This document shows positions 1-32,000 of a stretch of 32,000 nt of DNA, piece by piece. Positions within the stretch are counted from its first letter, which is position 1. Every line of letters begins with the position of its first letter. The DNA lies in assembly GCA_016699935.1 (NCBI GenBank), contig CP064992.1, positions 210,001-242,000 of the forward strand, written 5' to 3'. This DNA is from Candidatus Saccharimonadota bacterium (GTDB lineage: Bacteria > Patescibacteriota > Saccharimonadia > Saccharimonadales > UBA4665). The position numbers were made by a program, and so were the translations under genes. The notes under the pieces were generated by a model, which saw only the letters and a program-made list of their open reading frames with translations, was not told the DNA's origin and did no database searches.

Positions 1-325
1 GAGGCCAAGCTTCTCCTACCAAATTAAATAACATATAAGGAATATAAACCGTAGCTATTATAATGTTTGTCCGCCGACTGATCTTTGCCGGTAAGCCAAC
101 AGAGAGAAAAATCATGAGAGCAGGGATAATTACCCCGACGAGTGCTGCAAATAGAAAAGCTTGAGAAATATCAAATGTAAACACTTTACCTGAGAAAATG
201 TCTTCTAAGGTGCCCGGCATGTACAAGTGAAAATAATCTACGTAGGTGTAGAAAAACAAAACTCGTCCATAGTGCAGCGAGTTTTACGCGGACACTAACT
301 TTTGTTCATCCAGTTTAGCTTTCAT
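1..325 (-). pseudogene. DUF6326-like small membrane protein (N-terminal ~105 codons; runs off the left edge; 2 frameshifts near the N-terminus as sequenced)
   Basis: Minus-strand hand translation from ATG (323-325) gives MKAKLDEQKLVSA | KLAALWTSFVFL | YTYVDYFHLYMPGTLEDIFSGKV..IPALMIFLSVGLPAKISRRTNIIIATVY..NLVGEAW, with the pieces in three frames. The pattern resembles DUF6326 as I recall it. It is absent from the ORF track because it is split and open-ended. Confidence 0.45.
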
Positions 326-1030
326 ATTTGTTCCTACCCCTTTTTCTCTGTAATAATTGCGCCCTGAGCGAGTTATATTATAGGTTTAGTTGTTGACCGC
401 TTGTTCCTATTTCTTCATTCCTTCATTGCATTATACACTGCGCATTGAACTACAGGCGTGTTTACACTGATGTAGGAATATGTCGGATATTTGACCCCAG
501 CAATTAAGTTTAGCGAGTAATAAAAAGACCTTCCAGAAACTTAAAAAGCCTACTGCAGTGCAAGATAGCAGACGCATTTCTAGCTTTTATTTTAGCGTTT
601 AGAACGATTACGGGCTATTGCACTTGACTGAAGGAATGCATTTCACGGAGTTGATATGGGTCGTCCAAAAGAATGCAGCAACGATTTTATATTCTGTATA
701 AGCAACATGAGCTTGCATTATGTATCTCTGTTAAACTATAATCTACTAGGTCATTCAGATATGCTCCTTTGTTTAGGGTGACGAGTGCCAGTGGCATTTC
801 GGAGGGCAACTTTGCGGTGCGAACCTTGTGTGCTTAGCAGCGAATTTTCTGGGTCGCGGAACGTGATCGAACTCGCCCAGCTAAAGAAGAACTTTTACAA
901 TATAACTCTGCTTTTTAACCCAATTTTTCAAACCAAGGAACTGTTTGGAAAATTGAGAGGAGAAGCATAGGTTTAGGTCGAAGCTTTTGGCTTTTTAGCC
1001 AAAACGAGACTTTACCATAAGCTTCGACGA

Positions 1031-1095
1031 GCGGGGTGTAGCTCAGTTGTTTACCGTATCATACGATACGGCCATGTCGTATGACATGGGAGCGC
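1031..1095 (+). other. tRNA-Gly 5' half-copy (positions ~1-27) with a 36-nt twin-hairpin insertion in the D-loop
   Basis: gcggggtgtagctcagttgttta (1031-1053) and gagcgc (1090-1095) match the 5' part of the tRNA at 1127. Between them lie ccgtatc-atac-gatacgg and ccatgtc-gtat-gacatgg. No anticodon or T arm follows. Confidence 0.7.
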
Positions 1096-1126
1096 ATGTA
1101 CCTTACAATATATTTACACCAAGTAT

Positions 1127-1203
1127 GCGGGTGTAGCTCAGTTGTTTAGAGCGCGTCCTTGCCAAGGACGAGGCCAGGGGTTAGAGTCCCCTCACCCGCA
1201 CCA
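1127..1203 (+). tRNA. tRNA-Gly (anticodon GCC), CCA encoded
   Basis: Hand-folded cloverleaf: acceptor gcgggtg/cacccgc, D arm gctc-agttgttta-gagc, anticodon arm cgtcc-ttGCCaa-ggacg, T arm agggg-ttagagt-cccct, then a-cca. Confidence 0.9.
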
Positions 1204-1212
1204 TATAAAATG

Positions 1213-1235
1213 CCTCAGCAAAAGCTGGGGTTTTT
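1213..1235 (+). terminator. Rho-independent terminator after tRNA-Gly
   Basis: Hairpin cctcagc-aaaa-gctgggg followed by ttttt. Confidence 0.6.
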
Positions 1236-1360
1236 ATATGGTTCTGGGCTGGGGGGGCTCTAACAGGGGAGTGCCAGTGGCACTCCCCGACCCGAAGCCC
1301 GGCGACCCTGGGAGCCGGGTTGTCGTAGCAGCGCATAAGCATCTGCGCTCGCCGACAAGG

Positions 1361-1381
1361 AGAGTCCCCTCACCCGCACCA
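1361..1381 (+). other. Exact 21-nt copy of the tRNA-Gly 3' end (T-loop part, T stem, acceptor, CCA)
   Basis: agagtcccctcacccgcacca is identical to 1183-1203. The upstream T-stem strand is missing, so it is not a functional tRNA. Confidence 0.8.
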
Positions 1382-1577
1382 ATAATCTTATTGTTAATCT
1401 AAAGAGATCATTTGATCTCTTTTTGTTAAAATGTTATCACTGTGCAATACATTTTCCACGTGTCCATTACCGATAACTTTATTGACAGGGATGTTCATGA
1501 CATTTTCTGAAAAAAATACGACTTTTCGCCAGACACCATTTTACTGATCACCCCTATGATGGTCCTGAGAAAGATTT

Positions 1578-2382
1578 TTGCTCAGTGAGATTAAACGACT
1601 CGGTTTCAGTATAGAATCGCACTACTCTTACTTATCTACTCTAGGAGACAAGTTTAGAACCACCCTACTCGAAACCATTGAATATAAGGACAAAGGATAC
1701 CCAATATACTGCATTGACTTTTGCCCTGATGCCACTGGTCAACGCTTATTTATACTGTCTGGTAGTCATGGGAACGAAGAGGCTGGCTTAATAGCGGTAG
1801 AACGATTCATTGAATTTCTAGACACTGTGGGTGAAGAAACAAATGTCGCTATCCGTATCGTCACCCCTCACAATCCTGTTGGCACAGCTATGTTTTCTAG
1901 GTACAACGGTCAGGGCTACGATATGAATCGCGATTTTGCAAAAAAAGAATACAATTGAGACTCAGGCGGTCATGAAGAGCTTTGAAGAGTTTAAGCCCAC
2001 AGTGTCAATATCGTTACATGAAGGTCCACAGACAGACGGTGCGTTCTTCTTTACGAACAAATATGTAGGATCAGAGATGATCCTGCCTGTTTTTAAACGA
2101 ACTTACGAAAAACAATATAGCCCTAGCGCCCAAAGTTACTTTGGAAATAAGCTGAGCGTTCCTGGTCAATTCGCAACCAAAGGCTTGTTCTTAATACTCA
2201 TGAGGTTATGGAAAATCATCTTTAAGTTTCAAGGCTTTGGGTCTTACTGCGCAGATCGGAAAGTACCAGCATTGGTCATGGAAACGTCGTGGACTACGGC
2301 CAAAACTAGCCAACGTGTTGATGTTCAATTCATTGCACTCAAAACGCTTACGACTCATTTATCGTCAGCTCAGTTCCAGTAA
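1578..2382 (+). pseudogene. M14-family zinc carboxypeptidase-like protein; one frameshift in an A7 run (~1940-1946) as sequenced
   Basis: Motifs SGSHGNEEAG (HxxE zinc site), MNRDF and ISLHEGP appear in the expected order. ORFs 1578..1958 and 1936..2382 join across gcaaaaaaag. Confidence 0.6.
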
Positions 2383-2452
2383 GGGTCTCACCCTTACATC
2401 TGTATTTTCGTGTCATCCATCGACTAATTCAACTTTGAGTGCTTGAAAAATT

Positions 2453-2549
2453 GAGTTCTCGACCTTGCAAGTGTAAATGCGGTGAAACCCACCCCTGTCT
2501 TTTACCCCATCCCACACACATTTCACAATTTCATCATCTGTTAGAGGTC
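2453..2549 (+). repeat. Dispersed ~95-bp intergenic repeat, copy A
   Basis: ..ccttgcaagtgtaaatgcggtgaaacccacccctgtcttttaccccatccca..tttcacaatttcatcatctgttagaggtc aligns by eye with copies at 3040, 9379, 12474 and 13196. Confidence 0.85.
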
Positions 2550-2592
2550 AGCCCCCTTACTAAAGGGTTGCCGTCGTAAACAGCTATGCTCA

Positions 2593-2877
2593 TTACTGGT
2601 CGTATTTAGATAGTAATTGTTTTTCTTCGTTTTCTGTAGGGTCCACTAAAGGGTTACTGCTGAGCGTAATCAGTTTTCCATTATCGGTAATATACGCTTT
2701 TGACCCGCGCACTATGACTGGCTTTTTTGTTTGTTTATCCAGATATTCGACTGGCCAAAAACTTTTAGAATCATGTACTATCGGTTCTGTTGCTACCTTG
2801 ACCTCGTTTCGAGCGTTAAAGGGCACTAGCTTTTTTGCTAAAGTTTCAGCTTGCTTGTGGTTCGTAATCTTCGACAT
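2593..2877 (-). CDS. Hypothetical small protein (94 aa), possibly YrhB/immunity-like
   Basis: ORF 2593..3006 trimmed to the internal ATG (2875-2877), because the upstream 43 codons read through a MITE. The sequence MSKITNHKQAETLAKKL..FWPVEYLDKQTKKPVIVRGSKAYITDNGKLITLSS only loosely resembles YrhB-type proteins. Confidence 0.4.
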   Translation of the reverse strand: MSKITNHKQAETLAKKLVPFNARNEVKVATEPIVHDSKSFWPVEYLDKQTKKPVIVRGSKAYITDNGKLITLSSNPLVDPTENEEKQLLSKYDQ

Positions 2878-2907
2878 ACCTACATAATATACCAAAATGG
2901 TTACAAA

Positions 2908-3028
2908 TCTGAGTCTCAAAACTGTCTCCATTTGTACTTGTGTCATTCCCGCTAAGGCGGGAATCCATTTCATATATCTGGATCCCAGCCTTCGCTGGGA
3001 TGACATCGTGGGGGTTTTGAGCCTCAGG
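2908..3028 (+). mobile_element. 121-bp MITE-like element, copy 1
   Basis: Terminal inverted repeats (t)ctgagtctcaaaac ... gttttgagcctcagg. Internal hairpins gtcattcccgc-taag-gcgggaat.. and gatcccagcc-ttcg-ctgggat.. are present. It is nearly identical, in inverted orientation, to 15301-15421. Confidence 0.8.
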
Positions 3029-3039
3029 TTTAAAAACTG

Positions 3040-3131
3040 TTGTGCAATTTCGCAGAATGTAATCTATCTTTCCAGCTCACCAAAGTAGCTCCAGTCCCAA
3101 ACATTTTCACAATTTCATCATCTGTTAGAGG
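3040..3131 (+). repeat. Dispersed repeat, copy B (5' part diverged, 3' core 3095-3131 well conserved)
   Basis: gtcccaaacattttcacaatttcatcatctgttagagga matches the 3' part of copy A. The 5' part keeps only atgtaat/ctttc/cacc islands. Confidence 0.65.
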
Positions 3132-3186
3132 ACAGTCCTAAAACCCCATCGCAACCCCACCGCCCCTTTGGGATAATGTCTGAGTT

Positions 3187-3750
3187 ATGGTATTATTTGC
3201 TTTAATGAGCAACCTGGAGACTGGTGTAAATCTTTTCGCCATGATGAACGGTGGTAAAACCACGGTTGGTATGTTGGTTGCAGAAATATGTGGATTACCA
3301 TTTGTTGACACGGACGATGTAATAACCGAGGAATATGGTCTAGCTCCTGGCGAAATTATAAAATCTGAGGGTTCAGATAGATTTATGATTGTCCAACGTC
3401 AGATACTCACTGCCAGGCAAAGAACTAAACCGGAAGTGTGGGCAACAGGCGGCGCAGTGGCTAGAGACTCCGAGCTCGTACGACACTTGGGGGCATCGGG
3501 TGTAGGCGTTTTTCTCTTTGTTAGTCCAGATATCCTTGAGCACAGAACTTCTGAAGAAGATATTGCTAAATTGGCAAATCCTAACGGTTTAAGCTTCAGG
3601 GATTTATATTTAATTGAACGAATGCCATTCTACAAAGCGGCTGCCGATATAGTGATTACAGTAGATGATCCTGCCGAAACTCCAGAAAAAACAGCTCAGA
3701 GAGTCATTGACTCAGTGTTTAACGGTATCTTAAGCTCTTCACCTAAGTAG
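3187..3750 (+). CDS. aroK: Shikimate kinase
   Basis: NLFAMMNGGKTTVGMLVAEICGLPFVDTDDVI (P-loop plus the shikimate kinase N-terminal pattern) and ATGGAV. An alternative start is ATG 3205. Confidence 0.75.
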   Translation: MVLFALMSNLETGVNLFAMMNGGKTTVGMLVAEICGLPFVDTDDVITEEYGLAPGEIIKSEGSDRFMIVQRQILTARQRTKPEVWATGGAVARDSELVRHLGASGVGVFLFVSPDILEHRTSEEDIAKLANPNGLSFRDLYLIERMPFYKAAADIVITVDDPAETPEKTAQRVIDSVFNGILSSSPK

Positions 3751-3929
3751 CTACTTTAACTCGCACCCTAGAAGGGACGTGACCGCCAAAGGTGACCAGA
3801 GCCCCCTAACTTGCGCCACTTGGTTGTTTTTGACATTTTGATGTCATTTTTTTTAAAAGTAGGTTTATACTAGATAGGCGATATAGCAAAACAAGCTATA
3901 CAATATCAATTAATTGAGGGGAGATAGTC

Positions 3930-4121
3930 ATGGTTACAGGATATTGCGTTAAGTGCAAAGAAAAAGGCGTTGAACTATCTGGCGCAGCGATTAACCAGAC
4001 AGCTAAGGGTGGCTACATGGCCAAGGGCAAGCACCAGGCGTGCGGCACAACTGTTTGTGCCATGATGTCCAAAGACAATGCTGAAAAAGCAGTCAAAGAC
4101 GGCGCAACCAAAGCTTACTAG
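3930..4121 (+). CDS. DUF5679-like zinc-ribbon miniprotein
   Basis: GYCVKCKEKG ... ACGTTVC (CxxC..C..C pattern). A GAGGGGAG RBS lies 6 nt upstream and a terminator lies downstream. Confidence 0.55.
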   Translation: MVTGYCVKCKEKGVELSGAAINQTAKGGYMAKGKHQACGTTVCAMMSKDNAEKAVKDGATKAY

Positions 4122-4143
4122 GCGGTTGTACTAGCGGAAGAGT

Positions 4144-4170
4144 CCAGATTAAAATCTGGGCTTTTTCTTT
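4144..4170 (+). terminator. Rho-independent terminator
   Basis: ccagat-taaa-atctgg followed by gctttttctttt. Confidence 0.6.
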
Positions 4171-4262
4171 TGTTCCGAGTTATTGAGGACTCTAGCCAGT
4201 AGTTATGGCACAGAGGACAGCCATCTAAACCCTGCGCTTAAAAAATCTGATACCATAGTTAT

Positions 4263-5331
4263 ATGGAGTCACTCATTACACTAGGTTGGAATGACGACTT
4301 GCAGCATGCATGGGACACTATGAATATGTCACCTTTCGTGCCTGGTCGTGTCATTGCTGACTATGGCTCAAGCTACAAGGTAGCCATCCCAGCTGAGCTC
4401 AGTGCGGAAATATCTGGCCGACTGGAATATGTATCTGAGCCCCACGAAATGCCGAAAGTTGGCGACTGGGTTGCGGTGCAGCAACTCGATGAGGATCGTG
4501 CCCTGATACATGCGGTACTACCCGCAAAAGCGAGATTGGTCGCAAACAGCCCGGCGAACAGTATGTGAAACAAGTATTGGCTACCAATGTAGATATCGCC
4601 TTTTTGGTTCAGTCGCTAGACCATGACTTCAGTCCCGAGCGTATACAGCGCTACCTTTTTCAGCTAGGCAACGAAGGTGTAAAACCAGTTATTGTGCTAC
4701 ATAAAGCAGACAAAGAAACCGACATCCAAAAGTAAGCTGCAGAGGCTACAAGCCTTCAACATCCGGGTAGTCGTTTCGAGCGCTACGCAGCAGACAGGTA
4801 TCGATGAGATAGCTAGCATCATAACTCCTGGGACTACTGCTGTTTTCTTGGGTTCTTCCGGCGTCGGTAAATCGACCATCATAAATCTTCTTCTAGGTGA
4901 AAACAAACAACCTACGCACGAAGTACGAGAAGCCGACTCAAAGGTCGTCACACAACGACGCATAGAGAGCTATTTACGCTGCCAAATGGTGGGCTCGTGA
5001 TAGATACGCCTGGTCTGCGTGAACTACAGCTGTGGGGGTCGAAGCCGATCTCGAGGGAGCTTTTACAGATATCGAAGCGCTGGCTAAAGAGTGCCGGTTC
5101 AACAATTGCAGTCATACGAGCGAACCCGATTGTGCGGTCTTGCAAGCAGTTGCTATGAACACGCTAGATGGCAAGAGGCTAGAATCGTATTTCAAATTTC
5201 AGAAAGAACTACGATTCTTGGAAACTAAAGTCGATGAAAATGCCGCCATAGAACAACGGCAACACGAAAAGAAACTAGGCAAATACTACAAACAAACCTT
5301 GCACGACATATACGAAATCAAAGGCAAATAA
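4263..5331 (+). pseudogene. rsgA: Ribosome small-subunit-dependent GTPase A; at least 4 frameshifts as sequenced
   Basis: Pieces across frames follow RsgA order: GRVIADYGSSYKV..VGDWVAV..IHAVLPAK | VLATNVDIAFLVQSLDHDFSPERIQRYL..VIVLHKAD | [28 protein letters not shown] | [31 protein letters not shown] | [16 protein letters not shown]. Breaks fall at A/G runs (~4545, ~4730, ~4940, ~5035). Confidence 0.85.
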
Positions 5332-5401
5332 ACTCAGCTAAGGCGCATTTGGGGTGAGATTTTAGGCGCACTGAAGGAATGGGCTCTTTTTGATATGATA
5401 G

Positions 5402-5806
5402 TTGATGATGAGCAACTCAAATAGTAAAGCAGTCGTTCCTGGTGGAGTGGATGAATACATTTCAGATTGCCCCGACGTAATCCAGACAAAGCTACGAGAA
5501 ATACGGTCTGCCATACGCGAGGTAGCCCCCGACGCCATTGAAACCGTCAGCTATTTTGGTATCCCGGGCTACAGCTATGCAGGCTATGACTACAATGGTA
5601 TGTTTGCCTGGTTTAGCTACAAAACGCCCTATATACGACTCCACGTGCGCCCTCCCGTCGCCAAAGACCACGCCGCAGAGCTCAAGGGCTGCAAAATATC
5701 AACCGGCATCATAATCTTCCCCGAGAAGCACGATATATCCCCCGAACTTATCCAGAAACTAGTCACCGCAAGCCTGTCCGTCATGAAAACCGGAAGCACT
5801 AGCTAA
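5402..5806 (+). CDS. DUF1801 (YdhG-like) domain protein
   Basis: VDEYISDCPDVIQTKLREIRSAIREVAPDAIETVSYFGIPGYSY fits the DUF1801 N-terminal pattern. The ATG is at 5405. Confidence 0.6.
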   Translation: MMMSNSNSKAVVPGGVDEYISDCPDVIQTKLREIRSAIREVAPDAIETVSYFGIPGYSYAGYDYNGMFAWFSYKTPYIRLHVRPPVAKDHAAELKGCKISTGIIIFPEKHDISPELIQKLVTASLSVMKTGSTS

Positions 5807-5953
5807 TCTCAATCCGAGCTCCCAGCCCCATTCAGAGGACTGTCATCTGAACCATAAAGCACTCACCGTTTGACAACGTCAGGGGCGCCTAACTCTTTTA
5901 AAACCCTAGCTATCAGCGTACTATTTAAACAGGCACAAAATGTTATATGGTAG

Positions 5954-8682
5954 GTGAATATGTCCGCTCTTCAATTCGACGAATTAAATGGTTTTGATGG
6001 CAGCTTAGAAGATTTTCTCAAGCATATGGAGAGTATTGATGCCGCCCTTGGGAAAATACTCCGCGATAACATCGGTGAACTAAAAGGCGCAACATACGAA
6101 AAAGCCCGTAAAGATGCTCGGGACAGTTTTAATGCAAAGGTAGTTGCCGCTCTTGACGCTCTAAAAAAGAGGAGCAAAAAGATGAGTAGGTACTTCCTAA
6201 CGCGAATTTGCGTCGAGGGTTTTAGGGGTATCAACAACGAGGGTGAGCCTCTGGAACTGAAGTTCAAAACCAATTCTGCAAACTCTGTGTATGCGATCAA
6301 CGGCACGGGCAAAAGCTCGCTATTTGATGCTTTGTGCTACGCCATATGCGGTGACATACCCAAACTCGGCAAGCTACAAGCAATAGAGAAGCCCGAAGAT
6401 TATTACGCAAATAAATTCCACAGCCAAGGAACCGCAATTATCATCCTCGATTTTGAAAGCGATGATGCAACGTCACAAAAAGTTTCGATTCAAGTTGCAA
6501 GGGCAGCCGATGGCACCCGAACGGTCACCAGTCCTAGCGGACATGCAGACCCCAATGGCTTTCTGGAAAGCCTTAACGAGAGTTTCACATTGCTGGACTA
6601 TGAAACATTCTCAACGTTTATAGACCACACTCCCCTAGAACGTGGCCGATCATTTTCCTCTTTACTTGGGCTTGCAGTGTATTCCGACTTCCGGCAAACA
6701 CTGAAGACCGCCATTGACACCCGTGCACTCAATTCTGATCTCGATATAAGCTCTTTGACCTTTCAAGCACAATCAAGCAAAGACGCCACTGCATTAGCAG
6801 TTACTAAACTAGAAACGAATTTCAACGCTCTTGTGGGCAGATCTATTGAGGATGTTACAAAACTAGCTGGCTATAAAGACGAAGCCATGAAAACCCTTGG
6901 GGGAATCAGATTGCTTGGCGAAGAACTTTCCGGAAAAACTATTGACGAAGTAGATTTTGACGAACTTAATAAAATCATCAAAGCAGCCGAGGGCGGTAAA
7001 GAGCGCGTGGAACTCGCAAAAGCCTTAAATACGCTCGCCAAGCTCGATGAAGTAGAAGACGATGACTTGGAAGCCATTAAAACGAAATCGCTGAACATAA
7101 AACTGAAATCGAAAACATCATCGAGCTTTATAAAAAAACTAAAGGTAAATTTTGTCGCACACTATACTCGGCCGCAGAATCACTTTTCAAAAAGCGGCGA
7201 ATGGGATGACGACCACGAATGTCCTGTATGCAGTCAGCACTCGGATGATGATCTATCCGAATCGGTTGGTGAACGAGTAAAAGAATATAAGGATGTCGAT
7301 GATGCAGTTGCTACTTTTCAAACGAAATGGCAACAGAGTAGCTGGCGGCTACGACTGTTAGCTTTAGAGACTCTTGTTACTCCTGACTTACAGGAAAACC
7401 AAAAACTATTCCGCCCTTATGACAACGCAATCATAAGCAGCAAGTTATCGATGCCAGACTATGTGAAACTCGTTGAATATTATGAGAAGCTAGAAGCAAG
7501 ATATACCGCAGCAGTTGCCAAATACACAAAATCAAAGAATGACATTGAAGCGAAGTTACCAAAGTCGCTCGTAACCCTGACTAAGCAGGTCGAGTGTGCA
7601 AAACTATTCCGTGAAGCTTGCAATGACTACGACACTGCCTCTAAAAATACGATACAGCAAGCAAGAAGCTTGCGATACGTAAACGATGGCAACAATTTAT
7701 TACCACGGCAGCTGATACTTACGCAGAAGCTGAAGCGGAATTATCAAAATCCAAAATCGCTGCAATCGAAACAGAGTTCAAAGACATGTTCGCATATGTA
7801 ATGGGCGTAGACGATATTAAACCCAATCTTGAACGCGATGATACGAAAGAAGACCTGCAAGTACAACTAAGTGAGTTTCACGGACTTAAAGATGTATCCG
7901 CGCGTGCGCTGCTTTCTGAAAGTTACCGGAATGCGCTGGCCATATCTGTTTATTTGTCTGCTGCGATTAACCATAGCGGTGTGCCGCGTTTTATTGTACT
8001 TGATGATATTACCTCTAGCTTCGATTCAGGCCATCAAATTAATCTCATGGAATATATCCGTACGAAATTGCGATACCCCGAAAATGCAAAGGGACTGCAG
8101 TTTATTATCCTCAGCCATGATGGAATCATGCGTAAATATTTTGATGGCCAAAACCAGGAAGCCGGCTGGCACCACCAATCTATCGAGGGGAACCCGCCCG
8201 GCGTAATTACTACTCAGTCACAGGACGCCAATAGAGTTCGTACTTTAGCAATGAGTTTCTTAAGTGCTGGTCAAGTAGATGTTGCCCAACCCTGGGCACG
8301 GCAATATCTAGAATTCACTCTCATGCAAATTATTCGAAAATTAAATATCCCAGTGCCAATTGATTTCGCGGTGAAAGACCATTCTCGCATGATATCTAGC
8401 TGCTTAGACGCAATTAAGAGCCAGGTCGCACTCCATGAAGCCGCCGGAGATATAATTCTAGACACAACGCAACTCGCAGATTTCAAGAATACATACACCC
8501 CCCAGATGGTATCAAACTGGGTCAGTCATTATGAAACAGCAGCCGGAACTAGTATATCCGCTCCTGTTATGACTGGGGTGCTAGATACGGCCGACAAGTT
8601 AGCGGACTGCTTCAAGTATGACGATACCGATGCAAGCGGTACTCGCATTCGAAAATGGTACAAAAACCTAACCTCAAATTAA
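5954..8682 (+). pseudogene. SMC/Rad50-like ABC ATPase with CxxC zinc hook and an extra ~190-aa C-terminal domain (RloC/PrrC-like, AAA_13-type); frameshifted as sequenced
   Basis: The motifs are Walker A INGTGKSSLFDALCYAICG, a long helical middle, HECPVCSQ, signature-like LSESYRNALAISVYL, Walker B PRFIVLDDITSSFD and ILSHD. The C-terminal domain carries ARQYLE and NWVSH. ORFs 5954..7801 and 7786..8682 join by a shift near 7650-7690, and a compensated double shift seems to lie at ~7080-7200. An alternative start is ATG 6182, 7 nt after AAGAGGAG. Confidence 0.6.
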
Positions 8683-8925
8683 AATAATTGCGCGCGAATG
8701 AAATACGGGGAAAACAAAACCAAAATATGCTCACAGCGTGAGGCTTTAAGGGCTTCAGACTAGAATAATTACACTTTCAGCAACCGTGTTGCACATAGGT
8801 GACGCATATATAATTTCCTTCGATTTAAAAAAATTATTATTGGTCGGGTACCCAGCTTTACTTCACGCCACAATAAAATTACGTTTGGTAGAATAGAGAG
8901 ACGAAACTAAGGCGGAGGGCGAAAT

Positions 8926-9363
8926 ATGACGACGATCAATCCTTATATAAACTTCAATGGGAATGCTGAGGAGGCCTTTCGGTTATATCAGTCTGTATTT
9001 GGCGGAGAGTTCACGGGGCTCGTGCGCTTCAAAGATCTAGAAAGTGCTGATTTCCCCATCCCGACAGAAGATGCAGACAAGCTCATGCGCATCGTCCTGC
9101 CCATAGGCGGAAACAACCTGATAGCCAATGACGTACCAGCTATGCTCGGCCCAGTAAACGAGAACGAAAACCGGTCCAAAATAGCGGTCACGGCGGAAAG
9201 CCGTGAGGAAGCCGAGAGGATATTTGCAGGCCTTTCTGCGGGCGGAGCCGTCGAGATGCCGATGGGTGAAAGCCCGTGGGGTACGTACTTTGCGATGTTC
9301 CGTGACCGCTACGGCATAGAGTGGACCGTAGAATACGCCCCAAACACCACCAGCCAATCGTAA
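8926..9363 (+). CDS. VOC/glyoxalase-fold protein (PhnB/YjdN-like)
   Basis: INPYINFNGNAEEAFRLYQSVFGGE ... WGTYFAMFRDRYGIEWTV, typical of the PhnB-like family. An AAGGCGGAGGG RBS is present. Confidence 0.7.
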   Translation: MTTINPYINFNGNAEEAFRLYQSVFGGEFTGLVRFKDLESADFPIPTEDADKLMRIVLPIGGNNLIANDVPAMLGPVNENENRSKIAVTAESREEAERIFAGLSAGGAVEMPMGESPWGTYFAMFRDRYGIEWTVEYAPNTTSQS

Positions 9364-9378
9364 TCCTAGTTTTTAGTT

Positions 9379-9436
9379 ATACGGGTCTCGCCCTTGCAAA
9401 TGTAATTACGGTGAAACCACGCCTGTTTTTCACCAT
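9379..9436 (+). repeat. Dispersed repeat, copy C (5' half only)
   Basis: tatacgggtctcgcccttgcaaatgtaattacggtgaaaccacgcctgtttttcacc; the 3' module is absent. Confidence 0.75.
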
Positions 9437-9523
9437 TTAGGGCTGCCCTCTTACGCCGCTTCCTAAAGATAATAAATTGCTCATGCTTGCTCTCGCCAAA
9501 AATAATGGAAAATATACAAATTA

Positions 9524-10458
9524 ATGATTGAACACAATCCAAATGTAGGTATTCTCGGAACACACGTTGGGCTGTCACTTTCACCAGTGATGCACAATGC
9601 TGCCTATGAGGCTATGGGCTTACCAGATTACCACTACGGAACATTCACTGTAGCTAACCCACGGCCAGAAGACCTGCAGGCTTTTTTTGAAACTTTTCTC
9701 GCTGAACAAGTTGAAGCTGGTGTCACTGGTATGAGCGTGACTATGCCATTCAAAGAACATGTTTTAGCAGTCAAGGGTCTTGCTCTTTCTAAAGCAGTGC
9801 GAGAGATTGGTGCGGCTAACACACTGAGCTATAAGGAAAATCAATGGCATGCCGAAAACACAGATTGGCAAGGTGCCGTGTTGTCACTAGAAGAAGCTGG
9901 AGTAAGAATTGCGGGTAAAAAGCTCTTGTTCTTGGTGCTGGTGGCGCAGCCAGGGGTGTTGTTTATGGTCTATGTAAGAGCGGTGCTACAGGGATAACAA
10001 TAGCTAATAGGAACCTGGATAGAGCAGCTAGGTTAGCGAATGACCTACAGCGCATATTTGAAATGGCACAGATTATTCCATGCCAGTTGGATATTTTCAC
10101 CGGTGAACCAACAAAGGTTAGTAGTAAAGTAGCTAGAGAAGCCGATATCATCTACAACACGACATCTATCGGTCAAACTAGCACCGAGGAAGAAGGCAAA
10201 TCACCTATGTCACGTGCTATGGTGCAATTATTAAAGCCTGACGCCGCAATAGACGATGCAGTTTACATGCCAATCGAGACTCCGCTGCTAAGCATAGCTC
10301 GTACACGTGGCGGCTTGTTACTGGTGGACGGCACAGAAATGCTGCTTCATCAAGCTGTTGAACAAGTTAGAATATTTACAGGTAAAGATGACGTTCCTGT
10401 AGCCATCATGAGGGAAGCCTTGCGGGCAGAAGTCCTACGCCGACAGGCTGCCGCCTAA
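9524..10458 (+). pseudogene. aroE: Shikimate dehydrogenase; single frameshift in an A run (~9918-9922) as sequenced
   Basis: SLSPVMHNAAYEAMGL, MSVTMPFKE, GAANTL and NTDWQG. In the next frame the sequence continues ALVLGAGGAARGVVYGL..ITIANR..., ending in ORF 10063..10458 (LLHQAVEQVRIFTG). Confidence 0.85.
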
Positions 10459-10554
10459 GCGTAAAAACATCTCTTTGGGAGAACAGGCCTCCTGCTTAGG
10501 GTAGGAGGCGCGGCTTTACATACGTACGTATAATATCTAGTGAAGGGGGACGTT

Positions 10555-10767
10555 ATGCATATTGACTTAACAAACTTGCAAGTGACGTTACTTGTGCTAC
10601 TACTAATATGGGATGCTGTCTGGAGAGGCTTTGCGCTCTGGAGGGCCACGCAACGCAAACAGAAATATTGGTTTGTTGCGCTGCTAATCTTGAATACGGC
10701 GAGTATTTTGCCAATATTTTATCTTCTGACTACGTCCAAAAAACATACCTCATCCTCAGAAGTATAG
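10555..10767 (+). CDS. DUF5652-like small membrane protein
   Basis: LLIWDAVWRGFALWRATQRKQKYWFVALLILNTASILPIFYL. ATG 10555 is preferred (GAAGGGGGA RBS) over the track start at 10540. Confidence 0.6.
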   Translation: MHIDLTNLQVTLLVLLLIWDAVWRGFALWRATQRKQKYWFVALLILNTASILPIFYLLTTSKKHTSSSEV

Positions 10768-10933
10768 CCCTCTTAGTATTTGCCAAAAATTACCTCTGGG
10801 TCAAACCTGTAGATGCAGAAGATTCAAATTTACTCATGCCCTTGTTTTTGATAACCGGTAGTGCTGGGGGCAAGATGTTGTTTTAGGGGCGACAAGGTGG
10901 TAACATAAGCGTGATTAGACGAAGCATAAATAC

Positions 10934-12366
10934 ATGCAAACAAAAACGAAAAAAAGTCGCTTTCTAGCCACCCTTCTAGCCGCTACCTTATTGCTTCAAC
11001 TCGCCCTCCCCCTCCCCGCCCAAGCCACCCACAACACCATATACATCTCCCCTCGACCCTTAGTGTCACCAAAGATCAAGTTTTTACCATTACGGTCGGT
11101 GTTTCGACTAGTGAAAATGTAAATACCGTACGGGCAAACCTATCGTATCCATCTAGCCAAATGACATTTCAGGATGTTTCATATGGTAGTTCCGTTTTCG
11201 ACACATCCGTAGAGTGGCTGGGTGGCGGCGGCAACATACGCATAGGCAGGAGTAGTGCGAGCCCAGTAAAAGGAGACTACATGGTGGCTGTCCTGACCTT
11301 CAAGTCCGTGGTGACATCTGGCACAGGTGCCGTAAGCGTTCTTGGTACGTCGTCGCTCGCAAATGAAGGCACACCTGTGGTTGCGCAGTATGGTAGCGCG
11401 AGCATAAACTTTGGCCAAGCAGAAGCCCCGAAACCGGCAGCCACCCCACAGGCTTCAAACATTGTGACAAATCTTTCCAAGAGGGTTGCACTGTATGCCA
11501 TAGACATCACTCCACCCGTCCTTTCCGACATACGAACCGAGCAGACAGCGGCCAATAGTCAAACTATAATCTGGACGACCAATGAGCCGAGTAATTCCAA
11601 AGTTGTTTACGGCGTCGACGGCAGCTATGGCCTGTCTGCTTTTGACGCTACTCTCACGACATCACACAAATTGACGCTAAACTCTGCCTTTCTGCTGCCC
11701 AATATGTTGTTTCACTACAGCATAGTTAGTGTCGATGCTAGCGGCAATAGCGTGACAAGCACCGACCTCCTATTTACGACTAAAAGCGTCTCCTATACCG
11801 TAACCGTGCGAGACAAGGACGGTAAACCTTTGCCGGGTGCCAGCGTAACACTCAATGGCCAAACAATGTATACAAACGAAAACGGCAAGGCGACACTGAC
11901 GTCTAGCGCTGGAAACCAAGCTGTTTCCATTGCTTATCACGATGTCAATATGTCCAAAGCCGTCACGATATCTACCGACAAAATGCAACAATTTGACTCT
12001 TTCCAGTTGGCTACCCAACGCGTGATTTTCGATGGAAGCTACATAATCTACCCGCTGGTTTTACTGCTAGGTATAGTTTTGGGTCTTGCTTCCAGAGCCC
12101 ACCTCATCAAATATCCGCTAGCAATACTCAGACGCGGCAAAACTCGTTTTCTGAACATGCCGATTTCGAAAATGCAGATGGAGTTCGGCGATATAAACCC
12201 CGCGCATAACCCCTACCAACTAAAAAGATTGTTTAGTTTCTGGGCGATAGAAAACTTCTTTGTCAGGCTAGTACAACGACCAAGCTCCAAAGTGCGTAAA
12301 AAGATTGCCGAGGAAGTGAAAACCGCCGGCGATAGTAAAAAACCGGGACCCCGCAGCAAATCGTAA
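10934..12366 (+). pseudogene. Secreted, C-terminally anchored surface protein (signal peptide, cohesin-like, FN3-like, CarboxypepD_reg-like, TM); one frameshift ~11045-11052
   Basis: The signal peptide is MQTKTKKSRFLATLLAATLLLQLALPLPAQA. After a shift at tcccctcg the sequence reads STLSVTKDQVFTITVGVSTSENVNTVRANLSYP (cohesin-like). It continues with IIWTTNEPSNSKVVYG..HYSIVSVDASGN (FN3-like), YTVTVRDKDGKPLPGASVTLNG and the TM segment IIYPLVLLLGIVLGL. Confidence 0.55.
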
Positions 12367-12372
12367 ACAGTT

Positions 12373-12413
12373 TCTGTGAAAACTAGTGAAAAGTCGTGAA
12401 AACCTATGAAAAC
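12373..12413 (+). repeat. Four helically phased (10-bp period) (G/A)TGAAAA units
   Basis: ctGTGAAAActaGTGAAAAgtcGTGAAAAcctATGAAAAc, with units starting at 12376, 12386, 12396 and 12406, directly after the 12366 stop. Confidence 0.8.
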
Positions 12414-12473
12414 TCACGCCATAAAAATACCCTTACCCGAACAAAGCAAATACGAGCGCATATTCCAGTTCTC

Positions 12474-12571
12474 GTAAGGGTTTCGGCCTTGCAAATTAAA
12501 TGCAGTTAAACCCAACCCTGTCTTTCACCCCATCCCAAACTAAATAATGAGTTTCATCATCTGCCAGAAGG
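12474..12571 (+). repeat. Dispersed repeat, copy D
   Basis: gtaagggtttcggccttgcaaattaaatgcagttaaacccaaccctgtctttcaccccatcccaaac..gtttcatcatctgccagaagg. Confidence 0.85.
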
Positions 12572-12635
12572 TTGTATTCTTAGTCTCTGAGTCCCAGTTA
12601 AAATTTACAACTGTAACTTTGATGGTGACCCATCT

Positions 12636-13113
12636 ATGATAATTTGTGAGCAGATTGTTTTACAGGGGCTTTTACGTGATAATCATTGCATGGTGTTAAA
12701 TATCGAAAAATTAGTAAAAGGACTGGCTCCTCTTTTTCGCCAAGCTCGTGAAACTCACAACCAATTCACTCAGGACTGGGACGAGAATTTTCCAGTGCAA
12801 GGTTTAGCCTATAAGGAAACAGATTCGTACCGAAAACGTCTGGAGGAATTTAATCTAGCCCAGGATGAAATCCAAAGCAAGATACTCCCGTTATTGATGA
12901 GCTTAAAACGGCTCAATAACAAATTTGGAAATTGCCTTGGCTTATTTAGCAGTACCGGATCGATATTTCCGTTCGGGATACAACAAAGAGGCCATAATTA
13001 AAGCGCTCAAGCACATTGAGTTATCGCAAGACTTTAAGGATACCATTAGTCATATTTGGCAAACCACAGAATCATCATTGGGTGAGCGTGAGAAAAAGAA
13101 TTCACAAGGTTGA
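12636..13113 (+). pseudogene. Hypothetical protein, one frameshift ~12925 as sequenced
   Basis: ORFs 12636..13001 and 12925..13113 join (..LKRLNNKF | EIALAYLAVPDRYFRSGYNKEAIIKALKH..). I recognise no family. It is boxed by repeat copies D and E. ATG 12690 is a possible true start. Confidence 0.4.
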
Positions 13114-13195
13114 TCGAAAAATATAACAACTCTCACAATTCCTGAAGAATTATTGGGTAGAATAATGGTCAATGGAGTGAATTGAGCAATGAACT

Positions 13196-13294
13196 ATACG
13201 GGCTTCGCCCTTGCAAATGTAATTGCGGATAAACCCACCCCTGTCTTTCACCCCATCCCAAACTATTTCACATTTTCTTCTTCTGTTAGAGGTC
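13196..13294 (+). repeat. Dispersed repeat, copy E
   Basis: tatacgggcttcgcccttgcaaatgtaattgcggataaacccacccctgtctttcaccccatcccaaactatttcacattttcttcttctgttagaggtc. Confidence 0.85.
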
Positions 13295-13414
13295 CATCCT
13301 CTGAGTCCAATTTGCTTTTGCCGCGCGCAAATCGATAAAGATTAGCAGTGAAATATGTGCGGGTTTCGATTATTATTGTTAATAGGTAGCAAAATAAGTG
13401 GAGGCAATACGAAT

Positions 13415-13627
13415 ATGAAACAGAGTAAACCAGTCGTTGAAAAACAAGCGAATAATTACGCGTTATTGGCTGTTGGGTGCTCGTGGATTCCTATAGGACT
13501 GTTATTTATGAAAGAAAATGAATTAGTTGGCTGGAGTTTGTTGGTTATTGGTTTTCCATGGCTTTGTCGGGCATCGTTACCCTGCAAAAGGGAAAGAAAT
13601 AGTAGCCAAAGGTCTTCTCCAGGTTAA
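13415..13627 (+). CDS. Hypothetical small membrane protein
   Basis: The internal ATG has a GGAGG RBS. MKQSKPVVEKQANNYALLAVGCSWIPIGLLF..LVGWSLLVIGF contains two hydrophobic helices. The C-terminus may be frameshifted (alternative frame ends ..SMALSGIVTLQKGKK). Confidence 0.35.
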   Translation: MKQSKPVVEKQANNYALLAVGCSWIPIGLLFMKENELVGWSLLVIGFPWLCRASLPCKRERNSSQRSSPG

Positions 13628-13678
13628 CTATCTGACGGGGAGTATAGTAAGTGTGTATATAGTAAATAAGGAGGACGC

Positions 13679-14671
13679 ATGAAAAAAATATATGGTTTAT
13701 TTGTTCCTGTGTACGCACTAGCTATGGCGATTGCACTTTATCCGACCACACCCGCACAGGCGGCTGCTTTGAAAACGTATACAAACGTCGTTAGTTTAGG
13801 CGATTCTCGTGCCGCTGGTGCGGGACTACCAGCGACTTCGCCCAGTGCTCCTTACGACCTGGCATGCACACGCTCCTCGGCTGCAACAGTCAATCCACTC
13901 GCCTATGTTTTAACGAGCACGCCGTATAACTATGCCTGCTCGGGTGCCACCACCAAAAACCTATGGCAACCCCAGACTGCCATTAACGGCAGTGTCGTGC
14001 CGTCTCAACTCTCCCAAGTACCTGTCGCTGTGTTGAATAATTCTACAACTCTTATCACTCTACAATCTGGGCCAAATGATGTCGGTTGGATCGCTTGGCT
14101 GATCAAGTGCATCCAATCAACATGTGGTAGTACTGAGGACAGTTTTGCGATAAAAGGACAGATCGACACCTATAAGAACGACTTACGATTTGGCCTGGCC
14201 ACACTGGGACAGCTTGCTAACAAATCGACAGTGCTTGTCGGAGGTGTCTACGATCCATTTGTCGGCAGCCAACAGCTTGCTAGCGCATATGGCCTGACCA
14301 CCGCTGAGTATGCTTGGGTCAAAGCCGCCGTTTCGGTTATGAATACCGCTACCAGCGAGGCCGTGACCGAGTTTTCCTCTGCTTACCCAGTTAAGTACGT
14401 AGCGATAAATTTGACAAATCCCTACGAGCTACAGTGGATCAATAGCCATCCAGCTCCATTTCACCCAACCGTCTATGGCCAGTCGATCATTGCCCAAAGT
14501 TTCTTGCCGCCGTCGGCAGATAGTCAGCCAATAATCCCGTCAGGCATCTCCTCTACGTCAACAAACCATCCCAGACGAAACCGACCTCTGTTATTTCACG
14601 ATCCCAGACGAAAAGCCCAAATTCACTTTACCCATCTCTGTACGAGGATAAACCGAGCGACTACTGGTTAG
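13679..14671 (+). CDS. Secreted SGNH/GDSL hydrolase (lipase/esterase-like)
   Basis: A signal peptide is followed by the SGNH blocks SLGDSRAAG, ACSGATT, SGPNDV and FHPTVYGQ. The last ~50 codons look like out-of-frame read-through. One extra A at ccaaag would give ..IAQKFLAAVGR with a stop at 14521-14523. Confidence 0.65.
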   Translation: MKKIYGLFVPVYALAMAIALYPTTPAQAAALKTYTNVVSLGDSRAAGAGLPATSPSAPYDLACTRSSAATVNPLAYVLTSTPYNYACSGATTKNLWQPQTAINGSVVPSQLSQVPVAVLNNSTTLITLQSGPNDVGWIAWLIKCIQSTCGSTEDSFAIKGQIDTYKNDLRFGLATLGQLANKSTVLVGGVYDPFVGSQQLASAYGLTTAEYAWVKAAVSVMNTATSEAVTEFSSAYPVKYVAINLTNPYELQWINSHPAPFHPTVYGQSIIAQSFLPPSADSQPIIPSGISSTSTNHPRRNRPLLFHDPRRKAQIHFTHLCTRINRATTG

Positions 14672-14689
14672 CTGCTATACTAGTGAGGT

Positions 14690-15298
14690 ATGGCGCGGAA
14701 AAAGAAGAACAAGCTACTCACCATGGATATAGACGAGTTGCAGCGGCGGTGGCGGCGGTGGAAGTATAAAAATACCGCGCTACTGGCAGTAAGCCTCGTT
14801 GCGTTTTTTTGGCTGGCACAGACACCCCAGGTAGATGCGGCCGTCAAAAGCGTCGGAAACCTAGGCTACCTGGGCGCCTTCATAACTGGCTTATTCTTTG
14901 TATCTACCTTTACGGTCGCACCTGCGGCTGTGGTGCTATTTCATCTGGCGGGTCAGTTCCACGCTCTGGAAATTGCCATTCTGGCAGGTGCCGGAGCGAT
15001 GGTAGGCGACTACTTCATTTTCCGGTTCATGAAAGACCGTGTATTTGCCGAGTTACTCCCACTCGTGCGTAAGCTACAAACGCCGCGCATGAAACTGCTA
15101 TTTAAAAGCCCCTACTTTGCCTGGGTCTTGCCTGTTGTCGGCGCCTTTGTCATCGCCTCTCCCCTGCCCGACGAGGTCGGCGTGGGCATGCTGGGAATGA
15201 GTCACGTCAAACAGTGGCAATTTTTCCTGCTGGCGTTTGTCTTGAACGCCGTCGGCATTTTCCTGATAGTCTCCGCTGCCCAGCTTGCAGGCAAATAA
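14690..15298 (+). CDS. Multi-pass membrane protein (DedA/VTT-like, tentative)
   Basis: There are 4-5 hydrophobic segments. LGYLGAFITGLFFVSTFTVAP, GAGAMVGDYFIFRF and ASPLPDEVGVGMLG are reminiscent of VTT-domain proteins. Confidence 0.35.
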   Translation: MARKKKNKLLTMDIDELQRRWRRWKYKNTALLAVSLVAFFWLAQTPQVDAAVKSVGNLGYLGAFITGLFFVSTFTVAPAAVVLFHLAGQFHALEIAILAGAGAMVGDYFIFRFMKDRVFAELLPLVRKLQTPRMKLLFKSPYFAWVLPVVGAFVIASPLPDEVGVGMLGMSHVKQWQFFLLAFVLNAVGIFLIVSAAQLAGK

Positions 15299-15300
15299 AA

Positions 15301-15421
15301 CCTGAGTCTCAAAACCCCCACGATGTCATCCCAGCGAAGGCTGGGATCCAGGTATATGAAATGGATTCCCGCCTTCGCGGGAATGACACAAGTACAAGTG
15401 GAGACGGTTATGAGACTCAGG
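15301..15421 (-). mobile_element. 121-bp MITE-like element, copy 2 (inverted relative to copy 1)
   Basis: cctgagtctcaaaac ... gttatgagactcagg TIRs. The same two internal hairpins are present (gtcatcccagcgaaggctgggat, attcccgccttcgcgggaat). It starts 2 bp after the stop of the 14690..15298 gene. Confidence 0.85.
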
Positions 15422-15431
15422 TAATAAAGGC

Positions 15432-15460
15432 TTGCAATTAAAGGATGTTTGTGCTAAAGT
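15432..15460 (+). promoter_or_regulatory. Sigma70-type promoter with extended -10, placed to give a leaderless leader-peptide mRNA
   Basis: TTGCAA (15432-15437), a 17-nt spacer, then tgcTAAAGT (-10 at 15455-15460). The ATG lies at 15468. Confidence 0.45.
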
Positions 15461-15467
15461 AGTATTT

Positions 15468-15527
15468 ATGTCCAAACAAGTTTTCGGCTTTAGCTTTTTT
15501 ACCACCCCCCGCAAGGAGGCCGTGTAA
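15468..15527 (+). CDS. Candidate Phe-rich leader peptide (19 aa) of pheA
   Basis: atg tcc aaa caa gtt ttc ggc ttt agc ttt ttt acc acc ccc cgc aag gag gcc gtg taa = MSKQVFGFSFFTTPRKEAV. Four of six consecutive codons are Phe. Confidence 0.45.
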   Translation: MSKQVFGFSFFTTPRKEAV

Positions 15528-15561
15528 GCTTGTAGCCTAAAAAACCACAACAGCAACCACC

Positions 15562-15585
15562 CGCCTCCACAAAGGAGGCGTTTTT
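15562..15585 (+). terminator. Attenuator/terminator hairpin that also sequesters the pheA Shine-Dalgarno
   Basis: cgcctcc-acaaa-ggaggcg followed by ttttt. The GGAGG in the 3' arm lies 12 nt before the pheA ATG (15591). Confidence 0.55.
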
Positions 15586-15590
15586 AATAT

Positions 15591-16897
15591 ATGACAACTA
15601 CGCTAACAGCACCAGCCGAATCATCGTTATTTATGCCTTCGCCCATGGGCATACAAGCTATGCCAAAAGACGGAGAGACAATACCTGGCGCATTCCACTT
15701 TATTGCTAACTGCGACTTTTTCGAAGTTGATATATCAGACAATGACGCCATTGCTGAAGCATGTAAACACATGGTTAGTTACGAAAGCCACGAGTTGCTT
15801 ATACAAGCATTGCTCAGCGGCGAAATTGATATAGCCATAATAGCAGTAGACAATAACAACTCCGGCCGGGTTGTGAGCGCCATAGAGGCACTTCGAGGCA
15901 AAAACCTCAGCATCATTGGCAAGACAGCCATAGCCGCTGACCAATATATCCTTCTCCCGCAAGGTGTTAGCGAAGATGATGTTGAACAAGTGGCATCACA
16001 AAAACCCGCCCTCGATCAAGCCAAACCAAACCTGCCACCTCAATGGACGGTGCTTGAACGCCCTGACACTGTCGGAAGTGCTATTGAGGTAGCTGCCGCA
16101 CATAGAGGTATTATCAACGCAGCAAAGTAACTGCGGCTATCGCCTCGAGCATGGCTGGAGAAACAACTGGACTCACTGTAGGAACAAGGGTTAGCCCGGA
16201 TGGCAACGCGACGACATTTTGGCTCGTGACGACTAAGCCAGAAAACTACCCCGATATCACTGCCATGACGCCAACTCACGCCGCTTTTACCTTCTCTACA
16301 GCTGATGAGGCTGGTGCGCTCCTAGAAGTGGTCAGATCATTTAGCCAAGGAGGAGAAGGTTACAACTTAACCGATATTGATTGCCACCTCTCACCCGACG
16401 ACAGCGATCAACCAGTCTTTATTGCCGAAGTTGCCCTCGATGAGCAGCATGGAGCAGAAGCGTTTCATGCAATCGCTAAGCAACTAGCTGGCAAATACGC
16501 GTTAAACATCCTCGGCATATACGCCGATAAAACGGACCCCTCCTTACACACTACCGTTACACGTCCTGCGAACGCCGAAGCCACACCCATACCCAAGATT
16601 TCATGGCATGGACGCGACCCAAGCGAGGGTTCTCAGGTTATCTACGTTCAGTCGAATGGCCAGACCGGTTCGCTCGAAGGCATGTTGACTGTTTTTGATG
16701 AGCTGGAAATTAACCTTACTACCATGACCCGGCCGATTGCGCCTGACAATAACGGCAAACGAGGTTTTGGGTTCGTTGTATCACCAGGTATCCCGGTAGA
16801 TACCGCCATCGCGGAGCTTAAGAAGCAAGGCTACGAAGCTGCCGCTTACACCTACAGAGATCAAGAACTCGTGCCGAATATCACGGCTAAATCTTAG
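15591..16897 (+). pseudogene. pheA: Prephenate dehydratase-like protein with ACT-type regulatory region(s); one frameshift ~16105-16135 as sequenced
   Basis: IDIAIIAVDNNNSGRV (cf. PDT ..VPIENS.EG.V). AAIASSMAGETTGL..DGNATTFWLV (cf. AAIAS..AA..YGL..D..N.TRF.V) spans the junction of ORFs 15591..16130 and 16151..16897. ACT-like segments: EAGALLEVVRSF..YNLTDID and SLEGMLTVFDELEINLTTMTRP. Confidence 0.6.
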
Positions 16898-17171
16898 CCG
16901 AGACAACTATAATAATGACCGCAATCTGGTCACCTTTTCAGGTTAAGCTGCTTCAGGATAGAAGCAAATACCAGGCAAGACAACGGTGCGATGATGCTTG
17001 GCGTCGAATTGGTTGTGGTAAGCCTGGATGCTGTGCTACTTCCTCCCAGGCCTCGCTGTGCTCGCGCAGCTATCGTCCTCGGAACAAGTTCCTGCGGGCG
17101 ACATGCTTGGCGTCGAACTGATGGTTCGCCTTCGGCTCTCGCATCCAGTTCAAGTCTGGTCGTCGCCAGCC

Positions 17172-17205
17172 AAGTAAAAACCCCAGACTTTGCTGGGGTT
17201 TTACT
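17172..17205. terminator. Bidirectional terminator hairpin between pheA and tRNA-Phe
   Basis: aagtaaaaa-ccccag-actttg-ctgggg-ttttactt, with U-runs on both strands. Confidence 0.6.
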
Positions 17206-17280
17206 TGGTGGCTCCTCCCAGACTCGAACTGGGACACAAGGCTCTTCAGGCCTCTGCTCTACCAACTGAGCTAAAGAGCC
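17206..17280 (-). tRNA. tRNA-Phe (anticodon GAA), CCA encoded
   Basis: The reverse complement is ggctctt-ta-gctc-agttggta-gagc-a-gaggc-ctGAAga-gcctt-gtgt-cccag-ttcgagt-ctggg-aggagcc-a-cca. Confidence 0.9.
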
Positions 17281-17333
17281 ACAAATACTGCGTGCTACTT
17301 GTAGCATGATTTAGTGTATTAAATGATCAGCTT

Positions 17334-17388
17334 GGCCTCTGCTCTACCAATTTTTTTGCGCTGTTTTGCAGCGACGAGCTAAACAGCC
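17334..17388 (-). other. tRNA-Phe 5' half-copy with a hairpin + A7 insertion in the D-loop
   Basis: The minus strand reads ggctgtttagctc [gtcgctgcaaaacagcgcaaaaaaa] ttggtagagcagaggcc, matching tRNA-Phe positions ~1-31 and then diverging at the anticodon loop. Confidence 0.7.
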
Positions 17389-17447
17389 GAGATGATGGTA
17401 TTAATTGTACCCGAACAGAGACCAAACAGCAACGAAACTTTGCAGAG

Positions 17448-19527
17448 CTAGAACGAGTCTTTTGAATACTTTGTGCCGTTCGAGAGTAGCGCAGTCAGCG
17501 TAAAGGTGTCGCACGAAATGCCTGCATTCTCACCACCCTCGCAGTTTGCGGGAGAAGCCGTGTAACCATACACACCCTGAGATGCCACCGCAGCCAGTTT
17601 TGCAGATGAACCTTCAGGATCGCGCAGAGCCTCAGGGTTTAATCCGATCATATTCTTTTTCAACCATCCTGCATCGTTGAGCTGAGCTATGCTCGGGTAG
17701 TTCCCCTCATTCGCATAGTAAGCCTCAAGATGTGCTTGCATCGTGCTGATGTCTGTCTGGCGCTCAACGTCTCGCCCCTTCGCTGTTATGCTACCTGACG
17801 CGGCTTGGGGCGATTGACCTTGATCGCTCGTCGGCACCGCTATGCCCATTTTATTCAAAAGTTCGGTAAACGGCACCGTTTCTGTCGGAATAGTCTGCTC
17901 CACTTTCTGTTTCAGTGGCTCCGCTTTGAACGTCATATTCAGGGCAAAGGCTGACATAAATGAAGACTCGTCATTTTTGGGCGAACTAGCGTCTAGTTTG
18001 GCAGTCGTCACACCTGTCGACGTGTTGGTATCTAGCGAGGACTTAACATCGTACGGGTTTTCTCCACCATCATGGTAGCGAACAAAGAGCGAGAGGTCGT
18101 CACCGCCTTTATACAGCTGACCGAATTCAGTGTAAACCTTGTCGTTACCCTGCTCTGCTGGCACACGCACCTGGTGAACGAGTTTGTACTTTGCGTCAAT
18201 CCACACATCAAACACATCAGTGTCCTTGACGCTCCTATCTACCGATTCTTGACAGCCTTTTTATACTGTCTTTTTTACTCTCTTCCGTCAGCTCGGTTTC
18301 AGAGGCAAGCTTTTAACCAGCGAGGTTGTAGCCATCTTCCGCACAATAACTTCACAATAGGTTTTGGCATTTTTCGTATCTATGCCAGCCTTGAAATGGT
18401 AGGCCTGTATACCATTTATCTGCTCTTTGCCAATAAACTGCTTGCGAACAATGACAGCCTTGGCCGAATCGCTGGTGAAGACGTGGTCGCGTACCGTTTC
18501 TGTAAGCACTTTTGCGGCATCTGCTACATCTGTGCTGGTAACTTTTTGCTGCTATCTTTAAGGCCATCGGATATTTCAGGATAATACTGCTGCAATGTTT
18601 TACTGTCTAGAAATATCCATTTGTTGACATAAGGGCAAGCCGCGGCTCAAAGTCGGCAACGGAAATATTTTTCAAGTCACTGACCTTTAAAGTACAGGTT
18701 TGGGAGCTGTTCGGTTTCAGTTAATCGTGTTAGATACTCAAGCTTACCACCAGCATCTGTCCCGCCTCCATCGACAGATATAGTCATGGTACCGTTCGTA
18801 TTCATACTGTCACTCGTCCCATCCCATCGCAACGCACCGGTCGTTTCACCATATTTGAGGTCGGCCGCTAAGCTCATTTTGGAGTTCTGGAATGTTTCTA
18901 TGGTTTTTTTGTCAGCCGCTTTATCCACCAGTGCCGAAAGCGCTTTACCCGAACGTCCAAGGCTATTTTTCCAGACACTTTCCGGCCTATTTGGCAGGTA
19001 GCTGCCAAATACTACGCCTCCCGCTAGAAGCACCACTGCAGCACCTGCGGCACCAAAAAGTAGTAGTTTCTTTCGTCGCGCTCCTCCATCACCAACCCCT
19101 GGACTGCTGGCTGCACCAGCAATAACCGCGGCTGCATCAAAACCACCGCTCGCAACTGGCTGAGTGACCGGACCGACCGCTTCTACAGCACCTATGGAGT
19201 TTTCCGTATCTTTCCCGAACGCGGCTGCTACGGGCGCACTGTCTGCCTGTGGACCAAACGCCGGAACTGGTACATCAGCCGGCTTATCTGGTTGTGTTAT
19301 TGTAGGTTGGTTTCCAGTTGATTCTGTCTGTGTTCCGACTGTTTCGTCTAGGGCAGCGCTGGGAGTATCGACTGTCGACACTTCGATTTGGTCATTTGTA
19401 GTGGGCGTATCTACCTCAGATGCCACCACATCAACAACTGGATCCACTGGCGCAGCGGGCGGCATATCAGGTGCGGAGAACCACCACCTACGCTTTTATT
19501 CGGTGCAAATACCTGACCTGGCTCCAT
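17448..19527 (-). pseudogene. Membrane-anchored protein with disordered N-terminus, one TM and a pseudopilin-like C-terminal domain; at least 5 frameshifts as sequenced
   Basis: ATG 19525-19527 follows an AAGGAGG RBS. The TM segment is LLLFGAAGAAVVLLAGGVVFG. Fragments 18677..19465, 18288..18509 and 17448..18215 are collinear. The C-terminus RDVERQTDISTMQAHLEAYYANEGNYPS..DP..YGYTA resembles type II secretion/type IV pilin-like globular domains. Confidence 0.5.
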
Positions 19528-19692
19528 ACCACCTCCTTAGACTGTTTATGCTTATAAAGTAAGTATACGCAAACTGCTCTGCTTTTCGAAATTTTCGGTC
19601 AGAGATGGTTCACGTGCTTCGCACCAGCCACAAAACTATTGAACATGATTGCGGTGAAAACACCAGAGAGAAATCCGGCATCCCAGGTGAAA

Positions 19693-20398
19693 CTAGCTTA
19701 TCGCCGTACCGAAAGCGCGGCCGATGGCGTAAGTTACTGCCATGGCTATAAGCCCGCCTATGAGTATGCGGCGCACGGCGGCGGCCTTGTCGGCACCACC
19801 AAACTTCGCACTGTAAAAGCCAGTGGCAAACAGCCCGAACACCACCGCAACGAGCGTGATGGGTATGCGAGTTGCATCTGGTGACAGCACTGCTGCTAAG
19901 CAACGGTACAAGCGCCCCCAACCCAAATGAAAAGAACGATGCCACGCCAGCGGTCATAGGGTTGGTCAGGTCGGCTTCGTCGAGCTTGAGCTCGGCCTCA
20001 AGGTGCGCCTTCAGCGGATCGCCCTTCGTCAGCTCCCGCGCAAATTGCTCGGCTGTTTTTCGCGACACGCCTTTCTTTTCATAAAACTCGGCAAGGTCTG
20101 CTAGCTGGCCTTCCGGGTCTTTTCTCAGCAGTTCTTTCTCTTGGGCTATAAATGCGCGCTCGGTGTCGCGCTGTGTACTTACAGAAACATACTCGCCTAG
20201 CGCCATACTGATAGCTCCGGCGATTAACCCCGCCAGTCCGGCCGTAAAGATGGCACCCTTGTTATTCGTGGCACCAGCCACGCCGAATATCAAGCCGGCT
20301 GTACTGACCACACCGTCATTGGCACCCAGCACCGCGGCGCGCAGACCGTTGAGCTTATCGTTCTGGGATAGTACTAGCTTTTTCTTAAATTCGTCCAT
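19693..20398 (-). pseudogene. VIT1/CCC1-family iron/manganese transporter; one frameshift ~19905 as sequenced
   Basis: LRAAVLGANDGVVSTAGLIFGVAGA, MALGEYVSVSTQRD and a cytosolic helical insert. The last TMs continue in the frame of ORF 19693..19926 (ITLVAVVFGLFATG..IGGLIAMAVTYAIG). Confidence 0.75.
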
Positions 20399-20445
20399 GC
20401 GGTGTTCCTGTCTGAAAATTGTAAAATGTAAATTTTAAACTGTCC

Positions 20446-20522
20446 TGGTGGGTCCTACAGGGCTCGAACCTGTGACCTCAGCAATGTGAATGCTGCGCTC
20501 TAGCCAACTGAGCTAAGAACCC
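20446..20522 (-). tRNA. tRNA-Val (anticodon CAC), CCA encoded
   Basis: The reverse complement is gggttct-ta-gctc-agttggctaga-gagc-g-cagca-ttCACat-tgctg-aggtc-acagg-ttcgagc-cctgt-aggaccc-a-cca. Confidence 0.9.
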
Positions 20523-20678
20523 TCGTCACAGACCTGCTGCGACTTCCGATACGATGAAACGAGCGTTTACTCCTTTCATCGATCTTCAGTCTCTGCAGTC
20601 TGCTCCTCTCGAAACTCCATTCAGTCGCTACGCTCCTTGGATTGGAGTTTCGGCAGACCTACGGTCTGTATAACGCAA

Positions 20679-20731
20679 GTATACGCTAGTCAGGGGAGGA
20701 TGTGGAGAGGTGCCAGAGGTGGCAGTGGCGG
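20679..20731. repeat. 53-bp direct repeat, copy 1 (promoter-like on the minus strand)
   Basis: gtatacgctagtcaggggaggatgtggagaggtgccagaggtggcagtggcgg, versus 20832-20884. The minus strand reads tccaca-N17-tatact. Confidence 0.75.
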
Positions 20732-20831
20732 GGAATGAGACAAACCTGCGGTTTTTCTCATCGGCCAGTCGGCAAAGCCGCCCCGCAAGCGGGCAAGCTG
20801 GCCTGCTCTTTTCCCCGAGCTTCAAATCGTA

Positions 20832-20884
20832 GTATACGCTAGTCAGAAGGGGATGTGGAGAGGTGCCAGAGGTGGCAGTGGCGG
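20832..20884. repeat. 53-bp direct repeat, copy 2
   Basis: gtatacgctagtcagaaggggatgtggagaggtgccagaggtggcagtggcgg. Confidence 0.75.
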
Positions 20885-21029
20885 CAGTGGTAGGCATGGG
20901 GGCGCTGGCCGTACCAGTATTCGCTGGTTGTTGCGGTTGTTTCGGCCTGTTTTTTAGTGTCGAAAGCTATCTTGTCACTGCATGCTAATTTAACTTCATA
21001 TGTCTCTTGCATATCTGTCCCGCTTCACT

Positions 21030-22737
21030 TCATTCATCATTCTTGATTCTGAATTCTGAATTCTCAATTCTCAATTCCTCATTCTGCATTCCCCGTTCCT
21101 CATTCCTCCCCAGAGTATGCTTAGCGCATTCCACCAAAGCAGCTTCGTGTGCAGCCAAATGAATCGTTCCAGTTTGGTCGATGCCAGGCGGTTTGGAAGG
21201 GTGAGTGCTGGCCAAAACACGCCCGCCATGTGGCAATGGAAACGTTGCGGGTTTACGCGAAAAGTTGCCGGCAACAAAGACGTGCTGATTGTCTAGCCTG
21301 CGACCAAAAGCAAAGACCTGCTGGTCAGCTTCACCGCTGACCGACTCGTAATCGCCATGTCGAAGTATATCAAGGCCGCTTCTCAGGGCGAGCAACTGGC
21401 GATACAGGGCCAAATACGAATCATCGTCGCCTTGTTCGGCCGCTACATTGCACTCATCTGCTCCCTCGGCTATCGGCAACCAAGGTTTTACCGTGGTAAA
21501 ACCAGCTGTTTTAGTTCCGTCCCACTGCATCGGCGTACGCTCTGGGTCACGACCCTCGTTTAGCTCGGGTTTACGCAGCTGTACCGGATCTTGCGCCTCC
21601 TCGGGGGGGATAAATCCATTTGTCATGCCAAGCTCGTCACCGTAGTAAATAACCGGTAAACCTGGCAGACAAAGTTGGGTAAATGCCACGACGCGAGCTT
21701 GAGCTTTACCAGTGCGAGAAGCCAAACGATGCTGATCGTGATTGCCAAAACAATAGACCGGTGTGTGTTCTTCTTGGTTCAAAAAGCCCTGAAATTCAGT
21801 CACAAAATTGCGGTAGGCATCGGCCGTAAATGGTAGACCTATCCCTTCGAAGTTAAAAGGCATACTTACGCGCGGGTTCACGCCGTAAAAACCTAGGTAC
21901 TGATCGCGGGTGGTGTAGGCTTCGTCTGGGTAATCTTCGAAAATCATGATGCGGTTTTCGTATTCTGCCACTACATCTGTCAACTCACGCAAATAGTCAA
22001 ACAAATGTGGCCCAAAACGGCTGCAAACGTGTAGATACCCCCAGTATGGATCATCCGGTTTTTGGTCGGTGTATTTGGGTTTATGGGTCATCATGCAAGT
22101 CCGGATCTTTCGAAATCCAGCGAACGGCATCAGCCCTCATACCATCAACACCTAGTTCGAACCAAAACCGCAAAACATTTTGCATTTCACGGCGCAAGGC
22201 TGGATTATCCCAATTCAGATCGGGCTGTTCTTTCAGAAACGTATGCAGATAGTACTGCCCAGTCGTGTCATCCCACTCCCAGGCCGAACCACCGAATATA
22301 CTCAGCCAATTGTTGGGTGGCGAGCCATCGGGCTTGGCATCGCGCCAAACATAATAATCTCGCATCGGATTATCTGGCGACTGTCTTGCGGCCAAAAACC
22401 ACGGGTGCTCACTAGATGAATGGTTAGGCACAAAATCTATCATGACTTTTATGTCTCTAGAATGTGCGACCTCTAGCAACTCTTTGAAATCATCGAGCGA
22501 ACCAAATAGCGGGTCGATATCGCAGTAGTCGCTGACATCGTAGCCAAAGTCCGCCATGGGGCTTGGGAAAAACGGCGAAAACCACACCGCATCCACACCC
22601 AGTGAATCGACTTCGTTCTTCAAATACGGCAGCCTCTGAATGATTCCCTTGAGGTCACCTACCCCATCGCCATTGCTATCCTGAAAACTCCGCGGATATA
22701 TCTGATAGATAGCATTGACGTCTTTCCAGGTTTTCAT
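21030..22737 (-). pseudogene. GH13 alpha-glucosidase (oligo-1,6-glucosidase/trehalose-6-P hydrolase-like); one frameshift ~22080-22130 as sequenced
   Basis: IYQIYPRSFQDSNGDGVGDLKGI, DFVPNHSS, GVDGMRADAV, MIFEDY, FGNHDQHR and YYGDELGM appear in GH13 order. ORFs 22081..22737 and 21030..22130 overlap. The last ~26 codons are encoded by a heptamer array. Confidence 0.8.
21032..21108. repeat. Tandem array of 11 degenerate heptamers
   Basis: Plus-strand units: attcatc attcttg attctga attctga attctca attctca attcctc attctgc attcccc gttcctc attcctc. Confidence 0.85.
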
Positions 22738-23195
22738 ATTCGTTCCTGCTTATGCATTTGCCCTCCATTATACCCTAGCCGTATAATCAGTCTATACCTC
22801 GACTCAAGACCTCCCCGCAAAATAACTCCGTAGTCCATAACGTGCCCTTTTTGTCCCAAATAGAGCAATAACCTTCGCATCGTAACAGCGGTTACGATTT
22901 GTCGGCTATTGCCAATTTGAAACAAAAATCATCACGTTCTGGGTATACGGATTATTCTGCAAGAGGTCTTAAGTCATTACTCCAGTATTTCAACCGCATC
23001 TGCATCCGGGTTCATGTAAACAATAACTACTTTGTGGCCGCAACAGAGTCGTCACCGATATCGCATCTTGGAATATTTCGGATCGTCCAGTGTATAACAG
23101 ATATCTCCGCAAGGCTCATTTGTTAGACGATATTTTGTGAGTGACGGCTCGACACAACTATAGCAAAAGCGCTATACTCGTGCTATCGTAACACA

Positions 23196-24293
23196 GTGAC
23201 AAAAGCAGCAAAACTACTTCTCGCCAGCCAGCTTGTGCTGGCAGTTGCACTCGTAATTTGTACCATTATATTGCCAAAATTTTTGTTCAGCACGGATCAG
23301 GGCGGTGTGAGTAACTACGGGGTAAATGCGGAAACACTCTGGCCGTTTAGTATCTCATATACATGTTTGGGCGATTGATGCCATACCAGAGGCCGTCCCA
23401 CCTATGACCGGCGGTCACAGCCCCACTTCACCAGTTTTATATTCGACGTCTATAATGCCTACGGACTCAGAGGCATGGCTTAAGAAGGCAATGTCAGTTA
23501 CGAAGAAGAATACGTGTTGTTTGGTGCGGCACAAAAAAGCCAAATGAACGTCTTGTCTACAAAAACCTGAGTCGTTACTGCCGATATCAACCACCTGCAC
23601 GACCTCGCCGAGCCGAAGTGGCTGGGACATGACACCACGCTTCAATCGCAAGGCTCTTCATTATCTTCTAGCTTATTACTTTGCTATATAAATACGGCTG
23701 ACTTGCCCGAGCAGAACGGCTCCTTGGCAACGAACAAGCGGCTAAAAATGGCTTGAATCAGCTGAAAGCCGAAAAAACCATGAATGACACATGTGGGATC
23801 AAAGCGGTCTGTACTATGACTACGACTACAAGAAACAGAGGCGCGGCAATATCAGTAGCCTTGCGGCGTATTACCCCATGTGGGCTGGAATGGTAAACGA
23901 AAACGAGCCGCTACTCTGGTGAAGTCTCTGCGGCGCTTGAAAAATAAGGGCGGGCTGGCAACCACCGACGCACTTCCACTCGGTCAGTTCGTACCAGGAA
24001 GCGTGCCGGTGCAATGGGCGTTCCCCAACGGCTGGGCACCGCTACATTTCATCGTGGTCGAAGGCTTGCTCAAATACGGTACCGCGAAGATGCCGAACGA
24101 ATCGCCACGAAATTAGCCGTATAAATCTTGACTGGTTCAATGAACACGGCGTGTTTCTGGAAAATACAATGAGATTATTAGCCCTGACAAACCGCTCCAA
24201 AAAGGTGTCTACCCAAGTCAAACTGGGTTCGGCTGGACCAATGCTGTTTTTGAACGGTTCTGCAAAGAGTTCATCGATACAAAGCCGGTCTAA
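23196..24293 (+). pseudogene. Trehalase-family (GH37-like) glycosidase with N-terminal TM/signal; at least 6 frameshifts/stops as sequenced
   Basis: Conserved blocks appear in order across frames: RSQPHF..FIFDVY; SYEEEYVLF; HLHDLAE|SGWDMTPRF; LLYKY..LARAERLLGNEQAAK; HMWDQSGLYYDYDYKK; GGLATT; QWAFPNGWAPLHFIVVEGLLKYG (trehalase signature QWD.PNGWAP); TGFGWTNAVFERF. Stop at 24291-24293. Confidence 0.6.
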
Positions 24294-24337
24294 CGGCACC
24301 AGCAAGTATACATTGCTTCGTATTGTTATATCGACCT

Positions 24338-24886
24338 CTAGTAGCTACTGTTTTTGCGTTGCCACCACCCAGTCGACGGGGTTGCTTGGATTATCTTGGT
24401 TGTACAGTACCTGGTGCAGGATACCATGACTGCTTTTGCCTGGTCTAGCTCATACCGATACGCGAAATACAGTGAGGTGAGGCGCGTCCGGCCCGCTGTT
24501 TGTGCGGGGTTGATTATCACGCCTGTTTGTGGAAACAACCCTCGACGTTCACCGTACATAACCCGCGGGTCGAGCATAATCATCATGGCTGCCGTGCGCT
24601 GACATTTATCATCGTGATCTGCGTGTGCGTGCGGTTCGCCGTCATCGTGCTGATGGTACCCGCTAAGTGCCAAGATTCGTCGGCGTAGTCGTCTTCCAGG
24701 CTAAGTGGCTGATGAGTAGCAGCAAGATGCTCCTGTCAGGCGGTCTTTACCAGCTTCGATATTTGTCAGAAATTTTCTTCGATTTCCACTGCGCCACTTC
24801 AGCAACGCTTTCACGGTGCGTCTCACGAAGCAGGCGAGTTTCTTGCCGAGTAAACTGTATGGTGCCGAAGTATCTTTCTGTGCCAT
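24338..24886 (-). pseudogene. XRE-type HTH protein with His/Asp-rich region; several frameshifts, product uncertain
   Basis: Across frames the sequence reads SLLGKKLA | LRETHRESVAEVA | FLTNIEAGKDR (HTH_XRE-like order), then GYHQHDDGEPHAHADHDDK..RTAAMMIMLDPRVM. The ORF pieces are 24701..24886, 24747..24962 and 24338..24673. Confidence 0.3.
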
Positions 24887-24949
24887 AGGGTTCTATTTTA
24901 TCTCTGTTAGCCCACAATACGCAAGCCCTGAGATGGGTGTTTACTGGGG

Positions 24950-25962
24950 TTGTGCTCAACATTACAGAACATGTTTCGCTGGCTAGCTACCCACGATGCG
25001 GCTTGGTGGTGTGCGGACTATCTCACCGAGATTCATTCTCGTGATGACCTGAAAGAGGCGATTTCCTGGGCAGCGAAAACAGCTCCAATACTCGCGATAG
25101 GTGGCGGCGGTAATATCGTCTGGCGGGATGAGGGTTTCAGGCTCATTATGATAAACCGGATTTTGGCTACGAGATTACGTCTCCTCGACGGCCACTTTAT
25201 AACCAGTTGGTGCCGGCGAAATCTGGAGGACACTGTGGTCGGCAGGAACAGTTGCTGCTGGGCTTACCGGCGTGGCGCTCGATGCTCAGCATACCTGGCA
25301 CTGTCGGTTGCAACCCCAGTACAAAACGTCAGCTGCCTGCGGCCAGGACATCGCTCAGACGCTCACTGGCGTGAGGTATTTGACCGCACAACGGGGCAGC
25401 TGACTACTGTGCCAACAGAAGCCTGCGGGTTCTCGTACCGCACAGCAAGTTTCAGGACGAATACCGCGGACGCTTTTTCATTACCGCCATTACGCTGCAT
25501 CTTGCGGCCGGCACCTTTCCGGCCCTACTACAGCGCCCGTGAAAAATACCTCGCCGAACACCCAGTCGACGGGCCGGTCACTCCGCGAGTCGTTCGCGAT
25601 GCCGTCATCGCCATCAGGAATGCCAAGCTTCCCGACCCAACAGTTATCGCCAACACTGGATCATTTTGCAAACCCCATCGTAGACAGCAAAACGTTCATG
25701 CGGCTTATGGTACCTACCACTATGCCGAATTAGCGAAGACGGTGGTGCTCAAAATCCCGCCGCCTGGCTCATCGAACAGGCTGGCTATAAAGACGTACAC
25801 GATAATAAAACCAGGATGGCCACCTGGCCAACTCAGCACTCGTGTCGTCAGCGAACATGCCGCAAATCCACCGCCGACCTGCTAAAATTCCGCGATGAAA
25901 TCACCCAGGCGGTCCAATCTCTTCGGCATTACCTCGTCCAAGAACCCGAACTACTGCCTTGA
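24950..25962 (+). pseudogene. murB: UDP-N-acetylenolpyruvoylglucosamine reductase; at least 6 frameshifts as sequenced
   Basis: Across frames the blocks follow MurB order: LNITEHVSLASY|TTMRLGGVADYLTEI; PILAIGGGGNIVWRDEGF; SIPGTVG|ATPVQNVS; VFDRTTGQLTTVPTEACGFSYRT; AIRNAKLPDPTVIANTGSF; AAWLIEQAGYKD; ADLLKFRDEITQAV. Stop at 25960-25962. Confidence 0.75.
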
Positions 25963-26077
25963 CTTGCAGAGTGGTGACAAGAAAGGGGTAGTATATAGGC
26001 AGTACGGAGTGAACGTAAAGGACAGATTATGGTAGGGCTGTCCGTTTGACGTTTTACTCCCGGAGGATTCTAGATAC

Positions 26078-27536
26078 ATGGTTGTTCACCAGTCAGATAT
26101 GCGTCCGAAAGAAAAATGTGCCGTATTCGGGGTATTTGGAGCGAGCCATGCAGTAGAAGCGGCTCGTTTGTCTTTTTATGGCCTATGCGCTTTGCAGCAC
26201 CGTGGACAGGAAAGCTCCGGGATTGCCAGTAGCGACGGCAAAAAACTATATCGTCACAGCGAAGCCGGCTTAGTAGCTACTGTTTTCCGCGAAACAGATC
26301 TAGCAAACTTACCTGGCTATATCGCCATCGGCCATAACCGATACTCGACATCTGGTGGCCAAGACGGCTGCTTCAACCAACCTTTCATCGATACCGAACG
26401 TGGTTTTGCCTTTGCTCACAATGGCAATATACCGGACTGTGGCGAGCTTGAATCATTTCTCAGTAGCCGAAACGTATCGACTGACGAGCTTAACGATTCG
26501 GGCATGATGGCGGCAGCAATTGGGCTCAAGCTCGACGATGGTCTGTCATTGCCAGACGCCATAGCTGCTTGCTATCCACTTTTCACTGGTGTTTTTTCCG
26601 CTGTTGCCATGTCCAAAGATTGTCTCGTCGCCTTCCGTGACAAACATGGCATACGCCCGCTTTCGTTAGGTCAGCTCGAAGATGGTAGTTATGTCGCAGC
26701 TAGCGAAACATGCGCCCTCGACACCATTGCCGCGGCGCACATCCGAGAAATCAAACCAGGTGAAATGATAGCTATCGACAAAACTGGGATGCACGAAACT
26801 CAAGTAGTACCGGGTGAACAAAAGCTCGATATTTTCGAGTTTGTTTATTTCGCACGACCAGATAGCATCATACTTGGGCAAACCGTCAATGATGTCCGCA
26901 TGCAATTCGGCCGCGAAATGGCCGAAGAATGTCCAATAAACGCCGATGTTGTCATACCAGTACCTGACTCTGCTATACCAGCGGCTCTGGGCTACGCCGA
27001 AGCTAGTGGCATACCTTTCGAAATGAACCTTATCAAAACCGCTATATCCACCGAACCTTCATTCGCCCCACGGCCGAGCTACGAGAAAACGACCTTAAAT
27101 GAAGTTGAGATCCGCTCGTCAGCGCCATCCAGGGACGGCGTGTCGTACTTGTCGATGACTCGATTGTACGCGGCACTACCATGCGTAAAACTGTTTCTAT
27201 GCTGCGAGAGGCAGGGGCGACCGAAGTACACTTGATGATCAGCTCGCCGCCAGTGCTCTACCCAGATTTTATGGCATAAATACCCCAAACAATCCGAGCT
27301 AATCGCAACCGGCATGACTGTAGCAGAAATCAATGATTATGTCGGGTCTGACACGCTTCATTTTCTGTCATACGACGGTATGGTCTGCCCGACCACATTA
27401 CCAGAATCAGTTTTTCGGCATCTTGCTTTAACGGCGTTTACCTGACCCCATCGGCCAGCGCGCCAAAGATATTTCACACATCAATCTCGAAGATGTCCTA
27501 GTGAGTAAAAATATAATCACCCCTATACCAGCATGA
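26078..27536 (+). pseudogene. purF: Amidophosphoribosyltransferase; at least 5 frameshifts in the 3' third as sequenced
   Basis: KCAVFGVFG, ALQHRGQESSGIA and IGHNRYSTSG. In other frames: [60 protein letters not shown] and SCFNGVY. The reconstructed stop TGA 27534-27536 overlaps the purN ATG (ATGA). Confidence 0.85.
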
Positions 27537-28189
27537 GACCTTACCGAATAGCTAGACTTGCATCTGGCAGTGGCAGCACCGCCGAAGCGTTTATCCGTAG
27601 CGTACAGGCAAATGCCATGCCTATCGAAATACCATTAGTAATTAGTAACAACAAAGATGCCTATATCCTGGAGCGCGTTAAAAATCTAAATGATGAACTT
27701 GGCCTTGTCATTCAAACTGCCATCATAAACTCTCGCACACAGTCCTCAGACGAAAAAATAGTTCATGGTCAACAGACCGAAGCTGAGCAAGATGCGATAC
27801 TCGATATGCTACAAACAAACGACATCGATCTTGTGCTGTTACTGGGCTACGTGAAGCTTGTCGGTCCTAAGCTGATTGCTGCTTATGGTTGGAGGCCCGA
27901 ATATACTAGTGTATACCAGTCACATATGCTCAATACTCACCCCGGTCTTTTACCAAAGTCCATCGGGACACACGGTCTCGGCACCCAACAGTTTGTGCTA
28001 GACAATAAACAACGCGAAGCCGGTCAGACACTACATGTAGTCAGTGCGGAGTACGACAAGGGCCCGATCATAGCCGAAAACCGAGTGCCGGTCAAAATGG
28101 ATGACACGGCTGAGTCACTTTTCGCTCGCGTGCAGGCGACCGAAAAAGCGCACATTGCGGCTGATGTAATGTCTTTTCTAGAAGCTTAA
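27533..28189 (+). CDS. purN: Phosphoribosylglycinamide formyltransferase
   Basis: RLASGSGSTAEAFI, VISNNKDAYILERV, LNTHPGLLP and HVVSAEYDKGPIIAENRVPV..DTAESLFARV are typical formyltransferase blocks. The ORF is intact. Confidence 0.8.
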   Translation: MRPYRIARLASGSGSTAEAFIRSVQANAMPIEIPLVISNNKDAYILERVKNLNDELGLVIQTAIINSRTQSSDEKIVHGQQTEAEQDAILDMLQTNDIDLVLLLGYVKLVGPKLIAAYGWRPEYTSVYQSHMLNTHPGLLPKSIGTHGLGTQQFVLDNKQREAGQTLHVVSAEYDKGPIIAENRVPVKMDDTAESLFARVQATEKAHIAADVMSFLEA

Positions 28190-28211
28190 GCAAATTATAA
28201 AAAGGAGGGTC

Positions 28212-29525
28212 ATGGCTATGGCAACAGTGCTTATAATAGGTAGTGGCGGGCGTGAACATGCTCTAGCATGGGGTATGGCGCAGTCTTCAGCAGTCGAAAA
28301 AGTATATGTTTCACCTGGAAATGCCGGCACAGCACATGAACAAAAGTGCGAAAATGTTGCCGTTAATGGCGCCTACGAAACAGTAGCCTTTTGCCAAAAC
28401 AACCACATCGACCTTGTAGTAATTGGCCCTGAGGCACCTCTTGTCGAAGGGTTAAGTGATGCGCTGCGCGAGGCTTCGATTGTGGTATTCGGCGCCAGTA
28501 AACTTGCCGCACAGCTTGAAGGCAGCAAGGCATTCGCCACCCAGTTTATGCAAAAGCACGACATCACCATTCCTGAATCGGTTATCGTCACCTCTGCAGA
28601 AGGTGCTGATGCAGCCATGAAAATCTTTGGCGGACCAGAAAATAGCGTTCTAAAGGCAAATGGTTTAGCTGGCGGTAAAGGAGTTTTTCTACCAGATACT
28701 GCCGCTGAGGCAGCTGACGCAATTCAGAAAATTACCAGCGGTGCTATGGACGGTGACGGCAGCCGGTTTGTTGTACAAGCACGCAACCATGGCCCAGAAG
28801 TTTCTGTGTTTGTTTTGAGCGACGGAACGAATTACAAAGTTATCCCACTTGCTTCCCAAGACCACAAGCGCTTACTCGCTGGGGACAAGGGCCCAAATAC
28901 TGGCGGTATGGGTGTGTATGCCCCCCTACCAGACTGGATGCTCAGTGCAGCACAATGGGAAAAGATCGAAGTAATCGCCGAAAAAACCATCACCGCTATG
29001 GCAGCCGAAAACACCCCCTACCAAGGAGTGCTGTACATGGGGCTCATGCTCGCCGAAGAACTCGCTGGCGACCCGCTTGTGATAGAGTACAACGTCCGAT
29101 TTGGGGATCCGGAGACAGAAGTCATCATCCCGCTCCTCCATGGCAATGGTGTCGATATATACGACATGCTGTACGCAACCGCAGCAGGCACGTTAGCCGA
29201 CTTCGCAATGCCAAAAGAAATACATGGCGCTGCCCTGACCATATGTCTCGCCGCCGAAGGCTACCCTGACTCACCTATCCCCGGCAAAGTGGTTGAGGGG
29301 TTGGCTAATGAGTACCGTGATGTCACTGTATTTCATGGTAGTACCAAACTTGATGAATCTGGTCAGGTCGTGACTAGCGGTGGCCGCGTCTTGTATGTCA
29401 CTGGTCTAGGAGTCAACCTAGCAGCCGCCTCACAAGCAGCCAATGCTGCCATAGGCGAATCTGCCATACATTTCCCAGCCATGCAGTACCGCCCCGACAT
29501 CGCCTGGCGTGCCCGCAACCGCTAG
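28212..29525 (+). CDS. purD: Phosphoribosylamine--glycine ligase
   Basis: VLIIGSGGREHALAW, GPEAPLVEGL, LKANGLAGGKGV, GPNTGGMGVY, YNVRFGDPE and TSGGRVL. The ORF is intact at 437 aa. ATG 28218 has the better RBS spacing. Confidence 0.9.
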   Translation: MAMATVLIIGSGGREHALAWGMAQSSAVEKVYVSPGNAGTAHEQKCENVAVNGAYETVAFCQNNHIDLVVIGPEAPLVEGLSDALREASIVVFGASKLAAQLEGSKAFATQFMQKHDITIPESVIVTSAEGADAAMKIFGGPENSVLKANGLAGGKGVFLPDTAAEAADAIQKITSGAMDGDGSRFVVQARNHGPEVSVFVLSDGTNYKVIPLASQDHKRLLAGDKGPNTGGMGVYAPLPDWMLSAAQWEKIEVIAEKTITAMAAENTPYQGVLYMGLMLAEELAGDPLVIEYNVRFGDPETEVIIPLLHGNGVDIYDMLYATAAGTLADFAMPKEIHGAALTICLAAEGYPDSPIPGKVVEGLANEYRDVTVFHGSTKLDESGQVVTSGGRVLYVTGLGVNLAAASQAANAAIGESAIHFPAMQYRPDIAWRARNR

Positions 29526-29845
29526 AGTTTCGGGACAACCACACCCTGTTTTGTGGCTATAATGACGACGAGACTGAAAAAGAGGGCAAGACAGATTAGG
29601 AATCGTTTGCGAAGCGACGTATGTGGGTAGAGGAACAAGTAAATAACACCAGTGAAAAACTGTACGAACGATACGAGTGCGACTATATCGCCTATGCGCT
29701 CGAGCGACCCACTACTAGCCTGCTCGTCCTTCGGTATGCGCGAAGCTACAAAGGCAAGCATCCATACGCCCGCTAACTGTAACCACGCGACGACAAGCGG
29801 GAATTTTTGTGTAGATTTGTACCATGGTTTTTTTTGTTTGGCCAT
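29522..29845 (-). CDS. Hypothetical small membrane protein (3 TM)
   Basis: The ORF is intact at 107 aa with three hydrophobic segments. It lies downstream of glyA on the same strand, and its stop overlaps the purD stop (CTAG). Confidence 0.4.
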   Translation of the reverse strand: MAKQKKPWYKSTQKFPLVVAWLQLAGVWMLAFVASRIPKDEQASSGSLERIGDIVALVSFVQFFTGVIYLFLYPHTSLRKRFLICLALFFSLVVIIATKQGVVVPKL

Positions 29846-29921
29846 AGCCTGATTGTATCACCATACCCAGCACTTACCTCAGAAACCATCCGGCCAATAG
29901 GCCAGTGGGCTTTGCAGTGCG

Positions 29922-31313
29922 CTAGCACTTGCAGGGGATGCAAGGGCAGGTTCCACCGCATTTGCATGTTTTACTGGGGTGAGATTCGTCGCATTTGCAA
30001 TCTTTGCAATCGCCTTTGCAATCTCGACAGCTTTTGCTATCACTTGGTAACGGGAACTGGCGAGAAAGGCGATAACTTCATCGTGTATAGCAGCAAGCTT
30101 TTTCTCGTCTTCACGAGCGTCGATGGCTTGTTTCATCCACTCGGCTATTTTCACCATATCTTTTCCTTCAGACCACGAGTGGTGATAGCAGGCGTGCTGA
30201 GTCGGATGCCACTCGGACGGAACGGTGGCAACGTATCATTGGGTACTGAATTTTTATTCAGGTTCAGACCAACTTTGTCGAGCGCTTTTCGGCAACGCCA
30301 CCGTCTATGCCGAAGCTCTGGTTGACATCAGCCAATATAAGGTGATTGCTCGTGCCGCCAGCTACCAATATAAAGCCGCGTTTTTTTAGTTCTTCGGCCA
30401 GTACGGACGCATTCTTCACGACTTGCTTGGCGTATGTTTTGAATTCCGGGCGAAGTGCCTCGCCAAAAGCGACAGCCTTGGCGGCAATCGTGTGCATGTG
30501 TGGCCCACCCTGGGTGCCAGGGAAAATGGCTCGGTCGATAAGTGTCGGGATGTTCTGAATGGTTTTCTCTGGCGCCTTGAGAGGTGTCGAAACCGTGCCC
30601 TTGCTGAGGATCAAGCCACCGCGCGGACCGCGCAATGTTTTGTGCGTGGTGGTCGTAATGACATGAAAGCCGTAGTCAAATGGGTTTTTGGCCTCACCTG
30701 CCACGATTAGCCCAGCGATGTGCGCCATATCTGCCATTAGTAGGCAATCTGGACCAACTTCTTTTGCGATGGCGGCAAATTTGGCATAATCCAGCTCGCG
30801 TGGATAAGCGCTGAAGCCAGCCAGAATAATTTTTGGCTTGTGTTTGAGGGCTAAGGCGCGTAGCTCTTCGTAATCTATTTCACCAGTAGTAATGTCTTTC
30901 ACTTTGTAGCCGACAAAGTTGTAGATGTGGGCCGAGCGCGTCATCGGGTTGCCGTGACTAAGGTGTCCGCCGTGGCCAAGATCCATCCCAAGCACGGTGT
31001 CGCCAGGCTCAAGCCACGCGTAGTAGACAGCTTCGTTTGCAGGGACACCAGAGTGGGGCTGGACATTGGCATGGTCGGCTTTGAACAATTTTTTAGCGCG
31101 GTCAATGGCGAGCTGTTCTAGCGGGTCGGTGAAGTCTTGGCCGCCATAGTAGCGCTTGCCCGGGTAGCCTTCGCTGTATTTATTTGTAAAAATACTCCCA
31201 TTGGCTTCTAGCACGTCAGCAGAAACATAGTTTTCACTGGGGATGAGTTCCAGCCCTTCGTGCTCACGCTTATCTTCGGAGGCAATTAGATCAGCTACTT
31301 GTGTATCTACCAT
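29922..31313 (-). pseudogene. glyA: Serine hydroxymethyltransferase with a ~38-aa Cys-rich (metallothionein-like) C-terminal extension; 3 single-base frameshifts as sequenced
   Basis: [22 protein letters not shown] and [14 protein letters not shown] appear in ORF 30264..31313. The sequence continues [42 protein letters not shown] | [21 protein letters not shown] | SRQFPLPSDSKSCRDCKGDCKDCKCDESHPSKTCKCGGTCPCIPCKC, with a stop at 29922-29924. The breaks fall at gaaaag, gaaaag and ttt. Confidence 0.8.
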
Positions 31314-31404
31314 GGGGTCTCTCCTCGTTTAGTCGTTATCTTATAGTGTACGCTAGGATACCTAGTGCGGGATATAGTAATTTTGTCTGCAGGCCGTCAA
31401 TGAT

Positions 31405-31428
31405 CAATTTACAATTCACAATTTTCAG
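31405..31428. repeat. Short inverted arm of the heptamer array
   Basis: caatttacaattcacaattttcag is the reverse complement of ctgaaaa-ttgtgaa-ttgtaaa-ttg. Confidence 0.6.
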
Positions 31429-31489
31429 AATAAGGGCAAGTGACAATTTTCAAACAGACTGTGACGATAGAAATTCTGAATCTTGTTTC

Positions 31490-31556
31490 TTGAAAATTTT
31501 TTGAAAATTGAAAATTGTGAATTGTGAATTGTGAATTGTGGATTGTGGATTGTGGA
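31490..31556. repeat. Tandem heptamer array with stepwise unit change
   Basis: ttgaaaa (tttt) ttgaaaa ttgaaaa ttgtgaa ttgtgaa ttgtgaa ttgtgga ttgtgga ttgtgga, with eight contiguous units at 31501-31556. Confidence 0.85.
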
Positions 31557-31579
31557 TTACCTCCACCATATACCATGCA

Positions 31580-31588
31580 TGGTATACT
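31580..31588 (+). promoter_or_regulatory. Extended -10 element (TGgTATACT) 8 nt upstream of the murA ATG; implies a leaderless or near-leaderless mRNA
   Basis: catGGTATACTataccctt ATG. No Shine-Dalgarno lies between the -10 and the start codon. Confidence 0.4.
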
Positions 31589-31596
31589 ATACCCTT

Positions 31597-32000
31597 ATGA
31601 CTACTCAAACAAATGAACGAATCGGTGATTTTGTGGCGCGAGTGCGCCAAGAACGTGGTATGACCCAGGCAGAACTAGCCAAGCGTCTTGGTACCAGCCA
31701 ATCAGCCATTAACCGCATAGAAAAAGGTGGCCAAAACTTGAGCCTCGAGACGCTTGGTCGGCTGAGCGAGGCGCTCAATAAGCAAATAATCTCACTTGGC
31801 AGCGGCTCGGTGAATTTGCGAATCGAAGGCGGCCATGAGCTACACGGTAATATCCAGCTCAAGACAAGTAAGAATGCCGCCGTGGGGCTACTGTGTGCCG
31901 CACTGCTCAATCACGGCACGACGAAATTTTTGAATTTCCCGCGCATCGAAGAAGTATTTCGTATAATCGAGGTTCTGGAAAGCATTGGCATCCAGGCAAA
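31597..32000 (+). CDS. murA: XRE-family HTH domain fused to UDP-N-acetylglucosamine 1-carboxyvinyltransferase (N-terminal part; continues past the right edge)
   Basis: Hand translation gives MTTQTNERIGDFVARVRQERGMTQAELAKRLGTSQSAINRIEKGGQNLSLETLGRLSEAL (HTH_XRE). It continues LRIEGGHELHGNIQLKTSKNAAVGLLCAALLNHGTTKFLNFPRIEEVFRIIEVLESIGI (MurA N-terminus). It is open-ended, so it is absent from the ORF track. Confidence 0.75.
   Translation, partial: MTTQTNERIGDFVARVRQERGMTQAELAKRLGTSQSAINRIEKGGQNLSLETLGRLSEALNKQIISLGSGSVNLRIEGGHELHGNIQLKTSKNAAVGLLCAALLNHGTTKFLNFPRIEEVFRIIEVLESIGIQA

Follow-up and report, generated by a model that had tools for sequence, protein, structure and literature searches.

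The locus described here lies on the plus strand of a 32,000-nucleotide window (the whole stretch of DNA analysed) of a Saccharibacteria genome and consists of a two-gene cassette, coding for a 76-amino-acid acidic protein (5960-6189) followed by an 833-amino-acid ATPase (6182-8682) with an ABC head, a coiled-coil insert, a zinc hook and a predicted HEPN-like C-terminal domain. In this genome, the cassette is chromosomal and flanked by housekeeping genes, without an obvious island in the window; its immediate neighbours are a DUF1801 gene (5402-5806) and a gene for a Glyoxalase/VOC protein (8926-9363). Scans for consensus promoters and terminators around the locus gave results no better than those on shuffled sequence. 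A GAGGAG ribosome-binding site with the ATPase ATG (6169-6184) falls within the 3'-terminal part of the small open reading frame (ORF), and homologues of the ATPase start with MSRF/YFL; judged from the sequence, this arrangement is one of translational coupling. The sequence motifs, the strong internal ribosome-binding site with the ATG at 6182, and both neighbours had been named in a preliminary description of this DNA, and all were confirmed, the motifs on the plus strand at identical coordinates.

In the assembled sequence, the reading frames of the cassette are disrupted by four indels. Three frameshifts inside the ATPase gene were placed by tblastn with an 85%-identical homologue (P0001) as the query and all are situated in A-runs, namely A4 at 7079-7082 (one A missing; +1 to correct), A5 at 7189-7193 (one A extra; -1 to correct), and A5 at about 7643-7647 (one A missing; +1 to correct). 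The fourth indel is the lack of one A in the A6 run at 6163-6168, whereby the upstream 76 codons become artificially joined in frame to the ATPase. With this A restored, the small ORF ends with ...ALKKEEQKDE*, its TAG stop codon (6187-6189) overlapping the ATPase ATG (GATGAGTAG); the same overlap is found in the closest relatives (L088, L089, and L002), of which the small ORFs end with ...QKDE*. After correction of the four indels, the true products are therefore proteins of about 76 and 833 amino acids, not the single protein of about 900 amino acids that had been reconstructed at first; the suggestion made at the same time, that the first 76 codons represent a separate partner ORF fused by an error, was borne out by the indel at 6163-6168 and by the homologous ORFs upstream of the ATPase gene in relatives. 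Four frame-disrupting indels within 2.7 kb might also mark the cassette as a decaying pseudogene with real frameshifts in this genome. This is very improbable, as all four indels occur in A-homopolymers and the nearby essential genes coding for RsgA (rsgA) and shikimate dehydrogenase (aroE) are likewise split between frames, indicating assembly errors. Furthermore, no substitution has created an in-frame stop codon in the cassette, the catalytic motifs are all preserved, and pN is much lower than pS (0.084 and 0.81, respectively, for the ATPase against L088; pN/pS of about 0.1 against relatives). Hence, the organism itself most probably has an intact cassette, the four frame breaks being homopolymer sequencing errors.

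The first gene (5960-6189; MSALQFDELNGFDG...ALKKEEQKDE*) codes for a protein of about 76 amino acids that belongs to an acidic family (median pI of 4.55) and matched no Pfam family. A homologous ORF of 71-86 amino acids ends within 12 nucleotides of the ATPase start, overlapping or abutting it, in 87 of the 87 loci examined and is the only neighbour conserved across them. Pairing of the small gene with the ATPase gene is obligate, contrary to the initial view of a single-gene defence protein. In Arthrobacter, the small module is fused to the ATPase via a Pro/Ser-rich linker.

The second gene (6182-8682; 833 amino acids after three A-homopolymer corrections) has 193 homologues at E ≤ 1e-3, the best one being 85% identical, which are typically 829-838 amino acids long. 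The number of these homologues and the invariance of the motif residues, counted over 253 distinct family sequences, imply that the features of the locus are not due to chance. The ABC head contains a Walker A motif or P-loop INGTGKSS (6296-6319; K44 in 253/253 sequences), an ABC signature variant LSESYRNA (7912-7935; L, E, and S invariant; matched to PrrC and AAA_13 in the hhalign and Pfam alignments), a Walker B motif of the LDD instead of the DE type together with the D-loop (FIVLDDITSSFD; 7990-8025; D608 and D609 in 253/253 sequences), which is similar to FIDDPVSSLD of PrrC, and an H-loop ILSHD (8107-8121; H646 in 253/253 sequences). According to the AF2 model of P0001, a helical (coiled-coil) insert of about 375 residues, broken into many helices, extends between the ABC lobes (roughly residues 170-546; 6690-7816), with the CPVC zinc-hook motif (7220-7231; C347 and C350 in 253/253 sequences) at its apex, in the loop that connects helices 328-343 and 363-389. 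The head matched Pfam AAA_23 (1.7e-8) and also Pfam SMC_N. A Foldseek search with the ATPase model retrieved Rad50 (7zr1; 2.5e-11), SMC heads, LmuB of Lamassu (9hqu; 5e-10), MukB, and JetC, and the best PADLOC match was LmuB (PDLC03859; 1e-22, 79 bits, residues 93-724). Neither Mre11/SbcD nor another conserved nuclease partner was found in the 87 loci. The preliminary description of the protein as a zinc-hook ABC ATPase devoid of Mre11/SbcD is thus upheld, given the invariance of its ABC and CxxC residues and the lack of such a partner gene. The second gene is proposed to encode a homodimerising ABC ATPase of the Rad50/LmuB type, of which the folded coiled coil is joined at the CxxC zinc hook and the head is fused at the C-terminus to the HEPN-superfamily domain.

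The C-terminal part of the ATPase (8221-8679) was modelled by AF2 as an all-helical, HEPN-like domain followed by a beta-hairpin (pLDDT of 87.6; pTM of 0.82). Its best PDB matches in Foldseek were HEPN proteins, namely 2q00/2jpu (probability of 0.96-0.99; TM of 0.56-0.59), 2hsb, 4nqf, 1ufb, 1wol, and 1o3u, and HEPN proteins represented nine of the ten PDB matches with a low rmsd (< 7 Å). As the E-values of these matches were only 0.2-4, the fold is assigned only on the strength of the match probabilities and of the agreement among the matches, and support for it is therefore moderate; with moderate confidence, the tail may be assigned a HEPN-like fold, belonging to the superfamily of the PrrC and RloC nuclease domains. 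Structure prediction and a Foldseek search of the tail had been suggested beforehand, as had its nature as an extra domain of about 190 amino acids with conserved Arg, Glu, and His residues; the domain itself stands, albeit with a length of about 150 amino acids, and the residues are conserved throughout the family. Indeed, a candidate catalytic Arg/Glu pair is present in R707-Q-Y-L-E711 (8299-8313; R and E in 253/253, Q in 237/253 sequences) and a candidate catalytic His in N779-W-V-S-H783 (8515-8529; N in 253/253, H in 252/253 sequences), with Asn at H-4 and Ser at H-1 (205/253 sequences). Across the 253 sequences, the latter motif reads [G/A/S]-N-W-V-S-H, without Arg at H-4 to H-7, so that the arginine of the canonical HEPN motif Rx4-6H is absent. 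Precedents with the His kept and the Arg gone are the HEPN-T/PaREP1 family, of which 2q00 is a member and which is described as one that 'lacks R but H is conserved', and the c2405 family. Pfam gave no match on the tail in 49 family members, and no informative match to the tail was obtained with NCBIfam, a PDB sequence search, or a Foldseek search against BFVD. A profile of the tail, searched against 1.84 billion representative proteins, retrieved solely its own family and fragments thereof among the matches listed, of which the weakest (28 further matches being weaker still) were LmuB/mad3-like ATPases. Based on the modelled fold and the conserved residues, the tail is a probable RNase domain and, as such, a candidate effector.

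The gene pair occurs in at least 231 GTDB species representatives from many phyla, as well as on 19 PLSDB plasmids; rhizobial and actinobacterial plasmids carry the family and, on a Rhodococcus conjugative plasmid, the pair is situated between the relaxase and coupling-protein genes. Its neighbours include tyrosine integrases (23 loci), DNA methylases (10 loci), Hachiman HamA with its helicase (9 loci), MmeI-type restriction-modification enzymes (8 loci), and also AbiV, these counts being not all independent as they take in related alphaproteobacterial islands. The expectation that homologues reside in variable defence islands was thus met by mobile or variable sites beside known defence genes. 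No relatives were found in 50,697 phage records, nor in IMG/VR by a pattern-based scan, and a phage origin of the cassette was rejected on these grounds. At present, family members are annotated only as 'AAA family ATPase' and 'hypothetical protein', and PADLOC v2 contains no specific model for the family. As regards the present assembly, genes are frequently split or fused by homopolymer indels, so that its gene calls need frame correction.

The cassette, which is conserved but has no name, resembles the phage-defence systems RloC and Lamassu and seems to be a relative of them that has yet to be described. On balance, the locus probably encodes a two-gene abortive-defence module of the RloC/Lamassu kind, consisting of an ABC ATPase-HEPN protein and an acidic protein of about 76 amino acids. 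In such a module, the SMC-like part would sense foreign or damaged DNA, for instance ends or replication intermediates, and ATP-driven engagement of the heads would pair two C-terminal HEPN-like domains. This pairing would form or unmask an active site composed of R707, E711, N779, and H783, which would cleave RNA and thereby stop translation in the infected cell. The substrate may possibly be the tRNA anticodon loop, purely by analogy with PrrC and RloC. The small acidic protein may act as a stoichiometric regulator that keeps the complex inactive before a trigger arrives, be it by acting as an antitoxin or other inhibitor, by mimicking nucleic acid, or as an adaptor comparable to LmuC. A more detailed version of this proposal is put forward tentatively, with less than even confidence: in a widespread defence system not described before, a Lamassu/Rad50-type DNA sensor, directly joined to an atypical HEPN RNase that has lost the motif Arg and uses a PrrC-like R-x3-E plus N-x3-H site, would be gated by the dedicated protein of about 76 amino acids. 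Such a system would have originated separately from RloC, as a convergent design in which a DNA alarm leads to RNA cleavage, and would be among the few dedicated immune modules present in the reduced genomes of Saccharibacteria.

Part of the same evidence could mean that the ATPase is a divergent orthologue of RloC, and hence an anticodon nuclease that acts alone, removes the wobble nucleotide, and is controlled by its own Rad50-like region. RloC proteins (658-897 amino acids) carry a C-proximal Arg-X3-Glu-X36-52-His triad, often with a Ser before the His (Davidov & Kaufmann 2008, PMC2610378). With RloC, compared here by its published description, the cassette ATPase shares a similar size, a single polypeptide with an ABC head, a CxxC-hook coiled coil, and a (predicted) C-terminal HEPN-superfamily domain, as well as a conserved Arg-x3-Glu...(Ser)His set. 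Both are usually unlinked to a type I restriction-modification locus, and no hsd genes adjoin the cassette in the window or among the neighbours of the 87 loci. The DD-type Walker B motif and the D-loop DDxxSSxD are shared with PrrC and AAA_13, and weak precomputed AAA_13 matches exist for many homologues. The essential residues of PrrC include R320, N321, E324, R349, N352, and H356 (PMC3025547), and R320-N321-x2-E324 and N352-F-T-S-H356 of PrrC are comparable to R707-Q-x2-E711 and N779-x2-S-H783 of the cassette, the position of N321 being Asn or Gln among PrrC homologues; five residues proven essential (R320, N321, E324, N352, and H356) are thus matched in the tail. An equivalent of R349 is lacking, however, and the distance between the Glu and the His is 71 residues, compared with 31 in PrrC and 36-52 in RloC. 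Pfam AAA_13, with a cut-off of 36, reached only 25.6 bits on the ATPase and matched it only along profile positions 496-578, which correspond to the ABC C-lobe. The PADLOC PrrC model, which scored 6e-148 on genuine PrrC, was absent from all match lists for the cassette family. The EcoPrrC sequence was recovered by back-translation of the published LARP peptide and a PrrC alignment was then built. Against this alignment (76-94% identity; Neff of about 1.5), hhalign gave a probability of 0.4% for the tail and linked only the ABC C-lobe (45%), so that no profile homology to the PrrC/RloC nuclease domain was detectable, RloC being known here by description. Finally, an obligate small partner gene is not described in the RloC literature covered here. 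Orthology with RloC is therefore rather unlikely; of the PrrC/RloC-like nature initially claimed for the tail, the invariant or nearly invariant R-x3-E and His residues remain, whereas family membership was not detected.

Other functions would fit the same gene layout or the same folds. The main role of the cassette could be that of an addiction or toxin-antitoxin module by which plasmids and integrative elements are stably maintained, with the small protein as a labile antitoxin, the ATPase-HEPN protein as the toxin, and phage defence as an incidental effect. A small upstream gene overlapping a toxin-like gene is the classic layout of toxin-antitoxin pairs, HEPN toxins are common among these, and the sites on conjugative plasmids and beside integrases would suit such a role. 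This explanation overlaps mechanistically with abortive defence but is distinctly unlikely, as the existence of Actinobacteria in which the small module is naturally fused to the ATPase speaks against an antitoxin that is degraded on its own, an 833-amino-acid ATPase resembling a DNA sensor would be excessive for simple addiction, and the copy in the window is chromosomal, between housekeeping genes. Alternatively, the ATPase could serve repair or recombination in the manner of SbcC, RecN, or Rad50, with the tail and the small partner as protein-interaction modules. Homologues are annotated by JGI as 'SbcCD ATPase subunit' or 'RecF', and the closest solved sequences and folds are those of Rad50 and SMC proteins, Chaetomium Rad50 being both the top structural match and the best PDB sequence match. 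Rad50/SbcC and the cassette ATPase have the ABC head, the antiparallel helical insert, and the CxxC zinc hook in common. In contrast to Rad50/SbcC, the cassette ATPase has a much shorter insert, an extra C-terminal HEPN-like domain (as modelled), and DD instead of DE in Walker B, and it is devoid of an Mre11/SbcD or other nuclease partner. In addition, NCBIfam sbcc scored 17.5 bits against a cut-off of 478.5, recF and DndD were also far below their cut-offs, and the pair is restricted to about 0.1% of the species representatives, scattered over many phyla in a sporadic and mobile distribution that includes plasmids and sites beside integrases and defence genes. As an invariant R/E/N/H set on a HEPN-like fold is also hard to explain for a scaffold, a repair function deserves little credence.

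If the abortive-defence interpretation is true, the cassette adds a compact two-gene system to those that combine an SMC/Rad50-like sensor with a toxic effector, such as Lamassu, RloC, and Wadjet. With the effector fused to the sensor and only a tiny regulator besides, it would offer a tractable model of the way in which head engagement leads to nuclease activation. It would also document that a Saccharibacteria (CPR) genome of about 1.2 Mb carries a module dedicated to abortive infection; defence systems are generally regarded as sparse in these organisms. The clade may reportedly be named already in the ABC ATPase classification of Krishnan et al. 2020.

Among known systems, the APECO1_4465 and ERFG_01251 families also combine an ABC ATPase with a C-terminal HEPN domain in mobile or defence contexts, the HEPN domain of ERFG_01251 being described as 'classical' (Anantharaman et al. 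2013). Both are set apart from the cassette by their descriptions, as they are listed as retaining Rx4-6H. Identity with ERFG_01251 was set aside, since this family keeps Rx4-6H and has an alpha+beta N-terminal domain of about 240 amino acids rather than a 76-residue helical partner. PrrC, of which the nuclease domain must be in cis with the NTPase, differs from the cassette ATPase by its length of 396 amino acids, the lack of a coiled coil and a zinc hook, and its embedding in a type Ic hsd locus. The cassette departs from RloC by its obligate and apparently translationally coupled acidic partner and by an ATPase that scores best on LmuB, not on the AAA_13 or PrrC models. As to Lamassu, the typical LmuC is much larger than the cassette partner of about 76 amino acids, no separate LmuA gene is present in the 87 loci, and the ATPase itself carries the candidate effector at its C-terminus instead. 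Furthermore, the Lamassu effector classes listed in 10.1101/2025.03.14.643221 do not include a HEPN type. The LmuB model is the best HMM match and runs nearly end to end over the ATPase, at only 79 bits, and LmuB structures are among the top Foldseek matches, beside many other SMC proteins. A zinc hook is common to both proteins, as is a coiled coil that folds at several points. In Lamassu, a defence module, a DNA-sensing SMC-like protein controls a toxic effector, and the cassette, as proposed here, would be a defence module of this kind as well.

As assembled, the region 5954-8682 holds two long forward-strand ORFs, 5954-7801 and 7786-8682, whose frames differ. With a provisional reconstruction as query, 193 homologues were retrieved from the database, the top ones 79-85% identical, nearly all of which are 829-838 amino acids long and start at the counterpart of the internal ATG at 6182 (MSRYFL...). 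By means of tblastn with the 85% homologue, the frame changes were located to an A4 run lacking one A (7079-7082), an A5 run with one A extra (7189-7193), and an A5 run lacking one A (approximately 7643-7647; true sequence ...ASKKYDTASKKLAIRKRW...). The apparent N-terminal extension of the ATPase results from a fourth indel, in an A6 run (6163-6168), where the addition of one A gives a small ORF ending in ...ALKKEEQKDE and a stop. Indeed, the three closest relatives possess a separate 76-aa ORF ending in ...QKDE, the TAG of which overlaps the ATPase ATG (GATGAGTAG), a nonamer also present in the window. The single protein of about 900 aa proposed in the preliminary description is thus replaced by a small ORF and an 833-aa ATPase, and its suggestion that the first 76 codons are a partner ORF joined by a sequencing error is confirmed by the 76-aa ORF of the relatives. 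The motifs quoted there were all retrieved on the forward strand, namely INGTGKSS (6296-6319), CPVC (7220-7231), LSESYRNA (7912-7935), FIVLDDITSSFD (7990-8025), ILSHD (8107-8121), RQYLE (8299-8313), and NWVSH (8515-8529). The broken frames could also be read as those of a pseudogene in this genome. As all four indels are in A-homopolymers, nearby genes are likewise split, and pN was 0.084 versus a pS of 0.81 between the cassette and its closest relative, the breaks are treated as assembly errors, and the locus very probably consists of two intact genes (5960-6189 and 6182-8682, the latter encoding 833 aa).

Concerning the surroundings, the RsgA GTPase profile (4263-5331) was divided over the ORFs 4565-4735 and 4692-5000, the N and C domains of shikimate dehydrogenase (9524-10458) were found on separate ORFs, and PurF (26078-27235) lost its frame at the 3' end. 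Indel errors are evidently frequent on this contig, so that its gene calls are unreliable; the ORF 24950-25885 matched no Pfam family. The cassette lies between genes for a DUF1801 protein and a Glyoxalase/VOC protein, the neighbours already named in the preliminary description, with rsgA and aroE as flanks. None of the three tRNA genes of the window (Gly-GCC, 1127-1203; Phe-GAA, 17206-17280; Val-CAC, 20446-20522) adjoins the cassette; hence nothing points to tRNA-targeted integration here. In this apparent Saccharibacteria genome, the genes purF, purN, and purD of de novo purine synthesis were found at 26078-29525, PurD (28212-29525) having 73-79% identity to proteins whose only named sources are Candidatus Saccharibacteria MAGs. 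Host-associated Saccharibacteria are not known to possess this pathway.

The small partner is a constant companion of the ATPase. A 77-aa ORF that is homologous to the first 76 codons, and whose stop overlaps the start of the ATPase, was present upstream of a 64% homologue on a 917-kb contig (L001), and the arrangement was kept in 87 of the 87 loci examined, from many phyla. The small proteins are acidic (median pI 4.55), share the alignment consensus F-D..sf..N...F....iD.e.A.IL.dN...L....R..ar.eFn.avl.aLd, and matched no Pfam family. In Arthrobacter and relatives (proteins P0089, P0092, and P0112; 930-967 aa), the small module is fused to the ATPase N-terminus via a linker rich in Pro/Ser/Ala (about 40-70 residues), a natural fusion that argues for direct physical interaction. 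Pairing and fusions together therefore make the cassette a strict two-gene unit, and argue for a partner acting in stoichiometric contact with the ATPase.

The ATPase matched the Pfam families AAA_23 (1.7e-8) and SMC_N, AAA_13 being sub-threshold and restricted to the signature-to-Walker-B stretch. The top PADLOC match was LmuB (PDLC03859; 1e-22; residues 93-724 of the 909-aa reconstruction), followed by mad3. As modelled by AF2 (pLDDT 82), the 85% homologue comprises an N-lobe, a helical insert (170-546), a C-lobe, and lastly a helical domain at the C-terminus; the insert is broken into many helices, and its apical loop carries the CxxC. Similarly, in LmuB the zinc hook has been shown to be functional and the coiled coil to contain folding points (10.1101/2025.03.14.643221). 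Foldseek retrieved Chaetomium Rad50 as the top match of this model (2.5e-11), followed by SMC/condensin heads, Lamassu LmuB (9hqu; 5e-10), MukB, and JetC. All of the 253 distinct family sequences compared carry K44, C347, C350, D608, D609, and H646. The Walker B motif is LDD instead of DE, and the D-loop LDDITSSFD resembles FIDDPVSSLD of PrrC.

As to the C-terminal domain (8221-8679), the motifs R-Q-Y-L-E and [G/A/S]-N-W-V-S-H are shared by the family, and R36, E40, N108, and H112 are invariant in an alignment of 49 diverse tails (R707, E711, N779, and H783 of the 833-aa protein). Its AF2 model, a confident one (pLDDT 87.6, pTM 0.82), is all-helical with a beta-hairpin at the end. Foldseek against the PDB returned nothing at E<1e-3. 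All but one of the low-rmsd matches were HEPN proteins (2q00/2jpu, probability 0.96-0.99, TM 0.56-0.59; 2hsb, 4nqf, 1ufb, 1wol, and 1o3u); outside this low-rmsd group, the hits were generic four-helix bundles with an rmsd >10 Å. According to Anantharaman et al., 2q00 belongs to the HEPN-T (PaREP1) family, which 'lacks R but H is conserved', and other conserved basic residues may stand in for the absent arginine. As in HEPN-T, the tail keeps the His and is without the motif Arg.

The preliminary description had likened the protein to RloC and PrrC from motifs. The anticodon nuclease triad is described in the RloC paper as Arg-X3-Glu-X36-52-His, often with a Ser before the His, and in PrrC R320, N321 (Asn or Gln among homologues), E324, R349, N352, and H356 are essential by mutagenesis. 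EcoPrrC, recovered from a viral contig via a search for the published LARP peptide, reads LLR320-N-L-Y-E324 and R349-I-I-N352-F-T-S-H356. The corresponding gene (396 aa; within L091, 79-1957), used as positive control, lies on a 95-kb IMG/VR contig classed as viral, directly after a putative HsdS specificity gene, by the look of its sequence. In the tail, the R, the N/Q position, the E, the Asn at H-4, the Ser at H-1, and the H all correspond, whereas an equivalent of R349 is absent and the Glu-to-His spacing is 71, unlike in RloC. Pfam on the 49 tails and a PDB sequence search gave zero matches. A tail profile against 1.84 billion representative proteins gave 178 matches, all those listed being the own family or fragments, and the most distant of them still LmuB/mad3-like. 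The PADLOC PrrC model, scoring 6e-148 on genuine PrrC, never matched the family, not even when the C-terminal ORF was searched at E<=10. With a shallow PrrC profile, hhalign gave 0.4% for the tail and, for the full-length protein, aligned the ABC C-lobe only (45%). The resemblance to PrrC and RloC, the latter compared by description only, therefore holds for architecture, fold, and motif, without demonstrable family membership.

In a scan of GTDB species-representative genomes, at least 231 were seen to encode relatives, a lower bound as the scan was pattern-based. Their phyla include Proteobacteria, Nitrospirota, Planctomycetota, Acidobacteriota, Actinomycetota, Bacteroidota, Atribacterota, and Peribacteria. 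No relatives were found among 50,697 phage records or in a pattern-based scan of IMG/VR. Apart from the small ORF, none of the neighbouring genes is kept throughout the family. Those that recur encode tyrosine integrases (23 loci), an N6/N4 methylase (10), Hachiman HamA plus helicase (9), and MmeI-type enzymes (8), counts that are not fully independent because several loci are related alphaproteobacterial islands, as well as YhcG nuclease and AbiV. The integrase, Hachiman, MmeI-type, and AbiV neighbours place homologues in variable or mobile surroundings close to known defence genes, a point that the preliminary description had proposed to check. In one such alphaproteobacterial locus (L051, 1866-7705) and about eight related ones, a Hachiman-like pair (a HamA-domain protein and a 1179-aa DEAD/ResIII helicase) is directly upstream of the cassette, with an HTH_3 regulator too and a YhcG/DUF1016 PDDEXK nuclease downstream. 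In two other loci (L003, 10599-11294; L004, 3207-3902), an AbiV-family HEPN gene follows immediately on the same strand, so that two HEPN-type candidates stand side by side. In L001, the pair is near genes for a PLD-like nuclease, a reverse transcriptase, and a T4SS pilin. The RVT_1 gene (12530-13902), downstream of the cassette, contains a (QASK)n repeat in frame, is seemingly split and overlapped by a helical ORF on the opposite strand, with the TrbC/T4SS pilin gene next; it may represent a retroelement or a defence-associated reverse transcriptase.

Taken together, a two-gene abortive-defence module is the best-supported reading. The cassette is carried by 19 PLSDB plasmids, where its annotation reads no more than 'AAA family ATPase' and 'hypothetical protein', and in Rhodococcus the pair is located on a conjugative plasmid, between the gene for the relaxase and that for the coupling protein. 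A plasmid addiction module, a less likely rival, would fit this plasmid setting too. A repair ATPase would be in keeping with the Rad50 match; against it, the NCBIfam scores for recF, sbcC, and dndD were far under the cut-offs. A true divergent RloC would share the architecture and motif residues, but the Glu-to-His spacing speaks against it. For the abortive-defence module, analogy with PrrC/RloC and Lamassu suggests that the ATPase would sense DNA, that ATP-driven head engagement would juxtapose both HEPN-like domains, that RNA, possibly tRNA, would be cleaved, and that the small protein may serve as inhibitor or adaptor. No publication describing this pair was found, the ABC classification likeliest to name it lying outside the search, and PADLOC v2 contained no specific model for it. 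ABC-HEPN fusions as such are an established theme. On the abortive-defence reading, the cassette would, like RloC, combine a Rad50-like sensor with a HEPN RNase, here a candidate one, and its ATPase would be of the lineage of LmuB of Lamassu; beyond the features of both systems, it has a dedicated small acidic protein as putative regulator.

Follow-up and report, generated by a model that had tools for sequence, protein, structure and literature searches.

The DNA directly upstream of a prephenate dehydratase (PDT)-like gene in a Saccharibacteria genome very probably encodes a classical ribosome-mediated transcription attenuator, which senses charged tRNA-Phe and controls this gene. The locus lies in the window, the 32,000-nucleotide stretch of DNA that was analyzed, and has the elements of a leader-peptide attenuator: an ORF with codons for the end product, a terminator, an antiterminator that has one strand in common with the terminator and is backed by co-variation, and the corresponding geometry. 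The evidence comprises the features of the sequence and how well they are conserved, the ORF's coding signature, co-variation among segments 2, 3, and 4, spacing, and predicted energetics. The whole case is thus comparative or thermodynamic, and it is from this that we infer the transcription start, ribosome stalling, and the actual termination and read-through. Classical attenuation is apparently undescribed in the Saccharibacteria phylum. Literature searches for leader peptides or attenuation in Saccharibacteria, Patescibacteria, or the candidate phyla radiation (CPR) returned nothing relevant, and those pairing Saccharibacteria with prephenate dehydratase returned incidental mentions only.

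The leader ORF is 19 codons in length and ends in TAA (15525–15527), with its four Phe codons falling within a run of six. A preliminary description of this DNA had reported this ORF and its Phe run, the complementarity between GGAGGC (15515–15520) and GCCTCC (15563–15568), the hairpin CGCCTCC-ACAAA-GGAGGCG-TTTTT, and a PDT-domain ORF starting at an ATG right after the hairpin. These were confirmed by translation, by inverted repeat I14, by the terminator scan, and by Pfam, respectively. The sequence observation is real, with every feature where it had been placed. Counted from the first base of the last Phe codon, segment 2 is 17 nt downstream; it takes in the final sense codons of the ORF together with its stop codon.

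The putative promoter is composed of a −35 element (TTGCAA, 15432–15437), a 17-nt spacer, a TGc extended −10 motif, and a −10 element (TAAAGT, 15455–15460). It had been called a good promoter. Only 8 of 12 consensus positions match in addition to the TGn extended −10, and because of this the promoter scan of the window did not flag it, but its position is conserved in 20 leaders. Stacking these 20 on the ATG yields the consensus TGTGnTAnAAT, with the −10 box at −13 to −8 from the A of the ATG; the box ends about 6–8 nt before the ATG across leaders and 7 nt before it in the window. No Shine-Dalgarno (SD)-like sequence was found before the leader ATG in the 20 stacked leaders, and none is possible upstream of the leader ORF in the window. 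With the −10 box ending so close to the ATG, the transcript should be leaderless. This had been proposed before and is supported by the fixed −10 register, and we deduce the leaderless status from promoter geometry only.

Table 1. Features of the leader, the gene downstream of it, and their surroundings (window coordinates).
Feature	Coordinates	Strand	Basis or remark
MITE-like palindromic element, terminal inverted repeats CCTGAGTCTCA / TGAGACTCAGG	15301..15421	.	Inverted repeats I1, I2, I4, I5
Putative sigma-70-type promoter	15432..15460	+	Sequence; register kept across leaders
Leader-peptide ORF, MSKQVFGFSFFTTPRKEAV*	15468..15527	+	Translation; conserved in relatives
Regulatory codons F-G-F-S-F-F, 4 Phe in 6 codons	15483..15500	+	Putative stall site
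Segment 1, GGCUUUAGCUU, Gly-Phe-Ser-Phe codons	15486..15496	+	Pairs with 3' part of segment 2
Segment 2, GGAGGC CGUG UAAGCUUGUAGCC	15515..15537	+	Antiterminator 5' strand; inverted repeat I14
Segment 3, antiterminator 3' strand	15547..15568	+	Folds of transcript truncated before segment 4
Intrinsic terminator 3:4, CGCCUCC-ACAAA-GGAGGCG + U5	15562..15585	+	Terminator scan
Prephenate-dehydratase-like gene (pheA-like)	15591..16897	+	Pfam PDT; homologues
tRNA-Phe(GAA) gene	17206..17280	-	ARAGORN; context only

The terminator hairpin was the top terminator-like match of the scan and has a stem of 7 bp, six of them G-C. Its 5' arm is formed by the last 7 nt of segment 3 (15562–15568). Of the dinucleotide shuffles of the window leader, only 0.35% contain 6 or more nt perfectly complementary to this arm; for segment 3, complements of this minimum length arise in 0.25–1.9% of shuffled leaders per locus. 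The 1:2 hairpin forms in the unconstrained fold (predicted −16.4 kcal/mol), and the predicted stability of the terminator is −12.7 kcal/mol. As alternative states of the window leader, the antiterminator is predicted at −15.7 kcal/mol versus −13.7 kcal/mol for the terminator. In the fold of the transcript truncated before segment 4, the antiterminator is a three-tier helix (GGAGGC:GCCUCC, GUG:CAC, and GCUUGU:ACA..AGC). It is the unconstrained minimum free energy (MFE) structure of the truncated transcript in 13 of 15 leaders, and in all 15 once a ribosome occupies the first Phe codon. A ribosome placed at the stop codon masks segment 2 in the constrained folds, and the terminator then forms in 15 of 15. 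The constrained folds agree with the proposed geometry, in which stalling at the regulatory codons would keep segment 2 accessible and a ribosome near the stop codon would cover it. The switch logic proposed earlier is supported but was incomplete, as the leader has four segments, with a predicted 1:2 hairpin and an antiterminator of three helices, which together account for the remaining conserved blocks. Once segment 4 is present, the most stable fold usually contains the terminator, even with the Phe codons occupied by a ribosome; read-through must therefore be kinetic, a point against the attenuator.

In the mechanism that we propose, transcription would start at the leader AUG or one nucleotide before it, yielding a leaderless transcript. 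When Phe-tRNA is plentiful, the ribosome would reach the stop codon and cover segment 2. Segment 3 would then pair with segment 4, and the resulting terminator would stop transcription before pheA. When Phe-tRNA is scarce, the ribosome would stall on the FGFSFF codons and occupy segment 1, its leading edge halting shortly before segment 2, the start of which is 17 nt past the last Phe codon. Segment 2, being free, would pair with segment 3 to form the three-tier antiterminator, the terminator would be blocked, and RNA polymerase would read into pheA. Both 1:2 and 3:4 would form on an untranslated leader, leading to termination.

We found 17 leaders 5' of a homologous PDT-like gene in Saccharibacteria MAGs or contigs, along with two 5' of a DAHP-synthase/PDT operon and two 5' of trpB. 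The scan of a genome collection gave nine loci, and a metagenome scan with a PheA alignment gave three, one of them with a leader. No leader was found in the relatives L008, L019/L020, L022, and L027, which counts against the attenuator. The preliminary description had made its proposal depend on whether the mini-ORF and the GGAGGC/GCCTCC segments are conserved, and the result is strongly in its favor, with the PheA proteins concerned only 37–73% identical. Leaders of orthologous PDT genes occur in differing genomic contexts. Among type A leaders, the F-x-F-S-F-F-T codons vary only at third positions (TTT/TTC, GGC/GGA/GGT, and ACC/ACT/ACG) or from Phe to Tyr. The GGAGGC motif is invariant even though it is read in three frames, as KEA/QEA, EGGR, or HGG/FGG. 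The N- and C-termini of the leader peptide, its length, and the reading frame at its 3' end vary freely among relatives.

In other clades, the three window-type segments (GGAGGC/GCCUCC/GGAGGC) change as a set. Type B and C leaders (MNKIVxFFWSFFFTPQPVAVRS.. and MKTVNTYSYFWFTETTPAV) have GGCGGU/ACCGCC/GGCGGU, and one leader of an aro operon has GGCGAUU/AAUCGCC/GGCGAUU; segment 2 repeats segment 4 in all of the leaders. The 1:2 hairpin of type A is paired in 88.9% of cells (9 leaders), as compared to 17–67% in slid controls, with co-variation no better than in shuffles. For the antiterminator, 90.8% of cells are paired versus 40–53% in slid controls. Because MAFFT placed segment 4 out of register when given all three types, we counted co-variation on a fixed-length alignment anchored by hand on the three segments, and in this alignment, whose anchoring favors structure, the 2:3 helix is paired in 89.8% and the 3:4 helix in 95.9% of cells versus 30–62% in slid controls. 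The same two columns of segment 3 change on both sides with both partners, a score reached by none of 500 shuffles, although the between-clade co-variation amounts to roughly two or three evolutionary events. Within type A alone co-variation is not significant, since the stems are nearly invariant.

The distance from the last regulatory codon to segment 2 is 15–18 nt across 17 leaders, PDT-linked and aro together. For 14 of 15 leaders the last codon of the run is 17–18 nt from segment 2, and for L007 it is 15 nt away; in the two aro leaders the value derived from the sequences is 16–17 nt. The terminator stem has 6–7 bp in 15 PDT-linked leaders and 5–9 bp in L010 and L011, and a run of four to seven U follows it in all leaders.

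These comparisons bear on explanations other than transcription attenuation. The hairpin could instead act in translation by hiding a pheA SD (GGAGG, 15574–15578), which a stalled ribosome would free without any termination. The 3' arm does read GGAGG in the window, with the pheA ATG 12 nt later, and the alternative GGAGGC:GCCUCC pairing would free it. However, a spacing of 12 nt is long compared to the clear SDs of the window, which lie 3–8 nt from the start and in one case 11 nt. The hairpin ends 10–55 nt before the pheA ATG in relatives (~55 nt in L004 and 31 nt in L007), and the corresponding arm reads GGCGG(U) in types B and C, unlike an SD. The U-run after the stem, a hallmark of intrinsic terminators, would also be needless for hiding an SD. 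The earlier proposal that the 3' arm is the pheA SD is therefore not borne out as a conserved feature, and we rejected SD sequestration as the conserved mechanism on the grounds of spacing and the non-SD arms of other clades. Translational attenuation at this locus is accordingly unlikely. The arrangement could also be a chance ORF next to an ordinary terminator of the upstream co-oriented gene (14690–15298), considering that the hairpin is intergenic and downstream of that gene and that terminator-like matches are common in the region (8 found versus 3.2 expected). But the ORF, segment 2, and the terminator recur beside other upstream genes, namely an opposite-strand gene in L001, rsmB in type B, and rpsI in L010 and L011. 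Together with the triple co-variation and the promoter register, these comparative data effectively refute chance.

It is very unlikely that the mini-ORF encodes a small hydrophobic peptide with its own function, or that the terminated RNA is an sRNA, with the adjacency to pheA being mere synteny. The FxFSFFT core is conserved beyond Phe, including Ser and Thr, as might be expected of a functional peptide. The Ser, Gly, and Phe codons, however, are also those of segment 1 in the predicted 1:2 hairpin, so that RNA constraints explain their conservation, and the free variation in termini, length, and 3'-end frame speaks against a peptide function. In every case the element directly precedes an aromatic-pathway gene on the same strand, and its codon content tracks the pathway step: Phe-rich before PDT alone, Tyr/Trp/Phe before DAHP synthase-PDT (L010 and L011), and Trp-containing before trpB. 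Direct sensing of tRNA-Phe or phenylalanine by a T-box or riboswitch, with the ORF being incidental, would also fit conserved RNA blocks and alternative terminator and antiterminator structures. We consider this extremely improbable. At the gathering threshold, Rfam gave three tRNAs only in the whole window; no T-box or riboswitch was among the sub-threshold matches, and for 15400–15650 a search permitting E values of up to 10 still gave no T-box match. The RNA is short, at about 120 nt, and the ORF is kept with synonymous changes in all leaders. The fixed distance of 15–18 nt from aromatic codon to segment 2 makes sense only for a ribosome.

As compared to known systems, the transcription attenuator proposed here most nearly recalls pheL-pheA of Enterobacteria and other Gammaproteobacteria. 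Both have a short ORF with a run of Phe codons 5' of pheA, a terminator, and a mutually exclusive antiterminator, and a 1:2 'pause' hairpin like that of pheL is predicted here. The Phe run of Escherichia coli pheL (FFFTFP) is followed by a Thr codon, as is that of the window leader (FFT). The two differ in that their stems are not homologous in sequence, the window leader appears to be leaderless whereas pheL is SD-led, and the gene here encodes a stand-alone divergent PDT with two ACT-like domains rather than a chorismate mutase-PDT. The best sub-threshold Rfam match, obtained with permissive filters, was to RF01859 Phe_leader (15467–15588, 20 bits, E = 0.38) and spans exactly the ATG to the T-run; at 20 bits versus a gathering threshold of 55, the window leader is not a member of this family. 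A survey that asked for five or more in-frame Phe codons in the 60 nt before pheA, with at least two next to each other, found pheL to be nearly confined to Gammaproteobacteria (PMC3082878), whereas the present leaders belong to the phylum Saccharibacteria. The window leader has only four Phe codons, below what that survey required, and type B relatives have four or five; the low number in the window leader, fewer than in enterobacterial pheL, counts against the attenuator.

Leaderless leader-peptide attenuators are known from Corynebacterium glutamicum, where they precede ilvB, trp, leuA, and aroF (PMC4046766). The likeness lies in a leader peptide apparently translated without a ribosome-binding site and in the attenuation of genes for amino-acid biosynthesis. 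The aroF leader carries the mixed aromatic codons Phe-Tyr-Phe (PMC4046766) and in this resembles the Tyr/Trp/Phe leaders before DAHP synthase. C. glutamicum belongs to a different phylum, Actinobacteria, and the leaderless status of the present transcripts is suggested by promoter geometry only. E. coli trpL shares the four-segment logic (1:2, 2:3, and 3:4) of the textbook model, with the regulatory codons in or near segment 1 and the stop codon placed such that a terminating ribosome masks segment 2. A different amino acid is sensed, however. In type B, moreover, six sense codons separate segment 2 from the stop codon, so that the ribosome would pass through segment 2 while translating instead of halting beside it.

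The protein encoded downstream of the leader is divergent; besides its PDT and ACT domains it has an additional ACT-like domain at the C-terminus. It scores below the NCBIfam equivalog cut-offs, and its best PDB relative is 6vh5. In the window, a 1-nt frameshift near 16106–16130 (located by alignment) splits the gene into 15591–16130 and 16151–16897. Intact homologues of 435 amino acids have 69–73% identity and carry the PDT domain. ORF2 matches a protein from Candidatus Saccharibacteria with 100% identity. Given the frameshift, the switch here may guard a pseudogene, or else the assembly may be in error.

It is reasonably probable that Saccharibacteria carry a small regulon of leaderless aromatic-codon attenuators, in which Phe is paired with the divergent double-ACT PDT-like gene (sometimes together with trpS), Tyr/Trp/Phe with DAHP synthase-PDT, and Trp with trpB. 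A rule that a Trp codon in the leader always accompanies a downstream trpS holds for type B but fails for L021, which has the codon without trpS.

As the mechanism is that of textbook attenuation, it leaves the view of how such switches work unchanged, and the value of the Saccharibacteria attenuator would lie in where it is found and what it reveals. If real, the regulon would give the CPR (Patescibacteria) its first described cis-regulatory attenuation system, and it would point to tight transcription-translation coupling in the ultra-small cells of Saccharibacteria. It would also indicate that the orphan PDT-like enzyme really serves phenylalanine supply, with a conserved Phe-sensing attenuator being independent functional evidence that ties the divergent PDT-domain protein to this role and marks it as worth regulating. 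Saccharibacteria have reduced genomes, are mostly episymbiotic, and are generally described as being without amino-acid biosynthesis (PMC7427843). The regulon would imply that at least environmental Saccharibacteria regulate and depend on their own synthesis of aromatic amino acids, and not wholly on a host. For this phylum, in which there is hardly any molecular genetics, the ~17-nt spacing and leaderless start offer testable predictions on ribosome footprint, leaderless initiation, and transcription-translation coupling. With their four co-varying stem versions, the ~20 leaders could be the starting point of a new RNA family, and could also be a template for searching CPR genomes for more attenuators.

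The MITE-like element sits between the stop codon of the upstream gene and the leader promoter and is context, outside the switch. It is absent from the equivalent site in the close relative L002, and a second copy occurs in the window at about 2908–3028. No further aromatic-pathway gene was found among the ORFs scanned in the 32 kb. The tRNA-Phe gene downstream of pheA is likewise found near pheA in L001–L004, L006, and L009.

The elements described preliminarily at 15432-15600 were all found in their places (table), and the reading given to them, attenuation of the downstream prephenate dehydratase-like (PDT) gene, pheA, by a Phe-rich leader peptide, was essentially right. On comparative evidence only, the region is very probably a classical four-segment Phe-codon attenuator that acts by transcription termination, probably on a leaderless transcript. 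It would work like enterobacterial pheL-pheA and trpL, with segments 1 and 2 forming a pause hairpin, 2 and 3 an antiterminator, and 3 and 4 a terminator. The 140-nt leader region folds somewhat more stably than its shuffles (z = -2.2).

Positions of leader elements, related leaders and neighbouring genes in the window and in loci of relatives (L numbers)
Feature	Locus	Position	Detail
-35 box	Window	15432-15437	TTGCAA, then 17-nt spacer
Extended -10	Window	15455-15460 (-10 box)	tgcTAAAGT; 7 nt 5' of ATG
Leader ORF	Window	ATG 15468; stop 15525-15527	MSKQVFGFSFFTTPRKEAV; 19 codons
Phe codons (n = 4)	Window	inside 15483-15500	
Thr after aromatic run	Window	15498-15503	Also L012, L021, L010
GGAGGC	Window	15515-15520	Complement of GCCTCC, 15563-15568
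Terminator hairpin	Window	15562-15585	CGCCTCC-ACAAA-GGAGGCG + TTTTT; top terminator-like site of local scan
PDT-domain ORF	Window	ATG 15591	Pfam PDT (prephenate dehydratase) match
trpS, type B	L012	4339-5379	Equivalent positions in L013, L015, L017
aro leader	L010	1572-1683	MSTTTQNCAYWFASFKKAIV; GGCGAUU / AAAUCGCC / GGCGAUUU
aro leader	L011	1555-1667	MLRVSFWNYAYFINPRVATSS
Candidate Trp attenuator	L010	5034-5176	5' of small unknown ORF and trpB
Candidate Trp attenuator	L011	4955-5095	5' of small unknown ORF and trpB
tRNA-Phe(GAA)	L001	8566-8641	
tRNA-Phe(GAA)	L002	4494-4569	
tRNA-Phe(GAA)	L004	4317-4392	
tRNA-Phe(GAA)	L006	4498-4573	
tRNA-Phe(GAA)	L009	4423-4498	

The decisive check was conservation of the mini-ORF and its complementary segments in relatives. 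Loci encoding PDT homologues were gathered through exact-protein look-ups, a representative-genome scan and a metagenome scan; those named here are all from Saccharibacteria/Saccharimonadales MAGs. A leader ORF and hairpin lie directly 5' of the PDT gene in 17 distinct cases, including the window; no leader was found at L008, L019/L020, L022 or L027. Type A comprises the window and nine others, with leader peptides that include MSKYGFGFSFFTISHQEAL, MISYKPFGFSFFTNPLEGGRVSL, MNVRQEFFFSFFTTPSHGGIAS, MSYVTFTFSFFTTSFGGAES, MSSLYYGFSYFTFSAQEAV and MVEMFSFSFYFTPLAWRR. Codon differences in its F-x-F-S-F-F-T core are confined to synonymous third-position changes and Phe-to-Tyr replacements, as expected of an ORF that is translated. 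GGAGGC is invariant in this type though read in three frames (K-E-A, E-G-G-R and H/F-G-G), and the ORF stops at either of two stop codons in a conserved block, GTGTAAGCTTGTAG; together these are what a constraint on the RNA would produce. Type B (six loci, five in the context rpoA-rplQ-rplM-rpsI-rsmB, leader, PDT-trpS) has the leader peptide MNKIV[SAT]FFW[GS]FFFTPQPVAVRS..K and the terminator ACCGCC-loop-GGCGGU followed by U5-6; its leader ORF holds GUGGCGGUU, a copy of the terminator 3' arm. Type C is L021, with leader MKTVNTYSYFWFTETTPAV and segments GCGGUU, GACCGCC and GGCGGU.

Several smaller features accompany these leaders. The block GTGTAAGCTTGTAG (15521-15537 in the window) has stops in two frames, the leader ending in TAA or TAG by lineage, as set by a 1-nt indel further upstream. 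GGAGG with TTG-TAG 10 nt after it resembles a minimal start-stop unit. At type B loci, trpS (tryptophan-tRNA ligase; TIGR00233, 278 bits) lies 20 nt downstream of the PDT gene, and the leader has one Trp codon within its Phe run (FFWSFFFT). One attenuator may control both genes; a correspondence between leader Trp codon and downstream trpS fails in L021, which has the codon and no trpS. Nearly every PDT-linked leader has a Thr codon straight after its aromatic run (FFT, FFFTP, FWFT, YFTF), reminiscent of FFFTFP in the E. coli pheL peptide; chance, a constraint on the RNA or an effect of the nascent peptide could each explain this. At L027, an IS200/IS605-type Y1 transposase gene (491-949, minus strand) lies immediately 5' of a shortened PDT homologue without leader (1012-2166; 384 aa), and the mobile element may have removed the attenuator.

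Type A stems are nearly invariant: pairings are well kept (antiterminator 90.8% paired versus 40-53% in slid controls; 1:2 hairpin 88.9% versus 17-67%) and co-variation is not statistically supported. The types were compared in a fixed-length alignment anchored by hand on segments 2, 3 and 4, because MAFFT mis-registered segment 4. Here pairing is 89.8% in the 2:3 helix and 95.9% in the 3:4 helix, and changes at the same two segment-3 columns are matched in both partner segments (A-U to C-G and C-G to U-A). The observed co-variation score was reached by none of 500 shuffles. This between-type co-variation is strong evidence, drawn from only a few evolutionary events. Additional independent instances are GGCGAUU/AAUCGCC, a fourth version, and GGGAG/CUCCC, a trpB version. 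Perfect complements to segment 3 of at least 6 nt occurred in only 0.25-1.9% of shuffled leaders per locus.

The alternative pairing originally proposed, GGAGGC:GCCUCC, is present as a 6-bp helix but is incomplete. The predicted antiterminator is larger and three-tiered (GGAGGC:GCCUCC, GUG:CAC and GCUUGU:AYAAGC), which explains why the blocks GTGTAAGCTTGTAG and AAGCAACCAC, otherwise puzzling, are conserved. The two states were folded for 15 leaders with ViennaRNA and a 30-nt ribosome mask. For transcripts ending before segment 4, 2:3 was the optimal fold in 13 of 15 leaders unmasked and in all 15 with the ribosome on the first Phe codon; with the mask at the stop codon, the terminator formed in 15 of 15. 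Without a ribosome, segment 1 (GGCUUUAGCUU, Gly-Phe-Ser-Phe codons) paired with AAGCUUGUAGCC of segment 2 and the terminator formed. Predicted energies for the same window RNA are -15.7 (antiterminator state) and -13.7 kcal/mol (terminator state); the 1:2 hairpin is predicted at -16.4 kcal/mol. Once segment 4 was present, a ribosome on the Phe codons usually left the terminator-containing fold optimal, so read-through would have to be kinetic. Measured from the first nucleotide of the last run codon, segment 2 begins 17-18 nt downstream in 14 of 15 leaders and 15 nt downstream in L007 (16-17 nt, from sequences, in two aro leaders, L010 and L011). The distance from the A-site codon to the leading edge of the ribosome is established, and a spacing of 15-18 nt would fit the place of that edge when the last run codon occupies the A site of a stalled ribosome.

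The window promoter, previously called good, lies where described but matches the consensus at only 8 of 12 positions and was unflagged by the scan. Leaderless transcription gains support from promoter register: 20 leaders stacked at the ATG have the consensus TGTGnTAnAAT, with the -10 hexamer at -13 to -8 from the A of ATG (shifted by one in type B) and TTGCAA or TTGACA often 17 nt upstream. From this register we infer that transcription probably starts at the A of the leader ATG or one base before, which would leave no space for a Shine-Dalgarno sequence. A MITE-like palindromic element (15301-15421; second copy ~2908-3028), with terminal inverted repeats CCTGAGTCTCA/TGAGACTCAGG and internal palindromes GTCATCCCAGCGAAGGCTGGGATCC and GGATTCCCGCCTTCGCGGGAATGAC, is inserted just 5' of the -35 box, which lies at the edge of a longer 32-nt inverted repeat; the close relative L002 lacks the element at this spot.

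The suggestion that the hairpin 3' arm is the pheA Shine-Dalgarno sequence found no support. The arm lies 12 nt from the ATG, versus 3-8 nt for clear Shine-Dalgarno sequences in the window (one 11 nt); in relatives, 10-55 nt separate the end of the hairpin from the ATG, and the arm is GGCGG in other leader types. A U-run follows the stem in every leader, and the comparison indicates transcription termination as the conserved function of the hairpin.

A covariance model built from type A leaders scored all of these at 64-134 bits and types B and C weakly, and found two further leaders, at L010 and L011, 5' of a DAHP-synthase (aroFGH)-PDT operon. These have mixed aromatic codons and terminators and, judged by their promoters, are probably leaderless; L010 carries the fourth co-varying stem version (GGCGAUU/AAUCGCC/GGCGAUU). 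The trpB leaders of the same loci, MSKIYGNTINRSISTQTTWQNSHNVRESI and MSNLQDDQIIPNLGQQGAWRNSQDTWESI, contain ...TTWQNSHNVRESI and ...GAWRNSQDTWESI and have GGGAG/CUCCC/GGGAG segments and U6; with only 1-2 Trp codons, they are weaker candidates than the Phe leaders. Leader codon composition tracks the enzyme controlled: Phe-rich before PDT, Tyr/Trp/Phe before the common-pathway DAHP synthase, and Trp before trpB.

These comparisons place the window leader in a small, apparently new family of aromatic-codon attenuators in Saccharibacteria; the mechanism is textbook, the phylum unexpected. The leader falls outside Rfam Phe_leader (20 bits versus a gathering score of 55), which is the top sub-threshold match and spans the leader exactly. 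A 2010 survey of all sequenced bacteria, which required at least five Phe codons, placed pheL almost exclusively in Gammaproteobacteria and had a few candidates from Bacteroides and Desulfobacterium (PMC3082878); the window leader falls short of that number. In Corynebacterium glutamicum, leader peptides of ilvB, trp, leuA and aroF (the last with Phe-Tyr-Phe) are translated without a ribosome-binding site (PMC4046766). In the literature covered, which is incomplete, no paper linked leader-peptide attenuation to Saccharibacteria, Patescibacteria or the candidate phyla radiation (CPR), and we provisionally regard it as undescribed in Saccharibacteria. The attenuator gives functional meaning to a divergent PDT-like gene and offers testable handles on translation-transcription coupling in CPR bacteria.

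The regulated gene is split in the window (ORFs 15591-16130 and 16151-16897); homologues at 69-73% identity are intact (435 aa). Frame 1 stops at 16128-16130, and the PDT motif TAAIASSMAGETTGL goes on in the -1 frame from 16106, in the second ORF. In an alignment with two relatives, a 1-nt deletion falls near the A-run 16124-16126; deletion in this run is the likeliest cause, and the frameshift would reflect a homopolymer error of the assembly or else a young pseudogene. The second half is 100% identical to a Candidatus Saccharibacteria hypothetical protein. The protein falls under all NCBIfam prephenate-dehydratase equivalog cut-offs (96 bits versus 219-359) and is, by its sequence, a divergent PDT, with 6vh5 as best solved-structure relative. 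Its catalytic motif has TTF in place of TRF, and GNATTFW is invariant. An extra C-terminal ACT-like domain, ~135 aa beyond PDT and ACT (residues ~300-435 of the repaired protein), is kept in all homologues and in one, P0012, weakly matches the N-terminal regulatory (ACT) region of phenylalanine 4-monooxygenase (TIGR01268, E = 1.7e-4); a second amino-acid-binding regulatory domain is suggested.

No further aromatic-pathway genes were found among the window ORFs scanned. A tRNA-Phe(GAA) gene (17206-17280, minus strand) is conserved close to the Phe-attenuated PDT gene at type A loci; in L004 it lies ~70 nt downstream of pheA on the same strand and could be co-transcribed with it. The window also keeps purine-biosynthesis genes at 26078-29525, a glutamine amidotransferase (purF-like) and phosphoribosylglycinamide synthetase (purD), and this Saccharibacterium thus has more biosynthetic capacity than minimal oral strains.

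Follow-up and report, generated by a model that had tools for sequence, protein, structure and literature searches.

The glyA locus of the window

The stretch of DNA analysed here (32,000 nucleotides, hereafter "the window") carries on its minus strand a glyA gene, encoding serine hydroxymethyltransferase (SHMT), that spans positions 29922..31313 with its tail and stop codon included and is broken as assembled by three one-base deletions. The gene starts with a canonical SHMT core (30039..31313, minus strand; residues 1-426) that harbors the PLP-lysine motif, contains a single cysteine in 426 residues and ends in FPLPSD. The core is followed by a cysteine-rich tail of 38 codons, SKSCRDCKGDCKDCKCDESHPSKTCKCGGTCPCIPCKC (29925..30038, minus strand), with 11 Cys, one His and no aromatic residue. 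A TAG stop codon (29922..29924, minus strand) closes the extended gene, and the same TGC-TAG end is found in the related loci L001, L086, L151 and L154. A terminator-like hairpin lies 17 nt past the stop (29890..29905, minus strand); it is weak, and such sites are no more frequent in the region than expected by chance.

Upon translation, the glyA frame follows the path 0 -> 2 -> 1 -> 0 along the minus strand, with one base missing per shift. At the first site (30286..30289, minus strand) the window has A4 (GCCG-AAAA-GCG) and its relatives have A5 (GCC GAA AAA GCG); at the second (30161..30164, minus strand) A4 (AAGG-AAAA-GAT) again stands for A5 (AAG GAA AAA GAT); and at the third (30065..30067, minus strand), which joins the frame of the core to that of the Cys-rich tail, T3 (GCC-TTT-CTC) is found in place of T4 (GCC TTT TCT CGC). 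Because of these three homopolymer deletions, the window lacks an uninterrupted SHMT reading frame. When it was aligned by blastn with L001, a syntenic relative with an intact gene, a 1-nt gap appeared in the window at all three sites, the runs in L001 being GAAAAAG, GAAAAAG and ATTTTC. An earlier interpretation made from the letters alone (hereafter, the sequence-only reading) had proposed that three single-base corrections at homopolymers restore the glyA frame, and the proposal is backed both by this alignment and by the existence of other broken genes in the window. The corrected product has 464 amino acids and ends in ...AFSRQFPLPSDSKSCRDCKGDCKDCKCDESHPSKTCKCGGTCPCIPCKC, followed by TAG; a stop codon directly after FPLP, named in advance as evidence against an extension, is absent from the corrected sequence.

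Two profile models place the corrected protein in the SHMT family. PF00464 scores it at 510.5 bits (cut-off 27) over model positions 4-399 of 399; NCBIfam NF000586 does so at 548.5 bits (cut-off 335), with positions 1-403 of its 404 matched by protein residues 3-423. The PLP-binding lysine motif is invariant across the homologue alignment, and its lysine is assigned as the Schiff-base lysine, as established for the SHMTs of E. coli and B. stearothermophilus. No solved bacterial SHMT aligns beyond residue ~423, each ending at most a few residues later, and no Cys-rich extension was found on any solved SHMT. The window protein thus resembles canonical bacterial GlyA (PF00464, NF000586; PDB 1DFO, 1KKJ, 3PGY) in its full-length, high-scoring core with the PLP-lysine motif; however, family models and solved structures stop at the equivalent of ~423-426, whereas the window SHMT goes on as a Cys-rich tail. 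The tail is appended to an enzyme that is already complete.

Eleven of the 38 tail residues are cysteines (29%), arranged in four CxC and three CxxC motifs. All of them are in frame with FPLP, as had been anticipated, but only 10 are encoded by TGC and not all eleven: the first is a TGT codon. The three predicted copies of a 9-nt gattgcaaa repeat, GATTGCAAA (D-C-K), were located at 30023-30015, 30011-30003 and 30002-29994 (overall 29994..30023, minus strand). This D-C-K part is the length-variable portion of the tail, and relatives differ in it by in-frame indels (15 nt in the comparison with L001). Toward the 3' end lies a conserved block, D-CKC-[DG]E-x-x-PSK-x-CKCG-x-x-C-x-C-x-x-CKC (29925..30002, minus strand), whose synonymous sites have diverged unusually little in comparison with those of the core.

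A chance origin of the cysteine richness is excluded. Stop-free segments of 40 codons, of which the 32 kb has 15,162 in its six frames, contain 1.0 Cys on average; at least 9 Cys were found in 6 segments, and at least 11 in just one, the glyA tail. The other two frames of the tail contain either an Ala-rich ORF or stops, in agreement with the sequence-only reading. A separate tail ORF had been considered untenable for lack of a start codon, and indeed, from the upstream TGA to the tail, the Cys frame contains neither ATG nor GTG nor TTG, and no independent ORF ends at 29922.

Tailed and tail-less relatives

Of the 120 closest homologues in the database, 30 have an uninterrupted, in-frame Cys-rich tail after FPLPSD, and these are all from Saccharibacteria. 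These tailed homologues, found among the best 120, are ORFs of 437-484 amino acids from independent assemblies deposited at NCBI, JGI, ENA and Logan, including short-read contigs made with SPAdes and MEGAHIT. Several tailed SHMTs occur on many contigs, some of which exceed 1 Mb, and at several loci the next gene begins 3-5 nt past the stop of the tail. Distinct tails number 25, with lengths of 11-60 residues and 4-15 Cys; overall, their composition is 26.6% Cys, 17% Lys and ~0.6% aromatic residues, with many CxC and CxxC motifs. The tail is a real, heritable in-frame extension and not an artefact. The caveat that orthologues might lack any extension does not hold, since 30 of the best 120 carry one. 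Since relatives carry the tail in a single uninterrupted frame, we also discarded a separate small ORF, programmed frameshifting and read-through of a stop codon as its source.

Occurrence of the tail is nonetheless restricted. Tailed SHMTs make up one main clade and two small clades, in Saccharibacteria only, and in GTDB the tail is found in 2 of the best 80 species representatives. Close relatives (P0018, P0019 and P0024-27) are devoid of a tail and end with a clean stop, and the core in tail-less close relatives is identical. No remnant of a tail was detected past the stop in the tail-less close relatives L082, L084 and L085. Matches obtained by tblastn past the SHMT stop in L006, L014 and L024 were spurious, as translation yielded no Cys-rich sequence. 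Because the distribution is patchy, both among close relatives and in GTDB, the tail can be regarded as dispensable on comparative grounds.

Searches that used the tail only were uninformative. The window tail alone has no 5-mer word in common with any protein in the protein database; a profile of 15 tails retrieved nothing at E <= 0.001 from 1.84 billion representatives; and a profile built from 17 tails produced a single marginal match, P0121 (E = 1.4), and missed known tailed SHMTs too. As known tailed SHMTs were also unrecovered, these nulls say little on distribution. Standard profile searches miss the tails because compositional-bias filters suppress them, and for this reason databases name tailed proteins merely SHMT. 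A scan of the window and of 648 kb of related Saccharibacteria loci for other metallothionein-like Cys-rich coding stretches found none beyond the glyA tails and a duplicate in L151-L153; other Cys-rich matches in that scan did not have the CxC/CKC pattern.

A scan of metagenomic DNA for the motif KxCKCGExCxC, in turn, detected this module in a variety of contexts: at the N-terminus of GrpE, at the C-terminus of Fe/Mn-SOD, in SIMPL and LTXXQ proteins, in secreted proteins with a signal peptide and in stand-alone peptides of 20-60 amino acids.

Likeness to metal-binding proteins and candidate functions

The sequence-only reading had called the tail metallothionein-like. The description is apt for composition and motifs but does not extend to formal membership in a Pfam metallothionein family. 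None of the families PF01439, PF02068, PF12749, PF02067, PF05522 and PF02069 matched above the gathering threshold. The best sub-threshold matches of the tails were to PF02068 (E = 0.032, 15 bits, cut-off 31.8) and PF01439 (E = 0.22, 12.9 bits, cut-off 23); the window tail itself gave E = 9.9 with PF12749. However, all Pfam families with any match to the tails are metallothioneins; no zinc-finger or Fe-S model matches even weakly. By an operational definition, the window tail has the Cys content (about 15-35%) of a metallothionein, in CxC/CxxC/CC motifs and with few or no aromatics, but it is not a small independent polypeptide (<10 kDa): it is the C-terminal extension of a 464-amino acid enzyme, as it is in the 30 homologues.

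Plant type 1/2 metallothioneins (PF01439, Metallothio_2; CKCGxxCxCxxCxC) offer one comparison, as the tails align to their C-terminal Cys domain. Shared traits are ~27% Cys in CxC, CxxC and CKC motifs, richness in Lys, Gly, Ser, Asp and Thr, and a near absence of aromatic or hydrophobic residues. Differences are that the tails score at most 15 bits (thresholds 23-32), that the tail ends a 50-kDa PLP enzyme instead of being a free protein of <10 kDa, that the host is a Patescibacteria/CPR bacterium and that metal binding by the tail is putative. Convergence is as likely as homology. The alpha domain of mammalian metallothionein binds 4 metals with 11 Cys, a number equal to that of the window tail. 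Prokaryotic Cys-rich polypeptides that sequester metals include SmtA/BmtA (PF02069), Pseudomonas PmtA and mycobacterial MymT; these are, however, products of stand-alone genes, and the SHMT tail has no conserved His or aromatics. SmtA has 9 Cys and 2 His, a zinc-finger-like fold and aromatic residues, and the tails did not match PF02069 even at E <= 10.

Ligand-rich C-terminal extensions of larger proteins provide a further analogy. SlyD and HypB have His/Cys-rich C-terminal tails similar to domain B of HspA, the GroES protein of H. pylori. Domain B contains 4 Cys and 8 His and binds 2 Ni per monomer, and its deletion lowers both cellular Ni and Ni tolerance (PMC5116745). The SHMT tail resembles it as a lineage-restricted, ligand-rich C-terminal extension on an abundant housekeeping protein, absent from other orthologues, and may likewise be compared with a metal store or buffer that is independent of the core function (PMC5116745). 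Ligand richness, confinement to a narrow lineage and dispensability for the core fold are found in the SHMT tail too. However, domain B is His-rich and Ni-specific, has its Cys as disulfides and belongs to a chaperone; the SHMT tail is Cys-only, belongs to a PLP enzyme and is without sequence similarity to it. Being Cys-only, the tail would be expected to favour Zn, Cd or Cu(I). Another Cys-rich C-terminal extension is the di-Cys one of the plant P1B-ATPase HMA4, through which this larger protein binds Zn with high, nanomolar affinity (PMC6255694); it differs in having a regulatory or sensor role, in belonging to a membrane transporter of eukaryotes and in using CC dipeptides, whereas the SHMT tail has CxC and CKC. 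Searches of the literature on SHMT and on Saccharibacteria found no published account of a Cys-rich tail, in line with the earlier remark that a metal or redox tail on SHMT is not known to have been described.

Altogether, the explanation that we consider fairly probable is that a real tail sits on a normal SHMT, that it is a metal-thiolate buffering module of the metallothionein type and that the frame breaks in the window are errors. Composition and analogy suggest metal-thiolate (Zn/Cu/Cd) buffering as the function of the tail. Its 8-15 thiolates, 11 in the window, would form clusters around soft metal ions such as Zn(II), Cd(II) or Cu(I), so that a stable and presumably abundant cytosolic SHMT would also act as a sink, buffer or reservoir for metal, with oxidant scavenging as a secondary role. 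With such a tail, a genome of roughly 1 Mb could dispense with a metallothionein gene of its own. The module would work independently of SHMT catalysis: we infer that it is context-independent and acts apart from it because it is present on unrelated proteins and because the tail can be absent or lost with the core unchanged.

A broader proposal, which we put forward tentatively and as a possibility less likely to be right than wrong, is that the SHMT tail is one case of a so far unnoticed prokaryotic metallothionein module, promiscuous in its carriers and with the core K-x-C-K-C-G-E-x-C-x-C, which uncultivated bacteria have at the ends of unrelated housekeeping and stress proteins, and that Saccharibacteria episymbionts, with their minimal genomes, buffer metal by decorating abundant enzymes with it and not by means of a free metallothionein. 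Occurrence of its kin on GrpE, SOD and other proteins suggests a wider use of like solutions.

Other functions can be envisaged for a tail with so many cysteines. One is a redox role, either as a sacrificial oxidant sink or as a disulfide switch that tunes SHMT activity or oligomerisation, with no metal store. Eleven closely spaced thiols would suit such a role, the module is also found on the stress-related proteins Fe/Mn-SOD, GrpE and SIMPL, and metallothioneins are described as oxidant scavengers in two reports (PMC11237414, PMC10612145). However, the CxC/CKC spacing and a core that offers no conserved pairing partner, with one Cys among 426 residues, suit thiolate clusters better than defined regulatory disulfides, the wide variation in length and Cys number (4-15) is hard to square with a specific allosteric switch, and the core is unchanged upon loss of the tail. 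We consider a mainly redox function unlikely; metal buffering and redox roles are compatible and do not exclude each other.

Quite unlikely, in our opinion, is that the tail forms a structural Zn or Fe-S domain, such as a zinc ribbon or knuckle with one or two ions, by which a moonlighting SHMT would bind a protein, a nucleic acid or the host-attachment machinery. CxxC pairs, three of them in the window tail, could serve this purpose, and a PDB sequence search with the tail, which found no relative, returned chance-level zinc-finger matches only (Muscleblind, E = 6.6). Against a defined fold stand the variability of the 25 tails in sequence, length and Cys number (4-15), the lack of a hydrophobic core and of aromatics, and the Pfam result, where metallothionein families matched and zinc-finger and Fe-S models did not. 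Furthermore, an AlphaFold2 model of P0001 shows the tail without secondary structure (pLDDT 33-40), although the model is poor (mean 58) and based on a shallow alignment of 32 sequences.

Tail evolution and the origin of the frame breaks

Tail and core evolve at different rates. Most dN/dS values of the tail lie between 0.09 and 0.5, with one pair at 1.15, and are below 1 in 14 of 15 pairs; values for the core are 0.01-0.04, roughly ten-fold lower. All tail indels are multiples of 3, and TGC/TGT swaps at conserved Cys columns keep the cysteine. These comparisons indicate purifying selection on Cys content and CxC/CxxC spacing, with length and sequence turning over quickly through in-frame gain and loss of repeats. 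Synonymous divergence is lower in the tail block than in any block of the core, an observation that could reflect nucleotide-level constraint or recent lateral spread and not protein function. In L151-L153, the glyA 3' end and the tail are duplicated, and the two copies, which have diverged, flank a NUDIX gene. In Saccharibacteria the module may spread laterally with the glyA 3' end, a view based on this NUDIX cassette and on how little the tail block has diverged at synonymous sites. Another candidate for 3'-end recombination, the pair P0014/P0022, shows ~75% DNA identity over 1.1 kb and 100% from there through purD; it was not relied on because L158 is a contig with 1.36x coverage and may be an assembly chimera.

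The tail might also be a near-neutral passenger, translated without a selected function: repeat-prone, mobile 3' sequence made of TGCAAA-type units would hitch-hike with recombination at the glyA 3' end. Patchy occurrence with clean absences, the 9-nt repeats and in-frame indels, the duplication around the NUDIX gene and a tail block that has diverged less at synonymous sites than any core block are all as this explanation would have it. We regard it as very improbable, however, as neutral sequence would gather stops and frameshifts and all 30 tails are open to a defined end; as Cys richness and CxC spacing are kept across tail classes of little shared sequence, with dN/dS below 1 in 14 of 15 pairs and TGC/TGT changes that retain Cys; and as the KxCKCGExCxC module is used in many other proteins.

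The frame breaks of the window are most likely homopolymer under-calls, that is, sequencing or assembly errors and not biology. Frame breaks also affect at least four further genes of the window (GH13, murB, trehalase and an HTH gene). Compared with the intact P0001, the corrected glyA protein shows 94% identity, and its core has a dN/dS of 0.009 with synonymous sites saturated. The breaks are read as assembly errors because other genes are broken and selection is not relaxed, and the source of the window is best explained as an error-prone assembly of a Saccharibacteria (TM7) genome. A similar case is the L087 assembly, which contains split genes of like kind and has a near-identical, intact counterpart in L086. 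That glyA is a true pseudogene, with three real frameshifts and no tailed SHMT made in the window organism, is highly improbable: all three breaks do fall within ~230 nt of the 3' end, and longer runs (A6, A7) in the first 1,000 nt of the gene are unbroken, but every break is a single-base deletion at a homopolymer, the core shows no relaxation of selection, the further broken genes are typical of uncorrected long-read assembly and L087 has comparable splits with L086 intact. As glyA illustrates, a frame-broken gene in a noisy long-read assembly may conceal a genuine feature.

Bacterial metallothioneins are rare and poorly catalogued. If the metal-buffering explanation is true, a metallothionein-like tail, conserved but evolving fast, on a central enzyme of one-carbon metabolism in the ultra-small cells of Saccharibacteria would represent a new route to metal buffering, and the tailed SHMT would be a natural enzyme with a metal-binding tag and a simple, testable system.

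Two other products of the window had been mentioned alongside the tail, perhaps a coincidence. Of these, a His/Asp-rich protein was not found when the window was scanned at the thresholds used. The other, VIT1, does lie in the window (19610-20398, minus strand), and apart from shared synteny in L001 nothing ties it to the tail.

Reading frame of glyA

As assembled, the serine hydroxymethyltransferase (SHMT) gene glyA runs from 31313 on the minus strand and meets a stop after 349 codons. When the three minus-strand frames were translated, however, the SHMT sequence was found to run on in frame 2, then in frame 1 and lastly in frame 0, and each switch is the effect expected from one missing base. 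The switches lie at homopolymers of the minus strand, namely two A4 runs (30289-30286 and 30164-30161) and a T3 run (30067-30065). Addition of one base at each site yields a 464-residue protein with the C-terminal end IHDEVIAFSRQFPLPSDSKSCRDCKGDCKDCKCDESHPSKTCKCGGTCPCIPCKC, and the corrected frame reaches a TAG stop at 29924-29922.

The nearest intact relative is P0001 (94% protein identity), encoded at locus L001 (contig JBGAWL010000009 of GCA_044227625.1), which is syntenic with the window: HTH-EPSP synthase, glyA, a small membrane protein, purD, purN, purF, murB, trehalase, GH13 and VIT1. In a blastn comparison, the window has 1-nt gaps at the three homopolymers (A5, A5 and T4 in L001) and nowhere else, and one 15-nt in-frame indel within the tail. 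The gaps support the claim of the sequence-only reading that three single-base corrections restore glyA. Other genes of the window (GH13, murB, trehalase and one HTH gene) are also split between frames. A tblastn search with the L001 proteins showed genes to be truncated or distributed over two or three frames at ~22083 (GH13), 25441-25666 (murB), 23412-24284 (trehalase), 24355-24886 (the HTH gene) and 27415 (the end of purF), which implies that the assembly has about one frame error for each kb of the region. Several split genes are what a long-read assembly shows when it has not been polished, and the breaks in glyA are, on these alignments, most likely assembly errors. The alternative, that glyA is a true pseudogene in this organism, seems very improbable: between the window and L001 synonymous sites of glyA are saturated (pS 0.73) while dN/dS in the core (residues 1-426) is 0.009, so that the frame has been strongly selected until essentially the present.

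The corrected protein scores 510 bits against the Pfam SHMT family and 548 bits against NCBIfam NF000586, the latter match spanning residues 3-423, and the PLP-lysine motif is intact. Solved SHMTs all align up to residue ~423 only, ending a few residues from there. Because both the family model and the structures end at that point, the tail is an appendage on a finished fold. Cysteine density differs sharply between the two parts, with one Cys in the 426 residues of the core and 11 in the 38 of the tail. In the six-frame translation of the 32 kb, stop-free stretches of 40 codons contain a mean of 1.0 Cys (n = 15,162), and 11 is reached by the tail only. Eleven TGC codons had been claimed; the number of Cys is correct, but ten are encoded by TGC and one by TGT. 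The three 9-nt repeats described in the tail were found as three GATTGCAAA units, and translation and ORF listing confirmed that no start codon for an independent tail ORF is possible in the Cys frame.

Conservation and spread of the tail

When the corrected protein was searched against 5.8 billion protein clusters, the matches were Saccharibacteria SHMTs. A Cys-rich extension straight after the conserved FPLPSD end is present as part of an uninterrupted ORF in 30 of the 120 best homologues, which bears out the proposal of an in-frame tail. The tails come in 25 distinct versions, which are 11-58 residues long and contain 4-15 Cys; the rest of the 120 proteins end 0-5 residues past FPLPSD, except P0044, which has a 13-residue tail that lacks Cys. 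The tailed proteins come from assemblies of four sources (NCBI, JGI, ENA and Logan), some on short-read contigs built with SPAdes or MEGAHIT and some on contigs above 1 Mb; P0009 occurs on 12 contigs and P0004 on eight. In several loci the next gene encodes a NUDIX hydrolase, whose start lies 3-5 nt past the tail stop.

Indels between tails are, without exception, multiples of three, and TGC/TGT exchanges are seen at conserved Cys columns. Among the 15 non-independent pairs formed by six DNA sequences, 13 have a tail dN/dS of 0.09-0.5 and the others 0.65 and 1.15, compared with 0.01-0.04 in the core. Hence, the tail is constrained as protein, albeit far less tightly than the enzyme. At the level of sequence comparison, these observations show a real, heritable, in-frame and selectively maintained Cys/Lys-rich extension of a complete SHMT.

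A neighbour-joining tree built from the core places the tails mainly in a single clade, to which the window protein belongs. Tail-less members (P0018, P0019 and P0024-27) and P0044 are scattered within it, and two more small tailed clades are found (P0022/P0030/P0031/P0038 and P0035/P0040). No Cys-coding remnant was found past the stop in tail-less close relatives. In the 80 top-ranking GTDB species representatives (Saccharibacteria and other Patescibacteria), short Cys tails were detected in L002 and L003 only. The clade pattern, the clean absences and the two cases in 80 indicate that, in the top 120 homologues and 80 representatives on which these counts rest, the tail is confined to a narrow lineage and has been repeatedly gained, lost or exchanged.

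A conserved block of 26 codons at the 3' end of the tail (29925-30002) has a pS of 0.1-0.4 in comparisons with L001, L086, L151, L154 and L156, against ~0.7 in the core. In most of the distant pairs this value is below that of any of ~400 core blocks of the same length, and twofold codons differ in 8-20% of cases in the block versus 37% in the core. Such low synonymous divergence suggests either recent lateral exchange or constraint at the nucleotide level. As to the latter, TGCA palindromes are frequent, and the 201 nt of tail and terminator region (29850-30050, minus strand) have a folding z-score of -3.8; a terminator-like hairpin past the glyA stop was not above chance. Three independent P0004-type assemblies (L151-L153) contain two copies, 93% identical, of the final ~187 nt of glyA with its tail and stop, and the copies (2713-2899 and 3389-3560 in L151) flank a gene for a 159-aa NUDIX protein. 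The two L151 copies differ by 15 nt in frame, and the downstream copy has no start codon. The close relative L086 has glyA-NUDIX without the second copy. The arrangement resembles a small cassette that came in with a glyA 3' end of its own. Together with the low pS of the block, it hints that the tail may move laterally. As a separate observation, the glyA loci L158 (encoding P0014) and L156 (P0022) share ~75% identity over their initial 1,100 nt and are 100% identical thereafter, across the tail and at least 1.4 kb past the stop, including purD. Either the 3' end is recombinant or the contig, of low coverage (1.36x), is chimeric.

Metallothionein-like composition and a portable module

Pooled tails contain 26.6% Cys, 17.3% Lys, 9% Gly, 9% Asp, 7.6% Thr, 7.6% Ser and ~0.6% aromatic residues, with plentiful CxC and CxxC motifs, a composition that matches the operational definition of a metallothionein. 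Their alignment reveals a duplicated unit, CKCGE-x-...-K-x-CKCGE-x-C-x-C, which recalls the C-terminal domain of plant metallothioneins, CKCGxxCxCxxCxC. The only Pfam families that match tails are metallothionein families, each below its gathering score: PF02068 (E = 0.03), PF01439 (E = 0.22, model positions 65-81) and, for the window tail, PF12749 (E = 9.9). The bacterial SmtA family, PF02069, did not match the tails at all, and a PDB sequence search found no relative. Therefore, the chemistry is metallothionein-like, and membership of a known metallothionein family is not demonstrable. The AlphaFold model, poor as a whole, leaves the tail at low confidence and devoid of secondary structure, as would fit an apo-metallothionein.

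Because compositional-bias filtering blinded profile searches with the tail, JGI metagenome contigs were scanned for DNA encoding K-x-C-K-C-G-E-x-C-x-C, and host proteins were assigned by translation of surrounding ORFs and Pfam. The scan yielded 62 loci, a few of which are probably chance matches, and one additional Saccharibacteria SHMT tail (L103). Two GrpE proteins (L092, 10649-11278, and L119, 280-846 on the minus strand; Pfam GrpE E = 1e-47 and 1e-50) carry N-terminal Cys-rich modules of 40-50 residues, CKCGENCNCEPECHCGEECNC..., followed in one by a His-rich stretch. An Fe/Mn superoxide dismutase (L145, 3-617 of the 227-kb contig Ga0315288_10000015; Sod_Fe_C E = 1.4e-24), from a low-GC, probably uncultivated bacterium, has a 40-residue C-terminal Cys tail, KCQCKNCQCEDGRCGKKCKCGEDCKCKKDKCQCDCQCG. 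CKCGE-x-C-x-C is also found at the N-terminus of a SIMPL/DUF541 protein (L090) and at the C-terminus of an LTXXQ-family (CpxP/Spy-like) protein (L147). In high-GC bacteria, the module is present one to three times in signal-peptide proteins of ~95-190 residues that fall into two families (L089, L096, ~30 similar loci and P0121). Stand-alone peptides of 20-60 residues occur at L097, L099, L102, L112, L126 and L128. Its presence on such varied proteins makes the module portable rather than SHMT-specific.

Possible role, precedents and other features of the window

The 11 Cys of the window tail equal in number the ligand set of the four-metal alpha domain of mammalian metallothionein. We propose that the tail may bind soft metals in thiolate clusters, which would let a stable, presumably abundant SHMT serve as a buffer or sink for metals and, as a possible by-product, scavenge oxidants. 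Portability of the module, variable length and dispensability of the tail argue for an action independent of catalysis and against a specific regulator. In rival readings, the tail has a redox role as a switch or sink, is a domain with structural zinc that mediates interactions, or is a near-neutral mobile passenger; the signs of lateral movement speak for the last and the constraint on the tail as protein against it. As to buffering, the best documented analogue is domain B of Helicobacter pylori GroES, a unique C-terminal extension with eight His and four Cys. It binds two Ni per monomer, and cells in which it is deleted contain less Ni and are less tolerant of it (PMC5116745). A further analogue is the di-Cys tail at the C-terminus of plant HMA4 (PMC6255694).

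Each component is of a known kind, be it SHMT itself, peptides that resemble metallothionein or metal-binding tails of housekeeping proteins. Full-text searches found nothing relevant on metallothionein, Cys-rich or metal-binding features of SHMT, Saccharibacteria or Patescibacteria, and the source databases name the tailed proteins only glycine or serine hydroxymethyltransferase. What appears to be undescribed is the combination of SHMT and tail, along with its lineage and the broader family of modules.

A VIT1-family iron/manganese transporter had also been noticed, and it is indeed encoded in the window (19610-20398, minus strand; Pfam 180 bits) and in the syntenic L001; nothing links it to the glyA tail. 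The "GH13 heptamer tail" of the sequence-only reading is a degenerate tandem array of 7, 14 and 21 nt (CTTCATT/ATTCCTC units, 21028-21108) at the 3' end of the GH13 alpha-amylase gene. Another heptamer array, AATTGTG x 6.6 with 97% matches (31513-31558), occupies part of the spacer from which glyA and the HTH-EPSP synthase gene diverge, and could be a promoter or operator region variable in repeat length.
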